Shown: positions 1 to 64,000 of the stretch, piece after piece
Position numbering within the stretch: position 1 is the first letter of the stretch
Layout of the letters: every line of letters starts with the position of its first letter
NCBI GenBank assembly: GCA_010405405.1
Contig: MU004244.1
Span: forward strand, 375,895-439,894
Direction: 5' to 3'
DNA length: 64,000 nucleotides
DNA from: Microthyrium microscopicum
Lineage: Eukaryota
Notes under the pieces: generated by a model
The model's input: only the letters and a program-made list of their open reading frames with translations
The model's database searches: none
Told to the model about the DNA's origin: nothing
Position numbers and translations under genes: made by a program

Positions 1-938
1 GTAGATACTAAAGTTCTAACAACGTCATCAGTTCTAATAGTAGTACTAAAAGCTTCAAAGGAAAGGATCAACATAAATATTAGCTTCCAATCCCAATAAG
101 AAGTAAACTAGGAGTTAATCTTATCGTCAAGAGGCCTAAATTAATCAAGTTCTTCTCCATTATCTTATTATAGAGGGTGTTTAAGCAAAGGGCAAGCAAA
201 TTCTAGTATAATCTTCCTTAAAATTACTAACGTTAAAGAATATAGGATTAGGTCTAAAGAGATAGTATATGCATACCATAGACATCCCTTAATAGCAAAA
301 TGCTAATCTTGAAGGCGTATAATCTTCTTGTAGGCTAAAAGGATAGTACTAAGGTTATAAAAGAAGATATAATTAAATTCACCCTTCAAGATAATGCCCT
401 TCCCTTAACACTTTACAAAATATTTAACGACAATATTGAAGTCTTTAGGAATCTCAACTTTATCGTTTGCAGCGTTCTTAGCCTCTGATTAGTCTAATTC
501 TGTCTTATTAGATCTTACAGATTGTGGTAGTAGGGACGCAGGTGTTTAAGATTATAGAGGATTAATTTGAAGGCTCAAAGAACTTAACGGTGAGGGTAGA
601 ATACAATTATAGTTTAAAGGTACTAGCGTTACTAGTATAGAAGATATAAAAGAGCTAATAGTAGTATTTGCTTTAGCTTTAGCTAAAGGCTTTTGAACGC
701 GTCCACTAGCACGTTTTTAGGGAGCAGAATAAACAAAAGATTTAGCTTTACGACCTATATTGAGCGACGGTAAGGTTGAATTACGATTAAATTTAATAAA
801 GGAACGAGAAAGTTGAAGTGATGGTAAAGTAGCAAGAATACGTACTTCACTATTAAGATAAATTATATATTTAGTATATTTAGCTTTAGTAAGAGCTAAT
901 ATAACTTAGAAACAGCTAAGATAACTTAGAATAAGCAT
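1..938 (-). pseudogene. RIP-degraded ORF (probably TE-borne) running off the window edge, possible N-terminal CxxC...CxxC zinc ribbon
   Basis: From ATG at 938 one minus-strand frame stays coding-like for about 310 codons (e.g. SAP*KRASGRVQKP). It is interrupted only by TAA/TAG stops explicable as CAA/CAG/TGG transitions. Composition is TpA-rich and CpA-poor. Confidence 0.5.
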
Positions 939-1080
939 GGTAGAAGAGTAGACATTAATTATTTAGTAGACTAGAAGAAGCTAATTATTGTAGTTACTAT
1001 AACATAATATAAACACCAAGATCTGGCATACTAACGCCTAAAACTAGCACCAAAAGATCTAGCGCCAAAAATAACCAGAG

Positions 1081-1137
1081 TTTCACAGATTCCAGTTCTA
1101 CAGGCTATTTTACGTGTGATTGGTGGAATCTGTGAAA
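1081..1137. repeat. 14-bp perfect inverted repeat near the edge of the RIP-affected block
   Basis: tttcacagattcca (1081-1094) and tggaatctgtgaaa (1124-1137). Confidence 0.7.
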
Positions 1138-2880
1138 ATCTAGCAATTACTACATACAAGGGGGTGTCTGAGCGACCATCACTTTTCGATTATGGGTGTA
1201 GGAGGTGGATGGATGAGTGTGTAAGCCCGGTTCAGCCGACCGTGGATGGTAAATCTAAAGCCCGTCGGATTCTCGGACGCGAAGGGTGAAGATGCCAAAG
1301 CAGACGTCCCAAAGCAGCCAAGCTAAGCGGTGTAGGCTTGTTGGATCTGTGATTCAGCAGTGATTCTTGTGGTCGCCTGGCTCCAAGCTTGCCCAAGCTG
1401 GCTTCGGTGTCGGTCAGACTTCGTACCACCTCGCTAAAACCTCTCCAAATCCCCCCTAATAACTCTAATCTTCTGCGGCGTTTACTAATGTCCCGTCCAC
1501 TCAGAAGCCCGCATTCATCGCGTCATCTCAACTCATCTCAGTTTTGCATTCCAAAGCAGCTTGGTAGGGCGCCCTTCTGACTGTTGTCATTGACTCTGTA
1601 GTGCTGCTTGTACTGCGACTGGTTCATACATTTCTAATCCAAAGCCCCGAAGTCAACCAACCACACACTGTTGCTTTCGGCCTCATCATACGCTCCGATC
1701 GGATTCCTAAACTCCTCTCTCAGCGACACATATTACCCCATTGGGGATTTATGCCTCTATTCTCGTTATCTCCTCCATTACGATAGCTTGCGTTATGCTT
1801 TGCACACTCGTAGAATTGACTGTCCGATCGACCAATCTAGTGGTGATTTAACTTCACAGCCTAAACTGCGGGTACTGCGTCGTCACCAAGAGTTTCATTG
1901 TTCATCCACAAGCCATGGCGTTGTATAGGAGCAACGAGTCCTTTGCAGATATTCAAGGCAGCTATTTTTCTTCTGCTTGTCCAAATTAGGTGTTCTTGTC
2001 GCGGCCCTCATTTCTTTAACTTGGCTGCCTTGTGTCAGCCCCTGTCATCGAGTGCCAATGGCATGGCTCCAAGCTTGCTTGCTTCGCCCGCTTCTCGGAT
2101 TCAATTTCCAACGCGAGGGGCATTGTGCGAGAATAGAAGATCTTTGAGGCTGGAGTTTGCATCGCAAGCTCAATTATTAGTCTTGAGACTTTTGCAGAAT
2201 ATCCATTGACTCAATCCCTCTATGTTTGGGGCATTGCTGCTATCCAAAATCGTTCCGACCCACAGATCTTGATCTGTATCAATGATGGCATGATACCATC
2301 AAGAAGTACGGAGGTAAGGAGGGGAGGTTTGCTGAGTAAAAGGCGAAACACAGGGGTCGAGCTCCCCTGCTCCCGTGCCGCTAAACGTGGCACCATCTCT
2401 CAACTCTGGGCAGGTGCTATCTCAAGTCTCAAGTTTATCGCTGCCTGCTTCCAAATACGCCTAATTTATCCTTAGGAGTGTGCGTACTCCCATAATATGG
2501 TACATGAGCTCCATCAATCTCGCTCATTGATACCATGTAGTAAAGAGGAGCCACAAAATGCTCCTGAATCCTTGAAATCCCGAATTCATTAAGTGTCAGT
2601 CCATTTACAGACATTAGACAATACTGTTTACAGTCTCAATCTTGCTTACTATCAAGGCAGAAACTCCAGCATCGATAGCAATGTCTCAAATCTTCACAAG
2701 ACAGTGAATAAAGATGAGCCATGGGGGAACTGTCTTCGCTTCAAGCCTTCAACCCATGAAAAGAATGAGATACAGAGTACGTGCTGATTATTCAATGCCG
2801 CACACTAGATGATGCCACTGTTTGATCGTAGGTAAACGTTAACGAACCATATATACAGACACGATATCTGCTTATATGAG

Positions 2881-3032
2881 TGTTGTGATAAAGAATATGC
2901 CAAGGGATTAGATAATCGTAGGACCTAATTAGGGATAATATAATTCCCTAATTAGCGTGTCCTAAAAACTATATTAGGCCCTTAGACTCTTATAGTAATT
3001 AACTACGCTTTATTTCTTATATTCTTATAATA
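2881..3032 (+). repeat. 5' LTR of the Gypsy element
   Basis: Aligns without gaps to 13642-13793, with differences dominated by C>T/G>A. Followed by tttagtagta, compatible with a RIP-mutated TGGTAGC-type tRNA primer site. Confidence 0.92.
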
Positions 3033-5650
3033 TTTAGTAGTAATAATTTAATTTAATTAGGACCTCTAGATAATAGACCTCTTATAAAAATTCCTAAATT
3101 TACTTTATTATTAATAATTACTTAGAATTAATATCTAGTAAGATATACTCTAAGAATACTATTCCTTAATTAGCTAGCCTTATTATAGCTTAATGCCTAG
3201 TAACTATATATTAAGAAATAATTCTTAAGATTTATATATAATAATATTCTTTACTACTATATATTTTAAAAATATCTTAAATTATTTTTAATTTAAACTA
3301 CTACTTTAAGAATTATTAAATATATTATAAGAATTATCTCTTCTATAATAATACTCTCTTTATTTCTACTAATTTCTACTATATTAATTATATAGCTATT
3401 AGATAAAATATAGAAACTTCTTCTTAAAAAATTCCTTAGAATAACGTTATAGGAACTTTACTATATAAATTAAAGCTAATAAGTAATAATATAGACTTTT
3501 AGCCTTAGGTTATCTTAGGAAATTAGATTAAAATTTTATTTATACTAAGGAAGTATAAAAATCTATTTTAGAATAATTTCTTAACTCTAAATTCTATTTA
3601 ACTAACTTTAGTATAGAAACTTTTAGATTTTAAGACTTTTTTTTTACCTTACTAAGATTATACTTTTTATTAAAACTATTACTTTCTTTTACTAAAATAA
3701 ATAACTAGTATAATAATATTATAGCTTAAGCTATAAAATAAGATACTTAGTAAATATAATACTAAGCTTAAATTACTAATTTAGGTTTTTAAGATAAGTA
3801 ACTTACTCTTATATTACTAAATAACCTTTCTAATATACTAAATCTTAGTCTTAATCTTATAACTTAAGTTATTAATATTTAGTAATTAAGGCTTTAAGCT
3901 TTAAATTATTCTATTAATATATATTAAGTTAATTCCTAGACTATTAATTATCCTTTTACTAAACTATAAACTCTCTTTTAGGCTTAGAACTATATTTCTA
4001 AGGAACTTAATTACGTTCTTTAAGCTTATAACTAAACTTTCTAATATAATAATAATAGAAATTAGTAGTTTATAAATAGGCCTATTCTTTTTTAGAGAGT
4101 ATTATTTTACCTTATTACTAATAGGTAAATTAAATAAAATTATAGCCTTAAACTTATAGAGAACGTTTAATATACTTAGTAGTAAGAAATAGTAAATTAT
4201 ATTACTAAATTAATCTCTTGCCTTAATATAAGTAAGTTTATCTTATATACTTAAGATTACTAAGTAAATAAAATTAAGGCTTATATTTAGACTTAGGCTT
4301 TAACCTAAGAAACTTTATAAATAGATATTACTTACTTAAACTTTATAAGAAAGCTAAGTAAGGAGTTAGATAAGACTATTAAATTACTTTTCTAAACTTT
4401 TAGTCTCTAAAAACTTATTAAGATAATAAGGAATATTCCTTAGAAATAGAAATAATATTTAACTAAGTTTAAGATACCTCTTAATAGTTTATTCTCTAAG
4501 AAACTAAGTAAGTATAATACTTAGGCTAAGAGCCTCTTTTATACTTTTAAGGCTAGTAAAGATATTCTTTTATTAAATTTTGCTCTACTTAAGTAGTAGA
4601 AAATTATTAAGGTTAAAGAATATCTTCTTATTAAGTAATGTCTTTTATAGGCTAACTTAGCTTAGTAATAGACTATAGAGAAGTTTAAGATACTTAAAAG
4701 TTTATCTTATTTCTTTACTTACTTTTAACCTATATTTAGTATTAAAAAAAATATACTTAAGATTAGTATTTAGTAGGATTATATATTATAGGTTTTATTT
4801 ACTAAGAAATTTATCTATTATTTTTATATTCTATAAACTTAAATAAATTCTATACTTACTAATTATAAAATAGGTATTTAAATCTAAGGAGGCTTTAAAG
4901 AATAAGTTATCTTTAAAGCTAAGTATAAGTATAGTACTATTCTTAACCTTATAGTTAATATTTTAGCTTTTAAATAAAAAATTATTAAATATAATATAAA
5001 CTTTTATAGAAATGCGTATAATACTTATAATGCTTATAAGCTAGAATAGCTTAATAAAATCTTTTTTAGTTTTAAAAAAAATAAAGAGCCTATCCTAAAT
5101 ACTAATTTTAAGAAATATCTTAAGAAAGTTAATAATAAAAGCTATACTAATAATAAGCTTAAGTTAAATAATAAAAATTTAGGATAGCTTAATACTATAA
5201 ATAGCTATAATTATTATCTTAAAGAATAATATAATACTTAATACTTTAAGAAATTTAACTTTAATAAAAAGTTATATTCTTCTTATAAAAAGGATTCTAA
5301 AAATAAAAAAGCTTCTATAGATAACTTTAAACTTAAGTACTAGAATTATAGTAAACTTAGCTACTATACTATAAATTATAAAAAACCTAACTAGTAATAA
5401 TAGAGTTTAAAAAACTACTATTACTAAGAAATAAATAAGAATTTTTTAGCTTAGAACTAAAATACTTTACTTATCTATATAATAACTAATAAGTTTTTCT
5501 TAACTATATAAGTAAATATAGTAATACTCTTTTATATCTATCTATTTACTTATATTATAAAAATTATTCTATTAAGACTATAGCTTTTTTAGACTTAGGA
5601 GCTAATTCTATTTATATTAGTTAAAAGATTATTAAGAAACTTAAAGCTTC

Positions 5651-6622
5651 TGTTAGAAATAGGTATAGATATTTAACTCGAACCTGTACTAAAACGGGTG
5701 CATAAAAAGCACGTTAGTGTCCACTAAGATTAGCAAAACACCTTGAATATTCCGTATAAGTAGAGTATATTCGTAAAGATTTAGACCGTTGCAGGAATTG
5801 AACCCGCGACCTGTTCCGATTCCTGACATTATCACCCTTCTTAAGGGCTGGCGTCCCGACAGCCCCGCAGCAGAATAACATCAAAACATTAGGCAGTTGC
5901 ACATAAACAACACACTACCGCAACTTCTACTCCTAGCCACGTACGCTTGCTTTATCAAAAATCTTGCCTGCTTCTACCGTAGCTAATCCTGCATCTGCAA
6001 CATTAGCTAGCCTGTTTGGGCTAGCCTTGATTCCCAAATTTAGTGATTCTCCTCACTGACTTTAGGGGACCCTCCACTCCGGAACTCAGATCGTGTTAGG
6101 TAGGGTCGCCTAAAATTAGTGATCGGAATCACTAAATTTGGGCATCAAGGCTAGCCCAAAGAGGCTAGCTAATGTTGCAGATGCAGGATTAGCTATGGTA
6201 GCAGGTCTTGTTCTGTGCCTCCTACGCTTTTTGGAGAAGGACTTTCAGTGCTGCTTGATCAAGGCAGGCTTGTTCTTGCCTTTACGACCAATCCAGGCTA
6301 AAGGACTTTCTTGTTCTTGCCTAAAATAAGGGCGCCCCTTCCCTGAGGGGCTGAAGCAAGCGTCATCACCTTTCAGGGTGTGTGAACGCTAATTTGGGGA
6401 CGGTAATTCCATACTGTTGGGCCCAAATGGATTAGCGGACACTATGTTAGAAACAGGCACAGATATTCAACTCGAACCTGTACTAAAACGGGTGCATAAA
6501 AAGCACGTTAGTGTCCACTAAGATTAGTAAAACACCTTGAATATTCCGTATAAGTAGAGTATGTTCGTAAAGATTCAGACCGTTGCAGGAATTGAACCCG
6601 CGACCTGTTCCGATTCCTAACA
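5651..6622 (-). mobile_element. Non-autonomous miniature LTR retrotransposon (TRIM) nested in the Gypsy protease region
   Basis: 178-bp direct repeats (5651-5828, 6445-6622) with TG...CA ends and 8 differences, 5-bp TSD GCTTC (5646-5650, 6623-6627), and a 616-bp non-coding interior. PPT-like GAAGGGTGATAA abuts one LTR on the minus strand. GC content is much higher than the host element. Confidence 0.93.
5974..6201. repeat. Long inverted repeat (hairpin) inside the TRIM
   Basis: Arms 5974-6049 and 6126-6201 are reverse complements at 73 of 76 positions. Inner imperfect arms 6053-6073 and 6102-6122 extend the stem. Confidence 0.92.
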
Positions 6623-9600
6623 GCTTCTATAATATTTATCTTAGAGAAAGAAATTACTCTTATAGATAGCTATATAGTTATAACTTCCTTTAGGATTTAC
6701 TTATTTTATTATATTAGGACTTTTTATAGCTACTTTAAGATATATATTCTAAATATTTTTAATCTTAATATTATTTTTAGACTCTTATAGTTTTAGTTAT
6801 ATAATCTATAAATTAATTAAATAATAAAGTAAATTAAGCTTATAGAGTAATACTTAGGAGGCCTTTATACTTATAAGCTTACTATAAGACGCTAAATAGA
6901 GCTTCTTTAGAATAAGAAGAGCTACTTAGAATAAATAGAGTAATTTATAGTTAGCTTTCTTTATATAATCTTTTAAGTACTTTAGAATAGAGTAAAAAGA
7001 GTAAAAAATAAAGTTAAGAACGTTCTTTAGCTAATTTAAGGAATATAAGAATAGCTTAATATTCTCTTAATAACTAATAATCTTAATATTAATAAACTTA
7101 CTCTAAAAGATAAAGGTATATAAAAACTTTTAAATAATTACTATAAGTTCTTTTATTATATCCTTTCTAAACTTTTACTATATTCTAAGTTTAATTATAA
7201 AATCTTTATAAGAGATACTTTTCTTTATAACTAGGCTTATTATTAGATATCTAGCCTATAACTAAAAAAGTAGAAAAAGTAGATTTAAGAATTACTTACT
7301 AAAGAACTTATTAAAGTCTTAAGAAGTCTTTAGAGTTTCTCTATCCTATTTATATTAAAGCTAAGAAAAAAATAGAGAATATATATTAACTATTATCTAC
7401 TTAATATAGTTATATATAAGGATACTTATCTTTTATTATAAATTAATAAGTATCTTAATACTATTAATAGAGTAAGATTCTTCTCTAAGCTTAACTTCCT
7501 ATTAGGCTATTAATAAGTCTATATAGTAAAAAAAAATATTAAGAAAATAGCTTTTAATACTAAGTTTAGGAAGTATAAGTTCTTTATTATACTTTTTAGA
7601 TTAATAAATACGCTATTATTTTTTTAGTATATAATAAATACTCTTCTCTAGCTCTTCTTATTAACTTATATAATTATTTACTTAAATAATATTATTATTT
7701 ACTTAGATACTATAGAAGAATATTATAAGTATATTACCTAGGTTTTAAAGATTCTTTAGAATAATAAGCTCTATGCTTATTTTAATAAATATATCTTTAG
7801 AATTAAGAAAATTAAATTCTATAGCTATAAAGTAAGAAATTAATAAATCTAATCCTTATATAAAAAGACTACCTTAATTAAGTCCTAGCTTATACTTAAG
7901 AATATATATAAAGTACGTTAATTCTTTAGTCTTACCTTATACTATTAGTAGTATATTAAAAATTTTACTAAGATTACTACCTCTATTTTTAATCTCCTAA
8001 AAGAGGCTAATCTAGATATTAAGAAAAAGAAGTACTACCTTATTACTTAGACTTATTAATATACTATAGCCTTTAATAAAATTAAGACTTTATTAACCTT
8101 ATTACTTATCTTAATAATATATAATTTATAAAAGCCTATAAAGCTTTAAATAAATGCTTTAAATTATATAATTAGTTATAAGCTAGTATAAAAAAATAAC
8201 TAAAGTAAATAGTACTTAGTTACTTTTAATAGCTATAAGCTAAGTAAAGCTAAACTTAATTATTTAGTATATAAGAAAAAGCTTCTTATAGTTAAGAATA
8301 TAATTAGGAAATACTAATACTACTTTCTAAGAAAAACTATTAAAGTAATTATAAATTATAATAGCTTATAATATATAAATATAATTAAGAATAATACTTA
8401 ATATATTACTTAATAAATTAAAGAGTTCTAAGAATTTAATCTTATTTTTATATATTATAAGAGTTTCTAAGTAGTAGTTCTTAATACTCTTAGTTATTAT
8501 CTAAACTTTTAAAAAGGATAAATTAATATTATCTAGAAAATAAAGCTTAAAGATAGTAATAATAATTTATCTTTTAAAGCGTAAGCTACTTTATTAGAAT
8601 CCTTATAAGAGTAAAAAGAATAAGAAGCTCTTTATATATAGAGCTTATAAAAAGTATTAGAAAAGAAAAATTATATTATCTCTACTAGTATATAAAAAAG
8701 ACTCTAAAAAAGTATTCTTAATTATTTTTAGATTAATCCTAATAAAGATATTAGAAGAAAATATAAGTATTTATTCTTAGAGAAAGATTCTATTAAAGCT
8801 AAGATACTTACTAGTTTACTCTATATTTATTTCTTTTATTACTAAGACCTTATTAAGAAAGTATATAATTAATATAGGTATTTATTATATATAGGCTTTA
8901 CTAATATCTTTAAACTAAAGAGTTAATAGCTAAGAATAGAGAATAACTTTTAAAAATTTATTAAGTTCTATCCTATATATTAAGTTTAATAAATAGATTA
9001 AAGTAGGCCTAAATATAGGTTTTACTATTAAGTATAAAACTTATAGCTATTTAAGGCTTAGAAAATTAACTTAATTAGTAAACTTCTATAAAGTCTTCTT
9101 AAGAACTAGTATATTATTTATATAATTAACTATATTATAAAATAGCTTATTATAGAAGTAGTATTAAATATTATTACTTCTATAGTTATAGAATTTATTT
9201 ATAGAAAAATTATCTTAAAATATAGTTCTTCTTAATTATTAATCTTAAATAATAGACTTTAGTTTATTTTAGACGTAATTTTATTTTTATTATAATAGAT
9301 AAAGACTAAGTACTACTTAATAGCCTTATATAACCCTTAGTCTAATAAAAAGATTAAGAAATTTAATAGCCTACTAGGTATATTCTTAACTAAGTTTCTA
9401 AAAGGAAAACTTATAGCTAGCTAAGATCTATATCTAGATTAAGTAGTTTATACTATTAGGATATAAGCTTATACTATATTAGAAATATTTCTCTTCTTCT
9501 TTATTTATAAAAAAAATCCTAAAGATTTTAAAATAAGCTAGGTAAAGGAAAATAAATAAGCTAAATTAACTAGTACTATACTTCTTATCTATATAATTAT

Positions 9601-12600
9601 TAAAGATTACCTAAAGAAGGTTAGAATTATTAAGTAAGTTTATTATAACGCTTTATTAAAATAAGCTATAGCCTTAAACCTTATTAATAGTAATATAATT
9701 TTAAAAGAGGACTCTATTATTAAGTTCTCTATAAGTTTTTATATACTTCTTAAAAATTTAAATAAAACTAAATTCTAGGTAGTATAGTTTAGCTCTTATA
9801 AAGTCTTAAAAGCTTACTTTTTAAGAATATACGCTTTTAAGATACTTAATAAAAGAATACTTAGAAACTTTATCTATAGAAATTACCTTATATAAGTATA
9901 TATATAAAAAGAAAATAAATATTATTACTAGAACTAGCTATATTTTAAATATAAGTAACTAAGTAAGAATAACTTTAAAAACGTTCTAAATAAAGAATAT
10001 AAAAGTAAAATAGATATATCTACTATAACTAAGAAAGACTAGCTTAATAGATTAAGAAACCTTTTAGTAGAGTTAATTAATATTAAGAAGTTTAGTATTA
10101 AGAGATATTACTTAAGTTTACTTACTATCTCTTTTAACTTTATAAGAAAAGTTTAAGAAGCTAAAATAGGTATTTATAAATAAAAAAAAAAAAATTCTAT
10201 AATAACTATTTATAATCTAAGTAGTAACTTAGAAACTTCTATAATATTAGAATATATTTCTTTTAACTTAATTTTAGCTTTAGTATAAAGTAATTTAAAA
10301 TAGATAGAGTAAATTATATAGAAGGTAGAATATTTTATAGTACTATAAGATTTAGTAAAAGAGAAAAATAATAATATTTCTATTCTTCTAAATTAAAACT
10401 TAGTAAAAAAGGAAATTCTTCTAGCTATAGTAAATTAAGAATTAATCTTTATATTATTAGAATAATAAGAGTAAAGAAATAAATTATTAAAGCTAAAGAG
10501 CTATAATAAGATTACTACCCTAATTGCCTATATATCTATACTAGAAGTAATAAATCTATATAAATAGGTATCTAATCTTAAAGAAGATTATTAAAATATT
10601 AATCCTTTATTACTAAATACTATAGAAGTAAAGGTTTTTTCTATAGATTATCCTAAACCTAGTCTACTATAAGAGATAAATATAACTAAAGGATTCTTAT
10701 AGAATACTAATATATTTAGGCTAATTATAACGCTTAGTAATTCTATATACTTTAGTACTAGCTTATAATATTTAGAATTAAGATAAAAATAGTAGAAGAC
10801 TACTTCTAAATAAGAAATTATTCTATATATAGATATAGGTAAGGTACTTATAAGAAAAAAAAGAAAAATTAATCTTTTATTATTTCTTTTATAACCTTTC
10901 TTAATTATATTTATTTAAGGAAACTATTTATAAGAAATTACTTTTATTTATTATTAATTTAAGTAAACTATTATAAGTAATAATAACTAAAATTAAACCT
11001 TTAAATCTCCTTAGTAATCTCTAAGACTATTACTAAGGTTATTTAAATATAATAAGCTATCTTTAGATCTCTCTAGTAATTCCTAAGACTATTACTAAAA
11101 GCCTTTTTATAAAATATTTAATAGTAAGAAATAGGAAACCTAAATAACCTAAATTCCTAAGCTAACTTACTACTTTCTAATTTTAAAGTAATATAAGCTT
11201 AATACTACCTTTCTCTATTTCTTAGAAAATAACTAACTCTAAGAGTCTAGTCTTATTTCTTTCTTTATATAAGTAAGCTAATATACTTCTTCTCTATTAA
11301 AACTAAATATAGTTAGTAAAGCTTTTAGATAATTAGAAATAGTATAAATAATAGGCTACTAGTAGAGCTATAAATAGAAGTAATAAGTAGTTTAGTAATT
11401 ACCTATATTAATTATATAGTACCTATGCTTATCTTCTTTATTATAAATAAATAATTTTATTTACTATTTAGAGTATAATTTATATAAGCTCTATTAAATA
11501 TAAAATTACTCTTTATATCCTAAAAGACTATATAATTATACTAAGTAATAACTTCTTTATCTAAGAGCTTAAGTATATAGTAGTATTTATATTTATTATA
11601 ATATTAATTAGGTTAGTAACTTTAAATATAAGCTATAGCTACTTATAACTTATTACTACTAAATAATAAGTTAGTTATTACTATAGTAGCTAGCTTAGTC
11701 TAAGTAAGATTATACTTAATATAATATTTAAGTAATACTAAGATCTTTTAAAAGATTTTAATTCTCTAATTTTAAAGATTCTATAAGACCTAGATAAGCT
11801 TATTCTAAGTCTTTTTCTTATATATTTATAGCTAGTAGTTTAAATAGATTAATTAACTACTTATTATAGTATAAGCTATATTATTAAGTAAATACTTATA
11901 AGTTTACTTATTAAGCTTCTTTAAGAAAGCTAAATAATAACTTAAATTAAGCTCTACTTTAATTTAAGGCTTAGGTAAGGTTTTATATATACTACTTTAT
12001 TTTTTTATAAGCTAACATAATAGCATCTTTATCTTTTCCTTACTTAAAAACTTAACGTACTTTAGTTTATTCTTAAAAATATTTAAGAAGCTAGTTTTAT
12101 TAACTATATACTTATATACTTATAGAATATTATAAGTTTATTCTAGCTTAAGTATTATATAATAGTAGTAGCTTTAGCTATACTCTTAGTTAATAATCTA
12201 GTATAAGATTATTTTAAAATATACTAAGCTATTTTAAATACGCTAGAATATATCTTCTATTACTTAAATCTAAAAATATATTATATTTTACTTTATACGT
12301 ACTTATATAGAGTTAAGTAATATAGTATTTAAGAAGTTATAATTTAGACTAAAGGTATTAGTAATATAAGTACTAAATATTATAAATAGCTTAATCTTAT
12401 TTTAATCTAGAAAACTTATTTCTTAGAGCTATTAAAGCATTACTTACGTTAGAGTATTCTTCTTAATAGAACCTATTTTTCGTTTAAGTATTTCTTAAGT
12501 AGCTTATTTATAAGCTAACTTCTACTAGTAAAAGAACTTATTCTTTAAGACTAGAAAATATTATTTAAACGTAAGTAATTATTTATAAGATTATCTTATC

Positions 12601-13641
12601 TTAGAATTAATATTATAGTAGCTTATAGAAGCTTACTAGTAAGTCTTCTTAGGAAAAGGATTTAAATAGCTAATACTTTATTAATAACTAAATTTAGCTA
12701 AAGAAGGTAAAAAGTAGTTATTATTATTCTCTATACTTAAGAATTTTAATATACTACTTTATTAGCTATAAGCTTTAGCTAGAGAAAATAAATATATAAG
12801 TATATTTATAAATAATTATAAATATTCCTTAGAATAAAGTTAAGTAACTAGACTTAAAGATTAAGTAGTAGAACTTAAAGCCTACTATAAAGATTTAGCT
12901 TAATTATATTAAGCCTAAGAAACCTAAGAGTAAGTACTACGCTTTCTAAATAGCTTTAAAGATAATATAATTAATTTAGTATAAAAAGCTATTTTAAAAA
13001 GCTTTTATAATTAAGAGCTTAAGAAGAATTAAGAATTAAAGAAGGAAAATATATAAAGCTACTTATACTTAATAATATTAAAAGTATAAGAGGAAATTTA
13101 CTTCTACTAGCTTAAAGTATTATAAAAGTATAATAAAGAAGAAGAAGAGAAAATAATAGATTATAAAGCTTTATAGATATAAGATTAAGTCCTTATCTTA
13201 TATTTACTTAAACTAGTAATTATTACTTAGTTCTTTATTACTACCTATATATTACTTTTTATAAACTTTATTCTTTAAAACTTTAAAGTATAGGTTATAT
13301 ATATTTTTTACTAGATTAAGTAGCCTTAGTATATTTATATAAACTTCTTATAATTTCTTAATTTATTACTACTAATAGCCTCTATATAAATAAACCTTTT
13401 TAAAAGGATTAGGAACTATAAACGCCTAAGTACTATTTATAATAATTTAACCTAAATTTTAAGAAAAATCTTAGAGAGATAATTCTTTAGAGATTACCTT
13501 ATAATATAGCTAAGGTAATAGCCTTAGACCTTAGATAAGTTCCTTATTAGTTATTATAATGTTCTTTTTATTTTACTTATTTATTAAAGCTATAACTATA
13601 GGATTTATAATCTTAAAAGAGTTTATGCTAGTAAGAAAGAA

Positions 13642-13793
13642 TATTATAATAAAAAATATACTAAGGAATTAAATAATTATAGGACCTAATTAAGGATAAT
13701 ATAATCTCCTAATTAGCATATCCTAAAAACTATATTAGGCCCTTAGACTCTCGTAGTAATCAACCACGCTTTATTTCTCATATTCTTGCAACA
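13642..13793 (+). repeat. 3' LTR of the Gypsy element
   Basis: Second LTR copy ending ttgcaaca, followed by TSD ATGAG and preceded by purine-rich agtaagaaagaa. Confidence 0.92.
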
Positions 13794-14314
13794 ATGAGCA
13801 TTCCCAACGTCCAGAGTGTTCTCTTGCATGCCATCCAGCCTATCAGGGCTCAGAGACCTTATGCATGCCTCTGGTTTGCTCACTAATCCTCCCTGTTCCT
13901 TACGCTTTCATTGAATCTGAGCTCGGGGCCTCGGAGCAACCGCGGATTCAAGGTTTGGTCAGCGGCCCAACCCATGTTCCAACACCTTTTAGAGACACCA
14001 CGAACTCCTTAACGTTATCTCATCCCTGATTACTTCCTGATTACCTGGTCCTGATCAGCACTTTGTCTTGATGACCGACCGCTTCTTCGGTGCAACTCAC
14101 AGCTGTTAGACGATCAGGTCCCGAGCGTTTTGCGACACCACAGTCTCCACCAGTTCAGATCATGCACTCACCCACAGTCGCCAATGTCTCACAAACACAC
14201 CAGAATTCTTATCGCGCGATGCTCACATGCACAGCGCCCTAGACGACGAACCATCGTTATTGAATAAATGATCAGTTACTCAAAAGCCTCCTAATCTCGT
14301 TTTCTTTTCCCGCC

Positions 14315-16071
14315 ATGCACAACGTCCGGTCTTGGGCGCGGCTGGCGGTGAGATTGTATATTTTATTTTTCTCTCCGCAATCTGCGCAACACGAATTGTA
14401 CACGTATCTGGGATCCAACTCCCCTTTTCAGACTGCTGGGCGTACGGGGCGCATGGCGCAGCTCTCCCCAGATAACAGAAATGCCTTGTCGCAAAATGAT
14501 TCCGCAAATGCCCTAGTGTCTAGTCTGACACACCTTCTTTTCCTTCCATGCGCCTTCTAGCGTGTTTCCTGGCCAATGCGTGTACTATTCTTGTACCGCA
14601 TGATTCGGCGCCGAAGCAGTTCTACTTGCGACCTGTATTCCTCAATGGGTTGTGGCAGAGTCAGCTGCGGATAATAGATTTTGACTTGCATGTTTTGTGC
14701 AATGTTCTTTTTTAGAGTACATTCCATTGAGGCGCATAATAGGCGGGAGCTTGAAAATGCCTTAGAGTCATCCTCAGTGTCACAGATTTCTCGGAAATGG
14801 CTTCCAAATTCCGAAATGTTTTCTACCTTAGGAAAAGCACTGTAAGACGATGCATATCCATACCAACTGAGCAGTCCAGTGAGCTAGTCTTTTGGGATAC
14901 ATCGGGTACTCACGTGTATTATCTGGTATTTTAACGCATTGACTGAAGTTACGCCAGCAATTAGATGCAAAAAAATCGCCGATTTCACAAGCAAAAAGAA
15001 CTATTCTAACAGTCATTCGGTCGACTTGGAAATCAGTGGCTTGAAAGTGCAATGGAAGAAAAAATATGCAAAACAGCTTTGCAAAAGCTAACTTCGTCGA
15101 GATCATGGTGTATGCGTTCAGCAGGTACAAAGGTCCAGCTGAAAGCCTCACAGATTTTTAACCATTTTCTTTCATTGATACCGTACCTCTGACATGACCA
15201 AAAGCACTAGGAATTTCCGTCGTTGGCCGTCGTATAATTGAGACCACAAGAAACTGAGGATCGATGGCATGAACCCTGATATCGCCAGGAAGAACAAGCC
15301 AGAGCGACCTACATTGATGCTCCGGGCGATCCATATCAAGACCCTCATCATCCACGCTGGAGATATCTCCGGCTAACGCTGGCTGATTATGATTATGATT
15401 CCGATGACAGCATTGAAATTTGACGCGAATGGCTTCAACGAAGAAAACTGTAGCCCAGCGAAGCCCGATGAGGAACATCCAGAATATATAAAAATGGCAC
15501 ATGCATCGGAATGGAAGCTGGGCCACGAGCCACGCATTTGGAACCCTTCATATTCCTGCACGAAGCCCTCTTACCCTACAATGATACGCTGGAGCATTTC
15601 AGTCTAAAGACAACTCCATCATATAATGCCTTCTTCCTTGCGAGCTGGGACCTCATATCGGATTTCACGAAATTGCCCAGGTTGAGATACTTAGAGTTTG
15701 ATGCCCATGTTCTACGGACCCAAAAAGGCGAGCAAGATGAAGTTCCCCCGTCAGGCATACCATCTTCTCTTGCCAAGATTCTTCCAGCTTCTATTGAGGA
15801 TGTGCGAATGCTAGCATATAATTCGAAGTTCCAGATATTACATGCGATGCTGAGGAGCCTTCCTCATCGAAGGGCGCGATACCCCAACCTGCGGACCTTC
15901 GAGATCGCCATGAATGGAGTATCAAGTATCCACACGCTAAGTCGTTCATTCGAGTCCGAAGAGCGATTGATAACGTTACAAGCAGCACTAGAAGACTTCG
16001 GCATTCAGCTAGCATTCCAAAGGATCGTTTTTGAGCGAAATATGCTTCACATTAGGCGTTGGGAATACTAG
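14315..16071 (+). pseudogene. Disrupted F-box/leucine-rich-type fungal gene (only the C-terminal ORF 15511-16071 is open; 5' boundary uncertain)
   Basis: C-terminal ORF has the LPRLRYLEFD...LAKILPASIEDV pattern typical of fungal F-box/LRR-like proteins. Upstream coding-like pieces lie in different frames with stops (frame change near 15480-15560). Confidence 0.4.
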
Positions 16072-16162
16072 CATTGATAGGAGCTTCCAAATCAAGCTCG
16101 CTATCGAATGGGCCTTCGCACGAGCCTGGGAAAGTAGGCAACTAAAGAGAGAAACACATACA

Positions 16163-17579
16163 TCAAAGTCGATGATTTTTATTACACTTAACAAGGTAGT
16201 TCTGAGCTCTGGTAGCATGAATACCAAAGACCTTCCCACTACAACTATCGCCAGCGATCATCCATGGACTAATGCTACAGCTTCTACCTCTCGTATCCCA
16301 AGTCCATGCTGGACAGTTATGATGTTTGTCACAAGCTTTCAAACAACTGAAGGCGACCCGGACATCGTGTTCTGATACAATCAAATCTGTTCCTCCAACA
16401 TAATCTTCATTATATCTGACGGGCATATGGTGAAAACTTGAGAACGCTGGCCGCTGATAGATATTCCATATATGATGCCACTGAACCAGATTTTTGAGAC
16501 GCCTCATCAACTCTCCAAGCTGCCGCATATCATGGGGTCCCGATACATGATGGAAAGAAACAATAGGTAGGCAAAATCGATCTCTCATGATACGGGTAGT
16601 ATTGGGGCTCGCTCCATTGAACAGTAGCTCAAATCGTTCGTCCAAGTGTATGCCAATCTTGAGCAAGGTCGTGGCGAGGAGTTTGTCGCCCCAAGTCTCT
16701 GTAAGCGAATTTGAGTATGCCTCAGATACTATCTCTGGATTCTTTGTGAAGAGATCACATAACTAGTACCGGACCTGATAATAGGATAGCGGACCCTCCG
16801 TAAGCGAATCTGCCTTTGAAATCACCCACCGGGCCTCCAATATAGTGGTGAGCTGTGGGGTCAAGATACTGGAGAAGCCAGGTCAATGATGACTTGACCA
16901 GATAGGTATCATCATCCATGAGAATGCACCATTTCTTTCTCGGCATGGTATTGAAGGCTAGTTGCAGACCGGGGATGAACTAATATCGGTTAGTCAGTTG
17001 GATAGACTGCGTCGTTCAGAAAGTAGGAAGGTATTTCACCTTCATGGCGTCAAGCTCCCATCCTACAGTTTTACCAATTTCGAGGGCTGTTGTTTCAACG
17101 CCATTGGTAATGGCACTGGTCAAACTCCTGAAAGACTTCAATCTCAGTATTGAGCTCGTGCGGTTGAAGTCTCCATTCTCTATCGAGGCAGATATAACAT
17201 CATGAACCTGTATCCTTTGTCCGTTGCAGGTATATTTGGTCCTCTGTTCCGGCGTCCAGTCGGCAACTACCACTATATGCTCAGAAGCGAATCCATTTCT
17301 CAGTGCTGCTAGCGATGCTGGTAGTCGATCCCGGTTTCCATATCCAGTTTTAGTGATTACACTGATGTCTTTCAAAGTGTCGACATTATATCGAAGGCTT
17401 TGTTGAAGCCAGGAACTGTCAGTAACAGTGGGCCGGAATCTGACATTGAAACGGGTGTAGTGGAATCGAGCCCACTGCTTGACTGATCAGTTGTGGAATA
17501 GTATCGTGATAAGTAGGAGCGTGGATGCAATCACAGCAACTATAGTCCGCGATCATAGGCGTTTGTTGAGGAAGTTCAT
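16163..17579 (-). pseudogene. Glycosyltransferase family 31 (Fringe-like) pseudogene
   Basis: ATG 17579 with an N-terminal TM segment; motifs ITKTGYG, GWELDAMK, KKWCILMDDDTY, TWGDKLLA, PIVSFHH; intron 16980-17039. In-frame TGA stops at 17553-17555 and 17487-17489, and a frameshift at about 16760. Confidence 0.8.
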
Positions 17580-18408
17580 CATAAAGTATGACCAGTACTA
17601 GAAAACAGGAACGGAACCTGCAAGCTTGGTCCCTAGGGGCATGGAAGAACTTCATGTTAGCTTTTAATGCTTCATTGAAAAGTCGAGTTACACGATATTA
17701 GATCTGCGTGGCTCACTGTGTAACTCAATGAAGCCACAGAAGTTTACTGAAAGAGTGGAATACACTGTACAGTTGACGTCTTGGAATTTCGAAGATCTAG
17801 TGAAAACGCGTTCTGCGCAGGTTAAATTATGCCAACTGCCTTTCAGAATTTTATACCGTTGGAAGTTCTTTTAGACATAGAGATCCGCGTAGATTGATCA
17901 TGTTGAAAGAGAGGCCGACGAGGATATTATATCAGAGATGTTTTGTAAAGTCAAAATCTCCATGGAAAGTGTCGCTATCTTGTGAGAAGTGTGTATGATT
18001 TTTTTGAGTTCAGTCAACTAGCAGTGTATCTATGTGATTTCTGCTGGCTTTGAGGGTTTACTGTGCCTCTCAGTAATCAATACCTAAACAGCTGGGCCCT
18101 TCTGATGAAGCCATATAGCAAATCATTGAACTTTGAAGGATCCGTAGGATTCAAAAGAGTCGATTAACTATTGATTGACAATGTTCAATTTGGCTTGCCC
18201 GAGCGAAGCCTGAACTTATCCATATATCGATAGAGCATGTTCCCAAGTTCTACGATGGTACTGTCATGATGAGAGCATAATAGCCAATGAAGGCTTGACC
18301 TGGATTCTCAAGGGCCTAGCTGATTGTCACAATAGATAGAACTTCCGAATGTACTCGATGTGATCGGCAGGTTATGTACGCAGCATTAGACAAACGATCT
18401 ATTCGTCT

Positions 18409-20134
18409 CTATTCTTGTATCGTAGAGTCGTGTTGTAAGCCTCCCCTTACCGACCTGTCTCTTTTCAGCATGTTCAAGAAAGCACTTGCGCCACCAACTA
18501 GTAGCAATAGACCATTAAATCCAGCCATGATAAAGAACGGTATCCCTGGATCCACATTATCAAACAGCACTCCTCCAACCTTGGTAAGCAGTAGAATGCC
18601 TGCTCCGCCAGCAAGTGAGTATACTCCAGCAATCGAGCCTTTGAGATACGCTCTCGTCGACATCTTCTTCGTTGTTCCCACCGGCCGAATCAACGGTGTC
18701 GCCTCCGAGTCCACTGCTTCATGCAGCCCATTCCCACTTCCAGTAGCAACCTGCTCCTCTTCCGTATGAATCCCCCTCGCCAACAGCCCCAAACTGCATA
18801 CAATAGCCCCAATCTGACCAATTCCCATCATCATCACCAATAGATAAATCGCCACCCCACCACCCTCGCCGGGATCTGGACTCGTCAGCCTTCCAAACGC
18901 TGCATTGCCTGCCAGACCTGCGACAGCTGCCACCAGCAACGGCGCGTTGCTCGAGCGGTAATGTGCGCCCAGATATCCAAAAAGCGGCGCACAAAGTAGA
19001 GCCACAAGCTGCGATACGCCTGTCAATTTCGCAGCAACGATATACGCTGTCCGACACTCATCCTTGATCACCGACGGTGGAGCCCCGGGTTCTGACGTTG
19101 GACATCGTCCACTCTTGATGAAATATGCGTTCACGTATAGCGGTATGAACAGCGAAATCGCAACAGATGATGCGCGCGCTACAAAACCACCCACATACGC
19201 GAGACCAACATCACCATCTCTAAAGCCCAACGCAACCGCACGTACCAACAGCGCCGGATATGCAGTTGGCGGCGGATGCTCGCCTCGTAGGTCGGAGCGA
19301 CGACTTATGATATGGCCAATAGATTTCGGTCCTTCTCCGGGTAGATTTGCCAGACCGAAGATGCAGATGATGCCGACGGCGAGAGCGACGCTGGCGACGA
19401 TGTAAAAGCTACTGGCGACTGCTTGGCTACGCGACTGGCCGATTGCTTGGAGGTGTGCGGGGAGCGGAAGGAAGAGGAAGAGAGCGAGGAGGGCGCCGAG
19501 ACCAGTGGCCATGCCGACATAGCCTGCGAGACGGGAGCTGGATGCTTGCGGGTCGTGGATATTGGAGGATGGTGGTGAGAGGAGGGTTCGGGCGGGTGTG
19601 ATGGTGAGTTCAGAGGAGATGGAGGGTGTGAAATCTGGATCGGATTGAGTGTGGGTGGGAGGATCTGGTTTGGACTTCTGGGTCATGCTTGGTAGTATTG
19701 CTGTTACCATCGTTGATCTGACAAAGGTTAGATGTGGTTCTTAGATATATCTTGGTATACGAGACTTACGTTGCTGAACCCCCAATGGCAAAGAACAGCC
19801 TCGCCAACAACAATTGTGGATAGACATTCTTTGCAAATGTCACGGTCACCAGAGCCAGACCGACAATGGTATAGCCCGAGACAGCAACCCACCGTACACC
19901 TATTCTGTCACTCAATACACCCCATATTGGACAGGCGAACAGAGCAAGTAGCTCGTCCGCAAACCCCAATGTGCCTACAGCATCACCAACATGTTTCTTT
20001 TGTCCGATGCGCTCGGTGATGACAAAGGAAATTGCGCTATTGAGGAATACGAGAAATGATATGCTGAAGAGACAAACGCAGAGAAAGTAGGTTGCAGCTT
20101 GAGATGGTGTGGCTGTGATTCCGAGATATGTCAT
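18409..20134 (-). CDS. MFS transporter
   Basis: Many TM helices; MFS motif A-like GVLSDRIGVR and LARLFFAIG; intron 19718-19769. The true start may be slightly upstream (about 20169, via a short intron). Confidence 0.85.
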
Positions 20135-20766
20135 AATTGATAGAGTGGGATGTGATGTACCCCGAACATGGCGCAGCGTTGGTTGAAGCTGGTGGGGTCA
20201 ATGAGATCAAGAGACGGGTCCAGGTTGTGATGCAATGGATTCAGATCAGGTGTAATTATTTCGATATTGTTAACAGTGCTATCTTGCTGAATTCCGAGTA
20301 TTGGATGATGATGTCGTGACGATGTTCTCTCAAGCCGGAAGTTATACACCAGAGGAGCCTTGCAGCCTTATCCGGTCCCGGTTGCAACTTGTACTAACCT
20401 TCAAGTTATGAACCATTCACCTTCCAGCCAGGATCCCTGAACTCTAGTGTCTGGAACAATATCAATCTTCAACTAGTTCAACCAGTAATGATCGAAAGAG
20501 CAACTAGCCAAAGAGGTCAAGTTGAGCGCTGGGAGGCTGGGCGAAGCCGTTGTAAACTTGTAAACAAGGAGGCAGTGCGGTTGTGGAGACGGATCATGGA
20601 CTGTTGCTTGATGTCCGTAACTTCCCGGCTATTGGCTCTTGAGACATAAGAATAGATTTAAGTTATGTTTGTGTCCCGTCTAAGCTCTAAACTGTCTTGA
20701 CTGTCCAATACACATGAGGCTTGGTCAAAAACAGTCCTTGTTTCTGCACATACCGTAGCGTGGAGG

Positions 20767-21347
20767 GGGGAGTAAAGGACTTGATCTTTTGATGAAACTA
20801 CATTATCTTTTGAACTTTTTTTAGAAGCCTATTCTTCTCTAGAATATAATGTCTTGAGTAGATCTTATGTTCTGTGAATAAAAGCACTTACGACTAAAGA
20901 TGAAGAAGGTACGATAGTATGTTAGAAGGAACGAGGGCTATAAAAGGGGAGGCTTAAAAGTTATCTAGCTATATCCATTTGCCCCGCAATTCTGATTTAG
21001 TAATTGTGATTATCCTAGTAAATCTAAGCCGTAATTATGCCTCGCCTGACTAAGCTTTAACGTATCGATCTAGCCTCTTTTGTAGTTCGAATTGTAATGT
21101 ATAAAAATAAATAAAATAATTATTTCTTGATCTTCTTTATCTCTAACGTAATTCAACCTTATTGCCTATTTTTTTGCTTTTAGAACATGATCAAAACATA
21201 GCTAGAAAAGAATGTTTTTAAAGAATGCTTTTCTTACCAAAAAATACTTCTTTGAAAGAGTGCGCACGATGCACCACTATAAGAAACATATATTTTCTGC
21301 AAAAAAAGCATAATAGTATAATTACTAGTCGATTTCTGTTACTGCCC
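20767..21347. repeat. AT-rich island, probable RIP-degraded TE relic
   Basis: Abrupt TpA-rich stretch within GC-balanced intergenic DNA. Weak terminal inverted similarity (ggggagtaa / ttactgccc). Confidence 0.35.
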
Positions 21348-21895
21348 GTCGCGCGCTACGGTACATAAGTAACTGTAGACAGACACACATCATTTCCAAC
21401 CATCAAATGTGAGCGGGCGAAAGTATTATCTAATGCTAATCTGAAGTATCATAAGCCCATATTTGGTTAGTGATATTTGAACGTTTCAAGTGGCGGCTTT
21501 CTACCAGATTGATAGCAAGGTAGTTCGTCCCTTTCAACGCGACCCAAGTAGCCAAGATACCAACATGGTATCGTGTAAGAGCTAGTCCTGTCCCCTTCTG
21601 TAGATCCTTTATCCGTATAATAGCGACTTGTGTGCCTGCACGCTATCTTACTTCTCCTCCTCCCCTCGCTTTTAACTCTCGTTTATTGTCTTGAACCTGT
21701 CGCAATACCTCCACAACGCCATTGTTCCTCGCGATATTAGTCTGATAAACCCGACATATCCATACAAATGATTTTGGAATCAATAGGCTTTTGCCTACTA
21801 GGCCTCGTAGGCCAAACTCTTGCCCAGAAAACCGGGCAAGTAAATTTCTTCTACTCACCACGTAAGTTATCACGCGACATGTCGAAACATCATTG

Positions 21896-22803
21896 ATGTC
21901 ACATCCTAACGTACTATCTATAGTCAAAGACTCCTGCGAATGGGGACCAGCGAATACCTTCCCAGCATCAAACAATACCGCTAACGGCGGTCTCTGCGCA
22001 TATTTACCCAACACAAACAGACTCTACGCCTGCCCTGCACCGGACCCGTACGTTCTACACTCTTACACCTTATAATATACACATCACTGACCTCATTCTT
22101 CAGAACATGCTGGGCTTTCAACCAAAGCTGCAAAGGCGGTACCAACACACCCAGTGCCGATCAAATCCTCTGCGGAGCATCCAACAGCGCCGACCAGTGG
22201 TGTTGCGCCCAATACGAAACCTGCACCACTTCAGTAGGCCAAATTAATGTCTGCGTAAGCAGCTTCAACAGTCCAAATAAAGGAACTACTCCAGCCGAAG
22301 CGCGCGCAGCAGAATATAAAGATCTTCCCTCCGCTTCGATAAAAACTGACGCGCCCACTGCTACACCCAGCGCGTTTTCTACCCGCCAACTTGGCGCCGC
22401 AGCCAAGAGTTCAGACTCCTCCTCGTCGCAGTCTTCGGGCAGCAGTAGCAGCACCTCATCCTCAGGCTCAGCAGCGACATCTAGCAGTGCATCGTCCAGT
22501 TCTGGAATATCTGGTGGTGCCATCGCTGGCATCGTGATTGGCGCTCTCGCTGTATTGGCCATTGCGATCGGCGCGATTGTATTCTTTATGATGCGACGGA
22601 AAAAGAGAGGTTACGCAGCAGCATCTACAGGGCCACATGAGAAGCCTGCTGCAGGTGATGGTGGATACTATGGGCCAACGTCGTATGACGCGGGCGGATA
22701 TCAAGCAGGAGAGACGTATGCGAAGGTTCAGCCAGGAACGAGTCCGCATGTTGCGCCAGCGGAATTACCAGCGCAGGAGAGGCCGCAAGAATTGCAAGCG
22801 TAG
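21896..22803 (+). CDS. Single-pass membrane protein: Cys-rich domain, Ser-rich stalk, TM helix, short tail (Mid2-like architecture)
   Basis: Exons 21896-22047 and 22104-22803 join in frame (intron gtacgt...cag). Contains WCC motif, Ser run, GISGGAIAGIVIGA TM segment, RRKKR stop-transfer and PAELP tail. Confidence 0.8.
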
Positions 22804-23182
22804 TTACTCTCGGTTGCCGGATCTTTGTCTTTGGAGCGTTGGCGTAGCATAGCACTGTTTTGATTCCTTCTCACTGATGAATGGGGCACTTGTCATGATG
22901 CATGGCAGAATTGTCTCAATAAAACCTCGATTGGAAACACTAATACACTGCTAAGTAATACAAAGATCCTACTGCTCAATACCTCATCAGAATAAAGATT
23001 TGATTTTGAAGACATATTATTAGCAAGAAATACATGGTCCGACTGACTGAACTCAAGCCAGGGGTATTTTTTCAGCACGGACCATATCGCGATGCCAGAT
23101 TTCTAGATTTCCAGTCTCCAATCCATCCCTTCTCACAAATCCACCGTCTTTCTTTAAATCTACAACGTCTAAAACCGCCAAA

Positions 23183-23558
23183 ATGACACGCGCATCCCAA
23201 ACAATCGCCTTCCTCGTCGCTCTCGTTTCCGTAAGCCCGTCTGTTTGCTGCCATAGCTCTCTCTAACATCCTACAGGTCTGGCTAGCTTTGTTCCTAGGC
23301 TACATCCCAACATCAACCAAAGTACAAGACGAAATCGTCCCAGTCGTACGTCCCTTCCCCTTGAAAGATACAGATACATGCCTAACAACGCGATAGCTTC
23401 CCTTCTGGTCGATCGTATCCTTTGGCGCATACCTCCTTGTAAAACTCGGCTACGGCGTACTCACCTTCAACGACGTCCCTGAAGCGCATAAAGAATTGAT
23501 GGCTCAAATTGAATCAGCACGCGAAGAATTACGCAGCAAGGGCGTTGAAGTCGATTAA
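23183..23558 (+). CDS. DPM3: Dolichol-phosphate mannosyltransferase subunit 3
   Basis: Exons 23183-23230, 23277-23345 and 23397-23558 give MTRASQT...LPFWSIVSFGAYLLVKLGYGVLTFNDVPEAHKELMAQIESAREELRSKGVEVD. Not in the ORF track. Confidence 0.93.
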
Positions 23559-23870
23559 GTAGCTCGATGGGACAAGGGCGTATAAATCAGGTCGGATGTA
23601 TAACAGGGACGGCTTAAGTGTGTAAGAATAATTTCCAAGAGCATGGTATGAAAGCATCAGGCGTAGGATAATTGGGTTGCATTAAAAACTATGGAAGAGC
23701 GCGCGTGTGCTAATAAACTCAAAGAATAACGAAGTCATTTCGTGCTTGAAAGATGCATCTTGGGAAAATATCATTAATTACCACCATCATTTCATCTGCT
23801 GTCTGTCATCCCCCGATTCCTTCTCATCATCGATGATCGACTTTGCTTCCCAAGTGGCCTGGAAGACTAA

Positions 23871-24454
23871 TTATAGGGTGTCGTGGGCGGGATCTGCGAC
23901 GAGCTTACTGCCCGAGCGAGTATGACGACCTGGTGCCTCAACAATAACCGGCTTGTGCTCGAATGGTGCCCAAGCAGGTCGTAGGTAGTAGCGCCAGCCG
24001 CCCCAATTCCAAGTTCGTGGGTCGAGATCACGGATCGGGCGGTGTGAGAAGAAGATCCAGTGGATTACGAAGATGCTGAGTAGAAGAGCCATATTGCCTA
24101 AAAAACACATTAACATTCGTCCCATCAACTCGTCCAGAGACCTTTCAACTTACCGACGATAAAGGCAAACAGATGCTCAACAAGTGTCCCAACAGCATGA
24201 AGCAGCGCGCCAACAAGACTAGCAAAGTGCTTCACAATATTCTCCGCCGTGAGCACAATGGCATTCAGCAGCGCAACGAACGAATAAATGAACTGGATGA
24301 GAATATGCCATACGGACTGTAGCAGGTGTTCGCCAGCCAGGACTAGTTCTTTCATGATAGAGTGATCGAATACTTTTGGTACTGGTGGTGGAGGTAATGG
24401 TTTGGAGTGTAGTAGTAGATTGTTTGAAAAGGCGCGGAGGTTGTTGAAGACCAT
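23871..24454 (-). CDS. Small hypothetical membrane protein
   Basis: Two ORFs joined in frame by intron 24098-24153 (gtaagt...ttag); hydrophobic segments. Confidence 0.65.
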
Positions 24455-24917
24455 GGCTGCGGGTTGTTGTTGGGCTTAAAGAGCTATGACGGGTGGTGTA
24501 TGATGTAAATAACAGAGAATCCTGTTTTCCGTTTTCAACAAAGGAATGGGTGGTATGAGGGTCATTTCATTGTTCGCTTGGTCACTGGGGGGATTCTGAA
24601 TCGAGATTCAATGAACGCGGACTAGGCGGCCAATTAGATGGGGTTGCGGGCAGCCTTATGCTTGCGGAATGGAGTGTAGGAATTTCAAAGCTCGATGTCT
24701 GTTTTTTGATCACGAACATAGAGCTTATTTTGGAATAAATAATAGGGTGTTCGGATGAGAAACAATTTTTTTGTCTATGCTATTTGGGGTTTGGGATGTT
24801 ATCCTTGGACTGACAAATTGGCAAGGCTAGAACTTACTAGTAGGGATACACTTTTTGGGTTGGTAGATTGGCAAGAAAATGATCATATTTTAGATCTATA
24901 TCAGAACCACATTAGAC

Positions 24918-25688
24918 TCATGGCGCTGCCTCTGCCGCATGTCTATCCTTCAGCATCTTCTCCGTCCTCATGAACTCTCTGATCCCCACCGGTATATCCT
25001 TAAATAAATCAGCGCCTGGTTTTGGCGGTCCACCAGCTCCTCCCACCCAATTCGTCTCGCTCCCACCCCCATCATCGTCCATACTCGCAGGCCCACTCGC
25101 TAATCCTGCTCCACTTGTCCCACTCGCCTTGAAATTGCGCAGCCGTTGCTCATCTTTTTTGCCCCCTCCTTGTGCTGCTAGTGCTGCCTGTGCGATCGCT
25201 GCTTGTGCAGCCCATTCTTCAATGTCTTCCCGATAGACATCCCAAACGCAGTTGACGCACCCGCTCATACAGCAGTTGTCCGGCTCTGTAGGTCGGGGTG
25301 GCACGAGAATGCCGGCGATGTTTGTAGATTTGCGCTCGCGGTCTGCGCGGCGGGCAGCGGGACCGGCGAGACGGGAGCCAAAGACGATTTTTGCGCGGGC
25401 GCGGACGTCTTCTCGAGCTGCGTCCTTAGAGGCTGTGTTGGGGGATGATGGTGAGGTTGGCGGACGTGATCTTGTGGCAGAGTGGGTGGTGGAGGATGGA
25501 TGATTGAGGAGGGCTTCATAGTAGCCGGTCAGGGGAGTTGCTTGTTCGCCGGGACGCGCAATGTTGCTTCGTTGGCGGAATTGGAGATAGGAACCGAGGG
25601 GACCATTTTGGCGGCGCAGGGTTCGTAGACAGGAGGAGCAGATTGAGAAGCTTTTTGACCAGGGAAGAGAAGCCGATAGAGGGGACAT
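24918..25688 (-). CDS. Mitochondrial oxidoreductase-like domain protein (UPF0651/OXLD1 family)
   Basis: PPRPTEPDNCCMSGCVNCVWDVY signature, C-terminal IPVGIREFMRTEK, Arg/Ser-rich presequence-like N-terminus. Confidence 0.85.
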   Translation of the reverse strand: MSPLSASLPWSKSFSICSSCLRTLRRQNGPLGSYLQFRQRSNIARPGEQATPLTGYYEALLNHPSSTTHSATRSRPPTSPSSPNTASKDAAREDVRARAKIVFGSRLAGPAARRADRERKSTNIAGILVPPRPTEPDNCCMSGCVNCVWDVYREDIEEWAAQAAIAQAALAAQGGGKKDEQRLRNFKASGTSGAGLASGPASMDDDGGGSETNWVGGAGGPPKPGADLFKDIPVGIREFMRTEKMLKDRHAAEAAP

Positions 25689-25848
25689 TGTCTATCTTGG
25701 TTGGCTGGCGAGGGGAATTGAGCTGGTGGCGGTCGTCGGGAGCTCTGTATGAAGATGCGGTTCTTAAGAAGATATCAAATTGAGTAGAAAACAGGGATGT
25801 TCGTCACTCTAAGACCCGCTAGGCAAGAAGGCTCCAAGGCCACAAAGT

Positions 25849-25866
25849 CCCACGTGCGCACGTGGG
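25849..25866. promoter_or_regulatory. 18-bp palindrome with two CACGTG E-boxes in a divergent promoter
   Basis: cccacgtgcgcacgtggg lies between two head-to-head genes. Confidence 0.6.
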
Positions 25867-25977
25867 GTAGCAGGGGTCAGGACCAACGCGTTGAGCCGCA
25901 AGTTGCAACAACGCGCCTGGCTTTTCACCTTTGCGACTGCTCAATTCTATTGTTTACAAGCACATATCCTATTCAAG

Positions 25978-27663
25978 ATGGACTCGGATCCACCGCCAGC
26001 GGCACGGCGCACGACTATGCAACACGTCGAAGCCCTTAGTCCTTCCAAAGAACCATACCCACCATATCAGTCTCCTACGCGCGCCAGTCTATCACGATTC
26101 AATCCAGAGTTATTGCCCGAGCCAAGATCTTCGCCTTCAAGAATCATGGTATCCAAGGATCAGAAAAAGCGCCGAGCTGGACCAAATGACCCACTGTCTT
26201 ATGTTCTGGGAGGCAAGCGACGAAGAGTCTCAGAACCGCAAATACATCAAGATGAGACGGAAGCGGGCGCAGGGGAAGCTCCAGCAGACGAATTGGGATC
26301 CAGTATATTGGGCGACACATCTCTACAACAGACGCCCTCCCGGCGCGACAAACAGACTGAGAACCGTCAAACAGAAGGAGGAGATCCCGATGGAGAAGAT
26401 CTCCCGGAAACACCACAGCATCTTCGAGAGCGCCCAGAATATCAGGACACTCCCCCTCGTGGAGTTCTCTTCGCTGCCACACCAAAGCGGCGCAATGGCA
26501 AGCAAAGAAAATCGGTCAGCCGGAGTAAGAGCCGTAGTAAAAGCCGTAGCAAGACTTCAACACCAGCTCTTGGTGAAGGGACCAGTAGTCAGACCACAAC
26601 GCTCCCTCGGAAACCACCGCCAAATCCAGTGGAGGTTGCTCAAATGAAAGAGAAGAAGAAAGAATTGGCAACTCTACAAGCGACTCTCAAGAGCCTGCAA
26701 TCAGACATCGCCGATTTCGAGGAACACAATTCCCTTCTGGAAACTTGGCAATCAAACACCACCTATCCCAAGCTCCCAAGCCTGATCTCACTCATAAATC
26801 GCACCCACCCAAAGAAGACCCAATCCACAACTGCGACTCCCCTTCCAATATCCACACTCCTAACATCCTTCCTCCCCTTCTCAATTCCAATCCCCCAACC
26901 AGAACCAACCACATCAGCCCTCCCATCTCACGCACCCCTCCCACCTACACCCGCACTTCTCCAGCTCTTCACGCCTCTGAAGACAATATCAACCATCTCC
27001 CCACCAGCCACATCCAACGACCCGGACACACTCACCACACAAGTCCACACAATCACTGTCTCTGCCCCCCATGGCCTCCTCAATGCCACCATAGCGCTCA
27101 CCATCTCCTCCACGCCAACATCCGCGCGTGCTCCATCAATCGGTGAATTATCTATTACAAACCTGAGTCCCTGGGCGGATCGCTCCGTTGGCGCATGGGC
27201 ACGCGCACATGCACATACAGGAAACGTCGCTGCAATCGGCTATGGACTCGCAAGACTGTGGGAAGTCAACGTGAAGCGTGCGCGTGTATGGGCACATACT
27301 TGTAAACGCTACGCAAACTTGCGCCCGCGCGTAGCCGGTGTACTCGCCGAACGGACTGAAGTCAGTGGAACAGATGATGGCGAGGGAGACATGAAAGGCC
27401 TATCACGGTATTTGGGCTGCGAGACGTTGGTGCTGGGTGATGGAAGCAGCGAAGTACGCGTCGCATGGCGCGTGCGGTTAGACTGGGCAGACGAAGTGGA
27501 AAGTCGAGTGAGCATAAGCCTTGTGATACGCAAGCGAGGCGACGCGGAGCGAGCAGAGGAGAAGGCGTTACGGACGAGTACGGAGGCGGTGTTTAAGAAG
27601 CTTGTTGCGAAGCGGGGAGTGACGTTTGCGCTGGAGCAGGTGTTAGGTACGCTTTACGAATAG
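25978..27663 (+). CDS. Hypothetical protein, probable kinetochore CENP-P/Ctf19-like subunit
   Basis: Single long ORF from ATG 25978: disordered N-terminus, coiled coil (KKKELATLQATLKSLQSDIADFE), and C-terminal VRVAWRVRLD...VFKKLVAKRGVTFALEQV resembling the CENP-P RWD end. Confidence 0.6.
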   Translation: MDSDPPPAARRTTMQHVEALSPSKEPYPPYQSPTRASLSRFNPELLPEPRSSPSRIMVSKDQKKRRAGPNDPLSYVLGGKRRRVSEPQIHQDETEAGAGEAPADELGSSILGDTSLQQTPSRRDKQTENRQTEGGDPDGEDLPETPQHLRERPEYQDTPPRGVLFAATPKRRNGKQRKSVSRSKSRSKSRSKTSTPALGEGTSSQTTTLPRKPPPNPVEVAQMKEKKKELATLQATLKSLQSDIADFEEHNSLLETWQSNTTYPKLPSLISLINRTHPKKTQSTTATPLPISTLLTSFLPFSIPIPQPEPTTSALPSHAPLPPTPALLQLFTPLKTISTISPPATSNDPDTLTTQVHTITVSAPHGLLNATIALTISSTPTSARAPSIGELSITNLSPWADRSVGAWARAHAHTGNVAAIGYGLARLWEVNVKRARVWAHTCKRYANLRPRVAGVLAERTEVSGTDDGEGDMKGLSRYLGCETLVLGDGSSEVRVAWRVRLDWADEVESRVSISLVIRKRGDAERAEEKALRTSTEAVFKKLVAKRGVTFALEQVLGTLYE

Positions 27664-27746
27664 ATGGCACGCGGAGAAGAACGAAATGGAAGAAGATTAA
27701 TGCATTTGATTGGTTCGCTTGTGCAAAGGCTATCTATTGGTGCGCG

Positions 27747-30700
27747 CTATGCCGTATTCTTGCCAATATACAAACGGGCTACGGAGTGGAAGAGGTCTTG
27801 AATGGGCGGTAGAGCGTATGATGGAGCGCTGGCGAAGATCTCTGCCAGTTGGTGACTTCGGATGACTGTTTTATCATCCTCGAAATCACTCTCGTTATCC
27901 TTCCCGTCTTCTCCTTGGTTTTCATAAGTCCCATTGACGACAGCTTCCTGGTCTTCTTCGATTTGTGTGAGAGCACCCTCTTCTGTCACCTGCGATGCAC
28001 TTCCGGGCAGGACAAGACCAAGAGTCGTGCCAGTGGGTGGTACGATGAACCGGGCTTCAGAGTTGGCATCAATAGCGACAAAACCTTGACCCCCGACCAA
28101 AGCAGTCAAGGCAAGGACAACTGTCTTGTTGTCCGTACTCAAAAGCGGTTGGGCGTTTGATGGATTGAAAACCAGTATGCGAGAAGCAAAGTCGGAGCCA
28201 TTTTGTACTGGACAAGAAAGTGCAAAAGTTCCGTGATCCGGGTAAACGGCCAATAAGCCTAGCTGTTTGATAGCGCTAGGAACTGAGGTCTGTATTTTGG
28301 CCAAATCATAGCCAAAAACAAGTCTGTTCAGTACGACATCCCAAACTCTGAGTTGACTTGATAGTGTGATCAAGTATCGATCAAGAAATTGCATCCCTAA
28401 CAAGCCATGGCTGAACATCAATGGATGTGAGTTTTGCAAGCGTCCAGTCTCAGCATCTAGGAAATGAACGACACCATGCGGGTGATCAAGAGCAACTGCA
28501 AGTACCGAGCCATCATTCGAGTACGCAATTTTCGCAAATTTGGGAAGACCATGGAATTGTCGATCGCTCTCTTGTTCGTCCAGAGGGGCAACTTTTGCAA
28601 TGTCGATTGTTTGTGAGGCTGTCCATGTGGTGGTTCCCTTTGATCGAGCACCACGGACAATCCGTCCATTCGGCAGATGAGTTTTTGGGTTCCAGATACG
28701 CACAAGACCATCCTCACCAACGGTTGAGAAGCCTGTACTGCATGGATCAGAGGCTATGTCCAGGACTCTGCTGGCTGAGTGATCGAAGTGGGCCTTGTGA
28801 GGCGAATCAATTCTTGTGTCAAGTTCCCATTGCTTGTCTCTTTGATTCCACTTCCAAAATTTGATGAAAGACTCGCGACGTAGTTTGGCCTCCCATTTTA
28901 TCCGCGCTGATTCAGCATAATTGCTGCCACTCGACCGGCCAGTGAGATAGGAGATATCCTGCATTGGAGGTTCCCATTCTTCAGCAGTTGCAAGCCAATG
29001 TCCGTCGCTACTCGTTTGCATATGCACAACATCGGCTTCGCTAATTTGTGGAGCAGAGGCTTTCTTCTGGATAAACCCCACGACATTATTTCGAGCAAGA
29101 GCTTGCCGCGAAACGCTTCTGTTTGCAGAGATATCATAAGTCTGTAGGAATGGAGCAGCTTGACGTGGCTGGTTCTTGAGACGATTTTGTCGTTGAGGAA
29201 CTGCTAGTAGTAGGTGATCTGGCGCAAGACAATGAGTTGTGACAGGGCTCAAGGATGGTTTTGACCAGGGCTCGATGTTTTCGTACGCCTTCGTCTGAAG
29301 ACCGGTGAAGACCGCTTTTGCAGCTAATTCGGTGGTTGACAATATCATTACCGTATTGTCGGCAAATCTGATACCGTACGAAGATCCTGCAGGCGAGACT
29401 GCAAGACCTTCGATATCAGAGGTGAGATTTGGTAAATCTTGTCTATGACCTGTGTTGAGTTGCCATAAACATAGAACGGTTTCCTGACCACCAGAAATGA
29501 TATAGTTGCCTAGTGAAGTTAATACAAGTTAACAAATAGTGGCGAAGTTATTCATACCATCTTTAGACCATCGTACTGCACCAACTGGAAGACGATGCCA
29601 ATGTAGCCGGCGAGATATCAAGTCAGACTTTGCCTGCAACTTTTGTACTATATCGTTATAGACAAAGATGGAACCATCTCCAGTACCAACTGCAAGGTTG
29701 TAGGTGAATGTAATTTTGCTCTCGGCTTTGTCGATGTTTGCGCTCGGTTTCATTATTGGGCTATCCTGCCGTACATCAAAACACGTCACGCCGTCGGTGA
29801 CAAGCATAGGAAACCAGTCGTGTTGAAGTGAATTAGTTGAGATTTCAGGATCATCCTCTTTAGTCGAGCCTATGACCAACCCGGTTGGTGACATTGCAAA
29901 TATGGTTTGTCCATGATCAAAGATCTGAATTCGTGACAGGCTTTGCTCGCTCTCCCAAAGCACAGCGGGGTTTGAGGGACCATCCTGCGCGGCCAGTGGA
30001 TCTATTGTATGAAGTGCGATGGTGCTTGTACCGTTTGATGTTTCGGTTTCTGGGTGGACAAATACTAGAACAACTTGTTGCTCATCTTTACTTAGGCAAG
30101 TCGCAAAAGCAGTGATTTGGTGCCCGATTTGAACAGAAGCCAGTTTTGATGGTGCCATCCAGTCCCAAACTTGAACCTCGCCATTTGAAAGAGCGACGTA
30201 GATAATGTTGGAATTTTGAGGAGATATCTTGACATCGATAATGAGTTGGGAATCATCTACATGAAAACTATGCTTCAATAAGGAAGCATGTACGTAGTAA
30301 ACATGGATCGATTGGCGGGTTGCAAGTAGCACCAGTCTAGTACAATTAGTATCGTATAACAAATGGGAATGGGGATTTTTACTTTGAGTTGTAGGAGAAT
30401 ATCGGATCTATATCTCGAAACCGGCCACCACTTGGGGACGAAGCGGTCCAAGATGGAGTAGAGAGAGGTCGTTTGGGTTTGACTGTCCGAAGTGTGGGTT
30501 CAGGAGCTGAAATAGCAAGCAAAGTATCGACATTGCTCTTTGAAGCCTCCGCAACACCATCCTGACCCTTCTTCTGCTTCTTTTGCTTCTGCTTCTTCTC
30601 TTTCTTGTCCTTTACGGGTGCTTCTAGCTCTTCGCCTTGACCCTCCAGACTTGCCGGCTTCACCGCCAAACTATCTTTTGTCTCATTTGTCTCGGTGCCT

Positions 30701-30873
30701 GGAGCTGAAGCATGACCATTTAATGCGCCATTGGTATCGGATGGTGTAGAATCGCCTTGCAAAGCTTTGTGGGACTTCTTAGACTTTTTAGTCTTCTTGG
30801 ATGGATGGATATCGCTTGTGGGTTGAGTGTGTTTTCGCTTCTTGCCCGGGAGCGCAGGGACAGGCGCAGACAT
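27747..30873 (-). CDS. UTP17: U3 snoRNA-associated WD40 protein Utp17/Nan1 (WDR75)
   Basis: Three exons; RRLHWHRLPVGAVRWSKDG|NYIISGGQETVLCLWQL and SSDGHWLATAEEW motifs; Lys-rich N-terminus. Confidence 0.88.
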
Positions 30874-31289
30874 TTTCTAGATCTATATGGGATGCTTTAG
30901 CCATTCAAGAGCTGGAACAAGGGATTTGAGCGAGTGAATCAGTATGAGAGCGTAGGTAAAGGCAGCCGTAGTCGAGCATCAAAAAGTTTTGGCGGGGCGG
31001 GAACTTTTTTTCGACCAAAAATCTCGAGACAAAATTCGACGCTAGTGGTAAGTCCAAGCGTCCAGCACGCTAAACTGCACGTGATATCGATTTTCCAGCA
31101 GTCACTTCTTGATCTGAGTTGATCAAAACCTTTGATATCCTTTGTCCTTGAACCTGGAAAATCAGTAACCACATTCTGATCTTCATCTTCCAATTCAAAA
31201 ACACCTCTCAGTTCGTACGGGCGTCAATCGGATCATCAACTCCAAGCCCTGCCATCCCTTCTTCACTTTCCAACCCGACATCAGCAAAC

Positions 31290-31668
31290 ATGATTATTCC
31301 CGTTCGCTGCTTCTCCTGCGGCAAGGTAGATAACCATATCATTCTGCGCGCCGCGTCTTTTTACTAAGTGTCTAGGTCATCGGCGATCTTTGGGAGCGCT
31401 ATCTTGAAATGATCGAGAACGAGGATAAGAGTGATGGGTAGGTTATGCGCTCTAAGCAAAATGCCCAAAGCTGACTCTTTCAGGGACGCCATGGACGAGT
31501 TAGGTCTCCATCGCTACTGCTGTCGACGAATGGTCATGACCCATGTCGACCTTATCGAGAAACTTCTTCGGTAAGAGCTTTCTTTTAGATCGCGCCTGCA
31601 ATGCTAACGTGCCCAGATACAACCCAGCTGAAAAGGAGATGCATGGCCAACTCTCAAAACAAAACTGA
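31290..31668 (+). CDS. RPB10: RNA polymerases I/II/III subunit RPABC5
   Basis: Four exons give [21 protein letters not shown]...|[32 protein letters not shown]. Not in the ORF track. Confidence 0.96.
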
Positions 31669-32420
31669 AGACCTCTCCGAATTGCATTCAATGGCGTTTG
31701 GGCAGCATTTCTTTTGCAATCTGATATGAACACGGCTGTTGTGTTTGAATCTCTTGTGGTTTGATGGACTGTGAGCGTGAGTTTACCGCTCAAAAATAAA
31801 CTCGTCAACCCTGTCAGTGCAAAACTTATACACCAGCTTTATGATACCGAATACCCGGGGATTATTCTAGCTTTATCATCCGTTTGCCCCCTGTGAGTTT
31901 TGTACTTTGAGGGCCCACGAGTGCCTCAGCTCAGACCAGAGGGTTATGTGGTATCGTGCTATACTTGTCAGACAGGGCTAAAGGAATAGATGAATTTACG
32001 ATCGAAAGACCTACGCAAGCTTATGCATTGAAATATAATCTCTGGGGATATAGTTCAACGAGTTATCGCTCTCGGATTTAACCAATCTCGACAATTCTTG
32101 CTCAACCACCTTCTAGAGGCACTACTTATTATTAGGATCTAGACGCAATATCCACTATCTCTCCCTCCGCTCGCCATGACCTGGACCCAATAAAATGCAA
32201 TTGCCACAAAGACCCATGGAATTCGCTGATAGCTAGTGGTGCAACTTCCTCTGATTTTCCGCGTGGAAGTAGCTATACGCTGGTGAGCAGGAACGCTCTC
32301 CAGGTGGTAGGACCGAAAACAGCTGGATCTGGACATAGGATTTCTCTCACTGAAAGCTTCCGAGCTCAACCAATCAACTATCGCCACTTATTCTTGAATC
32401 TTATTCCTAAAGGCGCAAGA

Positions 32421-35002
32421 ATGCGACTCTTCCTAGCACTGGTGGGTTCCATCGCCTGGTCAGCGTTTGAGGTCAACGGCGCTGCTCAGCTTCGACAAGA
32501 TCGACAAGTCCCATTTGGTAAAGGCTCCAAGTTGCTATCTTTCAGAGATGCCGTTTCGCAGTAAGTTCTACACGCTGAAAGAAGTAAGCTTTATTTTACT
32601 AATGCCGGTACAAAAGTCCGCAACCAGCATTGCAACCGACCACAATCAGTGTCAATTGGATAAACCATGGTTCCCTTGGAGACGGCTTTCGTGCCTTTGT
32701 ACACCCTCAAAAAGGCTTGGTGGTAGAGAACTTTGCGACTGGAACTCAGCAAGAACTGCTCAGTTTGGCTGATATCCCACCAAATAATGGCTTTAAACTC
32801 AATGTGGACAACACTTTCGTGGTGTGGGCCATGAATGTGACTAAAGGTTATCGTCACTCTTACAGCGCGAATTATATCATCCAAAATGTGAAAACCAAGG
32901 AGATCAGACCATTGGTTCCTGGTCAAAACGGGGATGTACAGCTGGTCGAATGGAACCCCAAGTAAGTTGGTTGTTTCCGGGGGAGGAATTGTCGTATAGC
33001 TAACGAGAAAAGAAACCCACTAAACCTTGTCTTTGTCTGGAAGAATAATATTTACTTCTGGGACAGTGCAACGATAACGCCTGTGACTACGGATGGAAGT
33101 CCTGCCGTCTATCATGGCGTTCCTGATTGGGTATATGAAGAAGAAGTTATCGAAGGGCGCTCCACGCTCTGGTACTCGCCTGATGGTGAGTACCTAGCTT
33201 TTCTCAGCTTTAACGATACCAACGTTCCGGTCTACACCGTACCATACTACATGGACAAGAATAGGAAGCCAATGCCATATCCCAGAGAACTCAAGATCCG
33301 GTATCCGAAACCTGGCTTTCCAAACCCAATCGTGAAAGCTAGTGTTGTGAAAATCGATGCTCCTAAGGATATCCAGGCTGTTCCAGTTGAAAAAGCGTTT
33401 ACGGAAGACAACCTGGTTATTGGAGAGGCTGCCTGGCTGACAGACAAACATGATCAGATCATTTTCCGATGCTTCAACAGACCACAAAACCACGATCGAC
33501 ACTTGCTCTATAAATTGAGCTCCAAAACAGCGGACATAGTCCGAGAGAGAGATGCAAAAGATGGCTGGCTAGAGAATACAAAGGCCATCAAGTATGTCGG
33601 AAAATTGGATGCTCAATCAGGCGATGGAGAGTTTTATATTGACCTCTCGGATGTCGACAACTGGATGCACATATACTTATATCCTGTCAATGGGGGAAGT
33701 CCAAAGCAACTCACCGAAGGGGAATGGGAAATTCGGAAGATCAATTCTGTTGACTTGGCCCGTAATATTGTACACTACACATCCAGTCAGCCGCATCCTA
33801 CAGAATCCAAGGTCGGGAGTGTCTCAATAATTACGGGCGAAACTAAGTCTTTGGTTCCCAATGATGCAGCCTTCTGGTCCGCATCTTTCAGTCCCAATGC
33901 GAACTACTATGTCCTGAACTACGAAGGGCCAAACGTGCCATATCAAGAACTCTACGCAATCAATCAAACCGACAAACCAATTCGCATAGTCAACAATAAC
34001 GCTCGCGCATACACCGCCTTACAGGAACTCGCTCTCCCTACCACTCAATTCTTCGACCTCAAACATCCATCGGGTTTCAATCTCTCCGCCAAACTTCAAC
34101 TTCCCCCGAACTTCGACGAGACGAAGAAATATCCCGTCCTCCTGACACCATACGGCGGTCCCAACTCGCAAGAAGTCACCAAAGGCTTCAGCGGCGGCAC
34201 TGGTCTTGGTAACTTTGCCGTAAGCAGCCCAGATCTTGGATATGTAGCCTTTAGCGTTGACAACCGAGGCACCGGCTTCCGCGGTCGCGCTTTCCGAAAC
34301 ACCTACTACAAAGCCATGGGTACCGTCGAGCCCGAAGACCAAATCTGGGCCGCCGAATGGCTCGCGCAAACCTATCCCTGGGTTGACCGCGACCGCATCG
34401 GCATCTGGGGCTGGAGCAACGGCGGCTACGTGAGTGCCAAAGTGGTCGAATATGCATCTAAGATCATCAGCTTTGCCATTGCGACAGCACCTACGGACGA
34501 CTGTCGCTTATATGACAGCATATATGCGGAGCGGTACATGGGGCTGCCGCAGGAGAATGCGGCAGTATACGACCGCGCGATGATCCGCAATGCGACGGGC
34601 TTCAAGAATATCGCAGGCGGCTTTTTGCTTCAGCATGGAACGGGAGACGATAATGTGCATTTCGCGCATTCGGCCTCGCTGGCGGACTTGTTGATGGCGG
34701 CGTCCGTGCCACCGTCAAAGTTCCAGGCTCAATTTTTTCCGGATAGCGATCATAATATCAATACACATAATCAACAATCGTTTTTGTATGCGCAGGTGGC
34801 GGAAATGCTACAGAAGCAGAAGCAGCGTGTGGTTGGCGCGAAGAAGAGCGCTTGGGAAATAGACCAAGAAGCTAGGGAGGATGCTGAGGATGATCAAATG
34901 GACTTTACTGGCTGGGGCAAGAGAAACATATTCGTTGAAAACATCGGCATGGGATATAGGAAAGGAATGGGTGGTATTAACGCTATGGCTTGGAATCTCT
35001 GA
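32421..35002 (+). CDS. DPP4: Secreted dipeptidyl peptidase IV (peptidase S9B)
   Basis: Signal peptide MRLFLALVGSIAWS; introns about 32561-32617 and 32962-33012; GVPDWVYEEEV, GWSNGG (Ser), DDNVH (Asp), DSDHNI (His). Confidence 0.92.
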
Positions 35003-35342
35003 ACCTATTTTCTCTTAACCATAACTATCTACATTACACCTATATGGCCTAGAATTAATATGTCCTAGAATCTCCTTGCCTCTCACCAGCCTAGTCTGTG
35101 ACATTGTGTCATGGTAGTATCATTCAGAATGCTCTGGAAAGAAGCGATTATTCTGGAGGCAATGTAAAGCATATCATTAGTCTGGAAACAAGTACTCGCA
35201 AGCTATGCTATGTGTCGGGTATAAAATACTACGGCGGGTTCGAAATTCTGGGCCATCACCAGTTTTGTCAGATAATTCCAGCCATATGTACTGTGCGCAT
35301 AACCATACTTTTCATCTAAGAATCGTCATTCTGATGTAACAA

Positions 35343-38081
35343 TCAGCCCGTTGTCTTTGAGAAGAAGAAAGACACTGGACAATTCGGTTCCTTGATCATG
35401 TCCAGTAGAATCCTATCTTCAACCAATGCGTCCAGCTCCTCATTGCCTTTCTTGATTTCGTCCGCATCAATATGAAGATTTTGCATAAGAGCAAGCATCT
35501 TCTTGTCGCCTTGGGCCTTGCGATTGATCTTGCGAATTTTCTTCTCTTGTGCTTGGATGTCCACCTTGTTGGCATTGGTGAAAGCACGCAGCTGAGGCAC
35601 ATCGGAGTCTGAGCCCGAGTCTTCATCTGGTGAACTAGCTTCTGAAGCACGCCAGGTAGCGTTGGAGAGAATGCCATCATCGGGTTCATTCTCGGGTAGA
35701 ACTTGGGCGTTTCCCAACCCTTCACAATCGCAGCCCAAGAGTTCATGGGTTGGGCATTTAGGATTGTCGTCCAAGCGGAATAGATCACGAAGTTCCTCTG
35801 TCGTGAAGCCATGCGCGGTCTTTTTGGAGTCCACAACCGCATCTGCCAGGCTAGTCTTCGTAACCTGTCTTTGATAGATCTTCTCTTCTATAGCTCCTTG
35901 CACAATGAATCGATAAATGAAACATTGCTTTTTTTGCCCATCTCGATGAATGCGAGCCATGGCCTGCTGATCTGTAGCCGGATTCCAATCGATATCAAAG
36001 AGAACCAGTCGAGAGGCACCAATGAGATTGAGACCCATACCTCCAGCTTTGGCAGAGAGAAGAAAGGCGAAGCATTTCTCGACCTTGGATTTGTTGAAGT
36101 TATCAACAAGGCCTTGGCGTTTGGCTTGTGCAGTATTTCCATCTAGACGAAGGAAACCATAGCTGGATGCAGTGAGAAGTCTCTGGATCAAGTCGAGAGT
36201 GGATGTGTAATTGGACACGATCACGATTTTTTCATCTGTCTCTTGACGAAGATGATCCAGCAGCGTCTTGAGAAGTTGCATCTTGGCAGATGCTCTTGGA
36301 TCCCACTTGAAATAATCTGTTGGAATTGCCTGCAAGACACTCGCAATCGCCTCGCTGGGGGTAGAGACTGCGTTTTCGTTTGAAAACAGCGAAGGGCTGT
36401 TGCAGACTTTCTTCAAAATACTGATCAGTTGAAGCGAGGCCTCGGATGAGCTCAGTATAGAGCCATAGACTGGTGAGTCCAGAATGAGTCGGTATATCGC
36501 GGCCTGAACCTCCGTTGGTCGACAGAACAAGACCAGTTCCGTCTTTGGTGGCAGATACTTTGCAATCACATCAGCAGTACGGCGGAGCAGGAATTGACTA
36601 GTTATGGACTCAAGCTCTTCACTCCGAGCTTGACCTTTCTCGACGGCTTTCGCCACAGCACCCGGTTCTCGTCCTTTCACGATGACATTTTCGAATTGAG
36701 ACTTGAAGGCGCTGTATTTGCCCAGAATTCCAGGGTTAACAAGATCAGCCATGTAAAAAAATTCACCCAGATCGTTCTGCAGCGGTGTACCAGTCAACAG
36801 CACTCGGCGATCTGTGTCAAAGGAACCGATCGCAAGAGCTGCCTTATTTTTGGCGGTCTTCAGACGGTGTGCTTCATCTGCAATAATCAGATCAACCCCT
36901 GATCCCTTTTTGAGCTCGTCTTGAATAGAACGCAGCTTTTCGTAGCCGACTATCATGACGTTGTAAGACATTCCCATCGTAAAATCGCTGAGCTTGTTTC
37001 CTTTGTCGTCTAAAACAAAGACGCCTATACGATCGTTTCCCAACCATTTCCGAAATTCTTTGCGCCAGTTGTTGATCAATGTGACGGGGCAAACAATCAG
37101 AACCTTCTTCACGACTGGCCCAACCTGATATAACGGATTTTGTTTGAGTAAAGTCCATATTAGAGTTATCGTCTGAAGAGTCTTCCCTAGACCCATCTCA
37201 TCTGCCAAAACAGCGCCTTGACCCGAATCGACTCGCATGCCCATCACACATTCGTAAAGGAACTTCACGCCCTCACGTTGATGTTCACGTAAATGACGCC
37301 CGAGTATTGGGTCTATCACCACATCCACTATTTGTTTGCCCCTTGGAGCTGAAGCTGGCCGTTTCATGACAATTGCGTCGGGGGCTTTAGGGTCATGACG
37401 TGGAGTTGGCTCGGGTTTGGCTGTCGTTGGTACTGGTTTTGGACGATCCGAGTAGGGATTTTTGTACTTGGAGACTGAAGCTTTGCTAACTGCCACTACT
37501 GGCTTTGAAATCTCTGGGAGATCTTTGGTGGGTTTTTTGAATACCTCTTGACGAGATACTGGTTTTGGAAAGGATCCGCTCAGGAAGTGCTTTCCGGACA
37601 AGTACTCTGCCTTTGGTATCACAGAGTCTACTTCAATCTCCTTTCCTGCAACGGAAAGGCTTGAGCCAGGTTCAAGATCGACTTTGCAGGCAGATCTTCC
37701 CATTTCTTTTCCAGAGATATCGACCAATGTGGCATAGCCGTTTCTAACAGCCAATATGCCATCACCATCCCATGTCTTGTGCTTCTTGTTGGTGAATTTG
37801 CGCCTAGTATTAGGTTAGAACACTTGATTTCTCAAAGGGAGATTGTGCACTTACCAAAGCACCATAAAGTAAACCTCGGGTTTAGACTGGCCATTAGCTG
37901 GTGATGATGAGATGGCTGCATTTCCCGCTGAGCTGGAGATTCTATCAAGCGGCTTTCGAACAGGCGATACAGCACGACTGTTGTTAGTAGTTGGCGGATC
38001 AAGACGCGGCTTCTTGGAAGGCGGTTCAGAGCTGTCAGCAGGTCGCTTCAAGAATGGTGTCTTGAAAGGTTTTCGAATCAT
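35343..38081 (-). CDS. RDH54: Rad54-family SNF2 translocase, Rdh54/RAD54B type
   Basis: LADEMGLGKT, DEAH, TGTPLQNDL, QAMARIHRDGQ motifs; N-terminal VLW|RKFTNKKHKTWDGDG typical of Rdh54/RAD54B; intron 37804-37854. Confidence 0.88.
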
Positions 38082-38338
38082 TGTTATTTGCGTCTCATGT
38101 TAACTCGAGCCTTGAGGAGAGTAAATGGACGTCTCGAAGACGGAAGACGCGTGGTCGAGGAGCAAATCGCGCTAGAGTCACGGTAGCACGTGACTCAAAA
38201 GATCGTCATCCAGCCAAGGCTCTAATGTTTCTTATCAATCCTCGAACATCTTGGACACTTCGTAACCTTCTCATTCTTCATCAGCACCTACCTAGAGGTT
38301 GGATGGACTATACCATCGGACACTCGCCCTCATGACGA

Positions 38339-40187
38339 ATGTTCCTTCATCAGATAGACCTCACAACTGCTCTGCGGCCCTACCTTCTGCCAGGTGAAGC
38401 CCTGATTTTTGTCCAGGATGGGGTGGGTTTGTATGAAGGGTATGTTGTTCTCATGATGCATGGGAATTTTTGTTAATATTAGACAGGAAATACAAGATCC
38501 CGCAGTATCAAAATGGACACGCATATCTGACCTCACATCGAGTGTGTTATGTGGATAACGAAGATCCTCGGCAAAACGCTGTAGGAGTTGACCTCAAAGA
38601 TGTCGAAAAGACAGAATTCTATGTATGAACTTCCTCATGCTAGACAAACTACTGGTCTAATGTGCGCAGGCTGGCTTTTTAAAATCATCAGGCAAGGTTA
38701 CTCTTACACCGGCTGCGAACAAGAGAGGATCTATGCAACCTCGTGGCCAATCGCCTCAGATAGCCACTGGAGCTGGTCGTAGGGAAAGCTCAAGTCATTC
38801 CGTCGCTCCATCCCCTGCACCGAGAACAAGTGCGACTTGGGTCTGCGTTATCTGCACATTCTCCAATCTTATTCCACAGGGTTTTGATCCTGCCAGTGCA
38901 AACTCTAGGACCTATCTTCCGCCATGTGAAAGTTGCGGCATCAAGCCAGAGTTGATACATGTCGTGAAGGCAGCGATACAGGCATATCGCCAATCCGCTG
39001 CGAGTTCAGATCAAAGCAATGATGTCCAATCGCCATCTTCGAATACCAAAAAACAAACGACAAAGATCATATGTCCTAGGTGTACCTTCGCCAATCATCT
39101 CTCAATGCGGCAATGCGAAATATGTGATACTTCCCTGGCGACCGCTCCAGACCCTCGTCTGGATCTCACACGCCATGAAATTCGAGCTGCTTCTCCAGGG
39201 CCTGCATTAGTGAATCTTTCTCTCAACGACGAGTCTATTAAATGCATCAAGTTGTCATTTCGAGTGGGGGGAGAGAAGGTGTTCTTTGAGCGTATAAACA
39301 CTGCGATGCAGCAACGGAAGTGGCTTTTGCATGGCGCTCCACCAATTCCTCAACCAAACGAACAATCCGCAAATGGGGACAACTCCTCTGCATCAGACCA
39401 AAAGGTACGAAAGCTAGTCGGTATCGCAGGACTAGAATTGCGAGAACAAACTCAGCGAAAGAACAATGAGTTGATTATCGGAAATGCATTTGAGGATCTG
39501 GAAGCCCTCATCACCTCCGCGAAAGATATAATTGCACTTGCAGAGTCATTCTCATCTACGGCGAAAGCAGATGGCAGCGTCAGTGCTGAAGCAGATTCTC
39601 TGGTTTCCCAGTCAGTTTCCCAATCACTGGGTTTAATCACAACCAAGGATATGCTTGGATCGGACTCTCTTTATATCTCAGAGTTGTCAAGAAACCTTGC
39701 AGAATTTCTTACCGATGACACCAAAGGTGTTCTTAAGAAAGAGGGAGGAATTATTAGTCTTGTGGATTTGTGGTCCGTATTTAACCAAGCACGAAATGGA
39801 GTCGAGTTGGTCAGCCCAGTGGATTTCGAACACGCAGCACGAATGTGGGAACAACTGAAATTGCCTGTGCGACTTCGACGCTTCAAGAGTGGACTGTTGG
39901 TGGTTCAAGGATCTGACAGAACGGATGAAAAGACTATTGCCAGTATCATGTCTTGGCTGAAAGATCTTCATGAGTTTCCTCCAGAAGAACCTGTGCCATG
40001 GGATTGGCGGACCTACGGGAGAGGTGTTACCGTACAAGAGACTGCCGTCAGGTTTGGCTGGAGTATGGGAGTCACCACAGAAGAACTAGAAATGGCTGAG
40101 GAGAAAGGTGTACTATGTCGAGATCAAGGCTTGGACGGGATACGTTTCTGGGAGAATTTCATCACAGAAGATCCGCCGCAGGTCTAG
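38339..40187 (+). CDS. VPS36: ESCRT-II subunit Vps36
   Basis: GLUE domain (VQDGVGLYEG|K...YLTSHR, two introns), two NZF fingers (WVCVICTFSN, CPRCTFANH), AFEDLEAL and winged-helix C-terminus. Confidence 0.93.
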
Positions 40188-40267
40188 TATGCAGCAGACG
40201 CAGTGCTAGCTTTAGACTTGATTCCGCAATTCATTCATTCGTATCGCATGATTGCTTTCATATCATT

Positions 40268-40799
40268 CTATAGTTTTGACCACTCCCTTCCGGCGAGTTT
40301 GAGACCATCCTCGCCATCAACAAGCACACACCAGCCTTCATCCCCACTGGTACCTCCCTCTGTTCCACCGATGGCGGCATCAAATTCTTTTCGAGCAAAG
40401 GCCATGACTTCGTCATTGTAGCTACCCGGCTGTAGCCAAACGGCTGGAACACCGGCATCTTTGGCTTCTTGTAGAACTTTCATTGTCGCCGCTGGAGGAG
40501 TGATGATTGAAAGGGAAGTATCGCCAGGGGAGCTTAGGTTGTTTGGCGATGCAACTGTGACATAGTTGCTTGACTTAACAGATACCTCGGGTACTCGCGG
40601 GTTGATAGGGGTTACTGGAAGATTGTGTTGTAGATACCAGACAAATACTGTTCTTCAATTTGTAGGTACCCCATTGAAAAAAGAAGCTCGACTAACCTTT
40701 ATGTCCAAACTTGGCCGTGTCTGATGAAGCTCCCACGACGGCAAATCGTGACGAAGAGAAAAAGGTCTTGAGGGCGGCCTCCATGGCTGCAGCTGGCAT
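40268..40799 (-). CDS. CoA-binding domain protein (YccU-like)
   Basis: FAVVGASSDTAKFGHK|VFVWY...PINP...AVWLQPG...GWCVLV; intron 40648-40696. Start is ATG 40799 or 40784. Confidence 0.88.
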
Positions 40800-41193
40800 T
40801 CTGGTAGCGTGAGACCGTGATTAATCGTGGATGCTTCAATAGTTTTCAAAGATATTGGATCTTTAAACAATCCGCGGATCAATGGAGCTTCAGAAGGAAG
40901 ATTGGCTTGGGTTGGTAAGGAAGCGAATGTAATCGAAGCTACGCGGGATTTAGACGCCACTGGGACTTTATCTCCGTGGACTCTTAGATTTTGCTACTCA
41001 ACTGGTAATCGATCTTTGCATCTCCTTTACGACCCATATCTTGTTCTTTAGTGGTTGAATTCCTATAATTGGGTGTGCTGTGGTTTTTCGTCAATCCCCT
41101 TTCCGCCCTACTGGTCGCTCGTCCTTCCCTCTCCTTATCTCGCCATTGAGACTGCCAATTCGCCGGCTAACTCATCCCAATCCATCACCCGAG

Positions 41194-44100
41194 ATGCTTT
41201 ACAGCCAGAATCTACCATGGCGACATACCCTCCGACACATACACACTTCATCCTCAAGGGTGTTACGATCCTCATTTCACAATAGCGCGCGATCCGCCTT
41301 ACGGATACCCCAGCCACAAGCGCATCACTACGTCAAGTCGCAAACCATATCATCAGTATCTCCTATATTACGAACTTTTGCCACTTCGGTGCCTCGAAGA
41401 CGGGAAGATACAGACAAGAAAGCAAGTGAAGAAGCGGAAGATGGCAAAAGCGTCGAGTCCAAGAAGGAGGTAGAGGAGGAAGTCCTCGACAAAGCCGAGT
41501 CCGTTGATGCCAAGTCCAAATCTCCCGATACAATACATAGCGAGAAATCATCAGATGGACGTGGCTCAAGTGCCGGAGGTGGCGACTCTGGCAACAATGA
41601 TAGCAGTGGTAATAGCAGCGGTGGCGGAGGAGGTGGTCGCAAAAAGAAAACCACCACGAACCAGGCGCTCCAGAAGCCAACAGTTCCGGATGTGTACCCG
41701 CAAGTAATGGCGATACCGATCGCAAAGCGCCCACTCTTTCCCGGATTCTACAAGGCCATCACGATTAGAAATCCTGAGGTCATGGCTGCGATTGATGCTG
41801 CGATGAAAATGGGTCAACCATACATTGGCGCGTTTTTACTACGCGACGAGAACGCCGATATCGATGTCATTGAAAAAATGAGCGACGTGCACGAAGTTGG
41901 CACATTCTGTCAAATCACAAGTGCTTTTACGGTACAAGGCGATGAACCTAGCATGACTGCCGTACTGTACCCTCATCGGCGGATAAAAATGAGCTCATTA
42001 CTTGCTCCAAATCGAGACGAAGGAAAGGAAGTTGCGACGGCGGAGGTCGCCCCCGAAGAAAACAAGCCTGTAGCTGCTGAGCCGACAGAACCTGCCCCGG
42101 AACAAGACGAGAAGAAGGGTGATGTAGTGGCGAGCTTTGAGGAAAATAGCGCGGATGCAAAAGCGCAGTCCAAAGACTCCAAGCAAGTTCAACAATACGA
42201 GCCGGCCTCATTCCTCAAGAACTTCAAAGTCAGTCTTGTAAATGTGGATAATCTCCTTGAGGAGTCATACGACAAAAAGAACCCGACAATTCGAGCACTA
42301 ATTAGCGAGATCGTCAATGTTTTTAAGGAAATCGCCAACATGAACCATATTTTCAGAGATCAAATTTCTGCATTTTCGATGAGCGCAAATGCTGGCAACG
42401 TTGGCGAAAACCCGGCCAAGCTTGCGGACTTTGCTGCTGCTGTATCGTCTGGAGAACCTAATGAGCTGCAGGAGGCACTGGAATCTCTCAACATGGAAGA
42501 TCGGTTACACAAAGCACTCTTGGTGCTGAAGAAGGAACACATGAACTCTCAACTTCAGACAAAGATATCGAAAGATGTCGAAAGCAAGATCCAAAAACGT
42601 CAAAGGGAATACTTTCTCATGGAACAGATGAGAGGTATTCGAAGAGAACTTGGTTTAGAGTCTGACGGCAAAGACAAACTCATCGAAAACTTCAAAACCA
42701 AAGCATCCAAACTGACAATGCCAGATGCTGTTCGCAAAGTTTTCGACGAAGAGATTAACAAGCTCGCGCATATCGAACCGGCAGCTTCAGAGTTTAACGT
42801 CACTCGCAACTACCTAGACTGGCTTACACAGATTCCCTGGGGCCAAAGGAGTGTCGAGAATTTTGATATCAAGCATGCCGTGAAAGTCTTGGACGAGGAT
42901 CATCATGGTTTGCAAGATGTCAAGGACCGCATCTTGGAATTCATTGCAGTTGGCAAGCTACGCGGCACAGTCGAAGGCAAAATATTATTTATGGTTGGAC
43001 CTCCCGGTGTTGGAAAGACCAGTATTGGCAAGTCCATCGCCAAAGCACTGAATCGTCAATACTATCGATTTAGTGTTGGTGGCATGAGCGATGTCGCAGA
43101 AATCAAGGGTCACCGAAGAACGTATGTTGGTGCACTTCCTGGACGGATGATACAAGCATTGAAGAAATCACAAACCGAAAATCCTTTAATCTTAATCGAC
43201 GAAGTTGATAAGCTCAGTCGAGGTTATCAAGGCGATCCTGCTGCGGCATTGCTCGAAATGCTGGATCCCGAACAGAACAACTCTTTCCTCGACCACTACC
43301 TCGATGTCCCCGTTGATCTATCCAAGGTGCTGTTTGTCTGCACAGCCAACATGACCGATACGGTACCGCGTCCTCTTCTTGACAGAATGGAGACCATTGA
43401 GTTGTCTGGTTATGTCGCTGACGAGAAGATGGCAATTGCCGAGAAATATCTGGCCCCCGCTGCAAAGGAGCTCAGCGGTCTCAAAGACGTAGATGTGATT
43501 CTTGAAAAAGACGCCATCCAAGAACTCATCAACAAATACTGCCGAGAATCAGGAGTGCGGAATTTGAAGAAACAGATAGAGAAGGTCTACCGAAAGGCAG
43601 CACTCAAGATTATAAGAGACCTTGGGGAGGAAGCGCTACCCGAAGAAGAAGCACTTACAACAGAAGGGAAAGCAGCGAAGAAAGAGTCCGACAAAGATGA
43701 CAGCGACGCCACAGCAACGTCAGATAACATCGAAAATGAGACAACAGAGAAACCACGCGTTGCTCTCAAGGTTCCCGATCACGTCAAGCTAAGAATTACG
43801 AAAGAAAACCTCAAAGATTATGTCGGCCCGCCTGTTTTCACAACCGATAGGCTCTATGAAACCACGCCTCCTGGTGTAGCCTTGGGACTTGCCTGGACGA
43901 ACATGGGAGGTGCTGCTTTATATGTCGAGTCTATCCTCGAAAATGCTTTATCTTACTCATCCAAGCCTGGGTTTGAAAGAACTGGAAACCTCAAGCAAGT
44001 CATGAAAGAGTCCACACAAATCGCATACAGCTTCTCAAAGGGTCATCTTGCTCGCGAATTCCCCGAGAATCGTTTCTTCGAGCATGCCCGAATCCATCTA

Positions 44101-44562
44101 CATTGCCCAGAGGGTGCAGTACAAAAAGACGGGCCCAGCGCTGGAATCACAATGGCAACGTCACTGCTCAGTTTGGCTCTCGATCAACCACTAAACCCAA
44201 CGATCTCTATGACAGGAGAACTCACAGTCACCGGAAAAGTCTTACGGATTGGAGGATTACGTGAAAAGACTGTAGCAGCAAGACGAGCGGGAGCGAAAAC
44301 GATCATCTTCCCCAAGGACAATCTCAGCGACTGGTTGGAACTTCCAGAAGTAAGTCAAGAATAATCTCGCGTCATCGCCCATGCTAACCCCTGCAAACAG
44401 AACATCAAAGAAGGCATGGAAGGTAAACCCGTTGAGTGGTATTCAGACGTATTTGAAACCGTCTTCCCCAACATCGACCACGATGCTGCAAATTCTGTTT
44501 GGAAGAAGAAATTGAGCAAACCTCCCAAGTCGGAACGCGATGACAACGACGACAAGGACTAA
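41194..44562 (+). CDS. PIM1: Mitochondrial Lon protease
   Basis: Presequence-like N-terminus, RPLFPGFYKA, Walker A GPPGVGKT, KDGPSAG (Ser), GGLREK (Lys); intron 44350-44400. Confidence 0.96.
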
Positions 44563-45303
44563 TATAGATATATTTTCGAATTCATTCGATGAGAATCAAC
44601 CTTCCGCATTTTGAAGCTCTCACGCAGACTACCGGAGTCCATCGACGTGATGAGCTGGCGTATTGGTCAACTTCATAAGCATCATTGGCAATTAGATCTG
44701 TTGGGCCACGATCACCATCCACCCGGTGATTATATCAATATAGACTCCGCTCATGTAAAAATATATAGTAAGCAGATGATTCTGCAACAGATACATCCTA
44801 TACAGCACAAAGACTGCTTCTCGAACACAGACCGTTAAAAGGCCTTCTCTTTTGGCAACAGCCTTTATTGCTGCCGCCCCAAATGTACCGTGTCTAAATT
44901 TCCGAGATCAGGGCGACACTAACTAGAAAGAGCGATCTCGAGATTTTTGGGGCTATAGTTAGATCTCATTATCAAAGCCAAGGGCAGTAAACTATCCAAG
45001 GGTATAAATTCGGCCCCAGATGAAGTCTGAGCGGTCGTGTAAACCTTGATTCTAGAACTCGTCTAGCCTTTCTATTGAACTTCTTGCCTCTACTGAGACC
45101 TTCCGTCTCAATTGCAAGGTAAGGTCTTAAAGGCCGACCTTGGTTTCGGTCTACAACATAAAGTTACTATTAGCTTATACGACAAACTTTCCTCAGTGCA
45201 CGAAGTTCGCCATTGAATTTCTGGTCCAAGATGTATGCATAGCATGAGACTAAAGTATTTTTTGTTTTGTCCCTTCACAGACAAGTAATTCGCGAACAAC
45301 TCT

Positions 45304-45339
45304 ACATTCACCATGACATTCACCATGACATTCACCATG
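45304..45339. repeat. 12-bp tandem repeat x3
   Basis: acattcaccatg repeated three times exactly. Confidence 0.85.
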
Positions 45340-46023
45340 AGAACCACCAGCTGGCGTTTTTCATACCCAACTCAAGTGTGGTAGACCAAAAGGCAGGAAT
45401 AATTCTAGCTAATGACGGGTACCCTACCCTGCTACTGTACCTTTATTTCATGTATCTTGAGTGCTGTTTCACTGAAGCCCCAGTGCCGGTTAGATGATCG
45501 AGAATATCTGCCAGGGCAATATCGAATTCCCTTCCATAGTTCTCAAAGCCCGCAAGCCTTGACGCTCTACCGGTGCTGAGCACGGCTACTATTGCTCGTA
45601 ATTTGTCCCTAGTTTCCGTTTGGTTCGCATTGTAGTAGTAATCTTCTCCACTTTCTTCTACTCTGCCTGTGTTTATACATTGCTTCTATCTACACCCTGT
45701 TTGATATGATACTCCCTGGACAATTATTGAGCAATTTGGATTCTCAGCAGCCTAGATTATTGCATAATGAGAATTAGTTTCTTTCTAAGTTTTGCGAACG
45801 GTATGCCAGCTGCTTCCAACTTCCAGTCCTTACCACAAGCCAGTCTTGCCAGTCTTTTCCAAGGTTCAACGCGAAATCGGTTCCAAGCTATGGATGGTGA
45901 AAAATAACTGTGCCATTTTCTTTTCAAGTATAGAGCAACTCACAGCCAGTAAACTGTTGTTCTTTCACAATCGTTTCTGTGGCTTTGACCGCACCTGGCC
46001 GAATCACTAGCTGGCCAGTCGCG

Positions 46024-47828
46024 ATGTATCTCATTCATTCGTTATTTCTCATTCTACCACTGTTTGACGGTGCTAGAGCCGCACCAAAGCCTTTGGCACA
46101 ATCGCCGTCACCGCCGACAAAGCCGCGAAATCCAAATACCCCCAAAGCATACGTCGCGAACGGCTCAAGGGCGGAAGAGATACGAACGGAATTCCGATGG
46201 GCATGGAATCGATATAAGGACGCTCCCGGCAACAAGCCTCTAGCAGATGCTAAACAGAGTGTGAAATGGCATGATGAAGTGGTTGCATCCGATGGAAGCA
46301 TTTATGATTCAAGGAACGGATGGGGTGCCACCCCGATTGATGCTCTGTCCACGGCAATCATAATGGGAGAGAAGGAGATCGTGAAGCAGATTTTGTCATT
46401 CATTCCAACAATCAAGTTCGGGAAACAAATGTACGAACGAAATACTGTTAGTCTATTTGAGACAACAATACGCTATTTAGGAGGACTTTTATCCGCCTAC
46501 GACTTGATAGGACCAGGTGGACCAAAAGCTGAACTTGCTCAAGGCATGGTGAGTTCTGCTTCGAGTTCATGCCAGTTTTGCATCGAGCATCAAACTAACT
46601 CGAGTACAGGATACCACAATCCTTTTGACTCAAGCGAAAAACCTGGCGGATTTCCTTGAATATGCATTTACTTACGTTACAAAACCAGGCATGGCGCCGA
46701 CAGGCATACCAAACAATGAACTTCGTTTTCCCGGCAACAAAACTGGAGATTTTGGTTTCCAAGATGGCCCCGACGGGATACCCTTGGCACAAGTAGGCAC
46801 TTTGATCTTGGAATGGACTCGTCTTGCGGATCTTACGGGAATCAAGAAATATGCCGCTCTGGTTGATAAAGCCCAAAGCTACCTCCTCAGACCAAGCGAA
46901 GAGATTCATCCAGGATTGATTCCGTCGATGCTGAATATCACGACTGGCAAGCTCTACGGTGGCGAAGCCTCTTGGGGTGCGAATGCAGACTCTTTTTATG
47001 AATATCTGATCAAAATGTATGTCTACGACCCAAAACGATACGGATTATACAAGGATCGATGGATCCTGGCGGCAGACTCCTCTATCAGCCATATGAGCTA
47101 CACCTCCAAGGACGCCAACGTCACATTCTTGGGACACCTTGTGAAGGACGCAAAGCCAGAAATGCAATATAATAGTCAACATCTGGCTTGCTTTGCTGGC
47201 GGAAATTTCATCTTGGGTGGTACGATCCTTGATCGGCAAGACTACATTGATTTTGGGCTACGGCTGACCGACGGCTGCCACAAAACGTATTCGAGTACCG
47301 CAACAGGCATTGGTCCTGAGCTTTTCAGTTTCGACCCCAAGCCCAAATTGCAATCTGCTGTGCAGAAAGACATGTTTTCAAAGGCTGGCTTCTACGTTGT
47401 TGATGGTTATGGCTATTACAACCTGCGACCAGAAGTAGTTGAAAGCATCTATTATGCTTATCGAGCTACTGGAGACAAAACGTATCAGGACTGGTCTTGG
47501 AATGCCTTCCAAGCTATCAAGAAGAAATGCAAGGTAGTAGAAGGTTATGGTTATGCCCTCTTGAACGACGTGACCAACGACAAAAGCGAAATACGGAAAG
47601 GTGGCTATCAAGAAAGCTTTTTCTTTGCCGAGACCCTGAAGTATCTGTACATGATCCATGCAGAGGTAAGTCAAACTACATCTTTTCAAGTCAAAATTGA
47701 CAATTTACTAACTCACCTGACAGGAAGCAGATTGGCAAGTCTCGGGACCGGGCCCTAACAAGAACCAAAAGTTTGTTTTCAATACCGAAGCACATCCCAT
47801 GAAGGTGTACTCTGAGCGTAAAAAGTGA
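46024..47828 (+). CDS. Secreted class I alpha-1,2-mannosidase (GH47)
   Basis: Signal peptide; SLFETTIRYLGGLLSAY, DSFYEYL, HLACFAGG, LRPEVVES, ESFFFAETLKY, FNTEAHP; introns 46549-46609 and 47666-47723. Confidence 0.94.
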
Positions 47829-49267
47829 GTACCTTGATAACTTTTGTATAAGCTTGCATCAGTTTTGTCAGCGGTCATATTACCCCATGGAGTTTGTTGC
47901 TTGCATGTTCTGGCAATGCATTTGATAGCTGCTTATCGTATGATGCAGCGGTAGCCATCAAGTCTTTTAGTACATAATACATGTTAATTCGCATGCAAAA
48001 GTTTCTCGTTCGTAATATATCTTCAAGCTCTCAGATCTTGAGCATCTTAGCCGTATGGTTGCTTCTCACCAGCCTTGGGTACACTACTGGAATGACTACC
48101 ACAAAACACGGCTCAATTGCAGATCCCAACCACACTTGAGTTTACAATCATCGGAGTGTCTAGTTGAATGCTCAGGAGTACTAAGTGTTGCAACCGAAAT
48201 CGGCCCTTCGACTAGTGTAATCTACAATTCCCTCAGTTGCGAAATATCTCCTTACTGCGCAGCTGGAGCCTGGTTTCGATAGACTGGCGCGCAACTACAT
48301 CTGGTTGAACCACGGTACGCTCAATACAGCACATCAGATCCAAGGAACTATGACCTTTTTCTGCTTTGGAAGGCTCATACATAGCTCCCCCAACTGGGTA
48401 CATCTGGGGGTAAAGAAGCCCGTTGCCGAGTAGATTGACGCCTCGATGACCATGCAGGACCAAGGCATCTCAAACCCCAAAGGAGGGTATTGGTATCAAG
48501 CCTTGATGCTGGAGGAGGCAGAGTCTTTCACTTCCCTGGACGTTCATTGCAATTTGTACCGTGGAAGCTAATCTGGAGTTCCTGGAAGGGGATAGAACTC
48601 GAACAATGAGATCTGAGGTAGGCATGGGGCAATAGATGAAGCGCTGTTACCAGGCAAAACAAGTTGTTGCGAAAACCTTGATGCTCAACTGATGGTCCCT
48701 TCCAGATTTTCCTGAATTCAGTACCTAGATGGGGACGATGGAAACAATCAGAAGCGCACAGTCGCCGTCGTCTTTGACCATCGGTGGTTCCAAGGAGTCT
48801 CGTGAACGAGTTTTAGTGCAGTTACCGATTTGAGTACCGCTTCTTTGCTCGTAACTGACTGAAATGGTGGTTCTGGGGGATGTATCTTCCACCACGCTTG
48901 TATCAGCTATCGTGAGATATCTGAATGCAGTACCGTCGTTGTACTGGAAGTAAGATCAGCCCCAGTTAGGCAGTTGTATTCTTAAGGGTATAACTTGCCG
49001 TCATCGTGCAAAGATTGCTCTTTCCTTTCCTCCCCAGAACTCCTTTTGCTACTGCTGTAATGCTGCCAGTTTTGTAAACTGCAAGTCTTCAGTGCTTCTA
49101 CTCTTCATTCTTCACCACGCCATACTGGTTCTTCTCTCATCTCTAATTAATTTCTCATCTTCTATATACCTCCCGTTCATGTCCATTTCATTCCAACCCA
49201 TTCTTCCTTCTTCATTTCCCTGGACTTCAAGTTTTATTCTCCCCTTCATTCTAGCATCGTCAGCACC

Positions 49268-50077
49268 ATGTGCTCTCGATCACCCATCCCGTCCTTTGCG
49301 ACGGCGATGACATTCTATCCCGGCGCACAAACTCCTGCTTATGGCAATCCTGGTTATCCATATGGTCAAACACCATCACCACCTGGATATTATCCATATG
49401 GTCAACCGCCATCACCGCCTGCATATTACCCATATGTGCAACAGCAGCCGGCGCCCTGGGCCTACGGGTACCCATATGGGCAAAATCAATCACATACGCC
49501 TGCAGTCTCCATTGCAGGCTTATTACGGGGTCGAATCGCGTGGTTGCCCAAAGACGCAACGAACATACATCCCAATGATCCGTTGTTTCAGTCCCCCGAA
49601 TTTGCCAGCCACCGTTCGCCTTTCAATCACCCAGTCGTCCTTCTGGATTACGACCCTATTACTACACGGGTCTTGTTCCGGCAAGTAACCAGTTTTGGTA
49701 GTCAGGGCATCGAGGAAAAGCACAAGGACGACCTCTTTACACGACTTGGCTACCTACTGATTCGGGATGCCGCGAGAACCAGTCACGATAACCTGCCTGA
49801 CCTGGAAGTGAGTCGTCCGATGTGCAAACCTTCCTACATCAATATTCGAGGAGGTGTGTGTAGCATCGAACTGCACCATCTTCGGTACCTTTGGCAGGGA
49901 CCACAGCTTAGTGCGGAAGCTGTAGACATCATGGAGGACCACGACCGCAGATACGATCAGGTTCAAGAAGGAGTTCGACAAGCTCGCCAGTCTGAGCCTC
50001 GAATGGACAAACAACAGCTGAACGCACTCTGTGATCGTCTCTACCATGATACCTTCCTAGACGATTCTTCGGCTTAA
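49268..50077 (+). CDS. Hypothetical protein: PGYPYGQ-repeat N-terminus plus putative PemK/MazF-like domain (copy A; start may be ATG 49307)
   Basis: Intact 269-aa ORF with RGRIAWLP...FNHPVVLL...VTSF...PSYINI...CSIELHHL; paralogous to downstream copies. Confidence 0.65.
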   Translation: MCSRSPIPSFATAMTFYPGAQTPAYGNPGYPYGQTPSPPGYYPYGQPPSPPAYYPYVQQQPAPWAYGYPYGQNQSHTPAVSIAGLLRGRIAWLPKDATNIHPNDPLFQSPEFASHRSPFNHPVVLLDYDPITTRVLFRQVTSFGSQGIEEKHKDDLFTRLGYLLIRDAARTSHDNLPDLEVSRPMCKPSYINIRGGVCSIELHHLRYLWQGPQLSAEAVDIMEDHDRRYDQVQEGVRQARQSEPRMDKQQLNALCDRLYHDTFLDDSSA

Positions 50078-50374
50078 TCGTGGCTTCCACCTGACTCTTA
50101 GCAACTCCCAGGCTCAAACACCTCAAGTATCTCTGGATTCAAGCGAAAGTCAACGTTCGTCCTCGAAATCAGTAGGCCGATGGACATATCTCCGTTTGTA
50201 AACATCCGAAGAGGCCTCTGTGACATCGAACTGCGCCATCTATCGAATGTGTGGAAGGAACCAAGGCCGAAGCAAGAAGCTTCAGCGTGGTACTCACCTA
50301 CCTCTTTTACGAGCTGCAGCGAGGCCAAAGAAGAGATTATAAGTCGGTTCAAGGGTCCATGGGTGGTCAGTTAG
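50078..50374 (+). pseudogene. Degenerate, internally deleted second copy of the same domain, in frame with copy A
   Basis: WLPPD at 50081, and LEISRPMDISPFVNIRRGLCDIELRHLSNVW aligns with copy A LEVSRPMCKPSYINIRGGVCSIELHHLRYLW. Confidence 0.65.
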
Positions 50375-50547
50375 GGGTGCGCTTTCCCGACACGCCCTCC
50401 ATACCTACCATACCGCAGGTTTTCCCAGTTGGAAAACCGCGACCCGCGATGCTCCTTCTGTTTACTCTTAGCCCCAGGCTCTCCCGGTCCTCCCAACAGT
50501 CCCCACACAACCCTCGTCAATTTCATATTTAACATCCCCTTGTTATT

Positions 50548-51298
50548 ATGTTCTGCCAAACTTCTCCAGCAGAGATGCTATTATACTCGCCGAGCCGGTC
50601 CTCTTATACGACACAACCGACTGCCTACTCCTCCCCAGTGTGGCAAGGTCCTACATATGGGCAGGGCTTCTATAACCAGAACTTTTATGGCCAGATTGTG
50701 TACAGCCAGAGCCACCGAACACAGCAACAGGCTCCCTTGCTATATGGCTTCTCAATCAACGGACAGCAGCAATATCATCCTGCCGCTTATGGATACGCAC
50801 TATATAGTCAACATCGTCCACCTCCAATGTCGGGTCCGAATGTTCTACGCGGTATCGTTGCATGGTTACCAAGGGATAGAACGGGCATCGACCCCAGCGA
50901 CCTTCTCTTTGCCTGCCCAAGTTTCCACCCTACGAGGGAAGACAAACCCTTCAACCATCCGATAGTCATTCTCAATGAGCAAAATGCTTTGGGTCGGGTT
51001 GCCGTTTCTGCAGCTTACCAGCTGGAGAGGATTCCCTATCGAGCTAAAGCACCCCGACAGTCGTACACGAAAAGGGTACCTGCAGATCGAATCCTCCCAA
51101 AGAAGCGGCCATGACGGGTTACCAGTCCTTCAGCTCCAAAGTAGTGAAGAAATGCGATGGCCTTCGTACGTTGATCTACTCCGGGAGGTCTGCACTATCG
51201 AAACGAGGCATTTACACTGGCGAGGTCAGCAGTTGACGGAGCAGGCAACACGCTTTTTGGAGGGATACTACTGGAATTATCAGAGTGGTATTTCATAA
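50548..51298 (+). pseudogene. Frameshifted paralog (copy B): Q/Y/G-rich N-terminus plus putative PemK/MazF-like domain
   Basis: LRGIVAWLP...PFNHPIVIL in one frame continues as FLQLTSWRGFPIELKH...PSYVDLLREVCTIETRHL in the +1 frame, with the shift at about 51000. Confidence 0.7.
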
Positions 51299-53504
51299 GA
51301 AGTCGTGCTCAATAAAGAAAGAATCCTTCAGGCACTATACGTCCAAATCATCCACCACAGCTCGCTGCCAATCAACATCGCCAGGCTGGGCAGTTCATTA
51401 GTCCAAACCACCAAGAATGACCCGGCGCATGCGCTCAACTGTCAATCAGCTCTCTCACTATTCAAGCTCCTTCCAAAGGCTTCCTCGTTTGAAGGAAACC
51501 CTGATTCAAAAATATTCCGGGATTGAGCAGAGGCTGTATTGACTTTGAATGTTCGCGTCGCCATGATGAAGCTGGTGAAGATGAAAGTCAAAATCGACAA
51601 GGAAGGCATCCGCAGATGTCATCTCTCTCTCATCGCAAGGATGGTTACCATAATCGGCAGTGACCCTGAAACCGGTCCGGGCCCTTCTTTTCTCTCTCCC
51701 TCTCATGCGAAACTGGTCATCGTTTCTGAGCTTGCGATTGCAGCCACACGAATCACAACGTCCACAAAACGGCAGCACGATACTCGACTTCTTTTTTGGC
51801 TATCCGCCGCCTTCTTAACGAGTACTCCTTCCATCGGATTCGTCCTTTGGCCTTGGACTTTTCCCTCATCAACTTCTTCTTTTGTCTAAGCATCGGAGTC
51901 TGGGTTCTTATAATATTATAGCCTGAGATGGAATTAGTTCGGAGCATACTGAGCATTGGTTTGAGTTGTTTTGTTTGGACGCATTTTCTGATCGAAGTCT
52001 CCGGTTTATCATTTGGTTATTGCTCTTAAGTTACTGTATAATATTTGCTTGTGGATCATCACCAGTACCACCACGGCGTTCAGCCAGGTACAATACATTA
52101 TTCTATACAACTTCTTTAACCCATAAATGTCAACTTATACGTTGCTTAACATTGACAAAGTGATGTCTTTGTGTTTGTCCCAGCTAGTGGTAGAGTATCG
52201 TTGTCTTTCCCATTTACTAAAGTCTTTGTCTCTGACTTGTCAAGGAAGTACTAGAAACACTTTGTGCTTAGTGGCTTATAGCATCTTGTATAAACCTATC
52301 GTGTCATCGGAAATCCCTTGCTAAATCTGATTGTCATTTTTAAAGAATCTAAAAATTGTTAATGTATGAGTATGATAGTATTGAAGGTTTATGGAGAAGA
52401 GGGGCGCAAAAAGGCGTCGAGATCGACAGGGTTTATTGCTCTAGAGGACTGTAAGAGGCTAGCGCCCGCACCTTATCTCGACGTCAAACACCTCAGTGGG
52501 ACCTCAGAATTCATACTTCTTCGTGCCCAGTACTTCTCGCGAGAAATGTTCATGAGTCTGGATCTACCAGCTTAGCTTCCTAAGAAGAAAAGGCATTTCA
52601 ATGTATGTTGGTTAGCTATGAATTGTTCCTTTCGCAAGCCTACTTTCTTAAGTTCGACGAACATGATAGCGCTCAATCGGATCCGACTCAAGGGCGATAA
52701 ATATTGAGAAGTTACGTATTTTGAAAATGTACCATGGTCCTCGATATGACATAAATGTCCGATCTTCCAAGGAAAATGTTAAAAATTTCTGTACACTGCG
52801 CTGTAATAGCTTTTCTGGTTTCTGTCAATTGAATACTAAGGTATTGCATATTCCATGATAACATGTTCTTTTCATGTCGAACTTCACGCTTGAAACAGCA
52901 TATTTAGGACATCGGTTTTACCCCGTATGTAGTACAGAAGCTTCAATAATCATCATGCGGTTACTTGGCTACCCCAAACTTCTTTTGTTTACTGTCTGTG
53001 CTGCGATTGCAAATCATCAATACCTGTTAGTACCCTGGTCTTCAGCAACGTTGTAATATAATGTCCGAATCCTTCCAATTTGAAACCCTGCGATTCGCAC
53101 ATGTATGTACTTTAGTTTTACCACCTTTCAGGTTGAATTCGAATCAATGGACAAGTATCTAGGTTCGTTGCGCTTCCTGCCGCGCAAAAGATACCAATGA
53201 TTCCCCACTGCCCAGTAGATGCTTTGGTGGGAGACTGGGGGCCAAAGTGTTTTTAGAACACCCTTTACGAGTTATCAAGGCCTCTTTTCAGAGCGGCACA
53301 GCGGAAAGGTAATCGAGCCAGTCATAAATCAGCTGCTTCAACCACCTTTACCCCATTGTGACTAACATCTTATGCTCGAAACGATTTGTAAAGAGCCCGT
53401 TCTCAGCTCAGAGGAATTACTACGGCCCAAATGCGAAATTGGAGATCATTGTTCATACCAAGGATCACTTAGTACGTGTGCAGACACGGAAAATACACCC
53501 GAGA

Positions 53505-55767
53505 ATGAAGGTTACCAGTTATCTTTGCGCTATCGGTGGCTGTAAAACTGTGTCAGGAGAGATCCTTGGTCAGTCCTCCTCACAATATGTCCTCGTGAGT
53601 ACCACAGGAAAAGAAATCTGATTGCTCCAAGTTGCTTCACATACTCTGAACTCTACCAGCATTACGAATGCCAGAGCTGCCTATCCACTTTCAACACATG
53701 ATCAGACAATAAATTCTACCTCTTCAGCGCCCGTTTATACTCAACCGCCCGCGAACTGCTCGTTTTCTGACTATGAGACTATCTCGGACCCAGGAATCAG
53801 GCCAGATGCTTTTTATGAGACTTACAAGTGGAAGCCTGAACAAACTGCAACTGTGGTGACCGAAGAAATTGCCACTGTGCTGTATGAATTGATAAGAACT
53901 ATGGCCCCAGGAGAGATTTACGAAGGAAGCGACGGAATAAAGAGATATCGCCCTACAGCATCGCCTACAGAAACAATATCCGAGACTGTGACTGTCTTCA
54001 AGACTCTCCACAACCACTACCGTGATAAGATATATAATGCTCAGGCACCTGTTCATCTTGTCATTCAGAAGAACTGTCGAGAGGAGCTTACAAGCTCATT
54101 GACAATGAATGACGAGTTAAACCCTCGAGGATGCAAGTCGGAACACTGCGAGTATGGAAGTCCAACTGCTCAAATGTTGGGCTCCTACGAGCGACCTCAG
54201 CTCGACTTTTATCCCTACAAGCATTGCGATATGCTTCCAATAGGTGAAGCCATTCTTTTCCATTGGCCGCCAACCAAAACATCATCTTCACCCGATACTT
54301 CACCAGTCATAATTGTCTCAAGCTCGATAATTTTTGACGGACAGGATATGTACCCTCGCGTTATGATAAAAAATGGTACTTCATCAGAGCTCCAGCGCGG
54401 TTATATCGCGGCATCCACACTACTAGGGCCTTTTACATTTACCTCACCGACGGTATACTTGGCTCACCGCGAAATAATGGCTCGGATTACCTCAATTAGT
54501 TCAAATCCCCCAGAATCTTCCCGGCAAAATTTCAACGAGGTTGTAGCAACTGATGTGCAACTACATCCAGCTGGATTGCGAGCCGTTGAACATCAGAACA
54601 TCTATTCCGTGCGACATTTTCCGCGAAATAATGCCACAGGGGCTGAATTCGTAAGCCTGGTAGCAAGTGGGAAATACGATCCAGGCTGGAACGATCAAAG
54701 TCATTATATGCAGCTACGTCCTATGAATTTCTCAGATCTTGCAAACCCGGTACCTGCATCCGTTTACTACGAAGCTAGATCGGAAGATTGCTATGGCCGC
54801 CAGACGCATTGCGCAATCATCACGGTATGACAAGTCTCTTGTTCATTCACTCTCTTAGCATTTCTAATATAAAACGCAGGATGATACGTACAGGCCAAAA
54901 CTTTTCATCAAGGACAAGTTCTGGTCACGCCTGTTCCCTCCAGGATTTGAATGTAATCTGCCATTGATCAACGATCCTCCAAGGACCATCAAGGGCCTGG
55001 TGGTTGAAGACGAATCTGACCTCGCACCGCCTACAGTTCCTTATCAAAACAACGCTCCGCGAATAACGCCTCCAGCATCGATAAATCTGCCTCACGTGTC
55101 AGCCCGGCCTCGCCCCACGAGAAGGCCACAACACGGGACATTGACAGCACCGCTTAGAGGATCAGCGACTAAAATGACTAATCCACCTTCTGGACAGAAT
55201 CGAGAGTCGAGGGGCAATAGAGGGAGTGGTGACGGGAAGAGCAACGAGAAAGGCGAGAATAAAAGTAATGGTCGTACAGGACGAGGTGGTCCAGGCAGAA
55301 GCGGGGGAGAGAGCGACAAGGAGCCAGGTGACAGCACTGATTCCGATCTTCCGCAAGACGGAACGAGTCAGGGAGAGAGGACGAAGGGTGGCAGAAACAA
55401 AAGTGACAAGAGAAAGGGAGAGAGAACACACGATGGAGAGACACAGCCAAGACAGCACGACGAGTCGGAAGAATTTGACGATGGGAGACCTAGCAAACCT
55501 GCACGAGGATCCAGCACACATTCAGGCCAGTCTTGGCCAGGAGAAGGCGAACAATCAGATGGTGCAAGTGTGCGTCCCGGATCTGGTAACGCCGCAAATT
55601 CTGTGGAAGATGATGGAGATCATCGCAAAAGCTCTTTGAATCATGGCTCTAGTCCACGAAAGAAGAATGATGGCTCGTCTTTAAAGATGAATCTCATAGG
55701 AACTCTGGAGCAACTTGTCTGGACATACTTCTTATATCGTTGCATCGTAGCAGGGATACTCGGATGA
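53505..55767 (+). CDS. Secreted/cell-surface protein of unknown function, possibly GPI-anchored
   Basis: Exons 53505-53568, 53632-54824 and 54880-55767 join in frame. Cys-containing domain (FTSPTVYL...DLANPVPASVY...CAIITDDTYRP...DPP), G/S/charged low-complexity region, hydrophobic C-terminus. Confidence 0.72.
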
Positions 55768-56385
55768 GACATTGAAACGAGAGCTGAATATCGAGCTTCA
55801 CAACAGATGCAGCACATGTAATCCCAGATGAGGCTGGGTGGGAGGTTCGCCCTCTATTACTGCCAGAAAAAGATCATGCAGCATATCTCGAGAAACCATC
55901 TCGCATCCAGGTTAAGCCGAACAACCAGAATACCGATGCTCATTAAATGGCATAAACAGGAAAAGCAAGGAAGTGAAGCCACAACGAGATGCATAACCTG
56001 TAATCACAGGATCAACAAAGAGGTTGTGTATTGAATTTTATTTCATAAGAAGAACAGACACATAATGCAAATAAGCAACCTAAACACAGTTTTTGTCGTA
56101 ATCGCACGGAAGAACAACGCAGCCTAACTTACACAAAAGGCATGCCATAGCCATAGCAGTGAGAGAGCTCAGCTATTTGGAAAAATGTGGAAGATCCGAG
56201 AGCAATGGAAATCTGCTGATATCAGCTTTGATGACTGGAGAATCCAGAAGGGAGGTGATCTTAGAGAGCGATCGGTATGTAGTGAATCCAGGGGAACTGT
56301 AGCACAGAGTTCAGTGGTAACTTGGTTGTTCTCATCGAATCTGTAACATCAGCAACGAAGCTTTGTACCAAGGAGTGACGGATTC

Positions 56386-58306
56386 TTAGGCGCGAGTACG
56401 ACCGAACAAGCTGCTGTAGACGGCGTCAACAACAGGTTGGGCTGAGATGGTGCGGCCGCCAAAGAAGCGACCGTTGAGACCACGGATTGCGTTTTCGCCA
56501 CCATCGATGCGGTCGAATTTGACGTAGATGTCGCCTTGAGTGTTGGGATCTAGAGCAATGTGAACCACATGGCCATATTTCTCCTCACACTCAGCTTTGA
56601 CATCTTCTTCGAGTTCCTTGATCCAGGCGTCACCTTCTTCCCTAAAAATTTATGTTAGCAAGTGAGAATGAAGGAGGAGTTTGGAAAGACATACTCTGTG
56701 GCGTCAAACATGTTGCGAAGAACAACACATCGACTAGCTTGTGGAGCGTTGATAGCCACTGGTTTGGTTGGCTTGATCACACGGCTTTGAGAGTTGTTGG
56801 TTTCTGCGGGTTCATCAGTTCGGGCGAGTTTTCGCATCAAGGCGTCGCGACTATAGTTGTTGAAGTTAACTCCGGCAACATCGGTATCGTCGAGGGCACT
56901 GGCGCCACTTTGGCCCTTGTCTTCGCGGGCTCCACCTGCGCGGTCAAAGTTATTAGAGCCACCAGCATGGGTACCGCGGCCACCAGAGCCGGAGAAGGCA
57001 GAACCTTGATAGTGGCCGGGTGGACCGCCTGGTCCTCCAGCGGGGAATCGTTGAAGGAGGTTCTGTGTTGATTCGTTGGTGAATTTGTCGTTACCAAGGC
57101 CGACTCGAATGGGACGTCCTGCAAGGTCAAAACCGTTCATTTTTTCTAGAGCTTCTTTAGCGGCAGTGGGGTCACGAAATCTATGCAAATTAGTATAGTG
57201 AATACGAAAGCATATGAAGAGACATACTGAACAAATCCATATCCACGTGATCGTCCGCCATCTTCCTTTTGGAGCTGAACGAATTCAAGCTCGCCGAAAG
57301 GTTCAAAAACATTCTGTAGGTCGCTCTCAGTGATGGAGAAGTGTATGTTACCCACATAAAGTCGATGAAATGGAATTCCGCTGTTAGCGGAGCTCGTCTC
57401 GGTGGTGCGTGCTTGACGATTCTTTTCAGCTTCGGTAAGCTGAGCAATGATGGGGATGCCTAGTAGTTTCTGACCAGTAAGCTGGATGGCAAGGGATACA
57501 GACTCTTCGTTTCGAAACTCGACATAACCCACACTATAGAAGTTAGTATATAAGCATAAAATGGAAGTCGAGAGTGCTCACCCTTTAGATCTACCACTGA
57601 CTCTATCCTTTACGATCTGAGCCTCCTTGACGGGTCCGACTTTTTCGAAGAAGCCAATCAGCTCTTTGGTTCGAAGGCGGGCAGCGAGTTGCTGCACAAA
57701 CACTGTTCGACGATCACGCTCATCTTCGTTTAGCTGGGGACTCTTGCTACGAGACTTGCCACGGCTATTGCTTCGACGGCGTGCATCGCGACCGCCACCA
57801 CGACCTCCACGGCCCCGATCCCGTTCCCGATGACGAGTGCGGTCCTCATCTCGTTCACGACCGCCGACCGGTCGGTAATATCTATCAACATCTGGAGATC
57901 GGGAGCGGTTGCGTCCACCACCACCGCCGCTGCCACGGTAGAAGTCGCCGCCCGAGCCGCGACGTTCTTCACCTTCGGCTGATTCACGATGGCGACGATG
58001 TTCGCGGCTCCGGCTGCGACGGCGGCTGGTGGTGCTCCCTTTGGCACTGCCTCGCGGGCTTTTGGCTTCGTCTTCTGGTCCGTCAGCTATGCCATCTTTG
58101 GTGTCACGGCGGCTACGTTCTTTGCTGCGCTCACGGCGCTTGCGATCACGATCTCGATCACGGCTGCCATCTCGTGCGCGGTCTCGGTCACGGCGTTCGT
58201 TGCGGTCGGATTTGTGGCGGTCGTCTCGTTCAGTGGATTCGCGGGCTTCTTTTTTTACTTCGGCGGCAGCAGACTCTAGTAGAGCCTCGACGTCTAGACC
58301 TGACAT
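56386..58306 (-). CDS. pad-1: RBM39/CAPER-family splicing factor (Pad-1/Rsd1)
   Basis: RS/RD-rich N-terminus, RRM1 [15 protein letters not shown]2 [28 protein letters not shown]...LNGRFFGGR; three introns. Confidence 0.92.
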
Positions 58307-59474
58307 GATTGTTATGTGAGGAGTTTAGTGAGAAAGGAAGAGCTTAAAGTAGAGTACTTTGTCTGAGCGGATTTGATGAAGAAGACGGGTATGAGGAAAG
58401 TTTGAGAATGAGTAATGCAGATGTGGAGTTAGAAGTTCAACCACAGTTTTGCGCTCAGTCAGCTGGCGGTCTAGCCTTTCTAGCCTTAGCTTCACGTGAC
58501 CTTTTCGTGTTTGCACTTTTCAACAATTCTGAATTCATCACAATTAGTGAGGCGAGTGAACCCTTGCTATGACCAAGAGATGTCTATTAATAGAGACTGT
58601 TCATTCGTGGTGAGCTTGAAAGTGAATGTTACATTGGATCCTCAGTCAACACGCGCTCAACTGTCTTGATTCCACTCGACACGCAAGGCGCAGGAGTCAA
58701 AGTCGTTGACATTTTCAAAATCCTCACGCATTTTCCCTTTGTCAATTCGCCATCAATACTTCATTTTGGTAGAGCAAGAGTGCTGTCACACTGACCTCTC
58801 CTAAAGGCTCCTACGTTCACAAAGGGCTTGATCAGAACAGAATCATAAGACATCTCCACTGTCTGTACATTTTCACAATGCTACAGTATATCCAACTAAT
58901 AACAAATGGGTTCGTTGATTGAACTACCCTACCCAATTCCAACCTGTCATCAATCATCCCGTAAACCCAAAGAAAAGACCATCAGTCAAGGGAGACACTT
59001 CCCAAACTCTGTCACGAAATCCACCATGCGCTCTTCCCTGGTGATAAAACGTACCACTGAATCTCCGCCTCCTCAATCTTCTAATTGGTCCCCAAACGAA
59101 ACAGAAAACCAGGCCCGTAGGCACTAAAAACTCCGCAAATGCTGTAAATGCTGAAAAAAACACAACATAGGTATGAACATCTTTACAAACACTGAGGGGG
59201 TACTTGCGCATATGAAAACATAAAATACAAACACTGCCTTAGCAGATCTGCCAGTATAAAGCAAACAATGGGCCGTCTAGGCAATGTGAATGGAAATGTC
59301 AAACGGGTATGAAAACACCCGTCGCTGAATGGACGAGTGGTAAACTGCGTGTTCTATGACAACGCTCTGATCTCTAGGATGGCTGAAGTGAAGTGTTGCT
59401 GGTAGTAAAGACAAAGGGGAATATGGCGTATAATGGACTGGTGGGTATAATTTCGTAGCATAAAGGGTTGTTGT

Positions 59475-61585
59475 CTAGGCGGATTCGATGACTCCCCAGA
59501 CGCTTTTGCGGTTCTCTGGCTCTTCGACTACGCAGAGATTCGGCATCATTGCGCGGTTGGATTGGACTTGCTCGTTGAGTTCGCGCTCACCCCAGATTTC
59601 ACGAGTCAGGTCTCGGTGGAGTACTTGTCGACGGAGACCACCCGGGCGTGCAATAGGTGCGCTGGTATCAGGTTGGCTGACAGTGATTTGTACTGGCTTG
59701 ACCATGACGGCTTTTGGAACTCCTGTAGCGACTACTTGTTCTGTGCTAGCGTTGGGATTGGCTTTACGTTGGCTGCCGACGCGGGTTGGTTTGACGGCGA
59801 GTTTCTGACGGGCTCCGGCTTTGGTTACTGAGAGACTGCGGGCGATGGAGATCTTGGGCTGCTCTTCGAGCCATTCGTCTGTGTCATCGTCCGGGGTCGC
59901 GACGGGAGGTGTGGCTGCTACTGAGGCAATGTGCGTGACGGGTGCGGCGCGGGCGAGCATGTCGCCTGGAGATAGCCGTTTGCCTACTGTGATCATTTCC
60001 CATGAGTGTTCGGAGAGGTTTTGGGAAGAGGTATTCTCCCACGAGTTCTTTCGTATTGATCTCGCTAGAGATTTGGCATCGTCTGGGATAGGCTCAGAGG
60101 GAATTGACTTTGGAGTCGATGGTGATGCGGGAGATGAAGGAGTGGGTGTAAGTCCATCCCGGTCGTCAAAATCCATTTCATCGGCTTCAAAGGCGGGAGA
60201 CAGTTTCTGTTCATGAGCAATAGGGGTTGGAAGAGCTGGCGGCGCAGAGTTATTACGCTTTACAGGTCTTGGTCTATGCAGACTAGATATGTGTGGAAGA
60301 GCTGGAGAGTTGGTGTTATCCGGGAAAAGTCGATACGATGGAGAATCTCGAGGCGATGGTTCTGTCGCACGCCTAATGAGACGACCAGGGGCAAGATCGA
60401 GATCCTATTTGAAGTCAGTATCATGAAGTAATACCAGCCAGAGATATGTTTTACAGTGATAGATGTTCCCGGCACTGGTTTACTTCCACCTCCTGATGCT
60501 TGCCGTCGTGCCAATAGACTCGATGATCGGGTTGGCCTGGTTGCGACTAGTGCTGGTCTATTGGGTAGAGCCGAAACCTCCTTGAAAAGCACGCTATACC
60601 TCTCCATGTTCGATTCAGGAATGCTTATGTCTAGTTTCGGAGTTCCAGGCGGATCTTTTGGTGGAGGTTCTGGTCGCATTTCCCGATTGGAAGGACTTCT
60701 TACTCTTGGCTTACGTTTTGTTACCCGTCTGAAAAGCCCAGGCGACGATGCTGGAGTGCTCTGGTTGCTAGACATGACAGCTGTCATACCTCTCTCTGAT
60801 ACTTCAGCCGCTGAAGTAGACCTTATCGGAATTTCCGTGTTCGGTGATAGTTGTCGTAGAGATCTGGTTTCGGTCATGGGTAGAGAGCGCTTCCTACCGA
60901 ATAATCCACCTAGTGACTTCCAACGACTCAATTTTGGTTTTGCCCCATCCATCTCTTCGTTCCGTAGTTCCTTGGTGGTATGTGCTCGAGCTGGGGTCAC
61001 CAGTATTGTCTGGTCTATCTCCTCTGGGGTCATTGCATATCTGCTCTGTATTGAAGGTGCGTAGAAAGGTGAAGGTTGATATAATTTTGGCTGGTTAGGA
61101 CTGCCAATTGCCATTCCAATTCCAGAATCCTGGGAAGAAAGTTTCATACTTCCAATATGTGGTGAACTGGTCGTTGATGTTGAAGGTCGCTTGACTGGTG
61201 TTGGGAAGCGGAACACGTCCTCGTCTGCTTTAATCTCAATGGGTGATCCCATAGCCAACCGAGAATCCACCCAATCCTTATTCTTCAAAATAGACTTTGT
61301 CTCTCCCGCAGTTTTCGGCCGATCCATATTTGGTGTTGCTATTGACATATCCGCTATATGCGCAGGTGTGCTTAATTTTGTTTCCATGCTATTTGTGGTG
61401 CCAAAGGAGAAGTTGCTGAAGGGCGAAGCGACAGACGTCGTCTCTGACGACAACTGGGACTGCATTGCGCTCGAGAAGCTGGCGAACGAAAGTGGTGTCA
61501 AGGAGGGAGCATTCTCACGATGGTCGGTCGTTGGTGGGCTCGGCGCAAAGGAGAGCTTATTGGAGCGGTAGACAAGCTTGGCCAT
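59475..61585 (-). CDS. Hypothetical Ser/Pro-rich fungal protein
   Basis: Two long ORFs joined in frame by intron 60405-60454; short motifs KLSRWKSLGGLFGRK and LDISIPESNMERYSVLF. Confidence 0.75.
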
Positions 61586-63175
61586 GAACAGACTGAAGAC
61601 AAGCTGAAACCATTAAAGACTGATATGGGTACCCCGTCGACGAGAGTCCACTATAGACTAGGGACTTTGTGATAAGCCAATGACGCAGCGAGGGCTAGAG
61701 TGTAAATGCGGGATCATTCAAGATAAATTGGTGTGCTCGAAAAAGAGAGACGATGACCCAAGACGAGGGACAACGGGTGATGCAAATAGAATGGATGGGG
61801 AACCGGCCAGCAGTACAGCAGTGCAGTAACAGAGCATGTATGTAAGGAGCGTCAGGAGTTCCGTACAGGATACTCGTTGGGTGAAGAACGGAAGTAGAAT
61901 CAGGAACAATAAGCAGAAGCCAAAGCCAGCATCAACATAGCCAGGTTGAGAAGATCAGGTAAGAAGGATGGTCGTTGGCCAAACACAGGGAGAGGCCTGT
62001 AGGAGTAATGATTCTAGAAAGGAAGGAGACAAGAGCACATCTCCGACTGCCAGGTACGAACTTGTTGGGCCGGTGAAAGAAGCAGAAATTCAATCAAATT
62101 TAATATTACAGGAGCGGGTAGAGGGATCAAGGAAGAGTGAGAGGCGGACGTGGCAGTAAATGGGGTCGGAATTACCCAAGGATTCTTTCTTAGCAATGTC
62201 AAATTCTACAGGTAAATTTCCATTATTTCAATCTCCGCTACTGTTAAAACACGAGTCTTGCGGAGACCACGACAAGACATATTTGGCAGACAAATCTCCG
62301 TATGGACCACTAAGCAACGTGGAGTGTGGAGGGACAAGCTTTTGGAAATTAACACCGTCCCAACGCTAAAGACGGCCGCCAATTCAGCCCTTTCTAATCC
62401 AATCGAGCTTAGCTGACAAGTTGGATGGAGTAGCAAATTTCGCTTGGACCGACTTGACAGCCCATCAAACCTAACAAGTCCCAGATGCAGCGCCGTAGAA
62501 ACAATTCTTCAAAACCTCTAAACTTGAGCCGCCAGGTCATGCTGTAGCCGCGTTTGTTCTCAAGAAGCCAAGCATCAAGCAATGATACCTGATCTCCAAT
62601 ACCTATCCGAAATACGTCAAATACCAACAGGTACCCAGGTAATACTAGGAAAGAACCCAGGTTGAAAATCTTGATAAACAATCTTATCCCGACTCCTGAG
62701 TCGCGTACGAATGCAGTGATGCAGTGAATGAACAGCTGTCATGGACTCATGGAAATTCCCACGCTGTTTGGACCTGAAATGTGCCGCCGATCCATCTTGA
62801 AACATGCGCTAACCAATGTCAACTGTCTGCAACGGCGCCTTCAGCCTTGCAAACCAAGCGTGGAAAAGCCACAACTTTTAGGAACGTCCCCTCCACTACG
62901 GGAACGGCGCGCTGAGCACGTCCTGGACTCCTGAAGGTCTTGTCAAATGCTTCCCCATCTTTTTCATCTTTTTGGAACTGGCAAAATGACTACCATCTGG
63001 CATCTAGTATACCAAGGATACACGCTGGACGATGACGGTCCTGACGGTGCGCACGAGATTTGTGTGTCGTGTTCATTCATTCTCAAGCATCGAGGAAAAA
63101 TATTCTAGAGCTACTTCAAACGCACCAGAAGCCTGGGCATGCCTCCTGCAGACAAGTATCATGTCTATGTAGACT

Positions 63176-64000
63176 TTACATGCCATTGCCCAATTCATGT
63201 TCCTAAAAAACAAAACAAGTTAGCCACTGATCAAGCACGACACAACAGACCAGAGTACGCCAACAGTGGAATCGTTGGTTTGCGCTTATTAACATACCTT
63301 GATATACTCCGCACCCTTTTCAAGAAACTCCGCTCTCGAAACAAAATACTTTGTATTGCCAGCCTCCCCTGCCCACCGGGCGGCTCCTCGCCACGCATCT
63401 AGCGATGCATCCTGTGCACGCCGGACCCGCAGCGGAGAGCCCGCTTCCAGCACAGCCTGAAGTTCTCGGGCCAGACGCTCTTCGAATCCCTGAAAGGTGG
63501 TGTTGCCGCCGGTTAAGAAGACGTCCTTGAGGAGATCTGCGCGGCTGGCATGGTCGGCGAGCCGCTCGTTGAGAATGCCGCTAGCGATTTCGACTATGCC
63601 GGCTTGATCAACGCCTGCGATGGCTGGTTGGAAGACTACTTCTGGAACACGGATGCGCTCAACGTTCAAATGGAGTTGGTTGGCTTCGCGTTGGCTTTCG
63701 GGGTCAAAGGGCCAGGGACCGCGTAGGAAGGCGTGCATGAGGCTCTTTGTCCAGTCGGTTTCTGCATCGCGGGTGTTTTCTTCTGTAAAGTTGGGGTCAA
63801 ACTTTAGTAGTTGGGACTCCACCTCCTTGAGAGCAGCATCGAGATCTTCTTCCTCTTCGTCGTCGCTAACATCATCCTTTTGGATGGTACGATAGATGCC
63901 CCAATCATTGTCATCTGCTCCAAAGTTATCATCGTCCCCTCCACGGCGGCGTTTCTTGGTAGGTGTATCAGATGCTAGATTTGCAATGTTTTTCATTCGC
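63176..64000 (-). CDS. ARP5: Actin-related protein 5 (INO80 complex), 3' part
   Basis: DNFGADDNDWGIYR, LHLNVERIRVPEVVFQP, VFLTGGNT; intron 63203-63297 and final exon EHELGNGM*. The 5' end is outside the window. Confidence 0.92.

Follow-up and report, generated by a model that had tools for sequence, protein, structure and literature searches.

A tRNA-like B-box module in the LTRs of an apparently self-priming fungal TRIM, possibly kept as a lone TFIIIC site

The locus studied here raises the question of what a tRNA-like arm with a strong B-box is doing in both LTRs of a very small retroelement that sits in RIPped DNA. The window, by which we mean the whole 64-kb stretch of DNA that was analyzed, contains an island of normal base composition (45% GC) within a CpA/TpG-depleted block of 17 to 19% GC, and this island is the site of the element, here called TRIM-A (Table 1). 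TRIM-A is an insertion, as contigs of the surrounding repeat family skip exactly positions 5651 to 6622. The polypurine tract and the primer-binding site (PBS) place it on the minus strand, opposite in orientation to the heavily RIPped Gypsy-type element that hosts it. It has the features by which TRIMs are recognized, namely, two LTRs, a length of less than 1 kb, a TSD, a PBS, and a polypurine tract, and it is overlapped by no open reading frame among those of at least 150 amino acids, the size considered. The LTR and the internal region each match one locus only in the 37-Mb genome, counts that are lower bounds. A low-depth sequencing run, with coverage over TRIM-A just at positions 5857 to 6088, was left out.

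Table 1. Positions in the window of TRIM-A, its parts, and its surroundings
Feature	Positions	Strand	Remarks
TRIM-A, whole TRIM	5651..6622	-	972 bp including a nested 222-bp MITE; one genomic locus
5' LTR of TRIM-A	6445..6622	-	178 bp, TG...CA
3' LTR of TRIM-A	5651..5828	-	178 bp; 8 differences from the 5' LTR, all C/T at CpA/TpG
TSD GCTTC, left copy	5646..5650	.	
TSD GCTTC, right copy	6623..6627	.	
Polypurine tract	5829..5842	-	Adjoins the 3' LTR of TRIM-A
Self-priming PBS	6432..6444	-	Directly 3' of the 5' LTR
Inferred RNA 5' end/self-primer	6509..6521	-	LTR positions 102-114; complementary to the PBS over 13 nt, one G.U
T5 run	6498..6502, copy 5704-5708	-	20 nt past the inferred RNA start; same place in TRIM-B
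U5 3' end	6445..6479	-	Complementary (with G.U pairs) to the motif-bearing start of U3
tRNA-like variable loop, T-arm, and 7 nt, U3 of 5' LTR	6578..6606	-	LTR positions 17-45
Same tRNA-like segment, U3 of 3' LTR	5784..5812	-	27.2 bits, as in the 5' LTR
B-box, 5' LTR	6588..6598	-	16.4 bits; without an upstream A-box; LTR positions 25-35
B-box, 3' LTR	5794..5804	-	
First 16 nt of LTR	5813..5828	-	Weak similarity to the SINE head upstream of the variable loop; can form a hairpin with the T-loop/T-stem 3' strand
Second B-box-like 9-mer	6470..6478, copy 5676-5684	-	Chance level; overlaps the U5 stretch complementary to the T-loop
Host: RIPped Gypsy-type LTR element	2878..13798	+	160-bp repeats at 2878-3037 and 13639-13798; RNase H remnant at 8126-8404
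Nested MITE	5977..6198	.	Arms of ~100 bp, inverted; TA flanks at 5975-76 and 6199-6200

The interior of TRIM-A folds into a long hairpin, which we rejected as part of the design of the element; it is a separate, TA-flanked MITE with copies elsewhere. Those copies occupy five other loci, one of them RIPped and most in GC-normal DNA.

TRIM-A appears, from its sequence, to self-prime in the manner of Tf1. Its PBS can form a 13-bp duplex with a stretch of its own LTR (z -5.76; 0/200 shuffles), an arrangement that has been described for Tf1 and Tj1 (PMC4600332). This complementarity suggests that the RNA starts near LTR position 102, and with such a start the B-box would lie 77 nt upstream, in U3. 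A genome-wide search for the self-priming signature returned two matches (control, 0), TRIM-A and a second element, TRIM-B, described below. Beyond this genome, 12 metagenome and 3 viral matches were found in collections poor in fungal genomes, none of them with a second LTR or a B-box. In both TRIMs the inferred RNA start falls within a short palindrome (positions 6505 to 6522 of the window and the LTR of the TRIM-B copy L045), which leaves a PBS-like half-site just upstream in U3.

A non-autonomous element of this type would depend on a Gypsy helper, for which the Tf1/sushi group would imply RT and integrase of the chromovirus clade. Three of 150 scored Gypsy RT-RNase H matches are free of stop codons, the rest being broken by RIP. 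The unbroken frames lie at C2:1274937 (+), C6:2137472 (+), and C2:944585 (-). The junction ACA-AGTGTCC, as expected of a helper with the same PBS, has 102 matches in the genome (control, 107), and among the 100 listed none is near any of the three frames.

The tRNA-like segment had been reported by the earlier note as a 29-mer on the minus strand of both LTRs with canonical tRNA spacing. The two copies are identical and consist of a 5-nt variable loop, a 5-bp T-stem with one G.U pair, a 7-nt T-loop, and 7 further nucleotides. A covariance model trained on 21 host tRNA 3' halves gave 27.2 bits at both sites (E 4.8e-5 in the 64-kb window), compared to 10.3 bits for the next-best site among the 13 hits listed; 10 of the training tRNAs, when rescored, fell between 22.6 and 33.8 bits, a range that includes the 29-mer. 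On a matrix built from 19 host genes (range, 9.8 to 16.8 bits), the B-box reaches 16.4 bits, whereas none of 99,978 background positions reaches 14. The description of a TRIM that carries a tRNA-like piece with a B-box is thus borne out. This strong, lone B-box lies within a tRNA-like module of 24 to 35 nt.

Equally well founded was the statement that the 5' half is absent: ARAGORN finds no tRNA in the window, and Rfam gives no tRNA-family match at E<=10 between positions 5600 and 6700, where a weak, 9-bit match to a tmRNA 3' end over 6584 to 6700 is seen. The best A-box candidates 29 to 110 nt upstream of the B-box score 0.6 and 2.0 bits, against a background median of 3.0. In two further details the earlier description holds in part. 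The 7 nt labeled as the acceptor 3' strand are present, but "acceptor" is a position label only, as the best partner strands make 5/7 and 6/7 pairs and neither is followed by an A-box. A second GGTTCGAGT does occur in each LTR, but it lacks the C that is invariant in 21/21 host tRNAs and has a chance-level score. We rejected this second B-box-like GGTTCGAGT as a real B-box, since its 7.7 to 7.9 bits are expected 0.12 to 0.36 times per LTR. Sequence derived from 5S rRNA, as in Cassandra, is not among the seven Rfam matches at E<=10.

Is the resemblance to a tRNA arm a coincidence? No host tRNA donor was found, and the start of the LTR can form another hairpin that is more stable than the T-arm (-13 versus -8.4 kcal/mol), both of which would suit an accidental likeness. 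However, the E value within 64 kb and the recurrence of the motif in a second family, together with its similarity to a SINE, make chance extremely improbable; the covariance score and the recurrence in TRIM-B by themselves already largely refute it.

TRIM-B was found by searching the genome with the 22-nt core of the motif. It lies on the same contig as TRIM-A (L045; C15:988945-989516, minus) and measures 573 bp, with identical 172-bp LTRs, a 229-bp interior, and the TSD AAAGA. A RIPped copy (L055; C11:952367-952924, minus) is flanked by the TSD GGTAG. A locus next to an N gap (L056; C5:1813640-1813734) holds part of the 3' LTR, followed by identical downstream sequence, and is probably an assembly duplicate. 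In TRIM-B the tRNA-like piece resides in the leader and not in the LTR, its B-box (14.5 bits on the 19-gene host matrix) lying 127 nt past the inferred RNA start.

TRIM-A and TRIM-B can barely be aligned, and the tRNA-like motif is the best-kept piece between their sequences, with 22/24 nt in common and a score reached by 0/1000 shuffles. A second patch, in the R region, matches at 17/20 positions and is reached by 25/1000 shuffles, whereas a third is at background (382/1000). A RIP-tolerant 28-nt pattern of the motif has four matches in the genome, all of them in TRIM-A or TRIM-B copies (control, 1). The T-stem itself is not maintained: pair 52-62 is a G.G mismatch in TRIM-B, and the T-arm, with predicted pairing of 0.05 and 0.00, is not the predicted fold of either inferred RNA. 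This points to conservation of the sequence rather than of the fold.

The earlier note had proposed that the fragment was captured from a tRNA and had advised a comparison of the 29-mer with the host tRNA set. No such donor emerged from the host tRNA set, itself incomplete: no tRNA gene lies within three mismatches of the 22-nt core, and the best identity among 22 compared rows is 22/30, while host tRNAs compared pairwise average 15.8 with a maximum of 24. The set derives from 63 of 1518 candidates scored with Rfam, which yielded 33 matches; 19 served as genes, 10 SINE copies and 1 RIPped remnant were discarded, and 3 lacked a locus. The covariance model additionally used L050 and L103, and the doubtful L090 entered only the 22-row identity list. 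The 22-nt core at up to three mismatches has four genome matches, namely, the two LTRs, TRIM-B, and one B-box-like site, and the exact pattern GGTC-NNN-B-box has seven, two of which are the TRIM-A LTRs. A loose pattern of B-box plus T run was uninformative (488 matches; control, 501).

A more probable source is a resident SINE family of 1.2 kb with a full tRNA-like head (A-box, 13.7 bits; B-box, 16.8 bits). The TRIM-B piece matches this head in 28/33 columns, a level reached by 0/300 shuffles; the match of the TRIM-A piece is weaker (3/300). Compared with the SINE, the 16 nt upstream of the variable loop, a stretch in which tRNAs differ from one another, give 18 for TRIM-B and 12 for TRIM-A, against at most 9 and 10, respectively, with the 21 host tRNAs. 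By sequence, the module thus probably goes back to a tRNA-derived SINE head, of which it represents the 3' part, and not directly to a tRNA gene, and it probably reached the lineage either through insertion or through a template switch within a shared particle. For TRIM-A taken alone the suggested link to the SINE is weak (12 versus 10). The TRIM-A and TRIM-B pieces share 23/30 positions with each other and 19/30 with the SINE, so that the donor would have been either related to this SINE or an earlier form of it.

Copies of the SINE include L023, L024, and L025 (from 1501) and the RIPped L031 to L033, L036, L037, L039, and L041. The family is long for a SINE, has an intron-like insert, an encoded CCA, TSDs, and T5 runs, and inflates tRNA predictions.

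The earlier note had also suggested that the motif lets TRIM-A persist inside RIP heterochromatin. All 8 of the 8 differences between the LTRs are of the RIP type; none lies in the motif, but this is within expectation, and the motif is not significantly spared (P = 0.27 to 0.36). The RIPped TRIM-B copy has seven RIP changes within the 24-nt motif and has lost the B-box. Protection from RIP by the motif is therefore unsupported. The light RIP of TRIM-A is explained by its single copy number and short repeats. Passages in a preprint on RIP deal with spreading into linkers and not with a length threshold. Conservation above the surroundings, which the earlier note had put forward as a test, likewise does not reach significance within families (for TRIM-A, at the P values just given); between TRIM-B and its RIPped copy, non-RIP changes number 0/24 in the motif and 20/193 in the rest of the internal region, which are small numbers.

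What, then, might the module do? Conservation at the level of sequence together with flexibility of position is consistent with a lone TFIIIC site, and we tentatively favor the view that the module is kept as a position-flexible candidate site of this kind, like the ETC sites of yeast, and does not itself initiate transcription by Pol III. In yeast, TFIIIC sites that have only a B-box are known to serve as boundaries (PMC3395662). TRIM-A as a whole could be a Tf1/sushi-like LTR element, non-autonomous and self-priming, that resides in a RIP-proficient fungus and carries an orphan, SINE-derived TFIIIC site, a composite picture that we hold with similar reserve. In such an element, TFIIIC would bind the module at the outer edge of the LTR and would maintain a nucleosome-poor boundary there, with the silent RIP chromatin of the flank on one side and, 77 nt downstream of the B-box, the element's own start site, probably one for Pol II, on the other. 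A Gypsy helper would copy the RNA, using as primer a piece that it cleaves from the 5' end of that same RNA. The tRNA-likeness well above background and the strength of the lone B-box argue for a TFIIIC site. Against it, the evidence comes from three element copies in one genome, the site in TRIM-B is internal and fits less well with a role as an edge insulator, and a recent neutral transfer between co-packaged RNAs would equally give a match of 22/24. The lack of significant excess conservation within families, the lack of relatives with a second LTR in the metagenome and viral collections, the thin SINE link of TRIM-A alone, and the helper with the same PBS, not located among the listed matches, also weigh on this side.

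Such a transfer is the core of the view that the module is a functionless passenger, a scrap of SINE or tRNA origin that was acquired a single time and then exchanged by two TRIM RNAs with a common helper. The absence of an A-box, the lack of significant excess conservation within families, the different positions in TRIM-A and TRIM-B, the very low copy number, and the many SINE copies in the genome as potential donors would all be expected of a passenger. We nevertheless regard this as somewhat unlikely, given that the motif is the best-conserved stretch between two barely alignable families and that both unRIPped copies keep a B-box of host grade (16.4 and 14.5 bits).

The module could instead act in the RNA, the T-arm-like piece pairing with U5 beside the PBS and so linking the RNA 3' end (in TRIM-A) or the leader (in TRIM-B) to the site of initiation. 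A comparable job is done by the T-arm of the tRNA primer in Ty3 and by CYC5/CYC3 in Ty1 (PMC5371799, PMC3592414). In TRIM-A, each of the two sequences, motif and U5 end, has the other as its best pairing region (-28.3 kcal/mol), with 1/1000 U5 shuffles and 0/1000 motif shuffles in scans of 760 and 763 windows, and the predicted pairing probability in the inferred RNA is ~0.7. However, this idea was formed after the fold had been seen. The pairing is weak in TRIM-B, where it is not the best window, is reached by 35 and 75/1000 shuffles, and has a probability of 0.0 in the ensemble. Moreover, it competes with the R:PBS duplex in nested folding (0.57 versus 0.20), the symmetry of the ends at the DNA level is modest (66/2000), and C-to-T decay of an old inverted repeat in DNA would also leave G.U-rich matches. 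A two-strand fold is uninformative on coexistence, as R:PBS and U5:motif are crossing pairs that cannot show together. We also looked for compensatory U5-motif pairing between the families, which is unsupported: a motif pairs with the U5 of the other family as stably as with its own (-27.2 and -25.5 versus -28.3 and -26.8 kcal/mol). The modeled role in the RNA thus seems to us doubtful. About equally doubtful is a broader version, in which a captured T-arm module works at any position in an ascomycete lineage of self-priming TRIMs and supplies, in elements that lack a tRNA primer, the U5 contact in cis that the T-arm of such a primer makes in other LTR elements, a lone TFIIIC boundary, or both. 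If true, captured small-RNA sequence would serve TRIMs in a third way, in addition to the promoters of Cassandra and Helenus.

The earlier note had also envisaged a promoter role. A true TRIMp3, in which the B-box would drive Pol III transcription and the conserved T5 in the 3' LTR would serve as terminator, has the precedent of Helenus. It gains something from TRIM-B, whose B-box lies past the inferred start and whose only runs of T4 or longer are the T5 of each LTR, and from a weak A-like/B-like pair at tRNA spacing (47 nt) that flanks the R region of TRIM-A. Yet the two members of that pair score 5.7 and 7.9 bits, each at background level, and the strong B-box of TRIM-A stands upstream of the inferred RNA start without an A-box. 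The inferred RNA of TRIM-A also contains five T4 runs, as well as T5 runs at +20 and +561. On these sequence grounds the promoter claim is unsupported: Pol III promotion looks unlikely for TRIM-A and less unlikely for TRIM-B, and as an account of the module we consider it very doubtful.

The TFIIIC reading that we favor has partial counterparts among known systems. The earlier note had treated a fungal analogue of Cassandra with tRNA sequence as a novelty, but elements of this general kind have been published as Helenus, or TRIMp3 (Kojima 2024, PMC10886601). Helenus elements are TRIMs with tRNA-like LTR sequence, mostly with an A- plus a B-box, that are tRNA primed and linked to Copia; among fungi they are described from Basidiomycota, in Pucciniales and some Agaricomycetes (PMC10886601). 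The term "Ascomycota" has zero occurrences in the Helenus supplement by term search, and B-box-only cases could stand in other parts of that work (PMC10886601). Like TRIM-A, they are shorter than 1 kb and have a tRNA-like LTR with a GGTTC B-box, a 5-bp TSD, a PBS and PPT, and a fungal host, and their proposed origin by SINE insertion parallels the route that we infer here (PMC10886601). In contrast, most Helenus LTRs have an A-box (TRGCY...YGG), which TRIM-A lacks, and Helenus primes on a host tRNA (PMC10886601), whereas the PBS of TRIM-A appears to be of the Gypsy Tf1/sushi type and can pair with its own LTR. TRIM-A further differs in that its B-box stands alone, at the 5' edge of U3 and ahead of the inferred start, in that its host, judging by the RIP pattern and genome size, is probably an ascomycete, and in that a sister family has the fragment in a place other than the LTR. 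Judged by sequence, TRIM-A would function like Helenus only in part, if at all, and we advise against classifying it there.

Other comparisons are likewise partial. The Cassandra elements of plants resemble TRIM-A in having an element derived from a small Pol III RNA in their LTRs. Theirs is derived from 5S rRNA, with validated Pol III transcription that has both its start and its end within the captured sequence, a geometry different from that of TRIM-A (PMC10886601). Tf1 and Tj1, of the Tf1/sushi group, share with TRIM-A a PBS complementary to the element's own LTR, TG...CA ends, and a 5-bp TSD; they are autonomous, and the cited account of them mentions no tRNA-like piece, whereas TRIM-A is non-autonomous and has one (PMC4600332). 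The ETC/COC sites of yeast, as in TRIM-A, have a B-box without a transcribed Pol III gene and conservation that extends beyond the B-box (PMC3395662). However, ETC sites are fixed host loci with demonstrated binding of TFIIIC, in the absence of TFIIIB and Pol III, and a 10-nt 3' extension, and TRIM-A carries a candidate site on a mobile element (PMC3395662). TRIMs as such have been reported in a dothideomycete (PMC4646964). A literature search, outside most subscription journals and Repbase, found no TRIM with a tRNA-derived B-box that is self-priming or from an ascomycete.

We conclude that the finding in TRIM-A is real and non-random and that its general kind is known; what is new is the apparent self-priming, the sister family, and the probable link to a SINE. 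If the module is functional, tRNA-bearing TRIMs are no longer confined to tRNA-primed, Copia-linked elements of basidiomycetes but include self-priming elements of Gypsy type in a RIP-proficient fungus, and a half-promoter module is able to sit in either U3 or the leader. The two compact natural variants would then allow a direct test of a lone B-box as a TFIIIC boundary or of a T-arm mimic that aids tRNA-free priming. If it is neutral, the two families offer a snapshot of the SINE-to-TRIM capture route proposed by Kojima (PMC10886601).

The searches for tRNA-like sequence also drew attention to other loci in this genome. L094 and L099 (near 1500; C1:1040236 and C1:1358205, with a third copy at C1:2082012) belong to a dispersed short repeat that opens with a B-box-like sequence, contains a CACACATCT/AGATGTGTG hairpin as well as a T5 run, and has no Rfam match at E<=0.5. 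L046 (near 1501-1540; C10:1592895) has a variable-loop/B-box-like sequence three mismatches from the TRIM motif, followed by T runs, and scores 11.6 bits. L048 (near 1450-1520; C4:1482093, minus) combines an A-box with a strong tRNA-like 3' half (31.5 bits), is not called by ARAGORN, and has no immediate T run; it is possibly the leader of a Pol III noncoding RNA or the head of a SINE.

Follow-up and report, generated by a model that had tools for sequence, protein, structure and literature searches.

A tandem gene family in Microthyrium microscopicum with a predicted MazF/PemK-type fold and no recognisable antitoxin

Three related gene copies lie on the + strand of the window, by which we mean the whole 64 kb stretch of DNA analysed here, as an intact copy A, a 40-codon remnant and a frameshifted copy B. 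Structure models indicate that the domain encoded by copy A most likely adopts the CcdB/MazF (PemK) SH3-like barrel followed by a C-terminal helix. Its family most probably forms a eukaryotic branch of the CcdB/MazF fold superfamily, one that carries insertions and lacks an antitoxin. Taken as a whole, the explanation that we favour, with some reserve, is that copy A encodes an antitoxin-less fungal protein of MazF/PemK fold, a putative RNase with a conflict-type role. MazF, PemK and CcdB toxins are textbook prokaryotic and plasmid proteins, and no description of natural fungal homologues was found in the literature searched.

Three tandem copies and their neighbourhood

A preliminary description of this DNA had placed three related copies, one intact, one degenerate and one frameshifted, between a GH47 gene and a cell-surface gene. 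Both the copies and the flanks were confirmed, with the GH47 gene upstream and a pair of Ser/Thr/Pro-rich open reading frames (ORFs) downstream. The features are as follows, in window positions.

45934-47758: GH47 gene, upstream
49268..50077, + strand: copy A, an intronless ATG-to-stop ORF of 269 aa, stop codon counted in
49268..49501, + strand: disordered N-terminal region of copy A (residues 1-78), Pro/Tyr/Gly/Gln-rich
49511..49993, + strand: predicted MazF/PemK-fold domain of copy A (residues 82-242), from the structure model
49628..49630, + strand: codon CAC of His121, paired in the alignment with the catalytic Arg of MazF (E. coli R29)
49688..49690, + strand: codon ACC of Thr141, paired in the alignment with the catalytic Thr of MazF (E. 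coli T52)
49994..50074, + strand: C-terminal tail of copy A (residues 243-269), with a loop at 243-247 and extra helices at 248-263 and 265-268
50162..50281, + strand: middle remnant, 40 codons corresponding to copy A residues 179-218 (the last strands of the domain)
50548..51298, + strand: the whole of copy B, split over two frames by one apparent frameshift
50548..51000, + strand: N-terminal part of copy B in frame 1, a Gln/Ser/Tyr/Pro-rich region followed by the domain's first half as far as 'NHPIVILNEQNALGRV'
51001..51004, + strand: frameshift site of copy B, placed by the ends of the tblastn segments and three-frame translation
51005..51298, + strand: C-terminal part of copy B in frame 2, 'FLQLTSW...SYVDLLREVCTIETRHL' and the terminal helix, stop codon counted in
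53622-55767: Ser/Thr/Pro-rich ORF pair, downstream, without a Pfam match and with a hydrophobic C-terminus

Copy A is identical (100%) to the public gene model P0001. When all 64 kb were translated in six frames and searched with the family HMM, matches were confined to the three copies, namely copy A (187 bits, E 2.8e-56), copy B (E 4.1e-17 for its C-terminal part and a further match at E 3.8e-08) and the remnant (E 0.054). The remnant is 50% identical to copy A by tblastn (E 5e-8; BLASTP E 2e-8), and since it lacks the N-terminal part it represents a gene fragment. When the window was searched by tblastn with copy A, copy B appeared as two segments with a joint E of 8e-29, one in frame 1 (50602-51000, copy A residues 9-135) and one in frame 2 (51005-51292, copy A residues 137-236). 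Pairwise BLASTP against copy A gave 46% identity (E 3e-16) for the N-terminal half of copy B and 40% (E 2e-17) for the C-terminal half. The public gene model P0003 (179 aa) corresponds to frame 1 of copy B alone, up to an out-of-frame stop. An intron behind the frame change was ruled out because the two frames meet within 4 bases, a gap too short for a fungal intron. The motifs that the preliminary description had listed as shared are all present in the sequence: RG-x2-AW, NHP-V/I-V, TSF/TSW and SY(I/V)-x-(C)-(S/T)-IE-x2-HL.

The larger neighbours encode GH47, Lon, Vps36 and an RBM39-like protein. A type II toxin-antitoxin system is expected to have an adjacent, co-transcribed antitoxin gene (MazE/AbrB, PemI, RHH or the like). 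Between 47981 and 53545, a scan of 30 small ORFs of 41-115 aa gave no antitoxin-type Pfam match, and copy A has no recognisable partner of this kind, which agrees with the earlier impression that no antitoxin-like partner was evident.

Sequence family, predicted fold and candidate active site

The family is eukaryotic, from Pezizomycotina, and sparse: 10 proteins matched at E <= 1e-3 among 1.84 billion representatives, two of them from the window itself. Every sequence library searched (Pfam, PHROGs, NCBIfam, PADLOC and PDB sequences) leaves it unnamed. No Pfam family matched copy A, either half of copy B or the remnant at E <= 10, and Pfam PemK_toxin had no match at E <= 1 in nine relatives. 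PHROGs yielded nine singleton families (E 0.0058-0.96), none with a description, NCBIfam three singleton matches, all unrelated, and PADLOC no matches. PDB sequences, searched with phmmer and with a profile, gave no match to MazF; a CopG regulator, the only PDB sequence match (E 1.5), was dismissed as chance. Word-indexed homologue searches returned the query alone, the query and P0007, or the query, P0007 and P0010. A home-made HMM built from 13 MazF/PemK toxins scored the fungal proteins at 5.1 bits or less. The preliminary description had named a search with the Pfam PemK_toxin profile as a check on the likeness to MazF, and the absence of a match as evidence against it. Since the PF02452 profile is not matched, membership in this sequence family fails, and on sequence grounds the copy A family is not part of Pfam PF02452 PemK_toxin.

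The AF2 model of the copy A domain, which rests on a shallow alignment of nine sequences, had a pLDDT of 90.2 and a pTM of 0.85. Its strands lie at residues 89-92, 122-129, 134-142, 162-165, 189-192 and 198-201 and its C-terminal helix starts at residue 216, and the predicted model shows the SH3-like barrel of two small sheets and the following C-terminal helix that mark the CcdB/MazF fold superfamily. Foldseek and VIA matched the model to MazF, Kid and CcdB; a Foldseek comparison with MazF and Kid had been proposed in the preliminary description. All 29 PDB matches listed by Foldseek were MazF, MoxT, YdcE or mRNA-interferase toxins (TM by target 0.52-0.69), the best E being 1.1e-3 with no match at E <= 0.001, and 12 of the top 15 BFVD matches were phage PemK-like proteins or endoribonucleases. 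A PemK_toxin cluster was the match, over 109 aligned residues, of the model that the ESM Atlas itself provides, with a TM of 0.57 by query and 0.75 by target. MazF-type chains aligned to the domain model over 91-124 residues, the C-terminal helix among them, whereas SH3/KOW matches aligned over 48-81 residues, with a Z gap of 8.5 to 6.6. Scores were lower than for MazF/Kid in the case of CcdB (PDB 1vub), a gyrase poison without nuclease activity, and of the type III toxins CptN/ToxN/AbiQ (4rmo, 4ato, 4glk), whose antitoxins are RNA repeats. MazF endoribonucleases are obligate homodimers that form a groove for RNA and antitoxin, and they cleave single-stranded RNA sequence-specifically, leaving a 2',3'-cyclic phosphate. 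A homodimer prediction with two copies of the fungal domain scored 0.00 and speaks neither for nor against a dimer.

Outside the domain, ten-residue blocks over residues 1-80 of the full-length model had a mean pLDDT of 39-58. The first 78 residues include 19 P, 13 Y, 8 G and 8 Q and carry two PPxY motifs, PPGY and PPAY. Helices were predicted at 216-242, 248-263 and 265-268, the two tail helices coming after the long domain helix, and the block mean pLDDT was 93 and 91 over residues 241-260 and 65 for the last block, 261-269.

Comparison with hhalign aligned the fungal profile to the 13 bacterial MazF/PemK toxins with a score of 28.9 (P 2.7e-4). None of 100 column shuffles reached this score (mean 10.9, sd 2.3, max 20.2) and the reversed profile scored 12.5; the hhalign probability was 14% to 42% and the confident alignment is limited to 26 columns. 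We regard this profile alignment as weak but real. Its core pairs FNHPVVLL...VTSFG with GHRPAVVLS...CTTQS. Two fungal elements, the x-P-V-V-hydrophobic strand and the T-S/T motif that closes the following strand, come to lie on the active-site strands of MazF. His121 falls on the catalytic Arg column and Thr141 on the Thr column, which is exactly the pairing that had been proposed, with the Thr position kept and the Arg position occupied by His. Both residues are invariant in all nine family sequences, where they make up two of four invariant columns in total, and both are present in copy B (NHPIV and LTSW). The canonical catalytic Arg (E. coli R29, Bacillus R25) is thus missing from the whole family (His in 9/9), and among the 13 bacterial PemK toxins aligned one has His in this column. 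Thr141 would be the counterpart of the catalytic Thr/Ser (E. coli T52, Bacillus T48) with which the third strand ends. Other polar residues are conserved as well: K151 (7/9), R159 (8/9), H173 (7/9), D174 (7/9), K187 (8/9) and N192 (8/9). According to PMC7354611, the general acid/base in MazF is the Arg, while the Thr stabilises charge, and Lys or Ser can stand in for Arg/Thr in active M. tuberculosis MazFs, the Lys variant at the Arg position being active MazF4. The copy A domain is probably RNA-binding and possibly an RNase in which His replaces Arg.

The closest system compared was that of the MazF/PemK/Kid type II toxin endoribonucleases (Pfam PF02452; PDB 4mzm, 6kys, 8zws, 1m1f, 5cr2). The fungal domain is about 12-15% identical to MazF, and the Pfam model is blind to it. 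Its N-terminal G-x-I-x-W strand corresponds to GDLIWV in the relaxed hhalign alignment only, outside the 26 confident columns, and the same relaxed alignment gives 14 extra residues in the fungal beta1-beta2 loop. The beta3-beta4 and beta4-beta5 loops also appear longer when the model strands are set against the MazF layout. In contrast to MazF, the fungal protein adds a disordered N-terminal and a helical C-terminal extension, and its gene is monocistronic, with tandem paralogues. Of the earlier proposal of a eukaryotic PemK/MazF-fold family, the fold gained support from two structure predictions and from a weak profile alignment above its controls, and membership by the Pfam profile had to be given up.

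Proposed function and alternative explanations

What the analysis shows are the copies, their family, a fold prediction and the alignment of residues; RNA binding, catalysis and a biological role are inferred for copy A, as follows. The protein would consist of a disordered Pro/Tyr-rich N-terminus of ~78 residues, a barrel domain of ~160 residues and a short helical tail, and the domain would be a very distant homologue of the bacterial MazF/PemK endoribonuclease toxins, enlarged by insertions. It may bind single-stranded RNA across the barrel face and cut it by metal-independent 2'-OH transesterification, with His121 as general acid/base in place of the MazF Arg, Thr141 stabilising the transition state and the conserved K151, R159, H173, D174 and K187 lining the putative site. 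With no antitoxin, any restraint would have to be exerted by the protein's own disordered or helical extensions or through control of expression. Besides a fragment of a third copy, the locus would hold an ancient tandem duplicate, copy B, which went out of frame only a short time ago. Gene turnover, together with a very sparse and divergent family, would make a conflict-type function (self/non-self, antiviral or selfish) a better fit than housekeeping.

Replacement of the catalytic Arg throughout the family is also what might be seen if the domain had the MazF/CcdB fold without nuclease activity and served as an RNA/DNA-binding adaptor or a CcdB-like protein-binding poison, with His and Thr needed for binding or folding. 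The large insertions in the beta1-beta2 and beta3-beta4 loops, judged by strand spacing in the model, point the same way, these being the substrate and antitoxin recognition loops of MazF according to PMC7354611. We consider this explanation possible but somewhat doubtful, as the sole confident profile alignment falls on the active-site strands of MazF and not on CcdB, and the catalytic-column residues are invariant while their neighbours vary. Moreover, other metal-independent RNases make effective use of His as general acid/base.

The likeness to MazF could itself be an artefact or a convergence, with predictors giving an unrelated small beta-barrel (SH3/KOW/Tudor-like) the shape of a template class that is abundantly represented. 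The shallow alignment of nine sequences, Foldseek E-values of merely about 1e-3 and the lack of any sequence-library match would suit such a case, which nevertheless seems quite improbable given the longer alignments and higher Z of MazF-type chains relative to SH3/KOW, the agreement between two different predictors, and an hhalign score that exceeds all the shuffles and the reversed profile in an alignment falling on the catalytic motifs. That all of the cluster is in decay and without function, with copy A an orphan ORF that simply happens to be open still and has no current role, strikes us as very unlikely, even though two of the three copies are broken and the family is tiny and patchy. 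The frame of copy A is open over 269 codons; of the 21 positions at which seven or more of the nine members agree, copy A has the family majority residue at 20 (the exception is S117 for Gly), and its model is confidently folded. Between copies A and B, synonymous sites are saturated (pS 0.82) and nonsynonymous sites are not (pN 0.41), implying long purifying selection on both lineages.

The favoured reading, copy A as an antitoxin-less putative RNase of MazF/PemK fold, has a wider form that we judge unlikely, in which filamentous fungi would carry a native antitoxin-free MazF/PemK descendant with a His/Thr site, acting as a cis-gated conflict effector and joined with DUF6590. The gate would be either the disordered N-terminus, with its PPxY motifs serving ubiquitin-ligase targeting, or the additional helices at the C-terminus, and RNA would be cut during allorecognition cell death, mycovirus infection or meiotic drive; such an effector would account for tandem gain and loss and for the extreme divergence. 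If this were true, the family and DUF6590 would form a broad unrecognised eukaryotic arm of toxin-antitoxin toxins.

DUF6590 (PF20233) is an uncharacterised fungal domain carried by the nearest named ESM Atlas clusters by language-model features, which are from Ascomycota (feature scores 0.92, 0.92 and 0.90; DUF6590 member shares 69%, 17% and 73%), and the Atlas model is matched as well by a cluster in which DUF6590 has a share of 43% (TM 0.66 by query). The Pfam DUF6590 model matched neither copy A, copy B nor the nine relatives, and the term was absent from the literature searched; the link to the copy A family is a lead only. In the part of Guglielmini 2008 (PMC2446400) consulted, eukaryotic look-alikes are given for ParE and Doc but none for PemK/MazF. 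If eukaryotes have a native branch in which the layout of the catalytic site is preserved, with Arg changed to His and no antitoxin, the question would arise of how it was domesticated and restrained, and further whether RNA-cleaving effectors of bacterial ancestry take part in fungal immunity or allorecognition and whether DUF6590 has the same fold as the copy A domain.

Divergence and decay of the copies

The remnant differs from copy A with a dS of about 1.0 and a dN/dS of 0.37 over 40 codons, and both halves of copy B remain open frames with intact motifs. The birth-and-death turnover put forward in the preliminary description is supported by the three copies, all from one locus only. RIP as the cause of the decay was ruled out at the locus, where the RIP indices are normal (TpA/ApT 0.67-0.91; (CpA+TpG)/(ApC+GpT) 1.02-1.18). 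Elsewhere in the window, an AT-rich block at 4000-13000 had a TpA/ApT of 1.62 and a (CpA+TpG)/(ApC+GpT) of 0.19.

Arrangement of the copies

The window is fungal nuclear DNA; among the neighbouring genes are those for Vps36, a Lon protease of the mitochondrial type, a GH47 mannosidase and an RRM protein resembling RBM39. Three related stretches, all on the + strand, lie between the GH47 mannosidase and a Ser/Thr/Pro-rich ORF pair, and no further family locus turned up when the complete 64 kb was searched in six frames with a family HMM. An intact, a degenerate and a frameshifted copy between these flanks had been read from the sequence in the preliminary description, and every particular of this observation was borne out by the ORFs, the alignments and the six-frame HMM.

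Features of the three-copy locus and its flanks
45934-47758, GH47 mannosidase, flank before the three copies
49268-50077, + strand, copy A, intact 269-codon ORF
50162-50281, + strand, middle remnant, 40 codons matching copy A residues 179-218 (50% identity, E 5e-8)
50602-51000, + strand, copy B, N-terminal part, frame 1, aligned to copy A residues 9-135
51001-51004, + strand, copy B frame break between the two aligned segments
51005-51292, + strand, copy B, C-terminal part, frame 2, aligned to copy A residues 137-236
53622-55767, Ser/Thr/Pro-rich ORF pair without Pfam match, flank after the three copies

Copy A is identical to the public gene model P0001. Copy B aligns to copy A across its two frames with a joint E of 8e-29, the pairwise identity being 46% (E 3e-16) in the N-terminal part and 40% (E 2e-17) in the C-terminal part. 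An intron was rejected as the cause of the break, 51001-51004 being too short. The public gene model P0003 (179 aa, window 50548-51114) follows the N-terminal frame of copy B to an out-of-frame stop and carries unrelated residues past the frameshift; it is a broken gene annotated as if intact. But for this single frameshift, both halves of copy B read through without a stop codon and all the family motifs are kept; the gene either was lost recently or only looks broken because of an assembly error.

Synonymous sites are saturated between copies A and B (pS 0.82; non-synonymous pN 0.41), therefore the duplication is old, and purifying selection acted on both lineages during most of the time since. 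The middle remnant is nearer to copy A, with dS about 1.0 and a dN/dS of 0.37 over only 40 codons. No RIP signature is seen at the three-copy locus, in contrast to the AT-rich block that spans roughly 2-14 kb of the window.

The fungal family and MazF/PemK toxins

When 1.84 billion representative proteins were searched exhaustively with phmmer, only 10 matched at E <= 1e-3; the window itself supplies two of these, and the best foreign match has E 5.9e-10. Relatives with a named source come from Sordariomycetes (Monosporascus sp. and Bionectria ochroleuca) and are annotated as hypothetical proteins. The domain stands alone in the relatives, bordered by variable low-complexity regions, and no fusion to another domain was seen among those examined. 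Only four columns of the nine-sequence alignment are invariant (P94, H121, T141 and L205 in copy A numbering), and those kept in 7-8 of the 9 sequences include G88, P122, F143, K151, R159, H173, D174, K187, Y190 and N192.

Pfam gave zero matches for the window proteins at E <= 10 and neither PemK nor DUF6590 for the relatives at E <= 1, while the PDB, searched by sequence and by profile, and PHROGs, NCBIfam and PADLOC yielded no relevant match. Against an HMM of 13 bacterial toxins (MazF of E. coli together with a varied set of 12 plasmid MazF/PemK/ChpB toxins), the fungal proteins scored at most 5.1 bits. The PemK profile match envisaged in the preliminary description was thus absent from both Pfam and our own HMM; because of this result the fungal protein is not a Pfam PemK_toxin member, and by sequence profile the family falls outside it.

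Comparison of the fungal profile, built from the nine-sequence alignment, with the 13-toxin alignment by hhalign gave 14% probability untrimmed and 41.7% when trimmed to the domain (P 2.7e-4, score 28.9). Shuffling the columns of the MazF alignment 100 times gave a mean score of 10.9 (sd 2.3, maximum 20.2), and reversing it gave 12.5; since 28.9 exceeds all of these, the signal is weak but not due to chance. In the 26 confident columns, FNHPVVLL...RVLFRQVTSFG pairs with GHRPAVVLS...MCLCVPCTTQS, so that the invariant His121 falls on the nearly invariant MazF Arg column and the invariant Thr141 on the Thr column. The same His-on-Arg and Thr-on-Thr placement, proposed in the preliminary description, is thereby reproduced in alignment. 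We take these columns to be R29 and T52 of E. coli, a numbering that fits the conserved columns of the 13-toxin alignment. At a relaxed threshold a G-x-I-x-W strand also aligns with GDLIWV, and in that alignment the fungal family has 14 more residues in its beta1-beta2 loop. His also occupies the Arg column in one bacterial toxin of the 13 (L006). The available text of PMC7354611 counts this Arg, as general acid/base, and this Thr, as charge stabiliser, among the key catalytic residues of MazF, describes active M. tuberculosis MazF4 and MazF7 with Lys and Ser in their place, and assigns substrate and antitoxin recognition to the beta1-beta2 and beta3-beta4 loops.

Predicted fold, proposed activity and alternatives

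AlphaFold2, given copy A residues 79-235 and the nine-sequence alignment, produced a domain model with pLDDT 90.2 and pTM 0.85. All 29 PDB rows listed by Foldseek were MazF, MoxT, YdcE or mRNA-interferase toxins, with TM by target of 0.52-0.69 and modest E-values (best 1.1e-3, none reaching 1e-3), and 12 of the best 15 rows from the BFVD viral library were phage PemK-like proteins or endoribonucleases. The ESM Atlas model of the same protein, from a different predictor and made without the nine-sequence alignment, matched a bacterial PemK_toxin cluster over 109 residues (TM 0.57 by query, 0.75 by target). The MazF/PemK fold suggested in the preliminary description therefore agrees with the models of two predictors and the Foldseek matches. 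By features, the nearest named ESM Atlas clusters were fungal DUF6590 (0.92, 0.92, 0.90), then PemK_toxin (0.90); going by the ESM Atlas only, the family and the uncharacterised DUF6590 may be divergently related. In the papers searched, outside subscription journals and database annotations such as Pfam clan assignments, neither a fungal homologue of MazF/PemK nor DUF6590 was described, and in the available portion of PMC2446400 the only toxins with eukaryotic matches are ParE and Doc.

We consider the MazF/PemK fold and homology of the domain very likely; the copy A protein probably descended from MazF/PemK and, as modelled, would be MazF/PemK-like in its working. A convergent SH3-like barrel or a prediction artefact would account for the likeness otherwise, but the agreement of two predictors, the coverage of the MazF matches with the Z gap, and the shuffle control that was beaten make this improbable. 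That the cluster is a functionless, decaying orphan, as its broken copies might suggest, is more improbable still, given that copy A keeps a long open frame and that synonymous change exceeds non-synonymous change.

In contrast to MazF/PemK, the fungal protein lacks the defining catalytic Arg and a recognisable antitoxin partner. Neither 30 small ORFs around the locus nor the larger neighbours matched a MazE/AbrB-type or other antitoxin family, in line with the preliminary description; therefore any control must differ from the bacterial scheme. The domain would bind single-stranded RNA on the face of its barrel and may cut the bound strand through a transesterification that needs no metal, with His121 as putative acid/base, Thr141 as stabiliser, and conserved Lys, Arg and His residues as candidate phosphate binders. 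We propose true RNase activity only tentatively. The loss of the catalytic Arg also suits a non-catalytic binding module of the same fold, and CcdB illustrates that this fold need not be a nuclease; we judge such a module rather unlikely. Any particular biological role is assigned with low confidence, and the pattern of a tiny, patchy, very divergent family with tandem gain and loss would fit a conflict-type function.

Further features of copy A and the window

In the full-length model, residues 1-78 are disordered, the domain helix reaches residue 242 and more helices occupy 248-268. The disordered N-terminus (49268-49501) is 24% Pro and 17% Tyr and holds two PPxY motifs (PPGY, PPAY); motifs of this kind are recognised by the WW domains of ubiquitin ligases of the Rsp5/Nedd4 type. 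The copy B N-terminus is Gln/Ser/Tyr-rich and without PPxY, therefore the motif is not conserved between copies.

Just upstream of the middle remnant and in a different frame, eight residues at 50113-50136 (LKHLKYLW) resemble copy A residues 202-209 (LHHLRYLW) without significance (E 6.4) and may be more debris of a copy. The AT-rich block (2000-14000) has a GC content of 18-31% in 2-kb windows and, at 4000-13000, RIP-like dinucleotide indices (TpA/ApT 1.62; (CpA+TpG)/(ApC+GpT) 0.19), and probably represents repeat or transposon sequence degraded by RIP. The roughly 2.3 kb downstream of copy B (51300-53600) has no ORF of at least 120 aa, and its 13 small ORFs (41-108 aa) had no meaningful Pfam match (12 none, one a single sub-threshold match at E 0.055). 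The two adjacent long ORFs at 53622-55767, the first rich in Ser, Thr and Pro and the second in Gly, Ser, Pro and Arg with a hydrophobic stretch at its end, probably belong to a single gene interrupted by an intron, whose product would be a low-complexity protein, possibly membrane- or wall-anchored.
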